From Candidatus Thorarchaeota archaeon (GTDB lineage: Archaea > Asgardarchaeota > Thorarchaeia > Thorarchaeales > Thorarchaeaceae): a stretch of DNA of 50,852 bases. Where the stretch lies: the NCBI GenBank assembly GCA_048882485.1, contig JBHLRP010000022.1:1-50852 (forward strand), written 5' to 3'. Every line of letters starts with the position of its first letter. Position 1 is the first letter of the stretch. The position numbers were made by a program, and so were the translations under genes. The notes beneath the pieces were generated by a model. That model was not told the DNA's origin. It was given only the letters and a program-made list of their open reading frames with translations, and did not search any database. Positions 1-50,852 of this stretch are shown here, piece after piece.

Positions 1-324
1 AAGATGCAATCAGGGGGGCGGCTCACATTTGATGAATTCATACTAGCACAGCGAAGCGTGACTGATGACAAACGTGGTTCAAGGAAGCGCGGCGGTCGAC
101 GACGTGCTCCGGTTGAAGCCGAAACCCCTGCTACAGAAGAGGATGCCACCTCGCCCGAGGAAGACATGGAAGATGATCTTGAGCGATTAGAAGCCGAGAT
201 TTCTGTTTCACCCACACCGAAAGAAGACGAATCTCCAGGAGAAGACACAGAAACTGTGGCAGAAGAGTCATCTAAAGAGACATCTGCAACACAATCGAAA
301 GATGAGCCAGACAAAAGCGAATGA
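1..324 (+). CDS. C-terminal part (5'-partial) of a probable archaeal coiled-coil protein (COG1340-like) with acidic low-complexity tail
   Basis: Frame is open from base 1. KMQSGGRLTFDEFILAQ resembles the 'KFKRGEKLTTEELLLLQ'-type C-terminus of archaeal coiled-coil proteins, followed by a basic patch and a long Glu/Asp-rich tail. Confidence 0.5.
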   Translation, partial: KMQSGGRLTFDEFILAQRSVTDDKRGSRKRGGRRRAPVEAETPATEEDATSPEEDMEDDLERLEAEISVSPTPKEDESPGEDTETVAEESSKETSATQSKDEPDKSE

Positions 325-380
325 AACCAGGGTCCACTCTCAGTCGTTTGCATCCGCTAAAATGAGTAAGAGGTGTTTTC

Positions 381-1640
381 ATGAGTAGTGCTAGTGAGCG
401 GCCTGTAGGACGCCGTTCCATCGTGACAGTGTTCTATATTCTTGCAATTGGCTCTGGCGTAATGAGGTCCTTCTCTGTGGCCTTCGACATAGTTGCCCTA
501 AACACACTCATCTCTGATCCCCTTGCATTTGGATTCATGTCACAATGGACAAGCTTCCTAGTGACTGTCATGCTTCTTTTGGTGCTCAGCATCCCTCAAA
601 CCAAAAGTGGCAACCGAAGATCAGTGGGTTATAATCTCGACCCAGATTTTGGTCGGCTGCGGGTTCTGCCAAAGAAACCTACATTGTATCTACTTCTTGC
701 AGGTACTTTTGCAGGAATATCGACTTTCTTTTATTACTACCTCGCAAGTAATACAGATGCTTCAGTGGTTTTGCCTTATGGGCAACTCGTCATTATCTAC
801 CTGCTGATAGGTGATTTGCTAGCTGAGAAGGACACTCCAACTGTGGTCGAGATTCATAGTATTATGTCGGTAATGATTGGTGTTCTTTTGATAGGAGTTA
901 CGCCAGGAGGATTTGATATTCCAACTCTGTTCATTGTGTTAATCCCAATGAACATCTCTTCAGCATTCTATACATACTATCAGCGAAAGACAAAGCGTTA
1001 TGAACTCGAGCCTGGACTGCGAGTTGACTCTCTCAATATGCGGCTATGGTCGTTGCTCTTTCTAAACATCTCTTTCAGTGTTATCGCTGTTCCCTTGATG
1101 GATGAAGTGACATGGAATATAATTGCGATTACGTTTACATCTTTGGTATGGATGATGGTTGGATCATCAGCAACCGCCTTTCTCTCGATTGTAATGTATG
1201 TCCGAGCTCTTGGTCGAGGAACAATGTCAGTGGTAAATTCTCTTTCAGCGATTTCAGTAGTGCTAGGAATACCCATTACGATTATTGGGAATCTTATGAT
1301 TCCTGGAGCATTTGGGATTTTGCCAGGTGATGCATTCCTCTGGACACTCAAATTCTTTGGAATTGGACTTGTGATTATAGGAATATTGACATTACAAGCT
1401 GCTGACGTACGCTCATTAGTTATTATCAAGGTTAAACCCCAGACTGAGGACATTCTCCCAGCACTATTCGACATCAAGGGAGTTGAGAAAGCAGCAGCCT
1501 TGGCAGGTCAATATGACTACATGTTGAGTATTAAGAGCAGAAGTCTTAGCAAGACTCGAACTGGGATTCTGAAGAAAGTGCAAGCTATCCCTGGTGTAGA
1601 AGACATACAAACGATGATTGTTTTGAAGGATTACAGATAG
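381..1640 (+). CDS. DMT/EamA-like multi-pass membrane transporter with C-terminal Lrp/AsnC ligand-binding (RAM) domain
   Basis: About 10 hydrophobic helices in two repeats. The last ~75 aa (VIIKVKP...GVEKAAALAGQYDYML...IPGVEDIQTMIV) fit the Lrp/AsnC ligand-binding pattern. GAGGTG RBS precedes the ATG. Confidence 0.75.
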   Translation: MSSASERPVGRRSIVTVFYILAIGSGVMRSFSVAFDIVALNTLISDPLAFGFMSQWTSFLVTVMLLLVLSIPQTKSGNRRSVGYNLDPDFGRLRVLPKKPTLYLLLAGTFAGISTFFYYYLASNTDASVVLPYGQLVIIYLLIGDLLAEKDTPTVVEIHSIMSVMIGVLLIGVTPGGFDIPTLFIVLIPMNISSAFYTYYQRKTKRYELEPGLRVDSLNMRLWSLLFLNISFSVIAVPLMDEVTWNIIAITFTSLVWMMVGSSATAFLSIVMYVRALGRGTMSVVNSLSAISVVLGIPITIIGNLMIPGAFGILPGDAFLWTLKFFGIGLVIIGILTLQAADVRSLVIIKVKPQTEDILPALFDIKGVEKAAALAGQYDYMLSIKSRSLSKTRTGILKKVQAIPGVEDIQTMIVLKDYR

Positions 1641-1663
1641 AAATGAAATAGGAGGAACATGAA

Positions 1664-1912
1664 ATGGCGAAGATTCAAGCATATGTTTTGATGAAGATCG
1701 AAATAGGGCGAACTGACGAAGTCATTAAGCAGCTAACCGCTATTAACGAGGCTACTCGCGTTGCTGTTACTACAGGCGTCTATGATGTTATTGCACTCCT
1801 TGAGGTGGAAGATCTCGAGGCTCTCTATGACATAACCGTTCATCGCATTCATAGCATTCCAGGCATCAAGGACACTTCGACAGCAGTGGTGGAGAAGATG
1901 ATTAGCGTATGA
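1664..1912 (+). CDS. Stand-alone Lrp/AsnC ligand-binding domain protein
   Basis: AYVLMKIEIG...VTTGVYDVIALLEV...IHSIPGIKDTST pattern; no HTH; GGAGG upstream. Confidence 0.9.
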   Translation: MAKIQAYVLMKIEIGRTDEVIKQLTAINEATRVAVTTGVYDVIALLEVEDLEALYDITVHRIHSIPGIKDTSTAVVEKMISV

Positions 1913-1954
1913 CCAGCATCAAGAATCCAATCATCTTAATACCAGTATGACTCA

Positions 1955-2965
1955 TTGAATACTGTGGTATCATTTGAGAACACACCGATGCCACTATTGG
2001 AGGAGTCAAGAGAATTGGCGTCTAATGCTGAAGTAGCGATCACTGGACTTACGAAGAATTTCGATGAGATCATGGCTGTAGATCACATGAATCTAGAAGT
2101 GCCAGCTGGTTCGATTTTCGGCCTACTTGGGCCAAATGGAGCAGGCAAAAGTACGACGGTTAGATTGCTGTGTACACTACTTAGACCTGTGGATGGCACA
2201 GCGAATGTGGCTGGCTATGATATTCTCAATGCCCCAGTTCATGTTCGTGAAGTAACCGGAATTTTGCCTGAAGAAGGAAATCATACTCTCTATCCGGGAA
2301 TGTCTGCGTATCAGAACCTAGAGTATTTTGCTCGACTCTATGGTGTTCCAGACGATGTTATTCCTGGGCGCGCTCAAGAGCTCTTGGAGTTCATGGAGCT
2401 TTGGGAGCGAAAAGATGACAAGGCTGGAGAGTTGTCGACAGGAAACAGGCAGCGTCTTGCTCTATGTCGAGCTTTGCTTCACAATCCCAAGGTTCTTCTG
2501 CTGGACGAGCCAACTTCTGCTCTAGACCCAATTGCAGCCAAGCGTGTGCGAGAGCTAATCCTTAATCTTTCGCAGAAGTATGGACAGACCTTCTTTATCA
2601 ACAGTCATAATCTGGCTGAGGTTCAGCGGATTTGCGATAGAATTGCTATTATTGACGAAGGCAAGATACTACTCAGCGGAAAGACGGCTGAGCTTCGTCA
2701 TAAATTACAGGCTCAGCAAGAGTTTAGGATTAGAGTGGCTGGCGATTTAGGTGAGGCGGAAGCGATAGTAAAGTCAGCAGACTATGTCGAGTCAGTTCAG
2801 TCCGATGTGGATTCGCTTCTTATGGTGATTAAGAATCCTATAGACAACAACTCGAGATTAATGCGAACCCTTCTGGATGCAGGTGTCAAAATCGTTGAGT
2901 TTGCGGAAGAAGAGGCCACTCTGGAAGACCTCTACCTTGATGTCATTAAGGGAGGTGCCCAATAA
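1955..2965 (+). CDS. ABC transporter ATP-binding protein (ABC-2/drug export type); true start may be 1988 or later
   Basis: Walker A GPNGAGKST, signature LSTGN, Walker B LLLDEPT, H-loop NSH, C-terminal TLEDLYL. Confidence 0.93.
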   Translation: MNTVVSFENTPMPLLEESRELASNAEVAITGLTKNFDEIMAVDHMNLEVPAGSIFGLLGPNGAGKSTTVRLLCTLLRPVDGTANVAGYDILNAPVHVREVTGILPEEGNHTLYPGMSAYQNLEYFARLYGVPDDVIPGRAQELLEFMELWERKDDKAGELSTGNRQRLALCRALLHNPKVLLLDEPTSALDPIAAKRVRELILNLSQKYGQTFFINSHNLAEVQRICDRIAIIDEGKILLSGKTAELRHKLQAQQEFRIRVAGDLGEAEAIVKSADYVESVQSDVDSLLMVIKNPIDNNSRLMRTLLDAGVKIVEFAEEEATLEDLYLDVIKGGAQ

Positions 2966-3723
2966 TGGCTCGCAATAGATCTTGGGTAGTCGCTATGGCT
3001 GACTTCAAGGCCGCAATGGAACTACGTTTTGTGAAGTTTGGTATCCTTGGCTTGGGATCTCTTGGACCAATTATGGTGACTATCTTGATTGTAAGTACAG
3101 CGCTGCTGATGCCTCCGGGACCTGATTATGAGCTTTTTATGCTGTTCATGGCTCCGATGGTGGCAACGATGCTTGCTCTATTCTCCGTGATACCGGCTTC
3201 AATGATATCAGCTAATTCCTTTGTAGGTGAGAAGGAGCAGAACACTCTGGAACCGCTTCTCGCGACTCCATTGACGGATGGACAGTTGCTATTGGGCAAG
3301 CTTCTGGCTTCCTTCATACCAAGCGGCATCTTGCTCTTTGGGGGGACCGCGGTGGCGATTGTAGCAGGAAACGTTATTCTAATGTCATTTGGTCGTCCAT
3401 TCTTATTAATCCCTGATGTCCCTGGTTTAATCTTCATATCACTAGCTGGACCCGCAATGATTTTGGCAGTCGTGTCGGTTATGATTCTGATTAGTGGAAG
3501 AGTCAGCCGTGTTTACGAGGCCTACCAGGTGAGCATGCTTGTTGCTCTGGTTCTCATAATCCCAATGATTGTGCCGTCTTTCTTTATAGGATCAGGACTC
3601 GACCAGTCGCTGGTTTGGATGACATACATAGTTACAATTCTGCTGGCCGCGGCTATAATGGCTGTGACTATGGTGCTTGCAGTCAAGCGATTCAACAGGG
3701 ATACGATGATAAGAATGACCTAA
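2965..3723 (+). CDS. ABC-2 type transporter permease
   Basis: Six TM helices, SFVGEKEQNTLEPLLATPL...LLGKL motif, TAATG coupling to the ATPase gene. Confidence 0.9.
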   Translation: MARNRSWVVAMADFKAAMELRFVKFGILGLGSLGPIMVTILIVSTALLMPPGPDYELFMLFMAPMVATMLALFSVIPASMISANSFVGEKEQNTLEPLLATPLTDGQLLLGKLLASFIPSGILLFGGTAVAIVAGNVILMSFGRPFLLIPDVPGLIFISLAGPAMILAVVSVMILISGRVSRVYEAYQVSMLVALVLIIPMIVPSFFIGSGLDQSLVWMTYIVTILLAAAIMAVTMVLAVKRFNRDTMIRMT

Positions 3724-3732
3724 GGGAGAAAG

Positions 3733-3760
3733 AGCAGGAGGCTTTGTTAGCTCTCCTGCT
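3733..3760. terminator. Hairpin between convergent genes
   Basis: AGCAGGAG-GCT ttgtt AGC-t-CTCCTGCT inverted repeat between two converging stop codons. Confidence 0.55.
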
Positions 3761-4286
3761 ACTCGTCCAATTTCTTCAATCCAGTAGGGTATCTGTGCGC
3801 TAAATCTCTGTAGATTGCTTTGAATCTAGTCAGCTCTTCTTTATGATGCTCCTGAACATCGCCAATCACTTTGGCTGGAACACCCACTGCTATCTTCTCC
3901 CTGGGAACCTCAAAGTTCTGCCTGACAACTGCTCCCTCGCCCACAATTGCCCACTCTCCAACCACAGCCCAATCAGACACAATCGCACCCATGCCTATGA
4001 TTGCTTCGTCTTTCACAGTTGCATTGTGAATAATGCATCCATGGCCGAGAGTCACATTGTTGCCGATAATCGTAATCTCATCTGGCCTTGCATGTATAAT
4101 CACATTATCCTGAATACTAGTACCATTTCCGACACGAACTTCTCCGTAGTCGCCTTTCACAACTGCTCCGGGTGCGATATAGCATTCATCACCAATTTTC
4201 ACTTTTCCGATGACTGATGCTGTATGACTGACGTAGGTATTCTTTCCTAGCGAAGGAATTCTCCCTTCAAACTCATAGACTGTCAT
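3759..4286 (-). CDS. Gamma-carbonic anhydrase family / hexapeptide-repeat protein
   Basis: MTVYEFEGRIP N-terminus, hexapeptide repeats, GD...IQDNVIIH, GHGCIIH metal-binding His residues, GVPAK. Confidence 0.93.
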   Translation of the reverse strand: MTVYEFEGRIPSLGKNTYVSHTASVIGKVKIGDECYIAPGAVVKGDYGEVRVGNGTSIQDNVIIHARPDEITIIGNNVTLGHGCIIHNATVKDEAIIGMGAIVSDWAVVGEWAIVGEGAVVRQNFEVPREKIAVGVPAKVIGDVQEHHKEELTRFKAIYRDLAHRYPTGLKKLDE

Positions 4287-4336
4287 TGTTCAATCACTTT
4301 TTTTCTTCAATAACTAGGATATTAGGATGCAGGTAG

Positions 4337-4831
4337 ATGAGCTTCAAGTGTCCAAAGGCAATCTCGGAAACATTAAAGGCCTGCCCTACTGATGTTTTGG
4401 CGGGGAGATTAGACCAGTCCCCCATGGATGTGTTCGCTGTGGCGGCTGAGAATGCTGATGATATGCCTCTTTTCCCAATTCTTCGGGGAGAATCAGTTGG
4501 TGAGAGTGGGGAATTCAGTGGCAGAGTTTTCATTGTCTGCAAGCCTGAGGATCTAGATCGCGAATGGTCATCTGATGATATTGCAGTGTTGGACTCAAGT
4601 CTTAAGGAGTTCATACAAGATGACCCGGGTGCACTTGATCGCCTTTTCAAGAATGTATCTGCAGTGCTATCAGAGTTTGGAGAACCCATTGGAGAATTCT
4701 CATCTTCTGCTTATGAGCGCGAAGCAATCTGTGTAGTGAAAGTGGCTGATGCCAGTCATGTCATGGAAAATGATATGCACATTCGCGTCATCACTTCGGA
4801 GAATCAGGGAGACGTCTTCTTCATCGACTGA
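4337..4831 (+). CDS. Stand-alone PEP-utilizing-enzyme mobile (swivelling phosphohistidine)-like domain protein lacking the catalytic His
   Basis: GESVGESGEFSGRVFIV...DIAVL...AVLSEFGEPIGEFSSSAYEREAICVVKVADAS...DMHIRV aligns by eye with GIVTEEGGxTSHAAIVARELGIPAVVGV. Confidence 0.6.
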   Translation: MSFKCPKAISETLKACPTDVLAGRLDQSPMDVFAVAAENADDMPLFPILRGESVGESGEFSGRVFIVCKPEDLDREWSSDDIAVLDSSLKEFIQDDPGALDRLFKNVSAVLSEFGEPIGEFSSSAYEREAICVVKVADASHVMENDMHIRVITSENQGDVFFID

Positions 4832-4905
4832 AATCATCAAGGCTTTATGCCACTTCTAAGACAAACCTGGCAATAATAAACCGGATTCATTGCGGAGAGG
4901 AGAGA

Positions 4906-5922
4906 TTGTCCAAAGATAGAATCTACCAAGTCTTCAATTGGACCGAAGTTAGAATTGTCCAGATTCTCATCTTTCTTGCCAGTGCCTTCATCTTTCTACT
5001 ATATGCTATTGCTCTCATTTACTATGGACTAGCTTTCGCAGGGCTACTGTTGTATATCGCCTATGTTTCCACGCAGATTCCACTTGGCCTGCTGCTTACT
5101 CGCCATTATCATATCCTCGGCATGCATACAAAAAAAAGATTGAAGCTTATCGATCCTGCAGATGTTGACAAGAGTTGGAGCATGTCAAATCAATTAATGC
5201 GCTTGGACGAAATATCTCATCTCTTGGATGAAATCAGTGTTGAGCTTCAAAAGCAAAGTCCGTCTGTTGATGATATTTTAGACTTAACATGGTTTGTTGT
5301 CATTGTTTGGGCAGCAATATCCACAAGTGTATTAGCTATGTTCAATCCTCCTCCGCCATTCCTTGCTAGTGCTGCACTCGTCCTCGCTGGGCTCTGTTTT
5401 GCATCTCTATACAACGGCTACCGAATTGCACCATCAGCACCTTTTGATGAGAATATGGAGCATTTGAGGCATCTTGTTTTATCCCGATTCTCTGCGCTAC
5501 ACGCAGTCATAGGGAAGCGATATTTCCAACCAGGAGTCAGTTTGCTTGGCAAAGGGAAGAAGAAGATCATTAACGACTTCTTTGCACAGATGCTCAATCA
5601 ATCAAAAGACAACGGTCCAGTTCTCACTTATTGGACAGGGATATCTTCTACAGATGCTGAAAGAATCGATTTCGCTATTGAGAATGACCAGGCCAGGGCT
5701 GTTCAGGATTCTTTAGAGCAACATCCAATTGTAACTGAATCTGGATGGAGTGTATCTGTTTCAAATGACACTAATGAACCAGGAGTTTTGCTGAGAAATG
5801 AACAGAGCGAACTAAGAATTGATGTTCAATCAACAATGGTCCTATCACCGTCATGGATTGCAGAAACCTCCAAGAATCTGGCTGATATGCTTAGCACTGT
5901 TCTACCTAGGCTTGATATCTAG
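4906..5922 (+). CDS. Hypothetical membrane protein (about 4 TM helices plus soluble C-terminal domain)
   Basis: 338-aa ORF with a TTG start after GGAGAGGAG; two pairs of hydrophobic helices. Confidence 0.7.
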   Translation: MSKDRIYQVFNWTEVRIVQILIFLASAFIFLLYAIALIYYGLAFAGLLLYIAYVSTQIPLGLLLTRHYHILGMHTKKRLKLIDPADVDKSWSMSNQLMRLDEISHLLDEISVELQKQSPSVDDILDLTWFVVIVWAAISTSVLAMFNPPPPFLASAALVLAGLCFASLYNGYRIAPSAPFDENMEHLRHLVLSRFSALHAVIGKRYFQPGVSLLGKGKKKIINDFFAQMLNQSKDNGPVLTYWTGISSTDAERIDFAIENDQARAVQDSLEQHPIVTESGWSVSVSNDTNEPGVLLRNEQSELRIDVQSTMVLSPSWIAETSKNLADMLSTVLPRLDI

Positions 5923-6021
5923 GAACTCGTGAGCCAAGGTGTCACTTCATCGGGATTCATAAGGTTATTAGATTGTGACAGAAACGAAGGTTGAATACCT
6001 CAGAATTGGACGTTATGCTCA

Positions 6022-7347
6022 ATGAAAGTCAAACTGAAAATCGAAACTCAATGGCTTGACCTCGAGAGAGAGAGCATGATGAGGATGCAAGAGAGGTACA
6101 AATCTTGGGAGCAAGAGACCCTCAAGAAGGCCAAAGATGCCAAAGACCTTCGAGGATTAAGAGAAGTCTTCTATGAATTAGGTGACAGATGGGAATGGAA
6201 TCAGACAACTGGAGCATGGTTGGAAGGCGGTGAACCACTAGACACCGTTGGACTAGTTATCAGGATGCCGGGACTTCAGGAGGGCAAGGAGCGCTATGTC
6301 GTGTACGCAGTGATGGCATATTCAAAGGGACTTACGTCGAAGTTTGACCATCTCGGTGATAAGGAACGGGTTATCATCGAAAGTGACGTTGAAGACGACA
6401 ATATTGTGTGCTGGTCAACCACCGGTCATGGCGCGGTAGATGTTGTTCCCATAGATTTGACATCCTATTCAACGATAGAGAATGCCTTGGGGAGATGTTT
6501 CGTGGTTGCTCAGCCTGGCGATCATGCATTGCGTTTGGAAGACCCGGAATCAAAGGGATTCCTCCCCAAGCTGGCAAAGCGATTGTGGGAGATAGCTGGA
6601 GGCGACATGCAGTACGCTGTTCGAGAGATTGAGGTTCTCAGCTACAAGGATGTTGAAGAGCACCTCAATTTTCGCTTTCATCGATATGCAAAAGCAGTGA
6701 TTGAACTCGAGCGAATCTGGCTGAATCTCAAAGGAACAGCAGCAGAGAGAGCCAAAGAGATTGTACTCGATGAAATTCCAAAACATATTGAAGATAGAGA
6801 GAAGACCACATTACGTACCATTGAGGGGCTGCTTCACCTTCTCTGGTTCAAGCCTCCAATGGACCAGCTTAGTGCTATACGCAGGACATATGAAGAGATT
6901 AGTTCTGAGCCCACCCCCACAAAAGTCCAGCTCGAGATTCGACCGTATCTTGGAGAGCTTCTCTATAGCCTTTCTGACATTATTGAAACAAGCAAATACC
7001 TGAAATGGAAGAGTGTAATCGAGAAGAAGGAGTTCAGAGAAAGCGATGTCTTTCACGGTCTTGAACTCACGGGTCTCGCGAAAGAAGCAGTGGCGGTGGC
7101 TCTTGATGATATTTTGAGAGAACATACTCTTGCTTATATTGGCTATCCAGAGCGTGCGACGATTCGAGGCAAGACTATGAGAGTTCTCTTTGGTGTTGCA
7201 GTTCTTCCACTCCGACTATTTCTCTCGTTTATGAAGAGTGTTGTGAAGACTCTCCTAGGCATTGCGATAGCATCATACCGTCTTCTCCTTTCATTTAGCG
7301 ATAGACTGCAAAGAGGACGTACCAAGGACGAAGGTCTCGATGCTTAG
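6022..7347 (+). CDS. Hypothetical protein with possible Vps62/NPP1-like N-terminal domain and helical C-terminus
   Basis: 441-aa ORF. YVVYAVMAY...DHLGDKERVII...WSTTGHG...FVVAQPGDHAL recalls the HxGDWE / SxHxG / VYxAxGSHA motifs. Confidence 0.55.
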   Translation: MKVKLKIETQWLDLERESMMRMQERYKSWEQETLKKAKDAKDLRGLREVFYELGDRWEWNQTTGAWLEGGEPLDTVGLVIRMPGLQEGKERYVVYAVMAYSKGLTSKFDHLGDKERVIIESDVEDDNIVCWSTTGHGAVDVVPIDLTSYSTIENALGRCFVVAQPGDHALRLEDPESKGFLPKLAKRLWEIAGGDMQYAVREIEVLSYKDVEEHLNFRFHRYAKAVIELERIWLNLKGTAAERAKEIVLDEIPKHIEDREKTTLRTIEGLLHLLWFKPPMDQLSAIRRTYEEISSEPTPTKVQLEIRPYLGELLYSLSDIIETSKYLKWKSVIEKKEFRESDVFHGLELTGLAKEAVAVALDDILREHTLAYIGYPERATIRGKTMRVLFGVAVLPLRLFLSFMKSVVKTLLGIAIASYRLLLSFSDRLQRGRTKDEGLDA

Positions 7348-8093
7348 CTAATGTCTACTCCACTATCTGGTCCGTGAAAGATTTCCAGCAGCTCCAATGG
7401 AGATGTTCGTACAATAGTCCCTTCTGGAGCTAGGTCGGCTTCATCAGGATTTGCCCATGTGATGAGGATAGGCAACATTTGTCCACGATGGGCAGCCGTC
7501 ACATCAGCATTCACTAAGTTGCCCACATATGCACATAATTTGGGATTAATCCCAATCTCCTCTGCTACCTGAAGGAGTGTATATGGAGAGGGCTTCGCAT
7601 ATCCAATAACGCCAGACCATTGAATTGCAGAGATATATTCACTCAATTCTACTTTGGCAATCAAGTTGTGAGGGTCATCATATCTCCGAGTGGCGACGCC
7701 AATGGGATATCCTCTTGCATGGAGGCTCTTGATAGTTTGAATCGATTCATCAGTAAATTCCTCCGTACTCAAAAGTTCATTCTTGTAACGTCGCTCTACA
7801 TCAAGCAAAGTGTCATCTGTAATCCCCTCTATCCCCAATGCTTCATACATCACTCGGTTCTGGTCAATCCAATGCTCAGGCGAATCACCATAATGGAGCT
7901 CGACATTATTCTCAATCTGATAACGTTTGAACCAATCATCCGCTTTGAGATGAGCTTTCTCCAACTCCATTTCCGAAAATCCTGAAAGGTCGACTCCACA
8001 ATCCTTTGAAACTCTACGAACAACCTCGAAAGGATGTTCGCGGAATTTGGTCAGGGTGTGATGTAAGTCAAAGAGGATTGCCCGGATTCCCAT
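7344..8093 (-). CDS. HAD-superfamily hydrolase (class IA)
   Basis: Start re-assigned to ATG 8093 (MGIRAILFDLHHTL). Motif I DxHxT variant, motif II VATRR, motif III AKPSP, motif IV YVGNLVNADV. Confidence 0.85.
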   Translation of the reverse strand: MGIRAILFDLHHTLTKFREHPFEVVRRVSKDCGVDLSGFSEMELEKAHLKADDWFKRYQIENNVELHYGDSPEHWIDQNRVMYEALGIEGITDDTLLDVERRYKNELLSTEEFTDESIQTIKSLHARGYPIGVATRRYDDPHNLIAKVELSEYISAIQWSGVIGYAKPSPYTLLQVAEEIGINPKLCAYVGNLVNADVTAAHRGQMLPILITWANPDEADLAPEGTIVRTSPLELLEIFHGPDSGVDIS

Positions 8094-8187
8094 ATGTCTG
8101 CTCGCAAAAAACTGTCTTAGATTTGTTGTGGTCAACATAGGGTCAAGTTCATATAGCATCAGCCCAGACCAGCTATTCGCGATTGAA

Positions 8188-9378
8188 ATGACCAGAGTAG
8201 GTATCATAGGCAATGGCGTGGCTGCGACTTCAGCCATTCGCGAGCTGAAGAGTCTGGATAGCGACATAGAGATCGATGTGTTCGGCGATGAACGTCATGC
8301 CTACTATCCGAAACCAAACCTTATGGAGTATGTAGGAGGAAAACGGACTCAGAAAGAAGTCATTCGCTACGACAGGGATTGGTATGAGAATCAGGGAATC
8401 ACTCTTCATCTGGCCACACCCGTGACACATATTGATGCAGGGATTCGCTCCCTGACTACTCCGTCCAAGATATTCACAGGTTACGATTCTTTGCTGATTG
8501 CGGTGGGCAGCTATCCCTTTGTTCCACCCTTCGAAGGCCTTGACAAAAAAAACGTGCACGTCCTTCGGACTTTTGATGATGCAATTGACATTAAAGAAGC
8601 CGTCGCTGGTGCTGGTCGAGAGATAATAGTTGGCGGAGGGATTTTGGGTGTAGAGCTAGCAGCAGGGATCAAGAGGATTGGAGGCGATCCAATTGTTGTT
8701 ACTAACGTGGATCGGCTTCTTCCGATTCAGCTCGATGGCGGTGCCAGCGAGATTCTTCGAATGCACTTAGACAAGATGGGCATTACTACTCTGATGGGCT
8801 TTACATGTCAGGGCATTCTTGGGGATGATACTGCTTCTGGTGTCATTTCATCAGCTGGTGACTCAATTGATGGAGACCTCGTTGTCATCGCAACAGGCGT
8901 TCGGTCGAATGTTGAGCTGGCACGTAATTCGAACCTCACAATTCGTCGAGGAATTGAGGTTGATAGATATATGCAGACCTCTGCTCCAAAAATCTATGCT
9001 GCTGGCGATTGCGCGGAATGCGATGGCGAATGGTATGGAATCATCCCATGGGCGCTAGAGACCTCAAGAATCGCCGCACGAAATATGATTGATCATGGCA
9101 GTGCTCGGTTTGAGAGCTTCAATCCAGCTAACACATTGAAGGTCGCAGGCATAGACCTTACGTCTGTTGGCAAAGTTCATGTCGAAACTCCAGAGTTTGA
9201 GCAAATCATCTCTGTTGATAGAGATAATGGCACCTACTATAAAGTAGTGATCAAGGACACCAAGGTTGTTGGAGGAATATCATTAGGCAGTAGGAAGGTC
9301 GCAATGCGAATACGACAACTTGTTTCACAAAAAGCGGATGTCACTGATGTTCGAGGCAGCATATTTGAATCAGAATGA
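8188..9378 (+). CDS. FAD-dependent NAD(P)H oxidoreductase (NADH:rubredoxin oxidoreductase / NirB N-terminal-like)
   Basis: Start re-assigned to ATG 8188. GNGVAA FAD motif, IVGGGILGVE NAD motif, ATGVRSN, TSAPKIYAAGDCAE. Confidence 0.9.
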   Translation: MTRVGIIGNGVAATSAIRELKSLDSDIEIDVFGDERHAYYPKPNLMEYVGGKRTQKEVIRYDRDWYENQGITLHLATPVTHIDAGIRSLTTPSKIFTGYDSLLIAVGSYPFVPPFEGLDKKNVHVLRTFDDAIDIKEAVAGAGREIIVGGGILGVELAAGIKRIGGDPIVVTNVDRLLPIQLDGGASEILRMHLDKMGITTLMGFTCQGILGDDTASGVISSAGDSIDGDLVVIATGVRSNVELARNSNLTIRRGIEVDRYMQTSAPKIYAAGDCAECDGEWYGIIPWALETSRIAARNMIDHGSARFESFNPANTLKVAGIDLTSVGKVHVETPEFEQIISVDRDNGTYYKVVIKDTKVVGGISLGSRKVAMRIRQLVSQKADVTDVRGSIFESE

Positions 9379-9385
9379 GCAAGTT

Positions 9386-10675
9386 CTATTCACTCACATC
9401 AACGAGGGGTTGGCGTCCTTTTCCTTGGGGCGTAAGTGAAATCACCCTGTCGGCAGCCTCCTTTAGCTCTTCCATATGAGTCACAACTATAACTTGCTCA
9501 ACAGAATCAAGCCCCTGTACAGCCTCTGGTAGCCATCGTCTTCTCTGCGCATCCAATCCTGCACCAGGTTCATCCAAGATTATCACTCCTGGTGCGGGTC
9601 CCGCAATGGAATGCTTTTGTAGAGCAGTGTTCACTGCTACCCGAAGTGCAAAATTGACACACACATCTTCACCGCCTGATGCTGCTCTAAGTGATACGCG
9701 ATTGCCCCGCAAGTTGTATAGCGCAACATCGTAGCCATCATCAATGACAAAGTCGCTGTATCGGTCTCCAAATATCCTGAGGAATATCTCTCTAGCCTCA
9801 TGTCTGATGTGTGGTCTGAGCTGTTCCTCGGCGACTCCAGGAATTGAGTTCAGCAATTGCTTCAAGTGATTTGCAATGCTCGTATCATCCTGAAGCTCAT
9901 CCTTTCTTTCTGTCAGTTCAGGGGAGGCTAATTCCTCCTCTACCTTGGCGACTGAGTCCCTCACCTTCTGCACTAAAGTTTCCAGAGGCTCGATGGCGTC
10001 TGTATCGCTTGCACGCTCTCTCAAAGCATCCAAGGATGCAATAGCACTGTCAACCTCTGCAATAGTTGGAAGCCGGTCTTGTATCTCAATCAGCCTGGCA
10101 CGATTCTCCTCAATGGACCTGATCTCTTTCATCATCTCTCTCAGATGTTTCTGGACCTTCCCCTCAGTCTTGCTGTAGACTCCCAGCCCCATCATGTCAT
10201 AGAGATTTTCCTGTCTGTCCTTAGGAGATAGCCTTGACAACAAATCAATCTCTCCCTGCCTAACATATGTTAATGCTGCAAAGGCGTGTCGGTCCATTCC
10301 CAGCAAGGAGATTATTTCGGCATCAACTCGTTTTGCTCCACTCTCGACCGGGTCCTTTTCCTTCTCCATATAGAGGTCTGCACTAGTTCGTTTCGGATGG
10401 ATTACTCTGACGACACGATAGGTCCGTCGGTTTGTGGGTGCAACGAACTCAAGCTCAATGGTAGCTTTCTTCCGTCCATGCCGAATGAGTTCCTCAATCC
10501 CCTTGATTGTCTTCTCCTTTCTAGTGATTTGCCTGAACAATGCAAATTCAATTGCTTCCAAGATGGAAGTCTTTCCTGATCCGTTGGGTCCTACGATGGA
10601 TGTTGTGCCACGCATCAGTCTAAAGGTCTGATCATGAAAGACTTTGAAATCTTTGAGAGTGATGCTCTTTATCAT
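9386..10675 (-). CDS. rad50: Rad50/SbcC-like SMC-family ATPase with very short coiled coil and no zinc hook
   Basis: Walker A GPNGSGKTS, Q-loop YVRQGEI, signature ASGGE, Walker B ILDEP, H-loop VVTH; ATGA overlap with the mre11-like gene. Confidence 0.85.
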   Translation of the reverse strand: MIKSITLKDFKVFHDQTFRLMRGTTSIVGPNGSGKTSILEAIEFALFRQITRKEKTIKGIEELIRHGRKKATIELEFVAPTNRRTYRVVRVIHPKRTSADLYMEKEKDPVESGAKRVDAEIISLLGMDRHAFAALTYVRQGEIDLLSRLSPKDRQENLYDMMGLGVYSKTEGKVQKHLREMMKEIRSIEENRARLIEIQDRLPTIAEVDSAIASLDALRERASDTDAIEPLETLVQKVRDSVAKVEEELASPELTERKDELQDDTSIANHLKQLLNSIPGVAEEQLRPHIRHEAREIFLRIFGDRYSDFVIDDGYDVALYNLRGNRVSLRAASGGEDVCVNFALRVAVNTALQKHSIAGPAPGVIILDEPGAGLDAQRRRWLPEAVQGLDSVEQVIVVTHMEELKEAADRVISLTPQGKGRQPLVDVSE

Positions 10676-11751
10676 CCTGCTTCACTCCCAATGATTTTCA
10701 TGAGACCTCCAAGCAGCTTGGCAAGATCACCTTCACCAGTCTGTTCGACATAGTCTTCGATAGACTTCTCTACATTCAGCGGCTCAGAAAGTTTGATGGC
10801 TCTGGGTCCTAACGAGCTCCATCTGGGTTCAATATGAAAGAAGAGTGGCTTCAGTAGGTCCTCGCCGTATTTCAAGAGGTCTGCACGGTTCAGCTCATTC
10901 TCAGTTTCGGAGTCGATGAGCCCATCAACCTCCATGATTATAATCGGTTTGCCTTTCTTTGGCGAAAGCGCCTGTAGCCGATTGCGCATTACCTCTTCAG
11001 CCTCGGCTGGGCCCATCCCGGTTATGTTAATTCCAGTGAGATACTTGAATTCTCTCACATCATTCAGCGTTTCGGTCGTATACTCGTTTCCTGTGACACT
11101 CACATCTGCAACAATTAGCTTCTTTTTCCCACCCTGTTCACGACGCCAATCTACTATACAAGTTGAACCAGGTCGACCCATGTCTAGATCTTCATCCAAC
11201 CAGAAATTGTGCTTATGACCAATACCTACATAGTCGAAGTGAGAAGGTACAAGGTCTCGAGAGCTCGGGATATTATGCGCAAATAACAATGATGTGTTGT
11301 CCGAGGCTGGAATGTACTCAATGACTCCTTGGAGTTCTCGGGGGCGAGTCCAAGAAATCATATGAATGTCCACTGCTTCACCGTCAAACTTCTCAGTCGT
11401 TGAGAGGTGTGTTTCAGAGCCTGTGGAAACAATGAATCCCGCATTCTGCAGCGCTAGAACAGGACTCTGAGTTCGCCTGTAGCCATATGGGAGATCATGA
11501 TTCCCCTGGAGGACTATTGTGTAGACCTTGTCTTTGAGATTCTTGAAGAGATCCAGAGTAAAGTTGGCATCATCCCATGAAGGATATGGACTATCAAATA
11601 GGTCCCCTGTGTGCACTAGAATATCAGGTGAATGTCTCATCGCCATATCAACGGCTTTCTTTAGGCATTTTCGCGCATCTTCTCTACGCTCAACGAGCTG
11701 GAACTGTGAGCATCCCAGATGGGAATCTGAGATGTGGGCGATGCGCACCAT
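10672..11751 (-). CDS. mre11: Mre11/SbcD-family metallophosphoesterase nuclease
   Basis: Phosphoesterase motifs HISDSHLG, TGDLFD, GNHD, FAH and GHKH, plus a capping domain. Confidence 0.88.
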   Translation of the reverse strand: MVRIAHISDSHLGCSQFQLVERREDARKCLKKAVDMAMRHSPDILVHTGDLFDSPYPSWDDANFTLDLFKNLKDKVYTIVLQGNHDLPYGYRRTQSPVLALQNAGFIVSTGSETHLSTTEKFDGEAVDIHMISWTRPRELQGVIEYIPASDNTSLLFAHNIPSSRDLVPSHFDYVGIGHKHNFWLDEDLDMGRPGSTCIVDWRREQGGKKKLIVADVSVTGNEYTTETLNDVREFKYLTGINITGMGPAEAEEVMRNRLQALSPKKGKPIIIMEVDGLIDSETENELNRADLLKYGEDLLKPLFFHIEPRWSSLGPRAIKLSEPLNVEKSIEDYVEQTGEGDLAKLLGGLMKIIGSEAG

Positions 11752-11935
11752 TCCGATTTTCCCTCTACCTTGTCATTTTCAGGGCTGTTCCTACGGGTCT
11801 ATGCAGGTTCTCTGTCTGAGGACAAATTTGCATACTTGAATTTAGGTATTTCTTTGGAATTGGAATCTGAGTGATTTCTAGGTGCATAAATGCAACCAAT
11901 CCGATGGATTTACGATTAGATAATGAGTTGATTAT

Positions 11936-12622
11936 ATGTTAACTATTGCAGAAATCACAGTGCTCATGAGCTTCTCCACAATGATGCTCTCCTTAATCCT
12001 TAGTACTTACCTGATCACATTATGGCGAAATCAAGAAACCCGCCTCTTCACAGATCTGCCTCTAATGCTTGGTGTGATTTTCTTGGTGACGGTTTTTTCT
12101 CAACTGATGATGGTATTGGATCTATTGGGAATTGTAGAGCTCACAACTACTCTGTTTAGAGTCAGAGCTGGACTTGTCCTAGGAATGGCCCTTCCTATGC
12201 TAGGTGTCATGCTGGCGATATGGGCTCCACGAAAGGCCAAACATCATAGAAAGGCGGGATTCGGATTCTCTCTATATTGGATTGTTGCAGTGCTCCTGGG
12301 GCGCACCAGTGATGAGATTATGCTGCTTGTGATACCTCCGCTTCTGATACTTATGTTGGCTTGGCTTGTCACATTCACAATAACATGGATAACAGGACGA
12401 CTGAATGAGATTCGCAGTGACCTCATGGTCCTAGCGACAATTCTCTCCATAGCAAGTCAAACCGGGCGGCTAGCATTCACTAGTCTTGGTATGGGGTATT
12501 TGTCTGATATTCTTACAGCAATGGGTCTGGTGATCTATACCCTTGCTTTGACTAATCCCTGGTTCAATGATGATGTTGATATCTCTCCCACTGAATCACC
12601 CGCTGTGGGATTAGTGGCTTGA
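11936..12622 (+). CDS. Hypothetical 7-TM membrane protein
   Basis: Seven hydrophobic segments in 228 aa; no catalytic domain recognised. Confidence 0.75.
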   Translation: MLTIAEITVLMSFSTMMLSLILSTYLITLWRNQETRLFTDLPLMLGVIFLVTVFSQLMMVLDLLGIVELTTTLFRVRAGLVLGMALPMLGVMLAIWAPRKAKHHRKAGFGFSLYWIVAVLLGRTSDEIMLLVIPPLLILMLAWLVTFTITWITGRLNEIRSDLMVLATILSIASQTGRLAFTSLGMGYLSDILTAMGLVIYTLALTNPWFNDDVDISPTESPAVGLVA

Positions 12623-12643
12623 TACCTGGAGAAATAGAATGAT

Positions 12644-12668
12644 GGAGCCAGGAGTTGCACCTGGCTCC
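12644..12668. terminator. Hairpin between convergent genes
   Basis: Perfect 9-bp stem GGAGCCAGG-agttgca-CCTGGCTCC. Confidence 0.6.
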
Positions 12669-12676
12669 TTGAGGTT

Positions 12677-14233
12677 TCATGCAGCTTCTTCACACAGCTC
12701 TAGGACGCCTGCATCCATTGTAAGTGGTATTGGTTTTGCCTGAATGCTTCCTGTCAACCGGATCTTCTCTTCTACTGGTGAAGCTCTTAGCTTCCTTAAG
12801 ATAGTCGGGCCAATTCCACCCATCTCTCGGACGACTCTGAACTCTTCATTTATTGACTTCATGTGGTCTTCAAACGTATTCACAAACTCAACAACATCCA
12901 CTTCGTCATTTCTGAACAATGCGGCAATTGTGTAGTAGCCCTGACCGGTCTCTTGACCAACTTGACCTACGACTGAGTAATCAACAAGCTCGGCACCAGT
13001 CTTTCCGCAAGCCGCAGCCATTGACTTGATCACATGAGAGTCACTGATTTTCTCACCTGAGAGGTTAGAGATTTTTCCCTTTCGACCAATATGTCGGACG
13101 GTGTATGGATCCAAACTTATGAAAGTCATCATGTCGCCTAGGCGGTAGCGATAGTATCCTCCCAAGTTCGTGAGAACCATTTCATACCTGAACCCCTTCT
13201 TCACGTCAGATAGTGGAATGGTTTCTGGTGCATTCTTTTCCGCCTCATGTTCCGGGATGAATTCGAGATAGTTGATATTGGGAAGAATTTGGACACCTGG
13301 CTCCTCAAACATCTGGCTTGCATACCAGCCCTCTGAACTTGAGTACACCTCACAGAACTGCATGTTCGGGAGAGTCCTCTTCATCCAATCTCGGTAAGGG
13401 TCTGTATCAATACCTCCAGCAATCAGCTGTCGAAGGTTTGGCCAAAGCTCATTCAGGTCCAGTCTTCCATAATCATCCATGACTTGGCGGACTCTTTTTT
13501 CATACTTTGTTCCTTTCAGTCTGTCCACTAGCCATGGTCCGTATTCATCTTGCATCCTTCTCACGAAAGCGAGACAGAGGGTTGTTATTCCAATCAAGGC
13601 TGTGATATCATGCTTCACGGCGTACTCTGCATAGATCTTCAGCTTCTGGTCCATGTCCATGATATTGAAGACATCCTCGCCTGGTTTCAGCAATCGCTTG
13701 AAAATTGGATTCGCCATTCGAGGACTGACTCCACTGGCATAGCCCAGAGGAATTCCATTAATGCGGTCCAGCTCAGCCGCTGCGCCAAACATCAACATGG
13801 TTCCGTCGAGCACTTTGGCATTTTGCGAGTTCTGATTGACATAGGCCATCCATAGGAGTGTGCTTCCAGTGCCATAGTCTTTGTATCCTGTCTTGGTTAT
13901 GGGGAGCTTCTTTGGAGATCCGCTTGAACCAGAGGTCTGGATATACCAGAAAACTGGATCTGAGGTCAGAATCTTTCCGTTGGGATTCTCGTAGACCGTC
14001 TTCAGCCATGGCTCAAGAGAGTAATAATCAGAGAGCGGAACTCTTTCTTTGTATTCATCGGGAGTTCGAATCGAGTCAAACCCGTGTTTTCTTCCATAGA
14101 CTGTATCTTGATGGTGATTCAGAATGGACATGAGTTTCTCATCCATGACCTCCACAGGATTGTTGAGGATATGGTCGATCTCCCTCTGCTTTCTTGCTGC
14201 TATCTTTCTGAATAGATAACTCATGATCGACAT
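12677..14233 (-). CDS. GH3 family acyl-acid amido synthetase-like (ANL-type adenylating) protein
   Basis: GH3 motifs QTSGSSGSPKKLP, YSSSEG and GYYRYRLGD, plus LEFIP and GEKI. Start probably ATG 14233 or 14224, not 14299. Confidence 0.88.
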   Translation of the reverse strand: MSIMSYLFRKIAARKQREIDHILNNPVEVMDEKLMSILNHHQDTVYGRKHGFDSIRTPDEYKERVPLSDYYSLEPWLKTVYENPNGKILTSDPVFWYIQTSGSSGSPKKLPITKTGYKDYGTGSTLLWMAYVNQNSQNAKVLDGTMLMFGAAAELDRINGIPLGYASGVSPRMANPIFKRLLKPGEDVFNIMDMDQKLKIYAEYAVKHDITALIGITTLCLAFVRRMQDEYGPWLVDRLKGTKYEKRVRQVMDDYGRLDLNELWPNLRQLIAGGIDTDPYRDWMKRTLPNMQFCEVYSSSEGWYASQMFEEPGVQILPNINYLEFIPEHEAEKNAPETIPLSDVKKGFRYEMVLTNLGGYYRYRLGDMMTFISLDPYTVRHIGRKGKISNLSGEKISDSHVIKSMAAACGKTGAELVDYSVVGQVGQETGQGYYTIAALFRNDEVDVVEFVNTFEDHMKSINEEFRVVREMGGIGPTILRKLRASPVEEKIRLTGSIQAKPIPLTMDAGVLELCEEAA

Positions 14234-14766
14234 CTGCTTTTTCTGCCTCCCACAGTAGGGATTGCTAATTCCCTTACTGCTACCATCTATCGTGGACAAA
14301 CTATGTGATGTGTTATTGGCCAGCCTTTGATTGGAAACAAGACCTGTGCTTGAATCGTTTTTGTCGGCTATGAACGCTACCGAGAATGGTTTATTGTGAA
14401 ATAGCGGCTCTATTTTACGAACGGGGCAATATGAGAGGATTTACGTTTGCTAAATTGTGGAAACCTGCAACCATGGCAGATCGAAAGGTGCGGTTTATTC
14501 CAGCTTGTTCAAAACACCTTTTCTGGCAATCACATTCAGCGAAAGTATTCAGGCAATACAGTTAACATGCATAAATGTCACAAAAGGGCTTTGATAAAAC
14601 AGCAATAAGGTGCTTTTTGGGAACAAAGGGGCTCTTAAATCGTCTATTTCTCTTTGGGAAGAGTTTTCAACCCTCTGGTTTCTGCGCTTCGCAGATATGA
14701 AGGTTAAGCTGTCAATGAAGGAATCGCTTTGAACCAATTTGCAGTTGGTTTTGTTAGGGTGTTGAT

Positions 14767-15519
14767 GTGATGATCACACAACTTCAAGAGCAGCTGTCAA
14801 TTGCATGTGAGAAGAAAAGCAGAGGCCTAGTCGAGGTGACTTTGCCACTGCAGGTCATGTTCAATAATCGAGACTGGAACATCGTCAAAGCACGGATTAG
14901 ATACACCGGCCCTGAGCGTGATGCTTGGCTCATCTTAATCGTCGGCCTTCGCAGTGATATTCTGTCGACATTTGATCGTTTTGAGGAGGACATTCCAGGC
15001 AGATACTTACCTTGTGATCTTCTTGGTCTTGTACCAGCTATCTCTCTCATGGCATCCTCATATAACAAGGGGCTAGCCGTGAGCGCGATTGCCCGAGATG
15101 ATGTCACCCGCCTGATCCTAGTGTTTGAGGGACAATCGAATAGAAGTGGCGGGTCTCTCAGGACTCTATCTACTTCCATCTGCAACTTCATGAAGAAGTG
15201 GGAGTCTTGGGTTGACGTACTGCTAGGGACGCTGAAGAGGGATCCGGTTATAGGTGATTGGAACACAGACATCCGAGAGTTTCTGGCCGGCGAGTCGGGC
15301 TATATTACGATGCCTTGGCACACTCCTATGTCTTATGCTGATCGCGCAGCATGCTTGGAGAGGATTGTTCTCGCATCAAATGCTCTGATGAGTTCAGTTC
15401 TTGGCAATGGTCAGCTGGTCGACCCGATGGTTGTTGGCTTGAGAGAGTGGCTGAATGAACTGAGAGCACTCCCCGAGGTTGTCAGCGGAATTAAGGTTGG
15501 AGAGGAGGTTCCGATATAA
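14767..15519 (+). CDS. Hypothetical protein, first gene of the recombination/membrane operon
   Basis: 250-aa ORF; TAATG coupling to the next gene, with GAGGAGGT RBS inside its 3' end. Confidence 0.75.
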   Translation: MMITQLQEQLSIACEKKSRGLVEVTLPLQVMFNNRDWNIVKARIRYTGPERDAWLILIVGLRSDILSTFDRFEEDIPGRYLPCDLLGLVPAISLMASSYNKGLAVSAIARDDVTRLILVFEGQSNRSGGSLRTLSTSICNFMKKWESWVDVLLGTLKRDPVIGDWNTDIREFLAGESGYITMPWHTPMSYADRAACLERIVLASNALMSSVLGNGQLVDPMVVGLREWLNELRALPEVVSGIKVGEEVPI

Positions 15520-15986
15520 TGCTTACAGATGAAGTACTGAAGAGGCATGCAATTTCTCCTGTGGACTTGCCCAGTGCGGCTTGGCTTGCGGGAGCTGCTG
15601 CAGGACTGGAGGTCAATAGTCATAGGAGTCCGCAGTGGTTGTGGGAGCCGTTTATTGAGGACTTGTTGGACCTATTGGTTCATCATGGCAATATTGAGCC
15701 AGCCGAACCGGGCACAAGCCCCAAGTTTGGTGATGGTGCAATAGGGTCTGCATATGATGCGTTGGGAGGGTATGTATCTATCAGTGGTGAATTCTGTCCT
15801 GAAGGTCTCTACTTCAAAGTGCCATTGAAGCGACAGGAAGCAGTGGCTAGATTGCTATCACCCAGTCATGCTTACATTTCTAGCGGTGAGATAGTGATTC
15901 CACCCCATGAGATTCCAGCGTTTCTCAGACTAGTCCCGATTCATGGTCCATTATCTGACACAATCGTTGAGGAGGCGTTGGTATGA
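15519..15986 (+). CDS. Hypothetical protein (possible degenerate LAGLIDADG-like fold)
   Basis: 155-aa ORF coupled on both sides (TAATG, ATGA); the family guess is weak. Confidence 0.7.
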   Translation: MLTDEVLKRHAISPVDLPSAAWLAGAAAGLEVNSHRSPQWLWEPFIEDLLDLLVHHGNIEPAEPGTSPKFGDGAIGSAYDALGGYVSISGEFCPEGLYFKVPLKRQEAVARLLSPSHAYISSGEIVIPPHEIPAFLRLVPIHGPLSDTIVEEALV

Positions 15987-17050
15987 CTGAGTTGGAAGGA
16001 GTGACTGGTGTTGGACCTGCTGCGGCAAAGAAGCTGAGGGAGGCATTTGTTACAACAGCTGAGTTGCTGGCAGTTCAGAATCCTGTTGAGCTGCAAAAGA
16101 AAACAAAGCTCGGGGAAGGCACTGTTGAAAAAATCATTCGAAACGCCAGAATCCTCCTGGGCATGCATGGCTTCAAGTCTGGCCTTGAGGTGGAGAAAGA
16201 GATGGAGTCCAAGTCCCGCCTCAAGACGGGCATTGAGAAAATGGACGAAGCACTCTTTGGAGGAATCGAAGTTGGCTCTATCGTTGAGTGTTATGGCCCT
16301 GCAAGAGGTGGGAAGACGCAATTTAGTGCGCATTTGGCAGTCCGTGCACAACTCCCGAGAGACCAAGGGGGCCTTGAAGGCAGAGTATTGTGGTTGGACA
16401 GCGAGTCATCATTCAAGCCCTATACTATCAGAGCCAATGCCATTCGATGGGGTCTTGATCCTGACATTACATTAGGCAATATAGGACGTGCAGAGGTCTT
16501 CCTCTCTGATCAGATTCAGGAGATATTCGAGTCCATTCCCCAACTCTGCAGCGAGCAAGACTATGTCTTGGTTGTCATTGACTCATTCACCGGGCTCTTC
16601 CGTGCGGAGTACACAGGTCTCGAATCCCTGAGAATCCGTCAGCAGGAGATGAATGCGCTTTTAAACCAAATGAGAAGGACCGCGAAGGCCACGGACGCTA
16701 TCTTTGTCTACACGAATCAAGTGATGTCTAAGATAAGCACCTACGGGGGGTATGATAATGCTCCAATAGGTGGCCATATACTCTCTCATGCTAGTGATTA
16801 CAGATTCTACACACGTAGGACAAAGGACGACAAACGAAAGCTACAACTGATAGACAATGCAGGGCTTCCTGAGTTCGATGTAGAGATGGTTGTGGGTTGG
16901 GGTGGAATGTATCCAGACTCAAAGAGCAAGAAGGAGAGCGAACCAGAGATTCTCGACTACTTTGAGAAACAGGGCGTCACTGAAGAGGAGACTGAGATTG
17001 AACTCGAGGAGGCTGAGGCGCCGCAGGCTAAGGCAGGTGAAGCTGGGTGA
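15983..17050 (+). CDS. radA: Full-length RadA/Rad51-like recombinase (divergent paralog)
   Basis: N-terminal HhH domain (GVGPAAAKKLREA), Walker A GPARGGKT, Walker B LVVIDS, FRAEY..G...RQQ, TNQV, PIGGHILSHA, acidic tail. Confidence 0.9.
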   Translation: MTELEGVTGVGPAAAKKLREAFVTTAELLAVQNPVELQKKTKLGEGTVEKIIRNARILLGMHGFKSGLEVEKEMESKSRLKTGIEKMDEALFGGIEVGSIVECYGPARGGKTQFSAHLAVRAQLPRDQGGLEGRVLWLDSESSFKPYTIRANAIRWGLDPDITLGNIGRAEVFLSDQIQEIFESIPQLCSEQDYVLVVIDSFTGLFRAEYTGLESLRIRQQEMNALLNQMRRTAKATDAIFVYTNQVMSKISTYGGYDNAPIGGHILSHASDYRFYTRRTKDDKRKLQLIDNAGLPEFDVEMVVGWGGMYPDSKSKKESEPEILDYFEKQGVTEEETEIELEEAEAPQAKAGEAG

Positions 17051-17490
17051 CCTCGGAGCGAGGAATGTTCAGAGTCTACCAGTGCCCCAGTTGCACCAAC
17101 ATAGGATACACAGCTGTCGAGAATGAGCAAGAGGAGTCAAGATGCAGCCTATGCAGGAGTCTGATTCTTCATGCACCTGGAACAATCTATGCAGTTACGA
17201 TTCAAGAAGCCCAAGCGAGTGTCCGTGAGCTTGTGATAGAATTGCGCCAGAATGCCAAACCCCGAGGGGGAGGGAGAGGCTTGGGCATTAAAAGGCGTGT
17301 CTACTATATCGTTGAAGCGCTAGTTGACCTCAACAGAGGGCGACCAGTTTCGATTGAAGATGTCATGAGAGAATGCAGCGATGCAGGCATCGATATCTCA
17401 CGTGCAATGACGTTCCTTGACTCCCTCGTTTCAGAGGGCGAGGTAATCAAGAACGGTGTGCTAGTCACCATTCCAATGGAGGCGTGGTAG
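17047..17490 (+). CDS. Zinc-ribbon plus winged-helix protein
   Basis: CPSC...CSLC at the N-terminus; C-terminal GRPVSIEDVMREC..AGI.....FLDSLVSEGEVI wHTH pattern; GTGA overlap with radA. Confidence 0.8.
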   Translation: MTSERGMFRVYQCPSCTNIGYTAVENEQEESRCSLCRSLILHAPGTIYAVTIQEAQASVRELVIELRQNAKPRGGGRGLGIKRRVYYIVEALVDLNRGRPVSIEDVMRECSDAGIDISRAMTFLDSLVSEGEVIKNGVLVTIPMEAW

Positions 17491-18117
17491 TTGACGGGTA
17501 TCGAGTCAGAGAGCAACTACGTCTGGGTTCCGCGAGCCCCACCAACTGTCGCAAATAACACAATGATCAATCTCGTGAATCTTCTCATGAGGGAAACGTC
17601 ACATCGAGTGACCGTCCTGGAGAAATGTGTAGGTCCAAATCCTGAGATCTATGTCGTCACTAGAGTCGAATGGAGAACCCCTGACCTCAGTAAACCGGTG
17701 CTGCCGCAACTTCCGAGACTGCTTTCTCTCCTTGAAACATTGAGAGGGACACAGGGAGTCCCTCATGAGATACATCTGGACAGCACTGAGGGAATTGCCG
17801 TCTATCTACCAACAGGAGTGAGAGTATCACAGTTGCCCAGCAAACCAAAGGAGGCAGTGCAATCTCTCACTGACCTAATTGAAAGCTCAGTAAGTCACAT
17901 GTACTCCACTAAGCGAGAGGTTGAAGCTTGGTTCTGGAAGATAGCTCGCCAGAAAGGGTTCAGTCCAGTGATTGTGGAGCGAATGGCAAACAAGGAAATA
18001 GGGTACAAATCGCCTTCATTGATGTGGCAGTTCCATCAGCTTCTGCGGAAGTACTTCTCTCTACGGTTCAGAATCCACACGAGTGAGTCCTGTCTACATC
18101 TGGAGGCTGATTATTGA
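17491..18117 (+). CDS. Hypothetical protein
   Basis: 208-aa ORF whose TTG abuts the previous stop, with GGAGG RBS; TTGA overlap with the next gene. Confidence 0.75.
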   Translation: MTGIESESNYVWVPRAPPTVANNTMINLVNLLMRETSHRVTVLEKCVGPNPEIYVVTRVEWRTPDLSKPVLPQLPRLLSLLETLRGTQGVPHEIHLDSTEGIAVYLPTGVRVSQLPSKPKEAVQSLTDLIESSVSHMYSTKREVEAWFWKIARQKGFSPVIVERMANKEIGYKSPSLMWQFHQLLRKYFSLRFRIHTSESCLHLEADY

Positions 18118-20069
18118 GTACTGCAGTTACTGATCCTCTCGCATGGTTTCCTTATACACCTAGACTGCATCAGGATAAGGCTGTGCGGTTTGCTGCTGAG
18201 GTCTTTTCGTCAAAGACAGTGGGATTGCTGTCTGCCGATTGCGGCGTCGGAAAAACCGTGGCTGTCCTTTCAGGATATCTTGCTGCAAGAGGTAGTGATT
18301 CGAGCTCAAGGTTGGTCGTGCTGACAAGAACTCACAGTCAGTCAAGGGTGTTCGAGATTGAACTTGACGTTCTGAGGGCAATGATGCCTGAACTTACAGC
18401 CACAACGATGGTGTCGAGGATCCATATGTGTCCAATTAGAAGCGAGATTGACTCCGACACCTCTACAGGCTTTATGCGAGCCTGTGCATCGATGATCAAG
18501 ACAGGGCAATGTACGTACTATCACAATGTCTATCGAAAGAACTCCAGCGATGGTCGAAGTGTCATCAGAGATTGGGTTCGAGAACGCGTTGAGGAATTGC
18601 TAAGCACTGGTGTTGTGACACGTGAAAGAGTGGAAGACCTCTGCAGTGCCGAAGGGGTGTGCCCATATGAAGTGATGCGCTGGTGTGCGAGACAGAGCAA
18701 GGTCATTATTGGACCATATAGCTACATGTTCAGGTCAAGGGTACGGGAGGCTCTTCTAACATCATTGGGAATCTCACTCCATGATGCTGACCTACTTGTT
18801 GATGAAGCCCACAACCTGTCAGACCATGCGCTCGACTCGGAAACAGCCAGGCTGAACGGTGAAGACCTCCGATGGCTAAGGGACCACAAATCAGAGATCG
18901 TCAAGGAAACCCGGATAAACTGGATTGGAGAGGCAGTGGACTTTCTTTACGAAACAATGATGCTCAATCTTGATGGGATGAACAGGAGATCAGAGCGTAC
19001 ACTCGCCAAGTGGGATGTGGCTCCGAGATTCATCAAAGAGTCTGATCTGCAGCTCATGCATGAAACTACTAGCCCCAGCATCGGTGATCCTGAGGTGGCT
19101 GTTTCAATGGAGACTCCCCTTGACAGGCTTGTTGAGTTCCTCTTTGTTGCCCAGCTGTCTACCAGAAGTGAAGGGTGGCATGTGACGCTTAACGTGAAAC
19201 GGTCCTGGGATGAAGCATTGACTGCCTCGAAAGCCACGCTAATGATTCGCCCACTAAACGCATCCGGTCTTACTGCACCGGTCCTCAGGGGTGCAAAATC
19301 TGCGCTGTTGATGTCCGGAACTCTGAGACCCCTAGAGCATTATGCAAGGCTATTGGGAGTTGGAGGTGCAATAACAGAGGACTTGGCAAGTCCATATCCG
19401 CGGTCGACTAGGCTAGTGCTCATTGATAGAGAGCTCACAACTAAGTACCAGGCAAGAAGTCCTGATCTCTGGCGTTCACTGGCTGATAGAATAAACACGG
19501 TACTCACAACGGTTCCCGCAAATAAGAGCGCGCTCATTGCATTTCCAAGTTACAAGATTCTTCATGAAGTCTTGAGCTACGGCATTGATTCTGGATATCG
19601 CGGAATACTCATCGAAGAGAGAGGAAACCGCATTGAGACTGTCGCAGAAGCTTTGGAAATTGGCCCTCACGCCATTTTCTGTGTCTTCGGTGGGAAATTC
19701 TCAGAAGGGGTCGATCTAGTGAAAGGCGGCTCTAGTATGATAGACTTGATTATTGGAGTCGGGATTCCCTTCTCCCCTCCTACTAGCTACCAAAGGGCAT
19801 TGCAGGAGTTCTATGATACTCGCTTTGGGGAAGGAGCTGGCTACTATTATGGAGCGTTAGTCCCATCTATTCGTCAGGTTGCCCAAGTTCTTGGTAGACT
19901 AAGGAGGTCACCTGAAGACTGGGGTGTTGTTGTTCTTTTAGACAAGCGCTTTCTCAAGCATGTCCGGGTGTTTGGTGATGATATGGTAGCTGACATCTGG
20001 CCCTTTGGTGATGTTGCTGAACTCAAGGCTGCCATTTCACAGTTCATAGCGTTAAGGGAGGGAAGCTGA
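18114..20069 (+). CDS. XPD/Rad3/DinG-family Fe-S SF2 DNA helicase
   Basis: Q motif FPYTPRLHQ, motif I ADCGVGKT, Ia TRTHSQ, four Fe-S Cys (HMCP, RAC, QCTYY, VCPYE), DEAH, MSGTL, SEGVD, QVLGRLRRS. Confidence 0.93.
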   Translation: MSTAVTDPLAWFPYTPRLHQDKAVRFAAEVFSSKTVGLLSADCGVGKTVAVLSGYLAARGSDSSSRLVVLTRTHSQSRVFEIELDVLRAMMPELTATTMVSRIHMCPIRSEIDSDTSTGFMRACASMIKTGQCTYYHNVYRKNSSDGRSVIRDWVRERVEELLSTGVVTRERVEDLCSAEGVCPYEVMRWCARQSKVIIGPYSYMFRSRVREALLTSLGISLHDADLLVDEAHNLSDHALDSETARLNGEDLRWLRDHKSEIVKETRINWIGEAVDFLYETMMLNLDGMNRRSERTLAKWDVAPRFIKESDLQLMHETTSPSIGDPEVAVSMETPLDRLVEFLFVAQLSTRSEGWHVTLNVKRSWDEALTASKATLMIRPLNASGLTAPVLRGAKSALLMSGTLRPLEHYARLLGVGGAITEDLASPYPRSTRLVLIDRELTTKYQARSPDLWRSLADRINTVLTTVPANKSALIAFPSYKILHEVLSYGIDSGYRGILIEERGNRIETVAEALEIGPHAIFCVFGGKFSEGVDLVKGGSSMIDLIIGVGIPFSPPTSYQRALQEFYDTRFGEGAGYYYGALVPSIRQVAQVLGRLRRSPEDWGVVVLLDKRFLKHVRVFGDDMVADIWPFGDVAELKAAISQFIALREGS

Positions 20070-20672
20070 ATGGCATGGTTCGAGCGATGGGAGATTAGAT
20101 GGATTGGCCTTGGCACATTGATACTTGCTGCGCTTCTGGGGCTTTGGGTGTCCTGGGGCAACATAATGGGGATTTTCCTGTCATCAATCAGCATACTATC
20201 TGCATTACTCTTGGCCCTAAGCTGGAGGAATAGCCAGCTGCCCATTATAATATGGGATGAACAGCGTGGCGTCCTTGCTATTCTATGGTCATTTACACTG
20301 GAGGTCATAGCAGGACGATTGATGACAAGCGTTCCTATTGGCATAGACCTTAGCCATTCAGCATCCAAAGTGCTTCGAGCTCTCCATGCGCGATATGATG
20401 GGAAGAAGAATGGAGAAGTTCGGTTCTTTATCTGCAGACCCACAGGCGATGGCATCACCCGTGCAGGGATGCTTGTTGCGAGAAGAGGCATTCGGTTCAT
20501 AGATGGGATAAAGAAGGCGTCTTCAATCGCAGATGAAATTGTCATTGACGCGGCAGTCCTTGAGAGTTCGATGAGAGCCGCCTATCCTCACATGCCTATT
20601 GATCTAGCAGGGTTGGATGATTTGCTGATGGTGACTTCAGGAGGTGTTGAGCCGTATGCTCAAGTCAGGTGA
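20070..20672 (+). CDS. Hypothetical membrane protein (N-terminal TM hairpin plus soluble domain)
   Basis: Two N-terminal hydrophobic helices; ATG abuts the helicase stop codon. Confidence 0.75.
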   Translation: MAWFERWEIRWIGLGTLILAALLGLWVSWGNIMGIFLSSISILSALLLALSWRNSQLPIIIWDEQRGVLAILWSFTLEVIAGRLMTSVPIGIDLSHSASKVLRALHARYDGKKNGEVRFFICRPTGDGITRAGMLVARRGIRFIDGIKKASSIADEIVIDAAVLESSMRAAYPHMPIDLAGLDDLLMVTSGGVEPYAQVR

Positions 20673-20958
20673 TAGGATAGCTATCGAGCTTCCATTTGGC
20701 GTGACACACGAAGCAGTGATGCATTCGCTTGAGATAGGCCATGGCTATAATTGGCTGGTGCTGACAAAAAGCCCGACGCTCGTTGCTCATGGATCATCAG
20801 ATCTCGGAAACATGCCAGAGATTCTTCTCGTTGGAGAGCATTTGCTCCTCGTGTCGGAATCAGACTTCGTATACGCAGAACGGTTGCAGCGTGTGCTTGA
20901 GATGCTGCGACGCCAGATAAAATCCATTTCAACAGCGGGAGGGACTTCGGTTGGGTAA
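20656..20958 (+). CDS. Small hypothetical protein
   Basis: ATG 20656 follows GGAGGTG RBS; overlaps both neighbours. Confidence 0.7.
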   Translation: MLKSGDRIAIELPFGVTHEAVMHSLEIGHGYNWLVLTKSPTLVAHGSSDLGNMPEILLVGEHLLLVSESDFVYAERLQRVLEMLRRQIKSISTAGGTSVG

Positions 20959-23308
20959 GCGTCTAATTCTCGGTACCGAGCCCGAAGTTGATCCACTAAA
21001 GGAGATCTCTCAACCCAGCATGACTGTGAGTGGTGGGATTGATCTTCAATGGGATGACCGCAGAGTGAAACCATCCCACGGTCGTGATGCAATCACGGCA
21101 ATCACCGTAGCAGTCATTCTCGCGGCACTGCCATGGAGTCTTGCTATGGTTTCCCTCGGAAGTTTCCTTGTTACGATACTAGTCCCCAAACTGAGGACCT
21201 CACAAGAGATTCGCTCCCTAGAAGAATCAGAATGGATTCGTGTTCCTGAGAGCGATACATCCTTTGCAGTGAATGAAGAACACAATGCCGTTCAGTGCAA
21301 AACGGCATCCGGCAATCGCAACGTGATAGGATTGGAGCTGCCATTGGCTGGTCCTCTATTAGTCGGAAATATGAGTGCACTCGTTAGAGCCATCGATAGC
21401 TCAAAGGGATTCTGTCTATCAGTGATAGCAAGAGCCGAAGAATCCTCCTCCATCGTGGAAGAAGAGCGTCTTTCTTCTCGATTGGATGGTTACTTGAACT
21501 ATCTATCAAGCGGTGGATTGGATGCCTATATGACCAGGCGCGGAGGCCTTTGGTCCGTCCGGGTTTCGATTATGGGGCACTCGCAGGATATCAATCAGGT
21601 TCAAAGATTCGAATCATCGATTAAGGCAGCTGTTCCGGATGGAAACTGGTCTAAAATGACGCCCAAATCTTTAGCTTCGAATATGCGGGCGATGAACATG
21701 GCGTTTCGGCTTCCATCATTCTATGCCGCCGGATCCGAACTCTCAGAGTGGTTAATACAGATTCCTAGTGAGCTTGCATCTGAGATTGGATCGAATGTTC
21801 CAGGTGAGTTCCTTGCACCCATAAAGCCCAGAGCAGGAGATTATTACATAGGCCGCGTGATAAATCCAGAAACCCTTCAGCCCGGACCTGCTGCTGGTCT
21901 ATCACACGAGGATATTCGATCCGGACTATTAGTTTGCGGAGGGACCATGGAGGAGCGAAGGCATACGATCACTCTGATTATGAGACAGCTTCTGTCACAT
22001 GGAAAGCGGGTCATTATTGTGAGTAGTGAACCTGATGCCAAGAATTTCGCATCTCTTTCTGAAGGTGCAGTATCATTTGAGCTTGGCAAGGATCTGGTAC
22101 TGAATCCTATGGACGCAGAAGGACTTCCAAGACATATCTATGTGTCCAAATTGATGACTGCTCTAGAGGTAATTGCGGGGACTGACCTTCGCGGTGCAAC
22201 TGACCTTGAACTTGCGATCAATCGTGCCATTGCATTAGGCAACACAACTGTGGCTGACGTTCAACTGACCCAGACACCAGATGTCATGGATACATATTCA
22301 GAGGCAGCAGAACAGAACGAACGAAAGCCATCTGATAGAAGTGTGTCAGGTTATGAAGCAATAAGGTCTCTACACCAAGGAACTGCGGCACGTTCCTTCT
22401 ATGGTTCTCAGACAATCGCTATGCGCGATCTGGCGCAGGCTAGCCTGGGCGTGTTGATTTTATCCCAAGGATATTTGCCAATGGAGAAATTCGCGTTCGA
22501 TCTTGTTTGCATCAAGCTCTCAGGACTCCAACAGGACCAAGATCTCGTTATCATACTCGAGAATGCAGAGAATATGAGAATTCGAAACCGGCGATATATG
22601 AAGAGGGACTCATGGAGTGAGATGATGCTTCGAGATCTGTTGCAAAGAGGTCCCACAATTGTCACGCTGGATCATCCAGTAGACATGTCCCCCGGTGCAA
22701 TTGGCAAATTGAACTCATGCATCACTCATCGACTTCGCGAGAGTCCGGATATTAAGACAGCCGTGGAATTGCTCGGCATCAGTGTCGTTTCGTCAGGCAT
22801 GCATAGTAAAGCCCGTCAATCATCCAGAGAAACATCATACCTGAGAGTAATGCCGGACGGAGTAGTCCTGTTGGTCCGAAACCAGGGCGAAACATGCATG
22901 CCTGTTGAGTTGGATGAAGCGGCCCCTCTTACTGGGCTTCACCCCGAGGAGATGGAGAGACGCATTTCTGATCTCATTCCTCAGGAGTTTCCCACTGAAG
23001 GAATGGCTTTTGGCGATTCACTGATTGATAGAGTCGCTGGAGGACAGAGAAATACAGCCATCAAGATGCTTCGACTGCTTGAGAGGTATGAACCACTGAC
23101 AGAGGAAGCAATGAGGAAATTCCTCCTTTCAGGAGATGGGAATGAGGATCCTGACATCAGTGGAGTACTTGCCAGGCTGGAGAAATCGGGCATGATACTT
23201 AGGGGTCATGAGGTCCATGGAGCGGTTTCGTATACAAACTACCGAATCACCATGAAGGGCAGCATGGCTCTTCATCAAGTTGCACAGAGGGATGAAGCAG
23301 AAAGATGA
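20951..23308 (+). CDS. Membrane-anchored HerA/VirB4/CedB-like protein with degenerate ATPase motifs and C-terminal winged helix
   Basis: N-terminal hydrophobic segment. HerA-like layout: IGRV...LSHEDIRSGLLVCGGTMEERR (Walker A position), LVLNPM, LVIILENAE (Walker B position), TLDHPVDM...LNSCITHRL...D, LRVMPDGVVLL. The C-terminus is wHTH-like (LARLEKSGMI...YRITMKG). Confidence 0.7.
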   Translation: MGKRLILGTEPEVDPLKEISQPSMTVSGGIDLQWDDRRVKPSHGRDAITAITVAVILAALPWSLAMVSLGSFLVTILVPKLRTSQEIRSLEESEWIRVPESDTSFAVNEEHNAVQCKTASGNRNVIGLELPLAGPLLVGNMSALVRAIDSSKGFCLSVIARAEESSSIVEEERLSSRLDGYLNYLSSGGLDAYMTRRGGLWSVRVSIMGHSQDINQVQRFESSIKAAVPDGNWSKMTPKSLASNMRAMNMAFRLPSFYAAGSELSEWLIQIPSELASEIGSNVPGEFLAPIKPRAGDYYIGRVINPETLQPGPAAGLSHEDIRSGLLVCGGTMEERRHTITLIMRQLLSHGKRVIIVSSEPDAKNFASLSEGAVSFELGKDLVLNPMDAEGLPRHIYVSKLMTALEVIAGTDLRGATDLELAINRAIALGNTTVADVQLTQTPDVMDTYSEAAEQNERKPSDRSVSGYEAIRSLHQGTAARSFYGSQTIAMRDLAQASLGVLILSQGYLPMEKFAFDLVCIKLSGLQQDQDLVIILENAENMRIRNRRYMKRDSWSEMMLRDLLQRGPTIVTLDHPVDMSPGAIGKLNSCITHRLRESPDIKTAVELLGISVVSSGMHSKARQSSRETSYLRVMPDGVVLLVRNQGETCMPVELDEAAPLTGLHPEEMERRISDLIPQEFPTEGMAFGDSLIDRVAGGQRNTAIKMLRLLERYEPLTEEAMRKFLLSGDGNEDPDISGVLARLEKSGMILRGHEVHGAVSYTNYRITMKGSMALHQVAQRDEAER

Positions 23309-25512
23309 CGGTTGTAGCTGATGTTCAGGAACAGGTGCATAGGCTTCTCCATCAGCTGGGTATTAAACCGAGAGGGATCCAGAAAACTTCGATTGAACGG
23401 GGCCTTCTGGATGGCGCAAGCATTTTGGTCTGCAGTCCAACTGGCTCTGGCAAGACATTGGTAGGTGAGATGGCTCTCCTTAGAGCAGCACTGACTGGAA
23501 AGAAGGGAATCTATCTAGTCCCTCTGAAGGCTCTCGCCGTGCAGGTGTCTGGAATTCTGATAGATAGGTATGAGCCTCTGGGCTTACGAATTGGTGTGAG
23601 TACAGGGGACTTTTCGAATGATGGTGAGAGTCTTTCGGACTATGATGTCATTGTGACAACATACGAGAAGGCGGATTCTTTGCTAAGACGAAAGACAGCC
23701 TGGCTCAATTCTATTGGCTCTCTAGTCATAGATGAGATTCAGACAATTTCTGATTCTGGAAGGGGTGCCCGTCTTGAATCCATTATAATCAGGTTTAAGC
23801 GAATGGTTGACGGCTTTCAGTTGATTGGGCTTTCAGCAACGGTTGGCTCACCAGATGAGCTGGCTGAGTGGCTTGGCTGTACTCTTGTTGAATCAGAAGA
23901 TCGTCCTGTGCCCTTGGTCTATCGTGTTATTCCTTCAAAACACAGGGAGCGAGTTCTTCGCCAACTGGTTATGACAACAGTGCAAGGCGATGGCCAGGCA
24001 ATTGTCTTTCATCGGACGAGACGCGAAGCTGAATCACAGGCTATACGTCTTTCAGGGGATGTTGGACGGCATTTCACTAGAATTGAAAAGGAAGATCTCG
24101 ACACAGAGCTTGAGTCAGTTGAGAATTGGAATGTCACTATACCGTCCGAACTCAGAACTCTTCTTCATGATGGCACAGCTTTTCATCATGCGGGTCTGGG
24201 AAATCGGGCTCGGCGGCTTGTTGAGGATTTATTTCTCCGGGGCAAAGTTCGAGTGATCTGCGCCACTACAACACTGGCGGCAGGGATGGACCTCCCCGCG
24301 AGGACAGTTGTTCTTACTAATGTGCGGTCTCCGGGAAATCACCGAGAAATGCTTCCTGCTAACTCCATTCATCAAATGCTAGGTCGAGCTGGTCGGCCTG
24401 GCTATGATACGACCGGGTTCGGGATTATTCTAGCTGGAAGCTCCGGAGAAGCTAAAGATGTTGAAAAGAGATACTTTCTTTCGTCATTGGATAATGAGTC
24501 GTCGACAAAAATCCTCTTTCCAAAATATGATCGTGTGATTAGCAAACTCGGCGAGTCAGCAACACTGACTGAGCAACTGCTCGTTGCACTTGATGCTTTG
24601 AATGAAGCAACCTTGGAAGACATTGCAGACGGTTTTCTGGGCGATTCCTACCTAGTGTTCACTGGAATAAGAGATACAAACTCTCCCATGCGAGTTATTC
24701 AGTTGGGTGATATAAGTGCGGAATCTGCAATCGAGAAGCATGCCTTATCAGACACTGTGCGTCCAGCTCGTCAAGGGCTCCTGGGGAGCATTAGCCTTAG
24801 GGAAACAAATGACAGTGTTATTGGTGGCATCGTAGCAGCATGGGAGGAAGGACACTATACCTGTAGGTATTCGGCCCGTCTTTCTGCTGATGGTGTTGTG
24901 GAGGGTCCGCAGTGCTCATGCTCTAGACCTATTGATAGGAATGGAGTTCTATGTTCTCACTTGGTTGCCCTGGGGCTGTATGCAGCAAGAGAGCTAGGCA
25001 GCCTTGCAGACTATGTAATTCCAGTCGCGCTGAGCGAGCTAAGTCCAAGTGAACTTCTCGTCAGGCTGGGCCTTATCGAGGGTGGAATAGAAGGAAAGAT
25101 GAAGCCTACACGATTGGGGCGGATTGTAAACCGGCTTTATCTCAGCATTCCAACAATTCGTGAGCTACTGGCAGTACTTCCAAAAATCGAGGAGAGCACA
25201 ACACTGCTATGGCTCTTGAAGCATCTGGTTTCAATCGAATCGGGGACTTCACTTGAGGATTCTTTCGAACATCTTATCGCTGCTGCAGCCACAACAGACA
25301 TTCCTCTCGAGGAGTTGGCCCGGAGTTCAGGATTTCATTTGGGTGATGCTTATGGACTACTGGAAGCCGCTCATTGGTTGCTTTACGCAATAGTTGCTGT
25401 GGCAGAGGTGGGGGGTTTGAAACAGCCAATGGCTGTTTCGCAGAGGTTGATGGAGGGACTAGAAACAAGACTTGCAGGAAGCAGGAAACAAGATTTTGGA
25501 GGCGCAAAATGA
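23305..25512 (+). CDS. Hel308/Ski2-like SF2 helicase with inserted SWIM zinc finger
   Basis: PRGIQ, SPTGSGKT, PLKALA, TYEKADS, IDEIQ, LSAT, RPVPL, FHHAGL, TTTLAAGMDLPA, QMLGRAGRPG; CSC-x10-CSH at 24913-24960. Confidence 0.92.
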   Translation: MTVVADVQEQVHRLLHQLGIKPRGIQKTSIERGLLDGASILVCSPTGSGKTLVGEMALLRAALTGKKGIYLVPLKALAVQVSGILIDRYEPLGLRIGVSTGDFSNDGESLSDYDVIVTTYEKADSLLRRKTAWLNSIGSLVIDEIQTISDSGRGARLESIIIRFKRMVDGFQLIGLSATVGSPDELAEWLGCTLVESEDRPVPLVYRVIPSKHRERVLRQLVMTTVQGDGQAIVFHRTRREAESQAIRLSGDVGRHFTRIEKEDLDTELESVENWNVTIPSELRTLLHDGTAFHHAGLGNRARRLVEDLFLRGKVRVICATTTLAAGMDLPARTVVLTNVRSPGNHREMLPANSIHQMLGRAGRPGYDTTGFGIILAGSSGEAKDVEKRYFLSSLDNESSTKILFPKYDRVISKLGESATLTEQLLVALDALNEATLEDIADGFLGDSYLVFTGIRDTNSPMRVIQLGDISAESAIEKHALSDTVRPARQGLLGSISLRETNDSVIGGIVAAWEEGHYTCRYSARLSADGVVEGPQCSCSRPIDRNGVLCSHLVALGLYAARELGSLADYVIPVALSELSPSELLVRLGLIEGGIEGKMKPTRLGRIVNRLYLSIPTIRELLAVLPKIEESTTLLWLLKHLVSIESGTSLEDSFEHLIAAAATTDIPLEELARSSGFHLGDAYGLLEAAHWLLYAIVAVAEVGGLKQPMAVSQRLMEGLETRLAGSRKQDFGGAK

Positions 25513-25513
25513 A

Positions 25514-27124
25514 ATGGCTATATCAAGTCGCGAAGGTCCACGTTCCGATGTGGGTGTTGGGGATGAAACTGAGGAGCCAAGTGGCGATCTTATTAGTGCT
25601 CTGAGAGCTTCGGGCCATTCTACTTGTGAATATCCAAACGGGCTAGTTAGTGCTGTTCGTTTGGAATCTATCCCTGGAACACGAGGTGTCCATGTGGAAG
25701 TTGTTCATGTTCTGGACTTGAGGACTGCTCGCTTCGGCAAAAGCGGGCTGGCTATGAGAGCCGCCCTCTTGGAGAGCGTCAATCGGGAGTTCGAAACTGT
25801 CTTACATGATGTTGGATTGGGAGATTATCTTGAACGAAGCGAGCTGAAGACTCCTCTTAATACTGTGTCACTACATATGCTACGAGGAAGCAAAGGCAGG
25901 AAGGCTTCATTGATTCATCCGACCAGAACAGTCTATGTTGTGACTAGGAATGTGAAGCCTACCATGGATCTGTCTTGGCTAACAGATTCAGGAAGACTGG
26001 TGACCATTGAGGAATTTGCTCTTGCGCGAAGAAGTGATGCGCGATCATTCTTGCCTGAAATCAAACATGCAGTGAGTCAGAAGAAGTGGTCTTCCTTGGA
26101 GCGTAGCATAAAGAGAGGATGGCTTGGAGTATTGGCTTTGGCTGCGTGTCTAATTGCAGTTGGTTCTACAGTCATTACCCAGCTTTCAATATCTGGCTCA
26201 ACTCTCCCATCAGTACTTACAGTGGTAGTGTCACTACTGACAGGTCTCTGGCTGCTTTCTAGTTCTACCAGCAATTTGAAGGAATTTGAGAATTCGGTAC
26301 GAGAAGAAGATGCGGTTCTCTCAACCCTTGGAGATTCGGCAAGAATTCAGCAATCCATAGAGTCCAACGAGGATAATCTTCGCCTACTAGGCGACATCAG
26401 CTTTGTTGTATCACCCCTTATGGCAAGTCTCGCAAACACCATCGAAGCTGGCTCTCTTCAAGAATCTATAGAAACCGCTTGTACAATACTGGATGAGTGT
26501 GTGCGGATGGCTCCCCTCAGGATTCAGGAAAAGAATTCCAAGGGAGCTGGAGATGAAGGTCTAGCACGATTTCTTGGCCTATTCGATGCTCTTGGAGTTC
26601 AAGTGGAAAAGGAATCACTTGCACTATCATACGTTGCGCTCACAGCTCACATCACGTCGCCTCTCAGTTTCGAGGATATGATACAGCATGTGGGTAGTCT
26701 GAGCTATGCCCTGTATAATGCTGGAGTTCTTCGACCTGACATAAAGGACATGGTTGATGACAAGGTCAACAATCGAGCAATGAAGAGGACGATTGACGCC
26801 ATTGATAAATCATTAGCTGAACCTGGCGAGCTCCATGCAGAACTACCATCAAGAACAGCAACCACCGAAAGACCAGAAGAAGACGATTCATCAAACGAGG
26901 AGGAGCTCGACCCGAATCTCCTCGATGCTATGTTGCACTCAACACTGAAAACTCAAGTTAATGAAATCCCAATAATAGCGGCTGAAGCAATAGATGAAAC
27001 CACACCAGAGGAAGAGATTCCCACTGGGGCAGATATTGTTGCTGCGAGCAATGCAGGTAAGGAGCCATCAAAGCTTGTTCAGGCTTCCCTATTCGACTTT
27101 GAGGAGGGAAGCTCTTCTGGTTAG
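25514..27124 (+). CDS. Hypothetical membrane protein (central 2-TM hairpin, acidic disordered tail, C-terminal PIP-box-like motif)
   Basis: ATG 25514 follows GGAGG; two hydrophobic helices mid-protein; ends ...VQASLFDFEEGSSSG. Confidence 0.75.
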   Translation: MAISSREGPRSDVGVGDETEEPSGDLISALRASGHSTCEYPNGLVSAVRLESIPGTRGVHVEVVHVLDLRTARFGKSGLAMRAALLESVNREFETVLHDVGLGDYLERSELKTPLNTVSLHMLRGSKGRKASLIHPTRTVYVVTRNVKPTMDLSWLTDSGRLVTIEEFALARRSDARSFLPEIKHAVSQKKWSSLERSIKRGWLGVLALAACLIAVGSTVITQLSISGSTLPSVLTVVVSLLTGLWLLSSSTSNLKEFENSVREEDAVLSTLGDSARIQQSIESNEDNLRLLGDISFVVSPLMASLANTIEAGSLQESIETACTILDECVRMAPLRIQEKNSKGAGDEGLARFLGLFDALGVQVEKESLALSYVALTAHITSPLSFEDMIQHVGSLSYALYNAGVLRPDIKDMVDDKVNNRAMKRTIDAIDKSLAEPGELHAELPSRTATTERPEEDDSSNEEELDPNLLDAMLHSTLKTQVNEIPIIAAEAIDETTPEEEIPTGADIVAASNAGKEPSKLVQASLFDFEEGSSSG

Positions 27125-27803
27125 CGAATACAGCCTTCGAACATCATTGAAGCTCGGAGGTATTATCCATTTCATAGGACCTGCAGGATCCGGCAAGACG
27201 TTGCTAGCGGCGACTATCGCGGCAGATGCATCTCGGACATCTCACGTGGAATGGATAAATGCTGACTCAAAGAAACGGTTCATACCTCATCTGAAGGCAA
27301 CAGTCAAGCATCTCAGGGGGGTGGAGAGTAACGTGTCTGTTATGATGACGAAAGGTCACAAACAGACATTGGATGCTTTGTTAAAATTGAGAACTACGAT
27401 AACACCAGACACGTCTCTAATTGTCATTGACCCTATTACAAGGGTGCTTGACATGTCAAGAAATGATCCCATCCTTTGGGGGCGATTACTAATAGAAGAG
27501 GCACTGCCCACACTAGGAGCATTATCTTGGGAAAGAGGCATAGATATCATTGTTGTAAGTGAGATGAGATTTCTTCATGAGATTGGCAATCATCCAGTGT
27601 TTTCTAATGAAATAGCAAAATGGGCAGATACTACTATCAAGGTTTGCAGGGATATTTCCAGCAAATCGTCATCTGTTTCAATTGTGGAGAATGGTGATGA
27701 TCGCAAAATCGCACAGCTCCGAGTCCTACAAAACGGAGCTTGCCATCTGTCTCTTTCACATCACCGAGGAGTGGTCACGAATTGCTTGGAAGAGGAATTC
27801 TGA
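26994..27803 (+). CDS. RadB/Rad51-paralog-like RecA-fold ATPase without N-terminal HhH domain (true start probably near 27117)
   Basis: Walker A GPAGSGKT, WINADS..F, Walker B LIVIDPIT, IIVVSEMR, KWADTTIKV; GAGGAGG at 27101 suggests a later start. Confidence 0.85.
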   Translation: MKPHQRKRFPLGQILLLRAMQVRSHQSLFRLPYSTLRREALLVSEYSLRTSLKLGGIIHFIGPAGSGKTLLAATIAADASRTSHVEWINADSKKRFIPHLKATVKHLRGVESNVSVMMTKGHKQTLDALLKLRTTITPDTSLIVIDPITRVLDMSRNDPILWGRLLIEEALPTLGALSWERGIDIIVVSEMRFLHEIGNHPVFSNEIAKWADTTIKVCRDISSKSSSVSIVENGDDRKIAQLRVLQNGACHLSLSHHRGVVTNCLEEEF

Positions 27804-28729
27804 AGATTATCGGTTTGGCGATAGCAGGAGCAATGGCTTTAGCGGGTGGTGCCCAGTTGCTCTCATCAGTGGCACTTGTGGTTATTTCCTTCAGAAGCGG
27901 GAATATCATCCCCCTGATCATTGCCATAGGCACAACAGCGGCATTGATTCATCTGAAACGACTATTTACCAAACATGCACTATCTGCAATTCTAGGGATA
28001 CTTGCTTATGCAGCCTCGGGATATCTTGCCGTGGTCGCATTCGTTGGACTGTTGCCTTATGGGATGATTTCATCCCTATTGGGTGCCGCACTAACGATTA
28101 TTGCATGTTCGGTGATGTATGACCCAAGCAACCTGAAAGAATGGATGGCAACATTGTCCCCCGACTCGTCAATATCGTGGCTGAGCAGAGACCCAGGAAC
28201 ACCTGAGTTTTCGATAGGCAAGGAAGTTTCACACCATATTGCACTACTCCCGTCTGAAAGCCGAGAGAAGGTCATCATGCTGATGAGAGACCGACCACTT
28301 CTACCAATTTCACTGACTCACTTCAATGAATGCGACGCGCTCTTCATTGACCTAAAGTCTGAGAGGATAAATTTGAACCAGATCAGAGATGCTCTCTTTA
28401 GAGCAAACGTGGCAATCAAGAATGATGCATCACCACTCTTGCGGGAGGCAATTCTCAAGGTCCCTATTATTGATGAAAAACATGGCCTTTCGATGGCAGA
28501 ATACTGTTTAGCTACTGATCAGGAAACTGTTAATCAGCTAATACGGAATCCCCCTTCACGCATGTTTGTTTTCCCTAGTAGAACCGGTCCCAGAGTCATC
28601 TATCCTGAATCGGCAGCACCAGGTCTAATATCTCAAAGAGTTCCTGAAAGCGAACTTGTCAATGCACTATTGCTTCACAGATATACCACTCTTAAGGAGG
28701 CCAATGACACCTTTGCGAATGCCACTTGA
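27782..28729 (+). CDS. Hypothetical membrane protein (about 4 N-terminal TM helices plus soluble domain)
   Basis: TTG 27782 follows GAGGAG; the first ~110 aa are hydrophobic. Confidence 0.75.
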   Translation: MLGRGILKIIGLAIAGAMALAGGAQLLSSVALVVISFRSGNIIPLIIAIGTTAALIHLKRLFTKHALSAILGILAYAASGYLAVVAFVGLLPYGMISSLLGAALTIIACSVMYDPSNLKEWMATLSPDSSISWLSRDPGTPEFSIGKEVSHHIALLPSESREKVIMLMRDRPLLPISLTHFNECDALFIDLKSERINLNQIRDALFRANVAIKNDASPLLREAILKVPIIDEKHGLSMAEYCLATDQETVNQLIRNPPSRMFVFPSRTGPRVIYPESAAPGLISQRVPESELVNALLLHRYTTLKEANDTFANAT

Positions 28730-29429
28730 TTCACTAAATGTCAATTCACGATCCGAAATCTCGCTTGCCCCGAAGCAACTTGATGACTTGCTAGGAAACA
28801 TTCTTGCACGCGAACAACTAAGCCTCTTTCATGGCCCTGAGCGATCTCCTCTTACGTCTCTCGCCCACGCCATATCAATTGCCGCAGCTGAACTAGGTGA
28901 GGGACATGCGGTCTATATTGATTCAGGGTCAAATTACAGTCCCACTTTAGCTCGAGCAATGTGCAATTCAAAGAGAAGGGTGTCAAAGATACTCAGCCGC
29001 GTTATTGTCGGGAATGTATTGAGTCTTTCAGACTTGGAGAATCTCAGTAAAAGCATTCCAAACTTGGGCCCTGTATCTATAATATTGCTCGACAGCCTGA
29101 CGGGAGTTCTGAATCTTTCTGGAGCTCCAGGAAGTGCAGGGAGGCAAAGAGAGCTCTTTCATTGTCTTGAGGTCTTGAGGGAACTAGTAAATGAGATTGG
29201 AACTCATCTTTTGATGACAGACCATTCTTCAAGAAGCTGGAATTCAGATCAATCTATACCCATTGGTGGTAATGTTCTTGCTCATGCTGTTGATTCTGTA
29301 GTGAGAGTTGATCGACTGGACGTGGGGAAGAATCTGATTCGTATATTGGTCGAGCGCAGCACACTAGGTTCTGAATCGCAAGCATTGATTCTAGTGGAAG
29401 GAAAGAAAGGTCTGCGTACCTTCAGATAG
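28704..29429 (+). CDS. RecA/Rad51-paralog-like protein with degenerate Walker A
   Basis: ATG 28704 follows GGAGG. QLDDLLG, GPERSPLT in place of GxxxxGKT, VYIDSG, ILLDSLT, RQREL, PIGGNVLAHAVD. Confidence 0.85.
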   Translation: MTPLRMPLDSLNVNSRSEISLAPKQLDDLLGNILAREQLSLFHGPERSPLTSLAHAISIAAAELGEGHAVYIDSGSNYSPTLARAMCNSKRRVSKILSRVIVGNVLSLSDLENLSKSIPNLGPVSIILLDSLTGVLNLSGAPGSAGRQRELFHCLEVLRELVNEIGTHLLMTDHSSRSWNSDQSIPIGGNVLAHAVDSVVRVDRLDVGKNLIRILVERSTLGSESQALILVEGKKGLRTFR

Positions 29430-29440
29430 CGGTGATTCCT

Positions 29441-30433
29441 ATGGGTGTGACTGGTTGGAGCAATCTGGTCCCTTGGGCATGGGCCGATGTGAATGAGGTT
29501 ACACCAGGCAATATCGCAATAGACATGCCCAATTATTTGACGCGTCGTGTGAGTGTCATTCCTTCATCAAAACGAGATAGCGGCAGAATTCCCCTTCATC
29601 ACGCTGGAATGACTCTAAGCTTGATAAGAATGTGTCTGAAGAACGCATTACTGCCAGTCCTCATTTTTGATGGTCCACCAGAGCGTATGAAGAGGTCTCC
29701 AAATCCTGAACTCATTCTCACTGCTCAATCCTTCTACAGGCAATTCAAAGAGACTCGGGATCCGTACGATGAGGAGATAGCCAGTCCATTGCGGAAGAGT
29801 CCGTCTCTCAGAATGTACTTCGCTATCGAGCACACACGCGAACTCGCACGCGTTCTAGGTGTGCCTGCAATCTCAGCGCCATCGGAAGCTGAGATGTTTT
29901 CTGCTGTGCTATGCAGAGACAGGCTAGTTAATACAGTCGTTTCAAATGACTCAGATGCGCTTCTATTTGGGAGTCCACATGTAACGAAGCAATTGCAGCT
30001 GTCAAAAAGGCTGATACACAGAGCCACGCTTGCTGATTTGGAAAGCACGACTGGACTTGATCTTGAACAACTAAGAGACCTCGCTGTAGTATGTGGATGC
30101 GATTTTCACAGGCAAGGAGTGAAAGGTATCGGTCCAAGAAAGGGGATGATTCTCCTTCAGCGACATGGAGGGTTGGAAGCATTACTCAAGGCACGAGGGT
30201 ATGGTCCAATTGAACGTAGGGAATTTATGGATGGCAGACAGGCATTCGATGAGGCTAGCTACATTTCTACAAATGGGCTTTTCTTCGATCTAAATCCGCC
30301 ACTAGTCTCGAAGCTTACGGGGATGCTGACTATGTTCATGACGGAGAACCGTGCAGAAGAGATTACGCGTCAGTTTGTTGGATTATGGAGGAAATTTGGC
30401 ACACATCAAGAAACTCTAGAGCAATGGCTCTGA
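29441..30433 (+). CDS. FEN1/XPG-family structure-specific 5' nuclease (divergent) with C-terminal PIP box
   Basis: MGV N-terminus, IAID, IFDG, APSEAE, SNDSDALLFG, GCDF, GVKGIGPRKG (H2TH), terminal QETLEQWL. Confidence 0.9.
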   Translation: MGVTGWSNLVPWAWADVNEVTPGNIAIDMPNYLTRRVSVIPSSKRDSGRIPLHHAGMTLSLIRMCLKNALLPVLIFDGPPERMKRSPNPELILTAQSFYRQFKETRDPYDEEIASPLRKSPSLRMYFAIEHTRELARVLGVPAISAPSEAEMFSAVLCRDRLVNTVVSNDSDALLFGSPHVTKQLQLSKRLIHRATLADLESTTGLDLEQLRDLAVVCGCDFHRQGVKGIGPRKGMILLQRHGGLEALLKARGYGPIERREFMDGRQAFDEASYISTNGLFFDLNPPLVSKLTGMLTMFMTENRAEEITRQFVGLWRKFGTHQETLEQWL

Positions 30434-32584
30434 ATGCACCCACGGATCTCTCCAAGGTTTATTCTTTGACTGGTAGAGTCGGTGAAGAACTGACATGTGA
30501 TAGGTTCGATTGTGTGCAATTGTACCAATGGCTCTGAGCGCTTTCTCGTCCTGGAGTTCTTCTTTAATGAAAACTCCAGCATTTGAGAATCTAGGGGCTC
30601 TCACTATAGAAACAACGCTCTTCTCAGTAGTGCTGAATTGACTATGCACAAATGGAAAGAAGGAAGCCAGCCTTTCAATGAATCTGTTGAGTCGCTTCAC
30701 AGCCTTGAATTCAGCTGCAACAAGAAGACCTTCCGGTAGGCCTGCATAGTGAAGAGTTGGATGATACAGGAGTCTAAGTCGTTTGGTGCGAAGTAGTTTG
30801 GAGAGGAGATATTCGGATGTCCTCGATGGAAACTTGACGGAGTTAAGAAGCCACCTCATCCCCTCTGCATTAGTGGTGACACTTCCTATCAAACTGAGAA
30901 GGTCTATCTCCCGCTGAGTAAGCATCGTATATTCTTTGACACTTGCTGAAGTCTTTCTGAGTAGCCGTTGCTTGGTCTTCTTGGTTCCTCGACTTGATAT
31001 GGCGTCTTTCCCAGATGGTTTTGCCTCCTCATTATCCTGAGTGGAGGATTCCTTCACCCACTCTCTCCATTCTCCAAGCTCGTCGTCAAACAGGTTCATG
31101 CGCATTGAAACCAGATCGGTGTCCACCGTTGTCTGGTAGTATTCATCTGGCAAGACAATACCTTGAGGTCCATGTGATGCTATTGGTTCCACGTGTTTTG
31201 TGACAACCTGATATGCATCGGATTCTGAGATGAATATTCGTTCTGCTAATCCAGGTGAATCCAGAGCTGACTTCTGCAATCTTGTGAAGATGTATCGACA
31301 TCTCAATCCCATATCCATCCATGCGGGAATGTATCTCTCTGTGAGAGTCAATCCAATCGATTTTGCCTTGGCAGATCTGACTCCAACATTCGATGCGTCT
31401 GCGATTTCTCTTCTACTTGGTTTTCCTGGCTTCTCAATATCTGACAGATACTCACAAGTATTCACCAATTGTCGAAAGCGCATCACATTCAATTCAGCTC
31501 TGAAGGAGCTCAGAAGCTCTTGGAACATGTAAGGAAGTGGACTGTCTGCTGATATGCTAAGCTGAGTCCAAATACTGCGAGGAAGTGGTGTCTGCGGTGT
31601 CTGAGCAGCTCCGCTTCGTGGAATCCTGAGTTCGATTTCTTCTCTCAATTTCCTCCTGAGGTCTGAAACCTCATCTTCCTCAGACTCTTCCTCCAATTCA
31701 TCCTCAGGAATATTCTTGCTTTTTTCTTCCGTGACTTCGCAATCCACAAGCTTCATTTTGGGAATAAACTCTTTGAGTCGATCTTCCCATTCATGTGCCC
31801 ATACGACGATAGGATCTCTAGCTCCCAAATCCTTCCTGATTTCTTTGCTCATCTGTTCAATCTTTGCTCTTGCTTCTCTCACGGTAATCTGATGTGTAAG
31901 GGATCCCAAGAGGTCAAGCAACAGCTCATTTCGATACCTCTCAATCTCATATTTCCAAATCAGGGCTAACCAAGGAATTTGAGTGCGAGCGGCCTGGGAA
32001 ATGAAATGAAGCGTAAAGAGCGCGGCTGATAGACCGTTGAGACCGGTCGGAACTAGTGGCCATCCTCTCAGGCTAGGCATGGAATCCATAGCAAGACGAC
32101 TGAGGAAATAGACTAACGATTCTTTCTTTTCCGTCATATACTCTTTTTTCTTGGATCTCTTACTAAGCGTCTTTTCTAAACATGTAGGCAGTAATGAATT
32201 AATTTGATCCTCCAATGACATGCCAGTAGGTGTGAGTGGGGAGTCGAGTCTGGAAACCTCTTGATGAACTACTGAACACCTCAAGGTATCATTGATCTCT
32301 TTGTATTCCATTGGTTCTTCCTGCACTTGAGGAAGGTTGAACTCCCGTTCGAATAAGCTGGGGATTAGGGCTATGTTGGACTGCCATTTTGTCAGACTAT
32401 CTCTGTAACTCTTTTCTCCTCTCTTCCCTTCCAAGCGCTTGAGTTTCGCAGCAATTTCCGTTTTGTCAGTATCGAGCATAAGGTATCCGATGATAGTTGA
32501 GTCATCGATGGGTCTGCCTTTCCTCAACCATTCCAATGTGACAGTAGCTCGACGTGACATTGTCAATAGCTGACTAGGATTCAT
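30416..32584 (-). CDS. Large hypothetical protein with tandem C-terminal Lrp/AsnC-like wHTH plus ferredoxin-fold modules
   Basis: 722-aa ORF. PSRREIADASNV...YIPAWMDMGL and LTQREIDLLSLI...TSEYLLSKL...YHPTLHYAGL patterns. Confidence 0.6.
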   Translation of the reverse strand: MNPSQLLTMSRRATVTLEWLRKGRPIDDSTIIGYLMLDTDKTEIAAKLKRLEGKRGEKSYRDSLTKWQSNIALIPSLFEREFNLPQVQEEPMEYKEINDTLRCSVVHQEVSRLDSPLTPTGMSLEDQINSLLPTCLEKTLSKRSKKKEYMTEKKESLVYFLSRLAMDSMPSLRGWPLVPTGLNGLSAALFTLHFISQAARTQIPWLALIWKYEIERYRNELLLDLLGSLTHQITVREARAKIEQMSKEIRKDLGARDPIVVWAHEWEDRLKEFIPKMKLVDCEVTEEKSKNIPEDELEEESEEDEVSDLRRKLREEIELRIPRSGAAQTPQTPLPRSIWTQLSISADSPLPYMFQELLSSFRAELNVMRFRQLVNTCEYLSDIEKPGKPSRREIADASNVGVRSAKAKSIGLTLTERYIPAWMDMGLRCRYIFTRLQKSALDSPGLAERIFISESDAYQVVTKHVEPIASHGPQGIVLPDEYYQTTVDTDLVSMRMNLFDDELGEWREWVKESSTQDNEEAKPSGKDAISSRGTKKTKQRLLRKTSASVKEYTMLTQREIDLLSLIGSVTTNAEGMRWLLNSVKFPSRTSEYLLSKLLRTKRLRLLYHPTLHYAGLPEGLLVAAEFKAVKRLNRFIERLASFFPFVHSQFSTTEKSVVSIVRAPRFSNAGVFIKEELQDEKALRAIGTIAHNRTYHMSVLHRLYQSKNKPWRDPWVHSEPLL

Positions 32585-32642
32585 CCTACTTATGGGTATA
32601 GGATTTTACGACCTTAAAAGAATGAGAGAATCATAGACTAGC

Positions 32643-33194
32643 ATGAGGGAAGACAGTCTTGTCCTAGTTACCTCGCGAGGAGAACAATATCCAACTCCAT
32701 CTCCATTCTCAAATACTTCTGCTGAGAGTCTCTGGGACACAGTAAAGAACTCCGAATTGCATATACTGCTCAGGGAACCAGCATTGATTGAGCTTGCTCA
32801 AAGAAGGGAGCCTGGCGTGCTCTCGTTCTGTGAGAATCTGGTTAATTGCGGGGACCAAGAATGTTGGTTCACCGGAATCAAAGCCTTAGCTGCACTTGGT
32901 ACCTATGAGGCTGTGCAGCGACTACTTGCAGTATCAGGGTCGCTCAATCCTTGGGATCGGAAAATTGTCATTCAGACAGTGGCGACGGTCCTTACCTCTC
33001 CTCAAAGAGAAGCCTTCAGAAGAGTAGCACGACTGTTTGCTGTTCCAGGAAAGCTGAATGTGACAGGCTGGACTGCCACCGCGCTACGAGTTTTGCGATC
33101 TGTTTGTGAAGAATGCGGAATCCATCTTGTATCATCCTCCCCTGATTTGCAGGAGATAGCGGAAATCCAACAGCCAAGAGTTACATCTGCATAG
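32643..33194 (+). CDS. HEAT/PBS-lyase repeat-like protein
   Basis: Helical repeats LREPALIELAQRREPGVL / WFTGIKALAALGTYEAVQRL / DRKIVIQTVA. Confidence 0.6.
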   Translation: MREDSLVLVTSRGEQYPTPSPFSNTSAESLWDTVKNSELHILLREPALIELAQRREPGVLSFCENLVNCGDQECWFTGIKALAALGTYEAVQRLLAVSGSLNPWDRKIVIQTVATVLTSPQREAFRRVARLFAVPGKLNVTGWTATALRVLRSVCEECGIHLVSSSPDLQEIAEIQQPRVTSA

Positions 33195-33437
33195 ACTTAC
33201 TAATTCTCGAAATGAAAAGGGGTTATAATCTCTATTAGATGAGTAATTAGGCTCCCAAAAGCTCCATTATTGTTAGGGGGGCTCTATTTTCAGAGTAAGT
33301 CTAAAGTGGAGTGTGATATAACGCCTAGTAGCGAAGAAAGTCAAGCTGAACTAGGTTATTGCCAATTCCCTTCATAGGTCATTACAGAAGAAGACCACTT
33401 CCATCAGGACTCAAATGGCTCTGGTGAGAAGGGAGGA

Positions 33438-34040
33438 ATGAAAGTGCAGTTCGACATTGTGACTTTGATGTTGGCTAACCTGTTATTCTCTGTACAGGTT
33501 GCTCCGCTTGTCGTTGTGGTTGCTACCGCCATCAGGTCAGTTCTCTTGCTCACTGGAAAGAGGAGAGCTTTTGAGGAATGGACTCGGAATCCTCTTCTCT
33601 CAGCTGTCACGATCATTTTCGCTCCAGGAATGGTCATCAATACAGCCGTTCGCTATGGAGTCACTTCCCTAATGGGGATTGACCTTGAGGGATTAGGCGG
33701 CGGCGGGACCTATGGAGAACTGAGTCTATTCCTGAAAGTAGATAAGCCGCCTCGAGTGGCTGTCTTGCTTTCAGCTCTCTACATCAGCACTGTCATCTCT
33801 GTGTTCATAGCTTTCGCTCTACTGGTCGTGCCAGTAGTAATGTTGGCCGGTGCGCCGTTAGTGCTGCTTTGCACCTATATTTCGCTGGGAGTTCTCCTGT
33901 CAAGCTCACTCAAGGGTGGAGACCTTGCCCTTCTTGGAGCCGCACTCAAAGGTAGCCCACGCAAAGGTGCCATTGAGTTATTGGCTGTAGTGACCGTTCT
34001 GGTATTGTTCTATACTCAAGTCGTAGGGGTGTTGATATGA
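33438..34040 (+). CDS. Multi-pass membrane protein, possibly an M50-like metalloprotease fold without HExxH
   Basis: GGAGG RBS; five or more TM helices; IFAPGMVINTAVRY at the position of 'PGxxxHExxH'. Confidence 0.7.
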   Translation: MKVQFDIVTLMLANLLFSVQVAPLVVVVATAIRSVLLLTGKRRAFEEWTRNPLLSAVTIIFAPGMVINTAVRYGVTSLMGIDLEGLGGGGTYGELSLFLKVDKPPRVAVLLSALYISTVISVFIAFALLVVPVVMLAGAPLVLLCTYISLGVLLSSSLKGGDLALLGAALKGSPRKGAIELLAVVTVLVLFYTQVVGVLI

Positions 34041-34225
34041 ACATAGAACAAACCATGAAGAGATATCCAAGTCCCGGGTCGGATCCTTCCCATATCCCTG
34101 CTTCAGTAGAAAAAGACCCACCTATTCCAATGGTCCCCGTGACCTTTTTCCCAAAAGGTTCGGCCCCGGGACACCTCTTCATTTCGAGGCATTATTGGGA
34201 GAGGAGCAGAGAGGTTGAGGCATAG
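34037..34225 (+). CDS. Small proline-rich hypothetical protein
   Basis: 62 aa; ATGA overlap upstream and overlap with the start of the giant gene, filling the gap exactly. Confidence 0.6.
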   Translation: MNIEQTMKRYPSPGSDPSHIPASVEKDPPIPMVPVTFFPKGSAPGHLFISRHYWERSREVEA

Positions 34226-37200
34226 AAGACTAGTATTAGGCATAATCATAATCGCAATTGCATGGACTTCGCCTTTGGTCTTGAGCAGTGGATTTAGCCC
34301 ATTGCTGCAGGATGCCACACCCATTGATGTGAATTCTGCTCATTTTGCTTCTGCAGATGATGGTGTCATCATAGATTGGAGTCCAGTCATTGTTCTTGAG
34401 TTGCCTGGCTATTCTATTCCCGCGAGGGGTTCGACATGGCTTCAGGTCCTTCAGTCTGCAGGTGTCGCAGCAAGCGTAGTCACCGTTTCTGATTTGCTAG
34501 TTGACCCAACGATAATTCACGCTGCACCGTTGATCCTCGTTGATGGAAGTCTTGGCGCAGATGATGCAAGTCATGTGCCTGCTGCTCTAGTAGACCTGTT
34601 GATAGGGGAGGATGTCAGCATAGTCCTTACTGGACGTGCAGCCTGGCTTCTGCATTTACTGAGGGGAAGAGGTCCGCCCTCAGGGATCGCTCTTTCCAAT
34701 TATCAACTTAGTACCACACCTGGGCTGGAAGGAGCGATCTACCTCAGTAGTCCCATCTCACTATCGCTGGGTTCTGCACTGACAATTGAATCACCCATCC
34801 TCCTTCCTGATGATTCCATCCAGACAGAAAATTCGCGTCTCGTTGATCTGACTGGATCTGGACCTTCATCCCTTGCGTCTCTGAGATATGATTCTTGGCC
34901 GCTGGAAACATTCCTGTTTGCTCCCGAGGACCCTTTCCTTCTTACAACAGAGGGTCGAGGACTCGTAGTCAACACACTAGCATATGCAATAGCACTCAGA
35001 GAGAATGCAGTTTCTCAAGTTTTAGCCGCCACCCAGTCTGATGACACAAAACTCCTCCCAGGCGGGTATAGTTATTCTCATGAAGCAACAATGGCTGGAA
35101 CCTATTATGCGGTCCAGATGGCAGTGGCCCTCATGGGTGCTTCAGAGTGGTCAACGTGGAAAAGCGCCAAGCAAGGACTTGTGCTCTCGATACTCAATAG
35201 TCTAGCTGTAGACTTCGGAGCAGAAACAGGCTTTCTCACCGCGAAAACTGATGGTTCGGTGGGATGCAAAAGCACTGCCCAAGGTCTCTGGGTGCTATCG
35301 ATTATGGGATTATCCTCACAGTTCTCTGTTTCAGAGATAGTCGCTTACCTAGCCTCGAGACAAGGCTTGGACGGAGATTTTGAGAACCATATCACAACTA
35401 CCTACCATGCTACAGAAGCATTGGCTTCAGCAGGGTCTCTAGGAGCCATTGACACAGTAGCCCTTAAGTCCTGGCTTCGATCTTGTGTAATTGATGGTGG
35501 AAAGACCTCAGATCCTGACTTGTGGGGGTCCGTTGGATCTAACCCCACCAGTACCAGCCCAACAAATCAATACGCCTCAGACTATGTTCGAGCTCTTGGC
35601 ATCCTGGGAACTGCACACAATGATCCCGTGAAGCTGACATCTTGGATAGTAACACGAACTGCAATAGGTGATGGTTCATTCCGTAACACGGTCACTCTGG
35701 GAGAGGAGCTAACCATCGGTACTGGTTCAGCATTGACTGCGATGGCAGTCATGGGAACATTGAGTTCAGAGAATAGGACCAATGGCTTGAGCTGGCTTGA
35801 TTCCAATCAGCTTGATTCTGGAGGTTTTGGCCTAGAAACAAAAGACGGTGACATAGTAGCAAAGACCAAGGAGTCCTATTGTGTTGCTGTTGCATTGAAT
35901 GAGATGTCTGAAACCTCTGGTCCCATTTCACCAGAGCTCAAAAGCTATCTGAGTGCGATTGAGACAAATATCGGTTTTGAACTAATGGACCCAGTGCCCT
36001 CCCTCATGTGGAACTACTGGCTTGCCACTATTTCAAGAATGAACCATGCAGCTGGAGTTGTGGATAAAAAACTGCAAGTTCAGTATCTCGACCTGTTTTC
36101 GCAATGGACTCAATATCCTTGGTGGAATAATTTCACAGCTGTTACTGCTCCAGAATACGGTGTGAATCAGTATCGCACCAAAAGTGTCTGGACTCAGTAC
36201 TTTGGAGTGGCAACGGCGTTGGCTCAAGGAGCTGTGCCGTCATCAGAGGTTATGGCTGATGCTCTGAACTACATTTCATTGTCTCAATATGTAATGGGCC
36301 ACTTCAGACCTGCTATGTTCATCGGGACTGCGCACATCCAGCACAGTGTGGCTGCAGTGGAAGCGCTCTACCTAATGGGCTCCTTAGATGCGATTCCATA
36401 CAGATCGTCGCTTGAGTCTGCAATGCTAAATGATTTCAGTAATGGGCAGTGGTCTATGAGCGGCTGGACCGTTAAGCCCTATGCTGGAGAACAGTCTGCA
36501 ATCGACTGGCTGTGCACTAGGGCCGCAGTGCGACTCAACATCGTAGACACCACAATGGCTTCGCAGATCTCTTCCTCTATTAACTCCCGTATCCAATACA
36601 ACAACATCTATGCACTGAGCTGCGACGTGGCAACCCTTGCCCTGCTCAACGCTTCAGGTTTTGACGTGAACCTCGAGAGCATCGATGCAACACAAGTATT
36701 GAACGCATTGGGACCTGCTCCCTATGCAAATGGTTGGTTGAATGCAACTAATCAATGGCAGCCTGTCTATACCGCGGAGTCTCTTGAGATGGTGTCAATC
36801 CTCGGAATCAGACCTCTTCTGATTGATATGCCAGGGTCTTCAATCTCAATATCAACTGATGCCACAGTCAGTCTAGGATCGAGTCTGTATATTGATGTGG
36901 GAGTAGGCTCCTCCATCAGTAGTCATAGTGTTCTAGTCTATGCGTTTGATGAATGGACCAAGTTCACTAACGTAGAAAACAGTGATACATTGAGAATAGA
37001 TGTCCCTGGTGATACAAAATTCCTCGGACACGCAGAAATATACACTATTGCGACAGACTGGAATCATTCTCGTGCGTTTGCCATGTCAACACTTGATGTT
37101 CATGGAGATTTAGAAGGCTCTCTTACGATAGAAACACCCAATGTGTCTGCTGGGAGTTTCATCAATGGTACCGTGTCTTGGACCATTGCTCCCGGGATTG

Positions 37201-40200
37201 ATGCTGGAACATCTAATATCACAGTAAGATTGGGAGACCCGCCCGTTTACCAGCAATGGTCATATCAGGATTCATCCCCGTTTGCCCTACAAGTTCCATC
37301 ATCAGGTTTTGGCACCGGAAACTATAATCTTACAGTGACATTGGAGCGACAGCATTGTAACACCCTTACACTTCGTGATACAGTGGACATATCAGCTCCA
37401 GTCAGCACCTATCTAATATCGCCTTCACTCACAACTGGAACAGTGGGTCAGCAAGTAAAGATCGAATGGTCACTCCATTACTCCTCAAATGGGACTGATA
37501 TTGCATCTCAAGAAACTCCCATTACAATCCTAGATGAGCTTGGTCAAATAGTATACACTACGAAAGGAATCTCCTCGATAGGAGGTAGCGTGTTTCACTG
37601 GACTCCTTCTCAACGAGGCAACTTCAGTTACACTATCAGCTTCCTGGGAAATGGTCCGCTTGTTGGATGCGAATCATCCGGTCTTATTCATGTCTATGAG
37701 GATACGATTCTGACTTGGCTGACTGAAGGGACCTATGAACAATATAGCGAGGTTTCTATTGAAGCCCGGCTAGAAACCTCTGCTGGATCTCCCCTAGCAG
37801 GATATCTCGTACACGTGACAGTGACAAGTCCTTCCTCCTCCATTCCAATTGATACAGACCTGGCTACAAACTCAACTGGGCATGTGTCAGTGCAAGTGAC
37901 AATCGATGAGAATGGTTTCTATGATCTCAATGTTGTGTTTGCAGCTACTGGCTATCTGAGAACTTCAATGAAATCATACGTAATCACTGCCTGGTCAAGT
38001 AGCACAATCTTGGTCGGGGGAATTAGCGGTGATAATTCTGTAGGCACTACCTGGGCCATTTGGGCTCATCTGCTGGACTCATTCTCTAATCCCGTTTCTG
38101 GCGAATCGATTACTCTCAGAGTTATACTCCTTCCATCCACGGTGGTAGCAGAGTACGCTCTTGATTCAAACGCGACTGGATATGTGGAAGATTCTTGGAT
38201 TGGTGATTCTGCAGGTTCGTATCGACTTGAAGCTGAGTTTGCAGGTACAGGCTCTCGTGGAAGTGCGATTGATTCTGGCGGCTTCACCTTGTGGGTTCCT
38301 GTCAACCTAACCCTTTCAATGGCTCAACCATCAGAGGTTGGAGTTGAAACCCTTATTGAGGTCATAGCTGAGGATCACCTGGGAACTCCTATCAATGGGC
38401 TTTCTGTAACTATAACCGTTCGCGATCCTCGGGGTGTCATTCAGATTCAAGAGTCGGGGACTACATCTGGAGGCCTCTTTCAGATTTCTTGGACCCCTCT
38501 CTTTCGAGGGCAGAACAGCATTAGCGCCTCCTCGGGACAGCAGTCCTGGTATGATGCAGCTGTGGCATCTGAAACTGAAGATGTCTATGAACAGCCAAGT
38601 ATTGATGTCTTGGTGCCTCTAGGCCAAGAATCTCCTTCACTGGTTAACGTGATTGTATCTCTAAGTGATTATCACGGATTGGGAGTCAGCGACGTATCAA
38701 TCCGTACGACCTTCACCATCAACGGTCAGCTATTGCTTGATGTCACGAATACAACTCAGGGTGATGGTACAATTGCTCATATGATTCAAGTGTCTGTGCC
38801 TGGGATTCTAACTACTTCTGTGACTGTTGTCGCACAAGGTTGGTTGCTGTCTGCAAGTGATGCTTTAACAGATGTCATTCTTGGAACCACAGACATCGCT
38901 CTGACCACTCCGGGTCTTCCTATTGAACAAGGAACGCAGATTGGCATTGTAGTCGCTTTGACTGATTGGAGTGGTGCACCTCTTGATGGTGCCCAAGTCA
39001 TAATTGAAGTCCGATGGTCCAATGGCACAATCGTTGCTTCAGCTGAGAGGACGACAGGGGATGATGGGAAATGCACACTTGCTCATGACTTCAATTCTGT
39101 TGGCGACTTTCTTGTCAATGCAACCTATGCTGGTGAATACCTGAATTCATCAGCCACAACATCATCTCCACAGAGAGTCTATATGACTCCTAACATGCAG
39201 TTGAGTCATAGTCCTTCCTGCATGCTCGGAGAAACGCTGGAGATCTACGTAGGCATCACTGATGCATATCAACAGAACGTTGTTGGAAGAACACTCCTCC
39301 TCTTAGTCGAGCAAAAAAACATCATTGTATTTGAAACAGAAGTCGAGTCAGTAGATGGTTTGCTCACAGTACATTGGGATCCAGAAGATAGAGGTCTGGC
39401 TTCAATATCTCTTCTTCATGCTGGAGACCCCTATTACTATGCAAACTCGACTGGGTCGACGGTTTCAGTCTTGGAACTTGTGAGCGCAAATCTGATTCTC
39501 GAACCGCCATCAGTGGATGTGTTCAACACTGCTAGTCTTCAGTATATTCTCCAGACTGAGGGAACATTGAGTGGAGTTGTAATTCACTTTGAAGTTTTGG
39601 GTCTAGATTTGGTACCCGTCTGGTCAGCAGACCTAGCAACTAATGTTAGCGGGATTGCTGAAGTGTTTTACAATGCCGATGATTCACATGGCATTCTTAC
39701 TGTTCGAGCATTCCCGACCGCCGAGCAATTCTTGATTGGTGGTGATACCCAGGAACAGCTCAATGTGATGACGATCTGTACTATAGCAACTACACTTGTC
39801 CCTGTTCCACCTAAAGCAGGAGAAGATGTCAATATCACCCTCAACATCATTGACCAGCTAGGTATACCTGTCGAGAATCTAAATGTGGTCGTTTCACTCG
39901 AGGATCCTCTTGGCAATCCAGTCAGACTTGGTTTCTGGTCCAATTCGATCACTGTTACAACTAGCAATGGAATAGCAATCGTGAGTTTTGTGCCCAATAT
40001 GACTGGGCTCTATTCGGTTCACCTCTCTTCTTCAGGTGCGACTTCTGTACATAGCTTTACGGATGACACCTATCACACCGTGTATTCGCAAAGCAGTGCT
40101 AATGTTAGTGTGTCAGAAGCCTTCCTTGACGTAGGTGACATGCTTGACATCTCAGTACTCCTGTCAGACTATCAGGGGTCTCCAATGGTGGGGAGAGATA

Positions 40201-42035
40201 TGACGATTCTATTGAATGGGCCAGGCGGCTCAGCAATCGGACCGATGCCTGTTGTGACAGATGGCACAGGTCATGCCTATTGGAGTGTCCCGATAGATGA
40301 CGAGGGTCTTTGGTCAGTATCTGCAGTCTTTGAAGGATTAGGAGTTTACCTTCCAGCTATAGGTTCTACTGAGGTTAATGTGAGATACAGCACAGAAATC
40401 CAAGCATCCATCATTTCCACAGATGATATGATAGCTGGACTCATCCCTGTATCAATCTCCGTTCTATTAACGGACTCCGGAGGGACCCCTCTAGAAGGGT
40501 TCACAATCGATTACTATGCATATCATGATCAATTCGGACTCATGATGACTGATAGTGTTGTCCAAAATGGACAGGAACCCATTGTGCTGAATATCACTCT
40601 AGACCGGATGGGCAACTACACACTTCTCCTTTCCTTTGCTGGAACGGCGCATTACCATACTTCTAACTCAGCTCTAAGAATCTGGGTATATGGCACCACA
40701 AATATCACAATTAGCGTGAGCCCCTCGATTGAGCGCTCCTCGAATTCATATTTAATTGCATCAGTTATTGATGAGCTAGGCTCAGCAATTGATCTGAATG
40801 AATTGAGTACATCAATAGACCTGATTGGCCCTAGTGGGACTGTGGACTTGTTTGTACGGCTTCAATCATCTGATATAGAAATGAGTATATCTTTGGAAGG
40901 ACTTGAGGTTGGACCGTATACGCTGGGCTTGATGGTGTATGATAATGCAAAGCGTGTTGGCTGCGCGACGCAAGTTCAGTTCAACGTTACAGCATGGACA
41001 GATCTCTCAATCTTGGATGAAAGCATCTCTGGAATTATCAACGAAGATCATGAGATCAACTTCACGCTCGTGGACAGCATTGGGGATGTCGCTGACGGAG
41101 CTACTGTCTATGTGAGTCTCTACTCACCAAGTGGAAGAGAGATTCTTGGTTCGCCCCTCACGACAAGAACTGCCTATCCAGTTGGTGCAGATGGCATCGT
41201 CATATCATGGAGCCCTAACTTGACAGGAAATTACACGTTGACACTCATGTTTGAAGGCACAGACTATTGGCTATCCACGAGTCGCGTTATGACAGTCCTA
41301 ATTCGATACGTGAGCCAGGTCGATGTAGATCATCCTGCAACTATGGAGTTCGGGCAACCGATACCCCTCTCCATTACCCTTTCTTCAGGTGTCTTTAGAA
41401 TATCGGATGCATCTCTCACGATTTATGTCTGGATGGATGAACAGCTAATGCTTGAGCAGCCCGTTCTTACTGGAAGCCGTGGCGGAGTGGATACTAAACT
41501 TGACGGATTCTTGGCAGGGAATCTTACAGTTGAAGTGAAGTTTAATGGGACTGATAGCTATGCACCCACCTCGAATAGATTCTCACTACTCGTGACCCCA
41601 GTACTGCTTCTTGAAGTGACGCCCTTAATACCGCTTCAAGTCGGGCTGAATTCTACACTCAATGTGAGTTACAGTATTCTTGGTGTTGCTGAGGAGTGGA
41701 CCGGTGGACTAGAGATCTCAATCTCTGATCCCGAGGATATGTTGGTTGACACATGGTCATTGATTGCGCATCAAGTTGGCTACTCAGTCATAGAGTTCTA
41801 TGCTGAACTCGAGGGTGAATACCTAGTTGAGATTGTTGTCAATGGATTACCAGCGGTTGAGCGCATGAATTCGGTGTTGCCTTTATTGGTAGGCGGTGCC
41901 AAACCATCATTGCCCATGGATGGAGGAACCACCTCCTGGATTGGAGGACTTGGGATTGTCGCAGCTATTGCTGTGCTGGCAAGGAGGAGAGTGGGACGGA
42001 TTGTTGGCAATTTTCCGGGAGAGTGGGAGGGCTAA
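34215..42035 (+). CDS. Giant cell-surface protein: signal peptide, prenyltransferase/squalene-oxidase-repeat alpha-alpha barrel region, many Ig-like repeats, C-terminal TM anchor
   Basis: Basic-hydrophobic N-terminus. QW-like repeats (YLASRQGLDGDF, WLDSNQLDSGGFG). Recurrent ~95-aa beta modules (LxD..GxP..G...T...G...GxY.....F.G...Y). Ends WIGGLGIVAAIAVLA-RRR. Confidence 0.85.
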   Translation: MRHRRLVLGIIIIAIAWTSPLVLSSGFSPLLQDATPIDVNSAHFASADDGVIIDWSPVIVLELPGYSIPARGSTWLQVLQSAGVAASVVTVSDLLVDPTIIHAAPLILVDGSLGADDASHVPAALVDLLIGEDVSIVLTGRAAWLLHLLRGRGPPSGIALSNYQLSTTPGLEGAIYLSSPISLSLGSALTIESPILLPDDSIQTENSRLVDLTGSGPSSLASLRYDSWPLETFLFAPEDPFLLTTEGRGLVVNTLAYAIALRENAVSQVLAATQSDDTKLLPGGYSYSHEATMAGTYYAVQMAVALMGASEWSTWKSAKQGLVLSILNSLAVDFGAETGFLTAKTDGSVGCKSTAQGLWVLSIMGLSSQFSVSEIVAYLASRQGLDGDFENHITTTYHATEALASAGSLGAIDTVALKSWLRSCVIDGGKTSDPDLWGSVGSNPTSTSPTNQYASDYVRALGILGTAHNDPVKLTSWIVTRTAIGDGSFRNTVTLGEELTIGTGSALTAMAVMGTLSSENRTNGLSWLDSNQLDSGGFGLETKDGDIVAKTKESYCVAVALNEMSETSGPISPELKSYLSAIETNIGFELMDPVPSLMWNYWLATISRMNHAAGVVDKKLQVQYLDLFSQWTQYPWWNNFTAVTAPEYGVNQYRTKSVWTQYFGVATALAQGAVPSSEVMADALNYISLSQYVMGHFRPAMFIGTAHIQHSVAAVEALYLMGSLDAIPYRSSLESAMLNDFSNGQWSMSGWTVKPYAGEQSAIDWLCTRAAVRLNIVDTTMASQISSSINSRIQYNNIYALSCDVATLALLNASGFDVNLESIDATQVLNALGPAPYANGWLNATNQWQPVYTAESLEMVSILGIRPLLIDMPGSSISISTDATVSLGSSLYIDVGVGSSISSHSVLVYAFDEWTKFTNVENSDTLRIDVPGDTKFLGHAEIYTIATDWNHSRAFAMSTLDVHGDLEGSLTIETPNVSAGSFINGTVSWTIAPGIDAGTSNITVRLGDPPVYQQWSYQDSSPFALQVPSSGFGTGNYNLTVTLERQHCNTLTLRDTVDISAPVSTYLISPSLTTGTVGQQVKIEWSLHYSSNGTDIASQETPITILDELGQIVYTTKGISSIGGSVFHWTPSQRGNFSYTISFLGNGPLVGCESSGLIHVYEDTILTWLTEGTYEQYSEVSIEARLETSAGSPLAGYLVHVTVTSPSSSIPIDTDLATNSTGHVSVQVTIDENGFYDLNVVFAATGYLRTSMKSYVITAWSSSTILVGGISGDNSVGTTWAIWAHLLDSFSNPVSGESITLRVILLPSTVVAEYALDSNATGYVEDSWIGDSAGSYRLEAEFAGTGSRGSAIDSGGFTLWVPVNLTLSMAQPSEVGVETLIEVIAEDHLGTPINGLSVTITVRDPRGVIQIQESGTTSGGLFQISWTPLFRGQNSISASSGQQSWYDAAVASETEDVYEQPSIDVLVPLGQESPSLVNVIVSLSDYHGLGVSDVSIRTTFTINGQLLLDVTNTTQGDGTIAHMIQVSVPGILTTSVTVVAQGWLLSASDALTDVILGTTDIALTTPGLPIEQGTQIGIVVALTDWSGAPLDGAQVIIEVRWSNGTIVASAERTTGDDGKCTLAHDFNSVGDFLVNATYAGEYLNSSATTSSPQRVYMTPNMQLSHSPSCMLGETLEIYVGITDAYQQNVVGRTLLLLVEQKNIIVFETEVESVDGLLTVHWDPEDRGLASISLLHAGDPYYYANSTGSTVSVLELVSANLILEPPSVDVFNTASLQYILQTEGTLSGVVIHFEVLGLDLVPVWSADLATNVSGIAEVFYNADDSHGILTVRAFPTAEQFLIGGDTQEQLNVMTICTIATTLVPVPPKAGEDVNITLNIIDQLGIPVENLNVVVSLEDPLGNPVRLGFWSNSITVTTSNGIAIVSFVPNMTGLYSVHLSSSGATSVHSFTDDTYHTVYSQSSANVSVSEAFLDVGDMLDISVLLSDYQGSPMVGRDMTILLNGPGGSAIGPMPVVTDGTGHAYWSVPIDDEGLWSVSAVFEGLGVYLPAIGSTEVNVRYSTEIQASIISTDDMIAGLIPVSISVLLTDSGGTPLEGFTIDYYAYHDQFGLMMTDSVVQNGQEPIVLNITLDRMGNYTLLLSFAGTAHYHTSNSALRIWVYGTTNITISVSPSIERSSNSYLIASVIDELGSAIDLNELSTSIDLIGPSGTVDLFVRLQSSDIEMSISLEGLEVGPYTLGLMVYDNAKRVGCATQVQFNVTAWTDLSILDESISGIINEDHEINFTLVDSIGDVADGATVYVSLYSPSGREILGSPLTTRTAYPVGADGIVISWSPNLTGNYTLTLMFEGTDYWLSTSRVMTVLIRYVSQVDVDHPATMEFGQPIPLSITLSSGVFRISDASLTIYVWMDEQLMLEQPVLTGSRGGVDTKLDGFLAGNLTVEVKFNGTDSYAPTSNRFSLLVTPVLLLEVTPLIPLQVGLNSTLNVSYSILGVAEEWTGGLEISISDPEDMLVDTWSLIAHQVGYSVIEFYAELEGEYLVEIVVNGLPAVERMNSVLPLLVGGAKPSLPMDGGTTSWIGGLGIVAAIAVLARRRVGRIVGNFPGEWEG

Positions 42036-44059
42036 TCTTCCTTGGATGTTTCCTCTTGATAGGGAACTCTGATTTGACTCAACATCTGAGTTACATCACT
42101 CTCCCAACTGCCTTCTTCCTTCAAGAGTCGCCTGTAGAAACCCCATCTGTAGCTGCGAAGAGATGTAGGTCTGTTGCATCTAAGCGCTATTCCTCTTTCT
42201 GCAGCTTCTTCAGGCAAAGTAGCTATCAGGTGGTGTGCTGTTGATGTCGGTTGTCTAGAGAGTGCCAGTAGCCATTCACCTTTCTTTGCTAGATGCACAG
42301 TTGCAGTTGGCGAATACCTCAAAAACGCCCGACCAAGTGAACACACGTTATTGACATTGCCCTGCGCAACTACAGTAACAGTCATCAAGTCTGGCAGAGT
42401 GGGAAAATATGTAGTTTCTATGATTCCTTTCTCTTTCATTTCTTCCAGTGCAGAGAGTAGCTGCGGCCGACTCAACCCCATGTACGCGACATACTTCTCT
42501 TGCTCCAAGTCTGACAAATCCAGCAAGTTGGATGTGGCATCAAGGGCCTTTGCCCAGATTTCATTTGGAGAGTAGGTCTTTGACCCTTTGTACTTTCCAA
42601 ATTCATTTCCCAGCCTTCTGAGCGTTCTTTTCCCGTCTAGAGACCTGAGAATCCTGCTTACAGGTATTTTCCAGGTTCTAGACCGAATGTCATGCAAGTT
42701 CTCGTTGACAGTGGTTCCAGTCCAATCAACTCCCATCAAACTTGGCCTCGCTCTAAGAGCTACCTCCAAACTATCCGGCGGCATCTCCATTATCTGTACA
42801 CTAGGTTGCCTAATCCCAGTGCTTCCGATAGTAGCAGACCATTTCATATGAATAGTTGGCCACTGATGAGCAAATCCCATGTAAGCGACTCTAATCAATC
42901 CCAAGGAGCTTGGTCTCAATAAGCTGCGGAGTCTGATTCCTACGCCTAGGAGCTTGAACCTTTCAATCCATTTTTTGCGTGAATTTTCGGCTTGCGCCTT
43001 AGTTACAGGCAATCCAAGTGAAATTCTGCCCGAATTATTCAATATCTCAGAATACTTCAATGCAGTATCGAAGATTTTTGGAAGCCCATCCATTATTTTG
43101 TAGTATGTCCGATGCCAGGGATCCGCATCGAGTGATTCCCTTACTGCCATCATTGGTGTACCTGCTTGCTGCAAAGCGATTTCCTGCATTATCCTAACAT
43201 AGGATGGTGGCTGCTCTCCACTAAGTACACAAGCGAGATGCCCCATAAGGAGTGATCGAAGTATATCCTTGGATAGAAATTTCTCAAAATAAGACACCGG
43301 ATCCTCCCCAGGTTGATGCCCTTTCATAATTGCTCCCAGAAAGGCCATTACTTGTGTTCTTGTGTCTGAATCATATGATTTTGGTACCAGTAGATCCAGA
43401 GTGTCTCTCATGTTGCTGCCAATTCTCAGGCCAGGAACGTAGACGTCGTTCGTTATGAGTGACAATTCATTCCAATCTGGCGGTGCGCCAGATAAAACAT
43501 CATTAATCCACTTCTCAGCTTCTGATTGACTAATACTTGATAACTCTCTGAACATTTTGCTATACTCATCGATTTCCTCCGAGAAATCCAAAACCCCTTT
43601 TTCGAACGGCAGAATTGTGTGTGCTTCTAGAAACTCTTTGGCTTTTGCGTCCCAGATAGATATCCAATATCCCTCTTTTTCAGTCATTTCATGAAGCAAA
43701 ATAATTGCTCTTCGGCCTCTTTTCACGATTCTACTGAACCATCCGGATGTTGAAGGTGGATAGAGTGGTTCTGATCTGCTACCATCCAGAATGAATAATC
43801 TTTCAGTTACTAGGCAGGGAAATGGGTTAATCCCAATTGGAGATGAAATTTCTTGCTTCATTCGATTTCCAGTTGTGTCCAGATTAATTGCTTCGTGGAC
43901 TAGTATTTGCTCCAGGTTCTGCGAAACATCGAAAGCACCGTGTTCGCTGATGAAAACTGGACCTTCTTCTTTATAGCTCATTTGAGCATGACTTACCGTA
44001 CCGCCTACTTCAAATGAAATGTGCAGCATCTTGAGACCGCTCAAAAGACCTCTCTCCAC
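42032..44059 (-). CDS. Large hypothetical protein with C-terminal Lrp/AsnC-like wHTH plus ferredoxin-fold modules
   Basis: 675-aa ORF. YMGLSRPQLLSALEEMKEKGIIETTYFP wHTH followed by a beta-alpha-beta segment; motif pattern shared with 30416-32584. Confidence 0.6.
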   Translation of the reverse strand: MERGLLSGLKMLHISFEVGGTVSHAQMSYKEEGPVFISEHGAFDVSQNLEQILVHEAINLDTTGNRMKQEISSPIGINPFPCLVTERLFILDGSRSEPLYPPSTSGWFSRIVKRGRRAIILLHEMTEKEGYWISIWDAKAKEFLEAHTILPFEKGVLDFSEEIDEYSKMFRELSSISQSEAEKWINDVLSGAPPDWNELSLITNDVYVPGLRIGSNMRDTLDLLVPKSYDSDTRTQVMAFLGAIMKGHQPGEDPVSYFEKFLSKDILRSLLMGHLACVLSGEQPPSYVRIMQEIALQQAGTPMMAVRESLDADPWHRTYYKIMDGLPKIFDTALKYSEILNNSGRISLGLPVTKAQAENSRKKWIERFKLLGVGIRLRSLLRPSSLGLIRVAYMGFAHQWPTIHMKWSATIGSTGIRQPSVQIMEMPPDSLEVALRARPSLMGVDWTGTTVNENLHDIRSRTWKIPVSRILRSLDGKRTLRRLGNEFGKYKGSKTYSPNEIWAKALDATSNLLDLSDLEQEKYVAYMGLSRPQLLSALEEMKEKGIIETTYFPTLPDLMTVTVVAQGNVNNVCSLGRAFLRYSPTATVHLAKKGEWLLALSRQPTSTAHHLIATLPEEAAERGIALRCNRPTSLRSYRWGFYRRLLKEEGSWESDVTQMLSQIRVPYQEETSKED

Positions 44060-44150
44060 CGATGGCTGAATCGTATAGCTTCGTATATGCTTTGTCCAAG
44101 GAGATGAGGCATAAGATAAGATGGATGAGTAACTGATTTGAAGTCATCCG

Positions 44151-44189
44151 AAAAAAAAGCAGAGAGAAATCCGCTTTAGGCGGCTTCTC
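44151..44189 (-). terminator. Hairpin plus T8 tract terminator downstream of the repeat-peptide ORF
   Basis: The + strand shows A8 (44151-44158) next to an imperfect stem GAGAA..CCGC-loop-GCGG.TTCTC, which reads as hairpin then poly-T on the - strand. Confidence 0.6.
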
Positions 44190-44225
44190 AAGTGTAGTTT
44201 CTAAATAACTCCGAAGATGGATATG

Positions 44226-44351
44226 TCACAAACCCCATGGTTCCGGAGGGGGAGTGAAGGGTTTCAAGTTCCAAGGTTCCGGAGGAGGGGTGAATGGTTT
44301 CACACCCCAAGGTTCTGGAGGAGGGGTGAATGGTTTTACATCAATAGTCAT
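44226..44351 (-). CDS. 41-aa repeat peptide MTID-VKPFTPPPEPWG-VKPFTPPPEPWN-LKPFTPPPEPWG-L (not in ORF track)
   Basis: ATG 44351 and TGA 44226 bracket three 36-bp repeats. All nucleotide differences in the 10-codon core are silent in this frame. Confidence 0.8.
   Translation of the reverse strand: MTIDVKPFTPPPEPWGVKPFTPPPEPWNLKPFTPPPEPWGL
44232..44339. repeat. Three tandem imperfect 36-bp repeats
   Basis: CCA(T/A)GGTTC(C/T)GGAGG(G/A)GG(A/G)GTGAA(G/T)GGTTT recurs at 44235, 44271 and 44307. Confidence 0.95.
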
Positions 44352-44651
44352 TTTGAATCGTTATCATGTCCCCCAAAATTGTGCAGAATTTCCTTCTACA
44401 GCTTCCAGACAATTAACTCAGGTTTGGGTGTCAAACATTAGTCAATGCGCATTCTTATACTAGGGCAAAATGTGTAGGACTTCAAATACCAAAAGCAACG
44501 ACTTTCAGAGAATTTTGGTATATTTGACCCTGTCTTACACCATTACAAAAGGAGGAGAGTCTCTGCATAGCGCAGAGCAGGCTAGCAGGAAACGATATTT
44601 TTACACTCTCCCCTAACAAAACTCAACCCCGAAAATCAAACCCCCCAACAA

Positions 44652-44780
44652 ATGACAGCGCTGCTGGCCGCTCATTTCTTACATTTCTTGTTTATGTTCC
44701 TGTATATCGGATTCATTGCATTCACAATTGCTTTGATCCTTTGGTGGGCTTTCATAAGGGGCAAGAAAGCTATTACATGA
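44652..44780 (+). CDS. 42-aa single-pass membrane micro-protein (not in ORF track)
   Basis: MTALLAAHFLHFLFMFLYIGFIAFTIALILWWAFIRGKKAIT: a hydrophobic stretch then RGKK, followed by a hairpin before the convergent rubrerythrin stop. Confidence 0.5.
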   Translation: MTALLAAHFLHFLFMFLYIGFIAFTIALILWWAFIRGKKAIT

Positions 44781-44849
44781 ACTCATTGAGTGATTGAAAA
44801 ATAGGAAGCGCCTCGGCTTTGTACGAGCCAAGGCTTTGATTAGGCAGAA

Positions 44850-45455
44850 CTAGTACTCCTCGAAATGCAACATGAAGTATCCCTTATCATGTTGGCAAGC
44901 AGGGCACTTCTCAGGCGGCGAATTGCCTTCGTGAATATATCCACAATTGTCGCATCTCCACTTGATTTTCCCAGTCTTCTTGAAAATAGAACCGTCCTTG
45001 ATCTGCTCTGCTAAGGCAATATAGCGGGCATGATGCCAGGATTCAGCCTTGGCAATCATTCTCCATTGATGAGCGATTTCCTTGAATCCTTCCTCTTCAG
45101 CAATATCGGCAAAGCCAGGATACATCTCAGTATATTCATACTTCTCCCCAGCTGCAGCATGTCTGAGTATTGATTCAGTGTCCTCATACGAACCCGAAGT
45201 AGGAAAGTCCCATTCAACCTTGAGTGCTTCGGTTGCATCACCCTGTTTAAGGTACTTAAAGAACCTCTTGGCATGCTCCAGTTCATGACCTGCGGTTTCC
45301 AAGAAGACCGCGGAAATATGCTGGTAGCCTTCTTTCTTGGCGGTACTTGCAGCCATAGTATATCTATTACGTGCTTGTGACTCGCCTGCGAAAGATGTCA
45401 GGAGATTCTTTTCGGTTTTGGTTCCCTTGAGTTTCAACTCTCTTACCTCCGTCAT
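44850..45455 (-). CDS. rbr: Rubrerythrin
   Basis: FAGESQARNRY, ELEHA, GEKYE, ESWH diiron ligands; C-terminal CDNCGY...CPAC rubredoxin-like domain. Confidence 0.96.
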   Translation of the reverse strand: MTEVRELKLKGTKTEKNLLTSFAGESQARNRYTMAASTAKKEGYQHISAVFLETAGHELEHAKRFFKYLKQGDATEALKVEWDFPTSGSYEDTESILRHAAAGEKYEYTEMYPGFADIAEEEGFKEIAHQWRMIAKAESWHHARYIALAEQIKDGSIFKKTGKIKWRCDNCGYIHEGNSPPEKCPACQHDKGYFMLHFEEY

Positions 45456-45590
45456 TCTATCATGCAGTATACATCACTGCATTTGCTGAATAACTGCTCC
45501 AGCAAACAGTGCAGTCACTAAAAATCTTGCTTTAGGGACCAGCCAATTCATAGGCAGTGTTGAATGCATTCGAGGAAGAGGGCACACGCG

Positions 45591-46775
45591 CTACTTGAGC
45601 ATCTCTGCTATTCTCTTGGCTAGCGTCTTGATTGCCTGCCTTTCTTCCTTGGTTGGCATAGCTCGGCACCTGATTACAGGCTCTAGTATCTCAAACTTGC
45701 TTTCCTCGAGTTGCTTCCTTAGGCGGCGCACACCTCCACCACCCCAGCCATAGGTTCCAAAGAGTGCGATTGGTCTTTTCTCGTAGCGCTTTCCTTCCAT
45801 CTCGTTGACAAACGCCCACATCCTCGGAAACGGGAACGCATCATAGGTCGGTGTTCCAAGTACAATGACACCAGCACGCACGGTATCAGTGATGACCATG
45901 TCCATGCCGCTGTAGGAGATATTGTGTATCTTGACATCTACGCCCAGCTCTTCGAGCTCCTTCTTGAGTGTATGGGCGAGGCGAAGATTATAGCCGTACA
46001 TCGATCCAAAAACGATAGTGACATACTTCTCAAGTTCAGGACTGCTCCATTTATCAAAATGGTCTATGACCCACATTGGGTCTTTGCGGTAGATTGGTCC
46101 ATGACTTGGTCCGATAAACTTGATGCCCACGCCGAGACCCTTGACCTTCTCGACAGCCCGCTGGACGAACTTGAAGTAGGAGGTGATGATTGTAGAGAGG
46201 TATCGCTTGCTTTCTGTTTCAATCATGCGCATGTCAATCTCGTCATCGAAGTGCTTTCCATTGAGGGCACCGAATGAGCCGAATGCATCGCAGCTGAAGA
46301 GCAACTCGTCCTCCACAAGATATGTGGCCATGGTTTCTGGCCAGTGGACAAATTGAATATGCACGAATTTTAGGGTCTTCTTCCCGAGGGAGAGTTCTTC
46401 CAAATCTTCCACTACTTTGGTCTTCAGACCAACATTGTAGAATGACTGTTCCATTCCAGCAGCCTTCTGAGTGAATACAATAGTAGCATTCTTTGCAAGC
46501 TCAGCTATCTTTGGAAGTGAACCTGTGTGGTCGGGCTCCATGTGATTCAAAATGATGTAGTCTATCTTTTCTGGGTCTACAACTTCTCGAATGTTATCAA
46601 GCCATTCTTGGGTGAAGATGTTCTTCACCGTATCAATAATCGCAATCTTCTCATCTACGACCAGATATGAGTTGTAGGATACACCAAATGGGAGGGGCCA
46701 GAGGTTCTCAAAGAGAGCGGTGTGATGATCATCAACGCCAATATAATAGACTCCATCGGTGATTTTGCGATGCAA
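45591..46775 (-). CDS. fprA: FprA family A-type flavoprotein (flavodiiron protein)
   Basis: SYNSYL, NHMEPDH, HWPE, SCDAFG, PSHG, flavodoxin SMYG...GTPTY...GTYGWGGG; TTG 46775 after GAGGAG is the likely start. Confidence 0.95.
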   Translation of the reverse strand: MHRKITDGVYYIGVDDHHTALFENLWPLPFGVSYNSYLVVDEKIAIIDTVKNIFTQEWLDNIREVVDPEKIDYIILNHMEPDHTGSLPKIAELAKNATIVFTQKAAGMEQSFYNVGLKTKVVEDLEELSLGKKTLKFVHIQFVHWPETMATYLVEDELLFSCDAFGSFGALNGKHFDDEIDMRMIETESKRYLSTIITSYFKFVQRAVEKVKGLGVGIKFIGPSHGPIYRKDPMWVIDHFDKWSSPELEKYVTIVFGSMYGYNLRLAHTLKKELEELGVDVKIHNISYSGMDMVITDTVRAGVIVLGTPTYDAFPFPRMWAFVNEMEGKRYEKRPIALFGTYGWGGGGVRRLRKQLEESKFEILEPVIRCRAMPTKEERQAIKTLAKRIAEMLK

Positions 46776-46854
46776 AAGAATTCCTTCTCCTCTTATTTCG
46801 ATGACATTCTCCAACTTCGCTTCAATATAAGAGCTGTCATTTATGAACTATTGT

Positions 46855-47262
46855 TTAGTTGCCTGGGAGCATAGGTCGCACATCTTGGAGCAATTCGACG
46901 ATTGCCCTCCCTACAATAGCTCCACTTGCGCCTAGTAGACCGCCAATAAGGATGGATATAGATACTATCGCCCGTCCGAACCCTGGCAACCCAATAAGGG
47001 TTGCAAAGAACTCTCCAATAATGTACGCCTGTGCAAAGGTGTTTAGAAAAAGAAAGATGATTGCCCAGGCTGTTCCGACTCCCAGAAACCCAGCGATGAC
47101 TGCGTTTCTATACTTCTTCACAGTTACTCCCCCAACAAATCCTGCCATAATCATCAAGGTCCAATGACCAAGCAATTGAAGCGGCAAAGCTAGCAAAAAG
47201 GTGAAGATGTATCCATGATAGATCCCAGTTTCTATTGCTTTCTGGGTCATTCTCTGGGCCAT
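46855..47262 (-). CDS. Small Gly-rich membrane protein, paralog of 47986-48438
   Basis: Four TM helices; shares LQL.G.W..M..AG..GG and GFLGVG.AW with its paralog. Confidence 0.8.
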   Translation of the reverse strand: MAQRMTQKAIETGIYHGYIFTFLLALPLQLLGHWTLMIMAGFVGGVTVKKYRNAVIAGFLGVGTAWAIIFLFLNTFAQAYIIGEFFATLIGLPGFGRAIVSISILIGGLLGASGAIVGRAIVELLQDVRPMLPGN

Positions 47263-47358
47263 GCTGAATCATAGAGTTTGTTTGCTAAAATGGTCTTGCT
47301 TTGCCCTTCCAGAAATCAAGTTAATTCATAAGCAGCATATGACTCTATTAAAGCTAGT

Positions 47359-47934
47359 ATGCTTACTAACAGGGGCTATCGAGTGAGAATAGCTATTGTC
47401 CTAGGTCTTCTGATAGCGTTCGCTGCAATGCCTATTACCTCCAATTCTGCTGAGAACCACAATTCCAATCATGTGCCTCTGACAACCCATAGCTTCTGGT
47501 TGGCCCCACTCAGCTCCGAGATATTTCTCTTTGAATGTGAAGAAGGCGACACGCTAGAAGGAAGCTTTACCATCACATCTGATGGTGATCACTTCATAGG
47601 AGATCAAAAGAAGTATGACTTATGGCCCGGCTGGGGTGACGGTGTTGATCTGTATATCTTTGATGAACAGAACTACGAATCTTGGTCACTAGGCCTTAAT
47701 GCGATTTCAATTCTCAACAAGACCGATTTGACCGCTCTATCGTGGAGTGTTGGTATTTCGTCATCTGGTTCCTGGTATGTAGTCTATGACAATGATTCAT
47801 CAGTATACTGGAAGCAGGTAGAGGGAACTATCAGCCATTTGTCCCAGAACTCAATAATCATAGTTGGCTTGCTTGTCCTAGGTGTATGCGCATTTGCATT
47901 TGTCACTGGCATTTATCACTGCAAAAGGCGATGA
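47359..47934 (+). CDS. Type I membrane protein with GOLD/emp24-like beta-sandwich ectodomain
   Basis: Signal peptide; GDTLEGSFTI...VDLYIFD...GSWYVVYDNDSSVYWKQV; C-terminal TM plus short basic tail (HCKRR). Confidence 0.65.
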   Translation: MLTNRGYRVRIAIVLGLLIAFAAMPITSNSAENHNSNHVPLTTHSFWLAPLSSEIFLFECEEGDTLEGSFTITSDGDHFIGDQKKYDLWPGWGDGVDLYIFDEQNYESWSLGLNAISILNKTDLTALSWSVGISSSGSWYVVYDNDSSVYWKQVEGTISHLSQNSIIIVGLLVLGVCAFAFVTGIYHCKRR

Positions 47935-47948
47935 ACAATAAATGGGAG

Positions 47949-47975
47949 AAGCTGTGGCATATTCTGCCACAGCTT
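47949..47975. terminator. Hairpin between convergent genes
   Basis: Perfect 11-bp stem AAGCTGTGGCA-tattc-TGCCACAGCTT. Confidence 0.7.
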
Positions 47976-47985
47976 TATTCTATTG

Positions 47986-48438
47986 TTATTCCTCCATTAC
48001 GATTTCTTCAGTGGGTTGAACTGGAGCAGGGGTTTGTTCTGCTTCAGAAGAGAACTCGTCTATGATTTCCACAAGAGACCTTCCAAATAGCCCGCCAAAT
48101 CCTCCTAGGAGTGCCCCCAGAAGTATACTGATTACGATGACTAGCCAGCCCATCCCTGAAAGTTCAAGCAGGCCAATGAAGAATTCAGCGATTGCCATCG
48201 CTTGAGCGGTTGCTGTTAGATACGCAAAGATTCCTGCCCATGCAATGCCGACTCCAAGGAATCCTGTCAAGAACGAATGACGATGGCGTCTGGTGAAAAG
48301 ACCACCAAAAATTCCGGCGAGCAGCATTGTCATCCAAACACCAGATAGTTGCAAAGCGATACCTATCACAATAACTATGATCAGTGCTGGTACAAACCCA
48401 AGATTGGGAAATATATCATCTATCTTTCTCATTCCCAT
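47986..48438 (-). CDS. Small Gly-rich membrane protein, co-transcribed with the acylase
   Basis: GGAGG RBS; starts 5 bp after the acylase stop; four TM helices. Confidence 0.8.
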   Translation of the reverse strand: MGMRKIDDIFPNLGFVPALIIVIVIGIALQLSGVWMTMLLAGIFGGLFTRRHRHSFLTGFLGVGIAWAGIFAYLTATAQAMAIAEFFIGLLELSGMGWLVIVISILLGALLGGFGGLFGRSLVEIIDEFSSEAEQTPAPVQPTEEIVMEE

Positions 48439-48443
48439 GCCTC

Positions 48444-50852
48444 CTATGGAGCAAATGTAATCACTGCTTCTATCATTGTTCCATCTGTGTCTGCGGCTTG
48501 GAAAGCAGCTGCTGTGGCGTAGTAGTATATTAGATGGTATCCATGCTGCTCGGTTAATTCATCGTAGGAATACTGAATCCAGAACAGATCATCAAAGTGC
48601 GGACTAAATGGATTCCCACTCTGACCCGGAGCATAGATGCCGTAACTCATCGGTATATTGCTCATGTCCGCTACAAGCCGCCACGACGGTCCACCGCCTA
48701 CTCTCCATCCGTTTGCGACATTTAACGTGAGCTGCCCTCGATGAGGTATTCCACCAACAGATGTGAGATCGGCAAGATGGTCATAGTAGACCCTGTGCTT
48801 GTTTCCATAATCCCAATCTGCTGGATTGTTTCCAAAGACCGGATCTGCTACAAGGTCATCCAACGCTCGGTAAATGGCTCGTACAAGAATCTCATCTCTG
48901 GTTTCTACAACTCCCGCTGTGGTGTGATCATCGAAGTAGTATACGTTGTTATCCTTGATGAATTTCTCCAACACTGGTGTCCTTGACAACATCAGACTGG
49001 AGTTGATGCTCCTTATTTCGTCGAACGTTTCGTAGTGAATTGCGCTACGAAGGAACATCCAAATGGTAGGAGCCTTTTCATCCGGATCCATCACATAGTC
49101 CCAACTATCAAGCCATCCAATGATTTCATCGACTGTTGTATTTCCATCCCCTACATTGTTCCAGGCATCAACGACATAGGGCACAATCTCTTGGGCTCTA
49201 ACTTCGAGAGCATCTGCTTGGAATCTCTTCATATCGTCCATCGTAACACTGTCATCAGCTGCAAGCAATGAATCAATCCTACGTCCACGATAGCCATCAG
49301 CATAGGGTCCGAGTAGTTCAAAACCGTAGGTATTCCAGTCAATTGAAAGCTGATTGGCGGATTGAATGTATCCCTGAGAAGGATTGACCGTTCTCGGGAT
49401 ATACGCATAGGGGACATTGCTAACCCACCCGACTGAATCATTCAGAGCCTGAACTGGAAAATGTCCATCGTAACCTGCTCTTATTGGGTAACGTCCCATC
49501 GCTGTGAGTGCGATGTTGCCTTGATCGTCTGCATAGACCATGTTCTGAGCAGGGATGTCCCACCAATAGGCAGCGTCAAAGTAGCTCTCAAGGTCACTCA
49601 TCTTATTGATCATCCCAACTGCCATGATATTGTGGATCACATCATTTCCAGTCCACCTCATAGCAAGATTCGGACTATCCTCAGAGTCAACATCATAGGT
49701 ATTCGCAATTGAATCAACCAGCGGTCCATGAACAGACTCTAAGACTTCGAATGGAACTATGTTTCCTTCCTTTGTTAGGATTGATTCATCATGGACTTCG
49801 AATGCTCTGTAAGCTCCATTGTACATGTACTCGCTTGAGTTGTTGGGGTTTAGCTGTTCAACAAATATGTCCAGCACATCTGCACCGACATTGGTCCATC
49901 CCCATGCAGTGTGTTCATTGTGACCTAGGATTATACCCGGCATACCTGCAAATCCCACTCCTGTGACATCCAACTCCCCAGGTACTACAATGTGTGATTC
50001 ATACCAGAGGGCAGGAGTCTGGAATCCAAGATGCGGGTCGTTACATAGAATAGGTTCGCCTGTTGCAGATCTGTTTCCGCTCACAACCCAGTTGTTGCTA
50101 CCAACAATCTCCATGTCGCCAAAAGGTTTGATAACTTCATCAATTGTCTTGATGAGAACCTCAAGTTTCTCTTGCGGAATATATGCTTCCTCTGCTATAA
50201 CGCTTCTCTTCAAACTTGATGGGTTTGGATTAGCTGGGTATCCCCCATTTGCGTCCGGATACTCAGAGATACTGAGGTTGAATTGTTCTGGAATAATTGG
50301 CACTGAATAAGGCATTGTCCATGGAATTACTTCATCAAACATAGTATCATTGTTAAGAGTTGCCCTAATCCATTGATTACGTAGGTCACCGAAGCCACCT
50401 GCGAGTCCCCAGCACTGATAATGTGCAAATATGAAGATGTCGAGTCGCCTCCAGTGTGGTGGATTGAAGCCAAGAATCTTGAATTCTATTGGCGTGTTGG
50501 CACTTGTCATTGTGTCAATGAATGCGTTTACACCTGCGACCTCAGCATCAATCACACTAAGAGTGTAGGCAACATCTGGATTATTCGTGTTCGCCTCAAA
50601 CCAAGCCATTGTCCTCTTGGCTGCTCTTTCGAATCCTATTGTCCGATGGAATTTGTCAGAACTGGCGGCGTATCCACCAACTATCTCGCTGATCCTTCCA
50701 GCGGCCAGGTAGTTTTGCATGTACATCTGGAACAAGCGATCCCTAGCGTGTATGTACCCCATTGCCATGAACGCTTCTTCCACAGTATCTCCATAGACAT
50801 GGGGGATTCCCCATTGGTCCTGCAATACTACAACATTTGCATCCAGCCCAGG
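48444..50852 (-). CDS. Penicillin acylase family (Ntn-hydrolase, S45) protein, 5'-partial
   Basis: Frame open to the window end (PGLDANVVVLQDQWGIPHVYG); HARDRLFQM, nucleophile GSNNWVV, NDPHL, SANQ, PGQSGNPFSPHFDD. Confidence 0.95.
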   Translation of the reverse strand, partial: PGLDANVVVLQDQWGIPHVYGDTVEEAFMAMGYIHARDRLFQMYMQNYLAAGRISEIVGGYAASSDKFHRTIGFERAAKRTMAWFEANTNNPDVAYTLSVIDAEVAGVNAFIDTMTSANTPIEFKILGFNPPHWRRLDIFIFAHYQCWGLAGGFGDLRNQWIRATLNNDTMFDEVIPWTMPYSVPIIPEQFNLSISEYPDANGGYPANPNPSSLKRSVIAEEAYIPQEKLEVLIKTIDEVIKPFGDMEIVGSNNWVVSGNRSATGEPILCNDPHLGFQTPALWYESHIVVPGELDVTGVGFAGMPGIILGHNEHTAWGWTNVGADVLDIFVEQLNPNNSSEYMYNGAYRAFEVHDESILTKEGNIVPFEVLESVHGPLVDSIANTYDVDSEDSPNLAMRWTGNDVIHNIMAVGMINKMSDLESYFDAAYWWDIPAQNMVYADDQGNIALTAMGRYPIRAGYDGHFPVQALNDSVGWVSNVPYAYIPRTVNPSQGYIQSANQLSIDWNTYGFELLGPYADGYRGRRIDSLLAADDSVTMDDMKRFQADALEVRAQEIVPYVVDAWNNVGDGNTTVDEIIGWLDSWDYVMDPDEKAPTIWMFLRSAIHYETFDEIRSINSSLMLSRTPVLEKFIKDNNVYYFDDHTTAGVVETRDEILVRAIYRALDDLVADPVFGNNPADWDYGNKHRVYYDHLADLTSVGGIPHRGQLTLNVANGWRVGGGPSWRLVADMSNIPMSYGIYAPGQSGNPFSPHFDDLFWIQYSYDELTEQHGYHLIYYYATAAAFQAADTDGTMIEAVITFAP

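Follow-up and report, generated by a model that had tools for sequence, protein, structure and literature searches.

A genome-specific proline-rich micro-peptide gene beside a predicted Lrp-like protein in a Thorarchaeota archaeon

Results

Organization of the locus

The window analysed here is a stretch of 50,852 nucleotides (contig JBHLRP010000022.1) from a Candidatus Thorarchaeota (Asgard) archaeon. On its minus strand it harbors an open reading frame of 41 codons that encodes three identical KPFTPPPEPW units separated by two-residue linkers and followed by a two-residue tail, and downstream of it, on the same strand, the gene of a 675-aa protein, hereafter termed the partner. The features are collected in Table 1. 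In the following, G numbers denote genomes (G000 is the genome of the window), C numbers contigs and L numbers the stretches of sequence compared.

Table 1. Features of the peptide locus, the second cassette and related loci. Coordinates refer to the window unless a contig or stretch is given.
Feature	Position	Strand	Remarks
Micro-peptide gene, 41 aa	44226-44351	-	ATG at 44351, stop at 44226-44228
Unit 1	44307-44336	-	
Unit 2	44271-44300	-	
Unit 3	44235-44264	-	
Probable decayed fourth unit	44203-44228	-	Stop plus frameshift; tentative
Terminator-like hairpin plus T8	44151-44189	-	Hairpin 44164-44189, T8 44151-44158; between peptide and partner gene
Imperfect palindrome, 17 bp	44383-44399		48 nt upstream of the ATG; candidate operator (inferred)
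TATAAG	44454-44459	-	Not conserved in relatives
Conserved AT-rich box	44478-44488	-	Candidate TATA of the peptide gene
Conserved block upstream of partner gene	44078-44096	-	Candidate separate promoter (inferred); seen downstream of the peptide in G002, G005, G011, G015
Partner protein, 675 aa	42032-44059	-	N-terminal region of no recognised fold plus predicted tandem Lrp/AsnC-like modules (residues about 327-658)
Surface protein, 2606 aa	34215-42035	+	Prenyltransferase-like toroid and Ig-like repeats; overlaps the stop of the partner
Second-cassette peptide	G000 C9:58448-58492		Single unit
82-aa orphan ORF	L174:8163-8408 (G000 C9)		Always directly after the second-cassette peptide
Conserved 71-aa ORF	G000 C9:58627-58840 (L174:8628-8843)	-	Upstream of the second-cassette peptide, itself ending in Pro-Phe; also in G002, G011, G018, G105
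213-aa gene	L002:446-1087 (G005), L142:442-1083 (G002)		Weak Vps36-like Pfam hit (E 0.003); between rubrerythrin and the peptide, not in the window
165-aa HTH protein	L006:1832-2329, L007		After the stand-alone copy in G002 and G011; four homologues in G000
Peptide array spanning an assembly gap of N	L003:1501-1761 (G011)		At least four units; such repeat genes may be under-assembled

The original prediction, a free-standing gene of three repeats with only silent differences and its own terminator, is confirmed. All five variable columns among the three units are synonymous (synonymous share of possible changes 0.233, p about 7e-4), whereas each of the other five frames changes residues. The hairpin (folding z -2.06) and the T8 run recur in G002 and G011, and 36 of 53 family members have a 3′ fold with z below -2, as compared to 5 of 53 upstream. 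The TATA-like TATAAG noted upstream is present but not conserved in relatives, the AT-rich box being better conserved. The palindrome is found at the same position in seven partner-linked loci of the genus and in both locus-C copies, with only the right half present at locus B; two exact-pattern sites exist in the genome and they do not define a clear regulon. The 26 bases past the stop resemble the last unit of the stand-alone copies in G002 and G011 (23 of 2000 shuffles score as high), and a decayed fourth unit would explain the two-residue tail, although this similarity was noticed after the fact and remains tentative.

A family of short peptides ending in Pro-Trp or Pro-Phe

A pattern for the C-terminal motif plus stop gave 26 matches in 18 of 87 Thorarchaeia genomes against one for the reversed control, and 25 of the 26 are short free-standing ORFs, so that chance is excluded as the source of the motif. 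Searches of related genomes yielded multi-unit as well as single-unit homologues, 10 to 66 residues in length, most members being single-unit peptides of 10-19 residues. In 53 members the end is Trp (46) or Phe (7), always after Pro, with Glu before it in 48; the tail after the aromatic residue comprises 0 (41) or 2 (12) residues, all three stop codons are used, and 37 have a Shine-Dalgarno-like site. None of the 53 possesses a hydrophobic signal region (highest 7-residue hydropathy 2.0, median about 0.2). Between tandem units pS is 0.58 and pN 0.16 over 12 genes. Tandem arrays arose in many separate branches of the partner tree, and two genomes contain two separate tandem genes for the same 13-mer.

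A protein database search with the 41-mer returned 10 candidates, none of them significant, and a metagenome scan with the peptide alignment gave no confirmed member, both methods being weak for such short ORFs. A period-12 DNA pattern run over all genomes retrieved mostly unrelated frames, with only two Asgard loci as true members. Matches in families f5, f9 and f29 were antisense to long genes and are ascribed to chance. The genes lie below gene-caller limits and were not called in the one annotated record checked.

Pairing with the partner protein

Homologues of the partner are present in 75 of 87 Thorarchaeia genomes, and only 173 hits were obtained among 1.8 billion cluster representatives. 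Of 72 partner loci examined, 56 have a family peptide next to the gene by a strict motif and five more by a relaxed one, across most Thorarchaeia genera, whereas the background is 5 of 886 other long genes in this genome; eleven partner genes show no peptide nearby. The peptide lies upstream in most cases, downstream on the same strand in four and convergent in four, so that it need not be read in cis. The 2606-aa surface protein is convergent with the partner at many loci. The other neighbors, among them rubrerythrin, FprA, an MFS protein and endonuclease III, vary by locus, and neither a standard RiPP maturase nor, at this locus, a transporter is conserved among them.

The partner model (pLDDT 91) shows beta domains, a helical region and two modules consisting of an HTH and a RAM-type alpha/beta domain. 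The closest match of known structure is NirDL (E 1e-5; Z 10.0 to 4czc, rmsd 5.5, 262 aligned), the model also matches uncharacterised archaeal HTH/AsnC clusters, and the modules also correspond to PF0864 and PH0061. The N-terminal region of 310 residues has no clear structural match (best Z 4.8), and weak SH3/PH-like rows were not trusted. No TPR array is seen in the model and no Pfam TPR hit was obtained for 67 members. The HxYxR catalytic motif of NirDL/AhbAB (PMC4145669) is found in 0 of 67 partners, but several polar residues are conserved (His404, Arg644, Gln662, Asp507, Glu153). An HTH is predicted; however, the surface positions of the predicted recognition helix are poorly conserved and the candidate palindrome is limited to one subclade, so DNA binding is not assured. 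Prediction of a complex between the 41-mer and the partner gave a score of 0.02, which is not evidence either way. A covariation of partner residue 402 with a Trp or Phe end (p 1e-3 among about 670 columns) fails in G015 and in G000 and was discarded.

A second cassette, also present in this genome, places a single-unit peptide, the 82-aa ORF (no Pfam or Atlas hit) and an MFS gene divergent from two HTH proteins that probably belong to the same tandem-Lrp group, as inferred from size, HTH hits and the Atlas clusters. Here the peptide changes 1-6 of 14 residues between species whose next ORF changes 3-8 of 82. Related cassettes with Pro-aromatic-ended peptides divergent from related regulators occur in Hermodarchaeia and Atabeyarchaeia.

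A genome-specific unit kept at distant loci

Nine genomes contain a peptide gene at another site with no 675-aa-type partner beside it. In all nine the unit, or word, matches the partner-linked unit of the own genome better than that of any other genome (10/10 residues in eight, 9/10 in one; 1 of 72 permutations for the eight with orthologous copies), for example RPIAPPPEPF in G002 and RPYSPGPEPF in G011 at orthologous sites. The matched pairs differ at 31 silent codons and one residue, while the DNA upstream of these copies follows locus ancestry, with 73-98% identity to the orthologous copies and 53-71% to the own partner locus. A cis element has no reason to track a distant locus, whereas a diffusible, sequence-specific product does. 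Gene conversion could explain part of this match, namely in G011, G015 and G001 with only 1-2 silent differences, but not in the six cases with 4-5. G000 itself holds three cassettes with three different words (C22, C14, C9). Contigs from another study suggest yet another word in a relative, although this sequence was merged from two low-depth contigs and is tentative; one contig from a further study carries the present gene almost unchanged.

The history of the partner is discordant with that of its surroundings. In the closest relative, G005 (91-94% DNA identity over 14 kb; neighbors 90-97%, with FprA 97% and SerRS 96%), the partner is only 60% identical (44% in the N-terminal beta region) and the drop extends into the end of the adjacent surface protein, whereas the more distant G002 and G011 show 77% and 75%, respectively, as in swapped pherotype loci. 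The record JBHLLF010000010.1 (L064) is titled Hermodarchaeota, but its genome is placed in this Thorarchaeota genus and is the closest relative of the window, hence it is probably mislabelled.

Discussion

The explanation we favor, with moderate confidence, is that the gene makes a small trans-acting peptide ligand whose active part is a unit of about ten residues ending in acidic-Pro-Trp/Phe, with the aromatic end as constant anchor and the preceding residues as genome-specific word. In this view the unit is read by the adjacent tandem Lrp/AsnC-like protein and switches its activity, probably DNA binding, while extra units and extra gene copies raise the dose. The gene and its selection, the pairing, the fold of the partner (as a prediction), the word kept at distant loci and the discordant divergence of the partner follow from the sequences; expression, release of units by cleavage after the aromatic residue, binding to the partner and regulation of transcription are inferred. 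No RNA data are listed among the sequencing runs. Contrary to a simple lock and key, word and partner do not diverge in step, since G005 combines nearly the same word with a 60% identical partner, whereas G002 and G011 combine changed words with partners of 75-77% identity. On present evidence the peptide may leave the cell as a quorum or kin signal or act only inside, the lack of a signal peptide and of a transporter conserved at this locus (an MFS only at the second cassette) speaking against export.

The interpretation given in the original prediction is partly supported. A micro-protein under purifying selection with homologues and its own terminator was correctly recognized, as was the absence of a signal peptide and of an evident maturase, and a multi-unit precursor or ligand fits. 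However, the neighboring gene, mentioned only in passing as a wHTH protein, turned out to be the constant partner of the family, and with mostly single-unit members multivalency is not needed. Only acidic-Pro-aromatic is conserved and not the polyproline run, so a polyproline ligand is unlikely; the likeness to FNPQPEPP-type repeats of uncharacterised prokaryotic proteins remains a loose suggestion.

In its logic the system resembles the RRNPP peptide-receptor pairs of Bacillota and their phages (Rap-Phr, PlcR-PapR, Rgg-SHP, ComR-ComS, AimR-AimP; PMC11343458): a tiny peptide gene next to a cytoplasmic regulator-type gene, strain-specific words, several orthogonal pairs per genome and 1-4 tandem copies in one precursor, such tandem pheromone copies being functional in Rap-Phr systems (PMC11343458). 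It is not a member, as the partner is predicted to have a tandem Lrp/AsnC instead of a TPR fold and the peptide is hydrophilic without export signal; it also differs in that the host is an archaeon and stand-alone gene copies track the word of the genome. With the fused NirDL and AhbAB sirohaem decarboxylases (PMC4145669) and the Lrp/AsnC (feast-famine) regulators the partner is predicted to share two HTH plus alpha/beta barrel modules in one chain, but it differs by the additional N-terminal region and the missing HxYxR motif. Described members of this superfamily sense amino acids or tetrapyrroles and are not known to sense encoded peptides. Multi-core RiPP and pheromone precursors such as cyanobactin PatE, fungal Kex2-processed repeat proteins and yeast alpha-factor likewise contain repeated cores with short linkers kept identical at protein level; here, however, there is no leader, no dibasic or other conserved cleavage site and no known maturase, and most members have one unit. 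The arrest peptides PepNL and NanCL of E. coli (14 aa; PMC11890864) are similar in size and in position upstream of a gene, but in the present family the position is not fixed, units occur in tandem, any stop codon is used and the word is conserved in trans.

Our literature searches found no paper describing this family, no peptide pheromone and receptor pair in archaea and no Lrp-family protein that reads an encoded peptide. The logic is known while the parts are unrelated to those of described systems. A further-reaching and only tentative possibility is that Asgard archaea have a gene-encoded, strain-specific peptide signalling system between cells (quorum or kin recognition), built independently of RRNPP from signal-less Pro-aromatic peptides and Lrp-fold receptors, with several orthogonal channels per genome and swapped receptor alleles. 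An extracellular signal would show kin-specific communication in the lineage closest to eukaryotes.

Among the alternatives, a RiPP-like system survives best, albeit as an unlikely one, in which the partner is an Lrp-fold enzyme that modifies or cyclises the units and the product is a signal or antagonist read elsewhere; this would represent a new peptide-modifying chemistry on an Lrp scaffold. It is in line with NirDL as best solved match, with the initial mis-annotation of Lrp-fold decarboxylases as regulators (PMC4145669), with the conserved polar residues and with the many origins of multi-unit precursors. Although the partner remains a possible unknown enzyme, the AhbAB motif is absent from the 67 partners, no known maturase is conserved at the loci, single-unit genes of 10-15 residues leave little room for leader plus core, and an enzyme alone would not explain why distant copies keep the genome's own word. 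Less likely still, the peptide binds some other cellular protein, such as a binder of proline-rich motifs like profilin or an enzyme with an aromatic pocket, and the neighbor only controls its transcription. The proline-rich composition, the polyproline binding reported for Asgard profilins (PMC8410842) and the upstream palindrome would fit, but proline runs are absent from many members, and a conserved housekeeping target would favor neither fast, genome-specific words nor three different words in one genome. A cis-acting leader or arrest peptide like PepNL or TnaC is the least likely, for although most copies lie upstream on the same strand with a hairpin between, proline-rich ends can slow ribosomes and a small ORF directly follows in the second cassette, there are downstream and convergent copies as well as stand-alone copies facing convergent genes, the word is kept across distant loci, the partner has its own conserved upstream block, and the motif occurs internally and at 0 or 2 residues from any of the three stop codons, unlike the stop-dependent arrest of PepNL (PMC11890864).

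The tail of exactly 0 or 2 residues suggested dipeptide trimming. The genome encodes an M3 peptidase, whereas no M2 or S9-N match was obtained, the M2 search having failed to detect its control, and the idea is therefore not settled by these searches. In one genome only (G090; L262:1-639) a probable prolyl oligopeptidase, as judged by its sequence, lies divergently upstream of the peptide.
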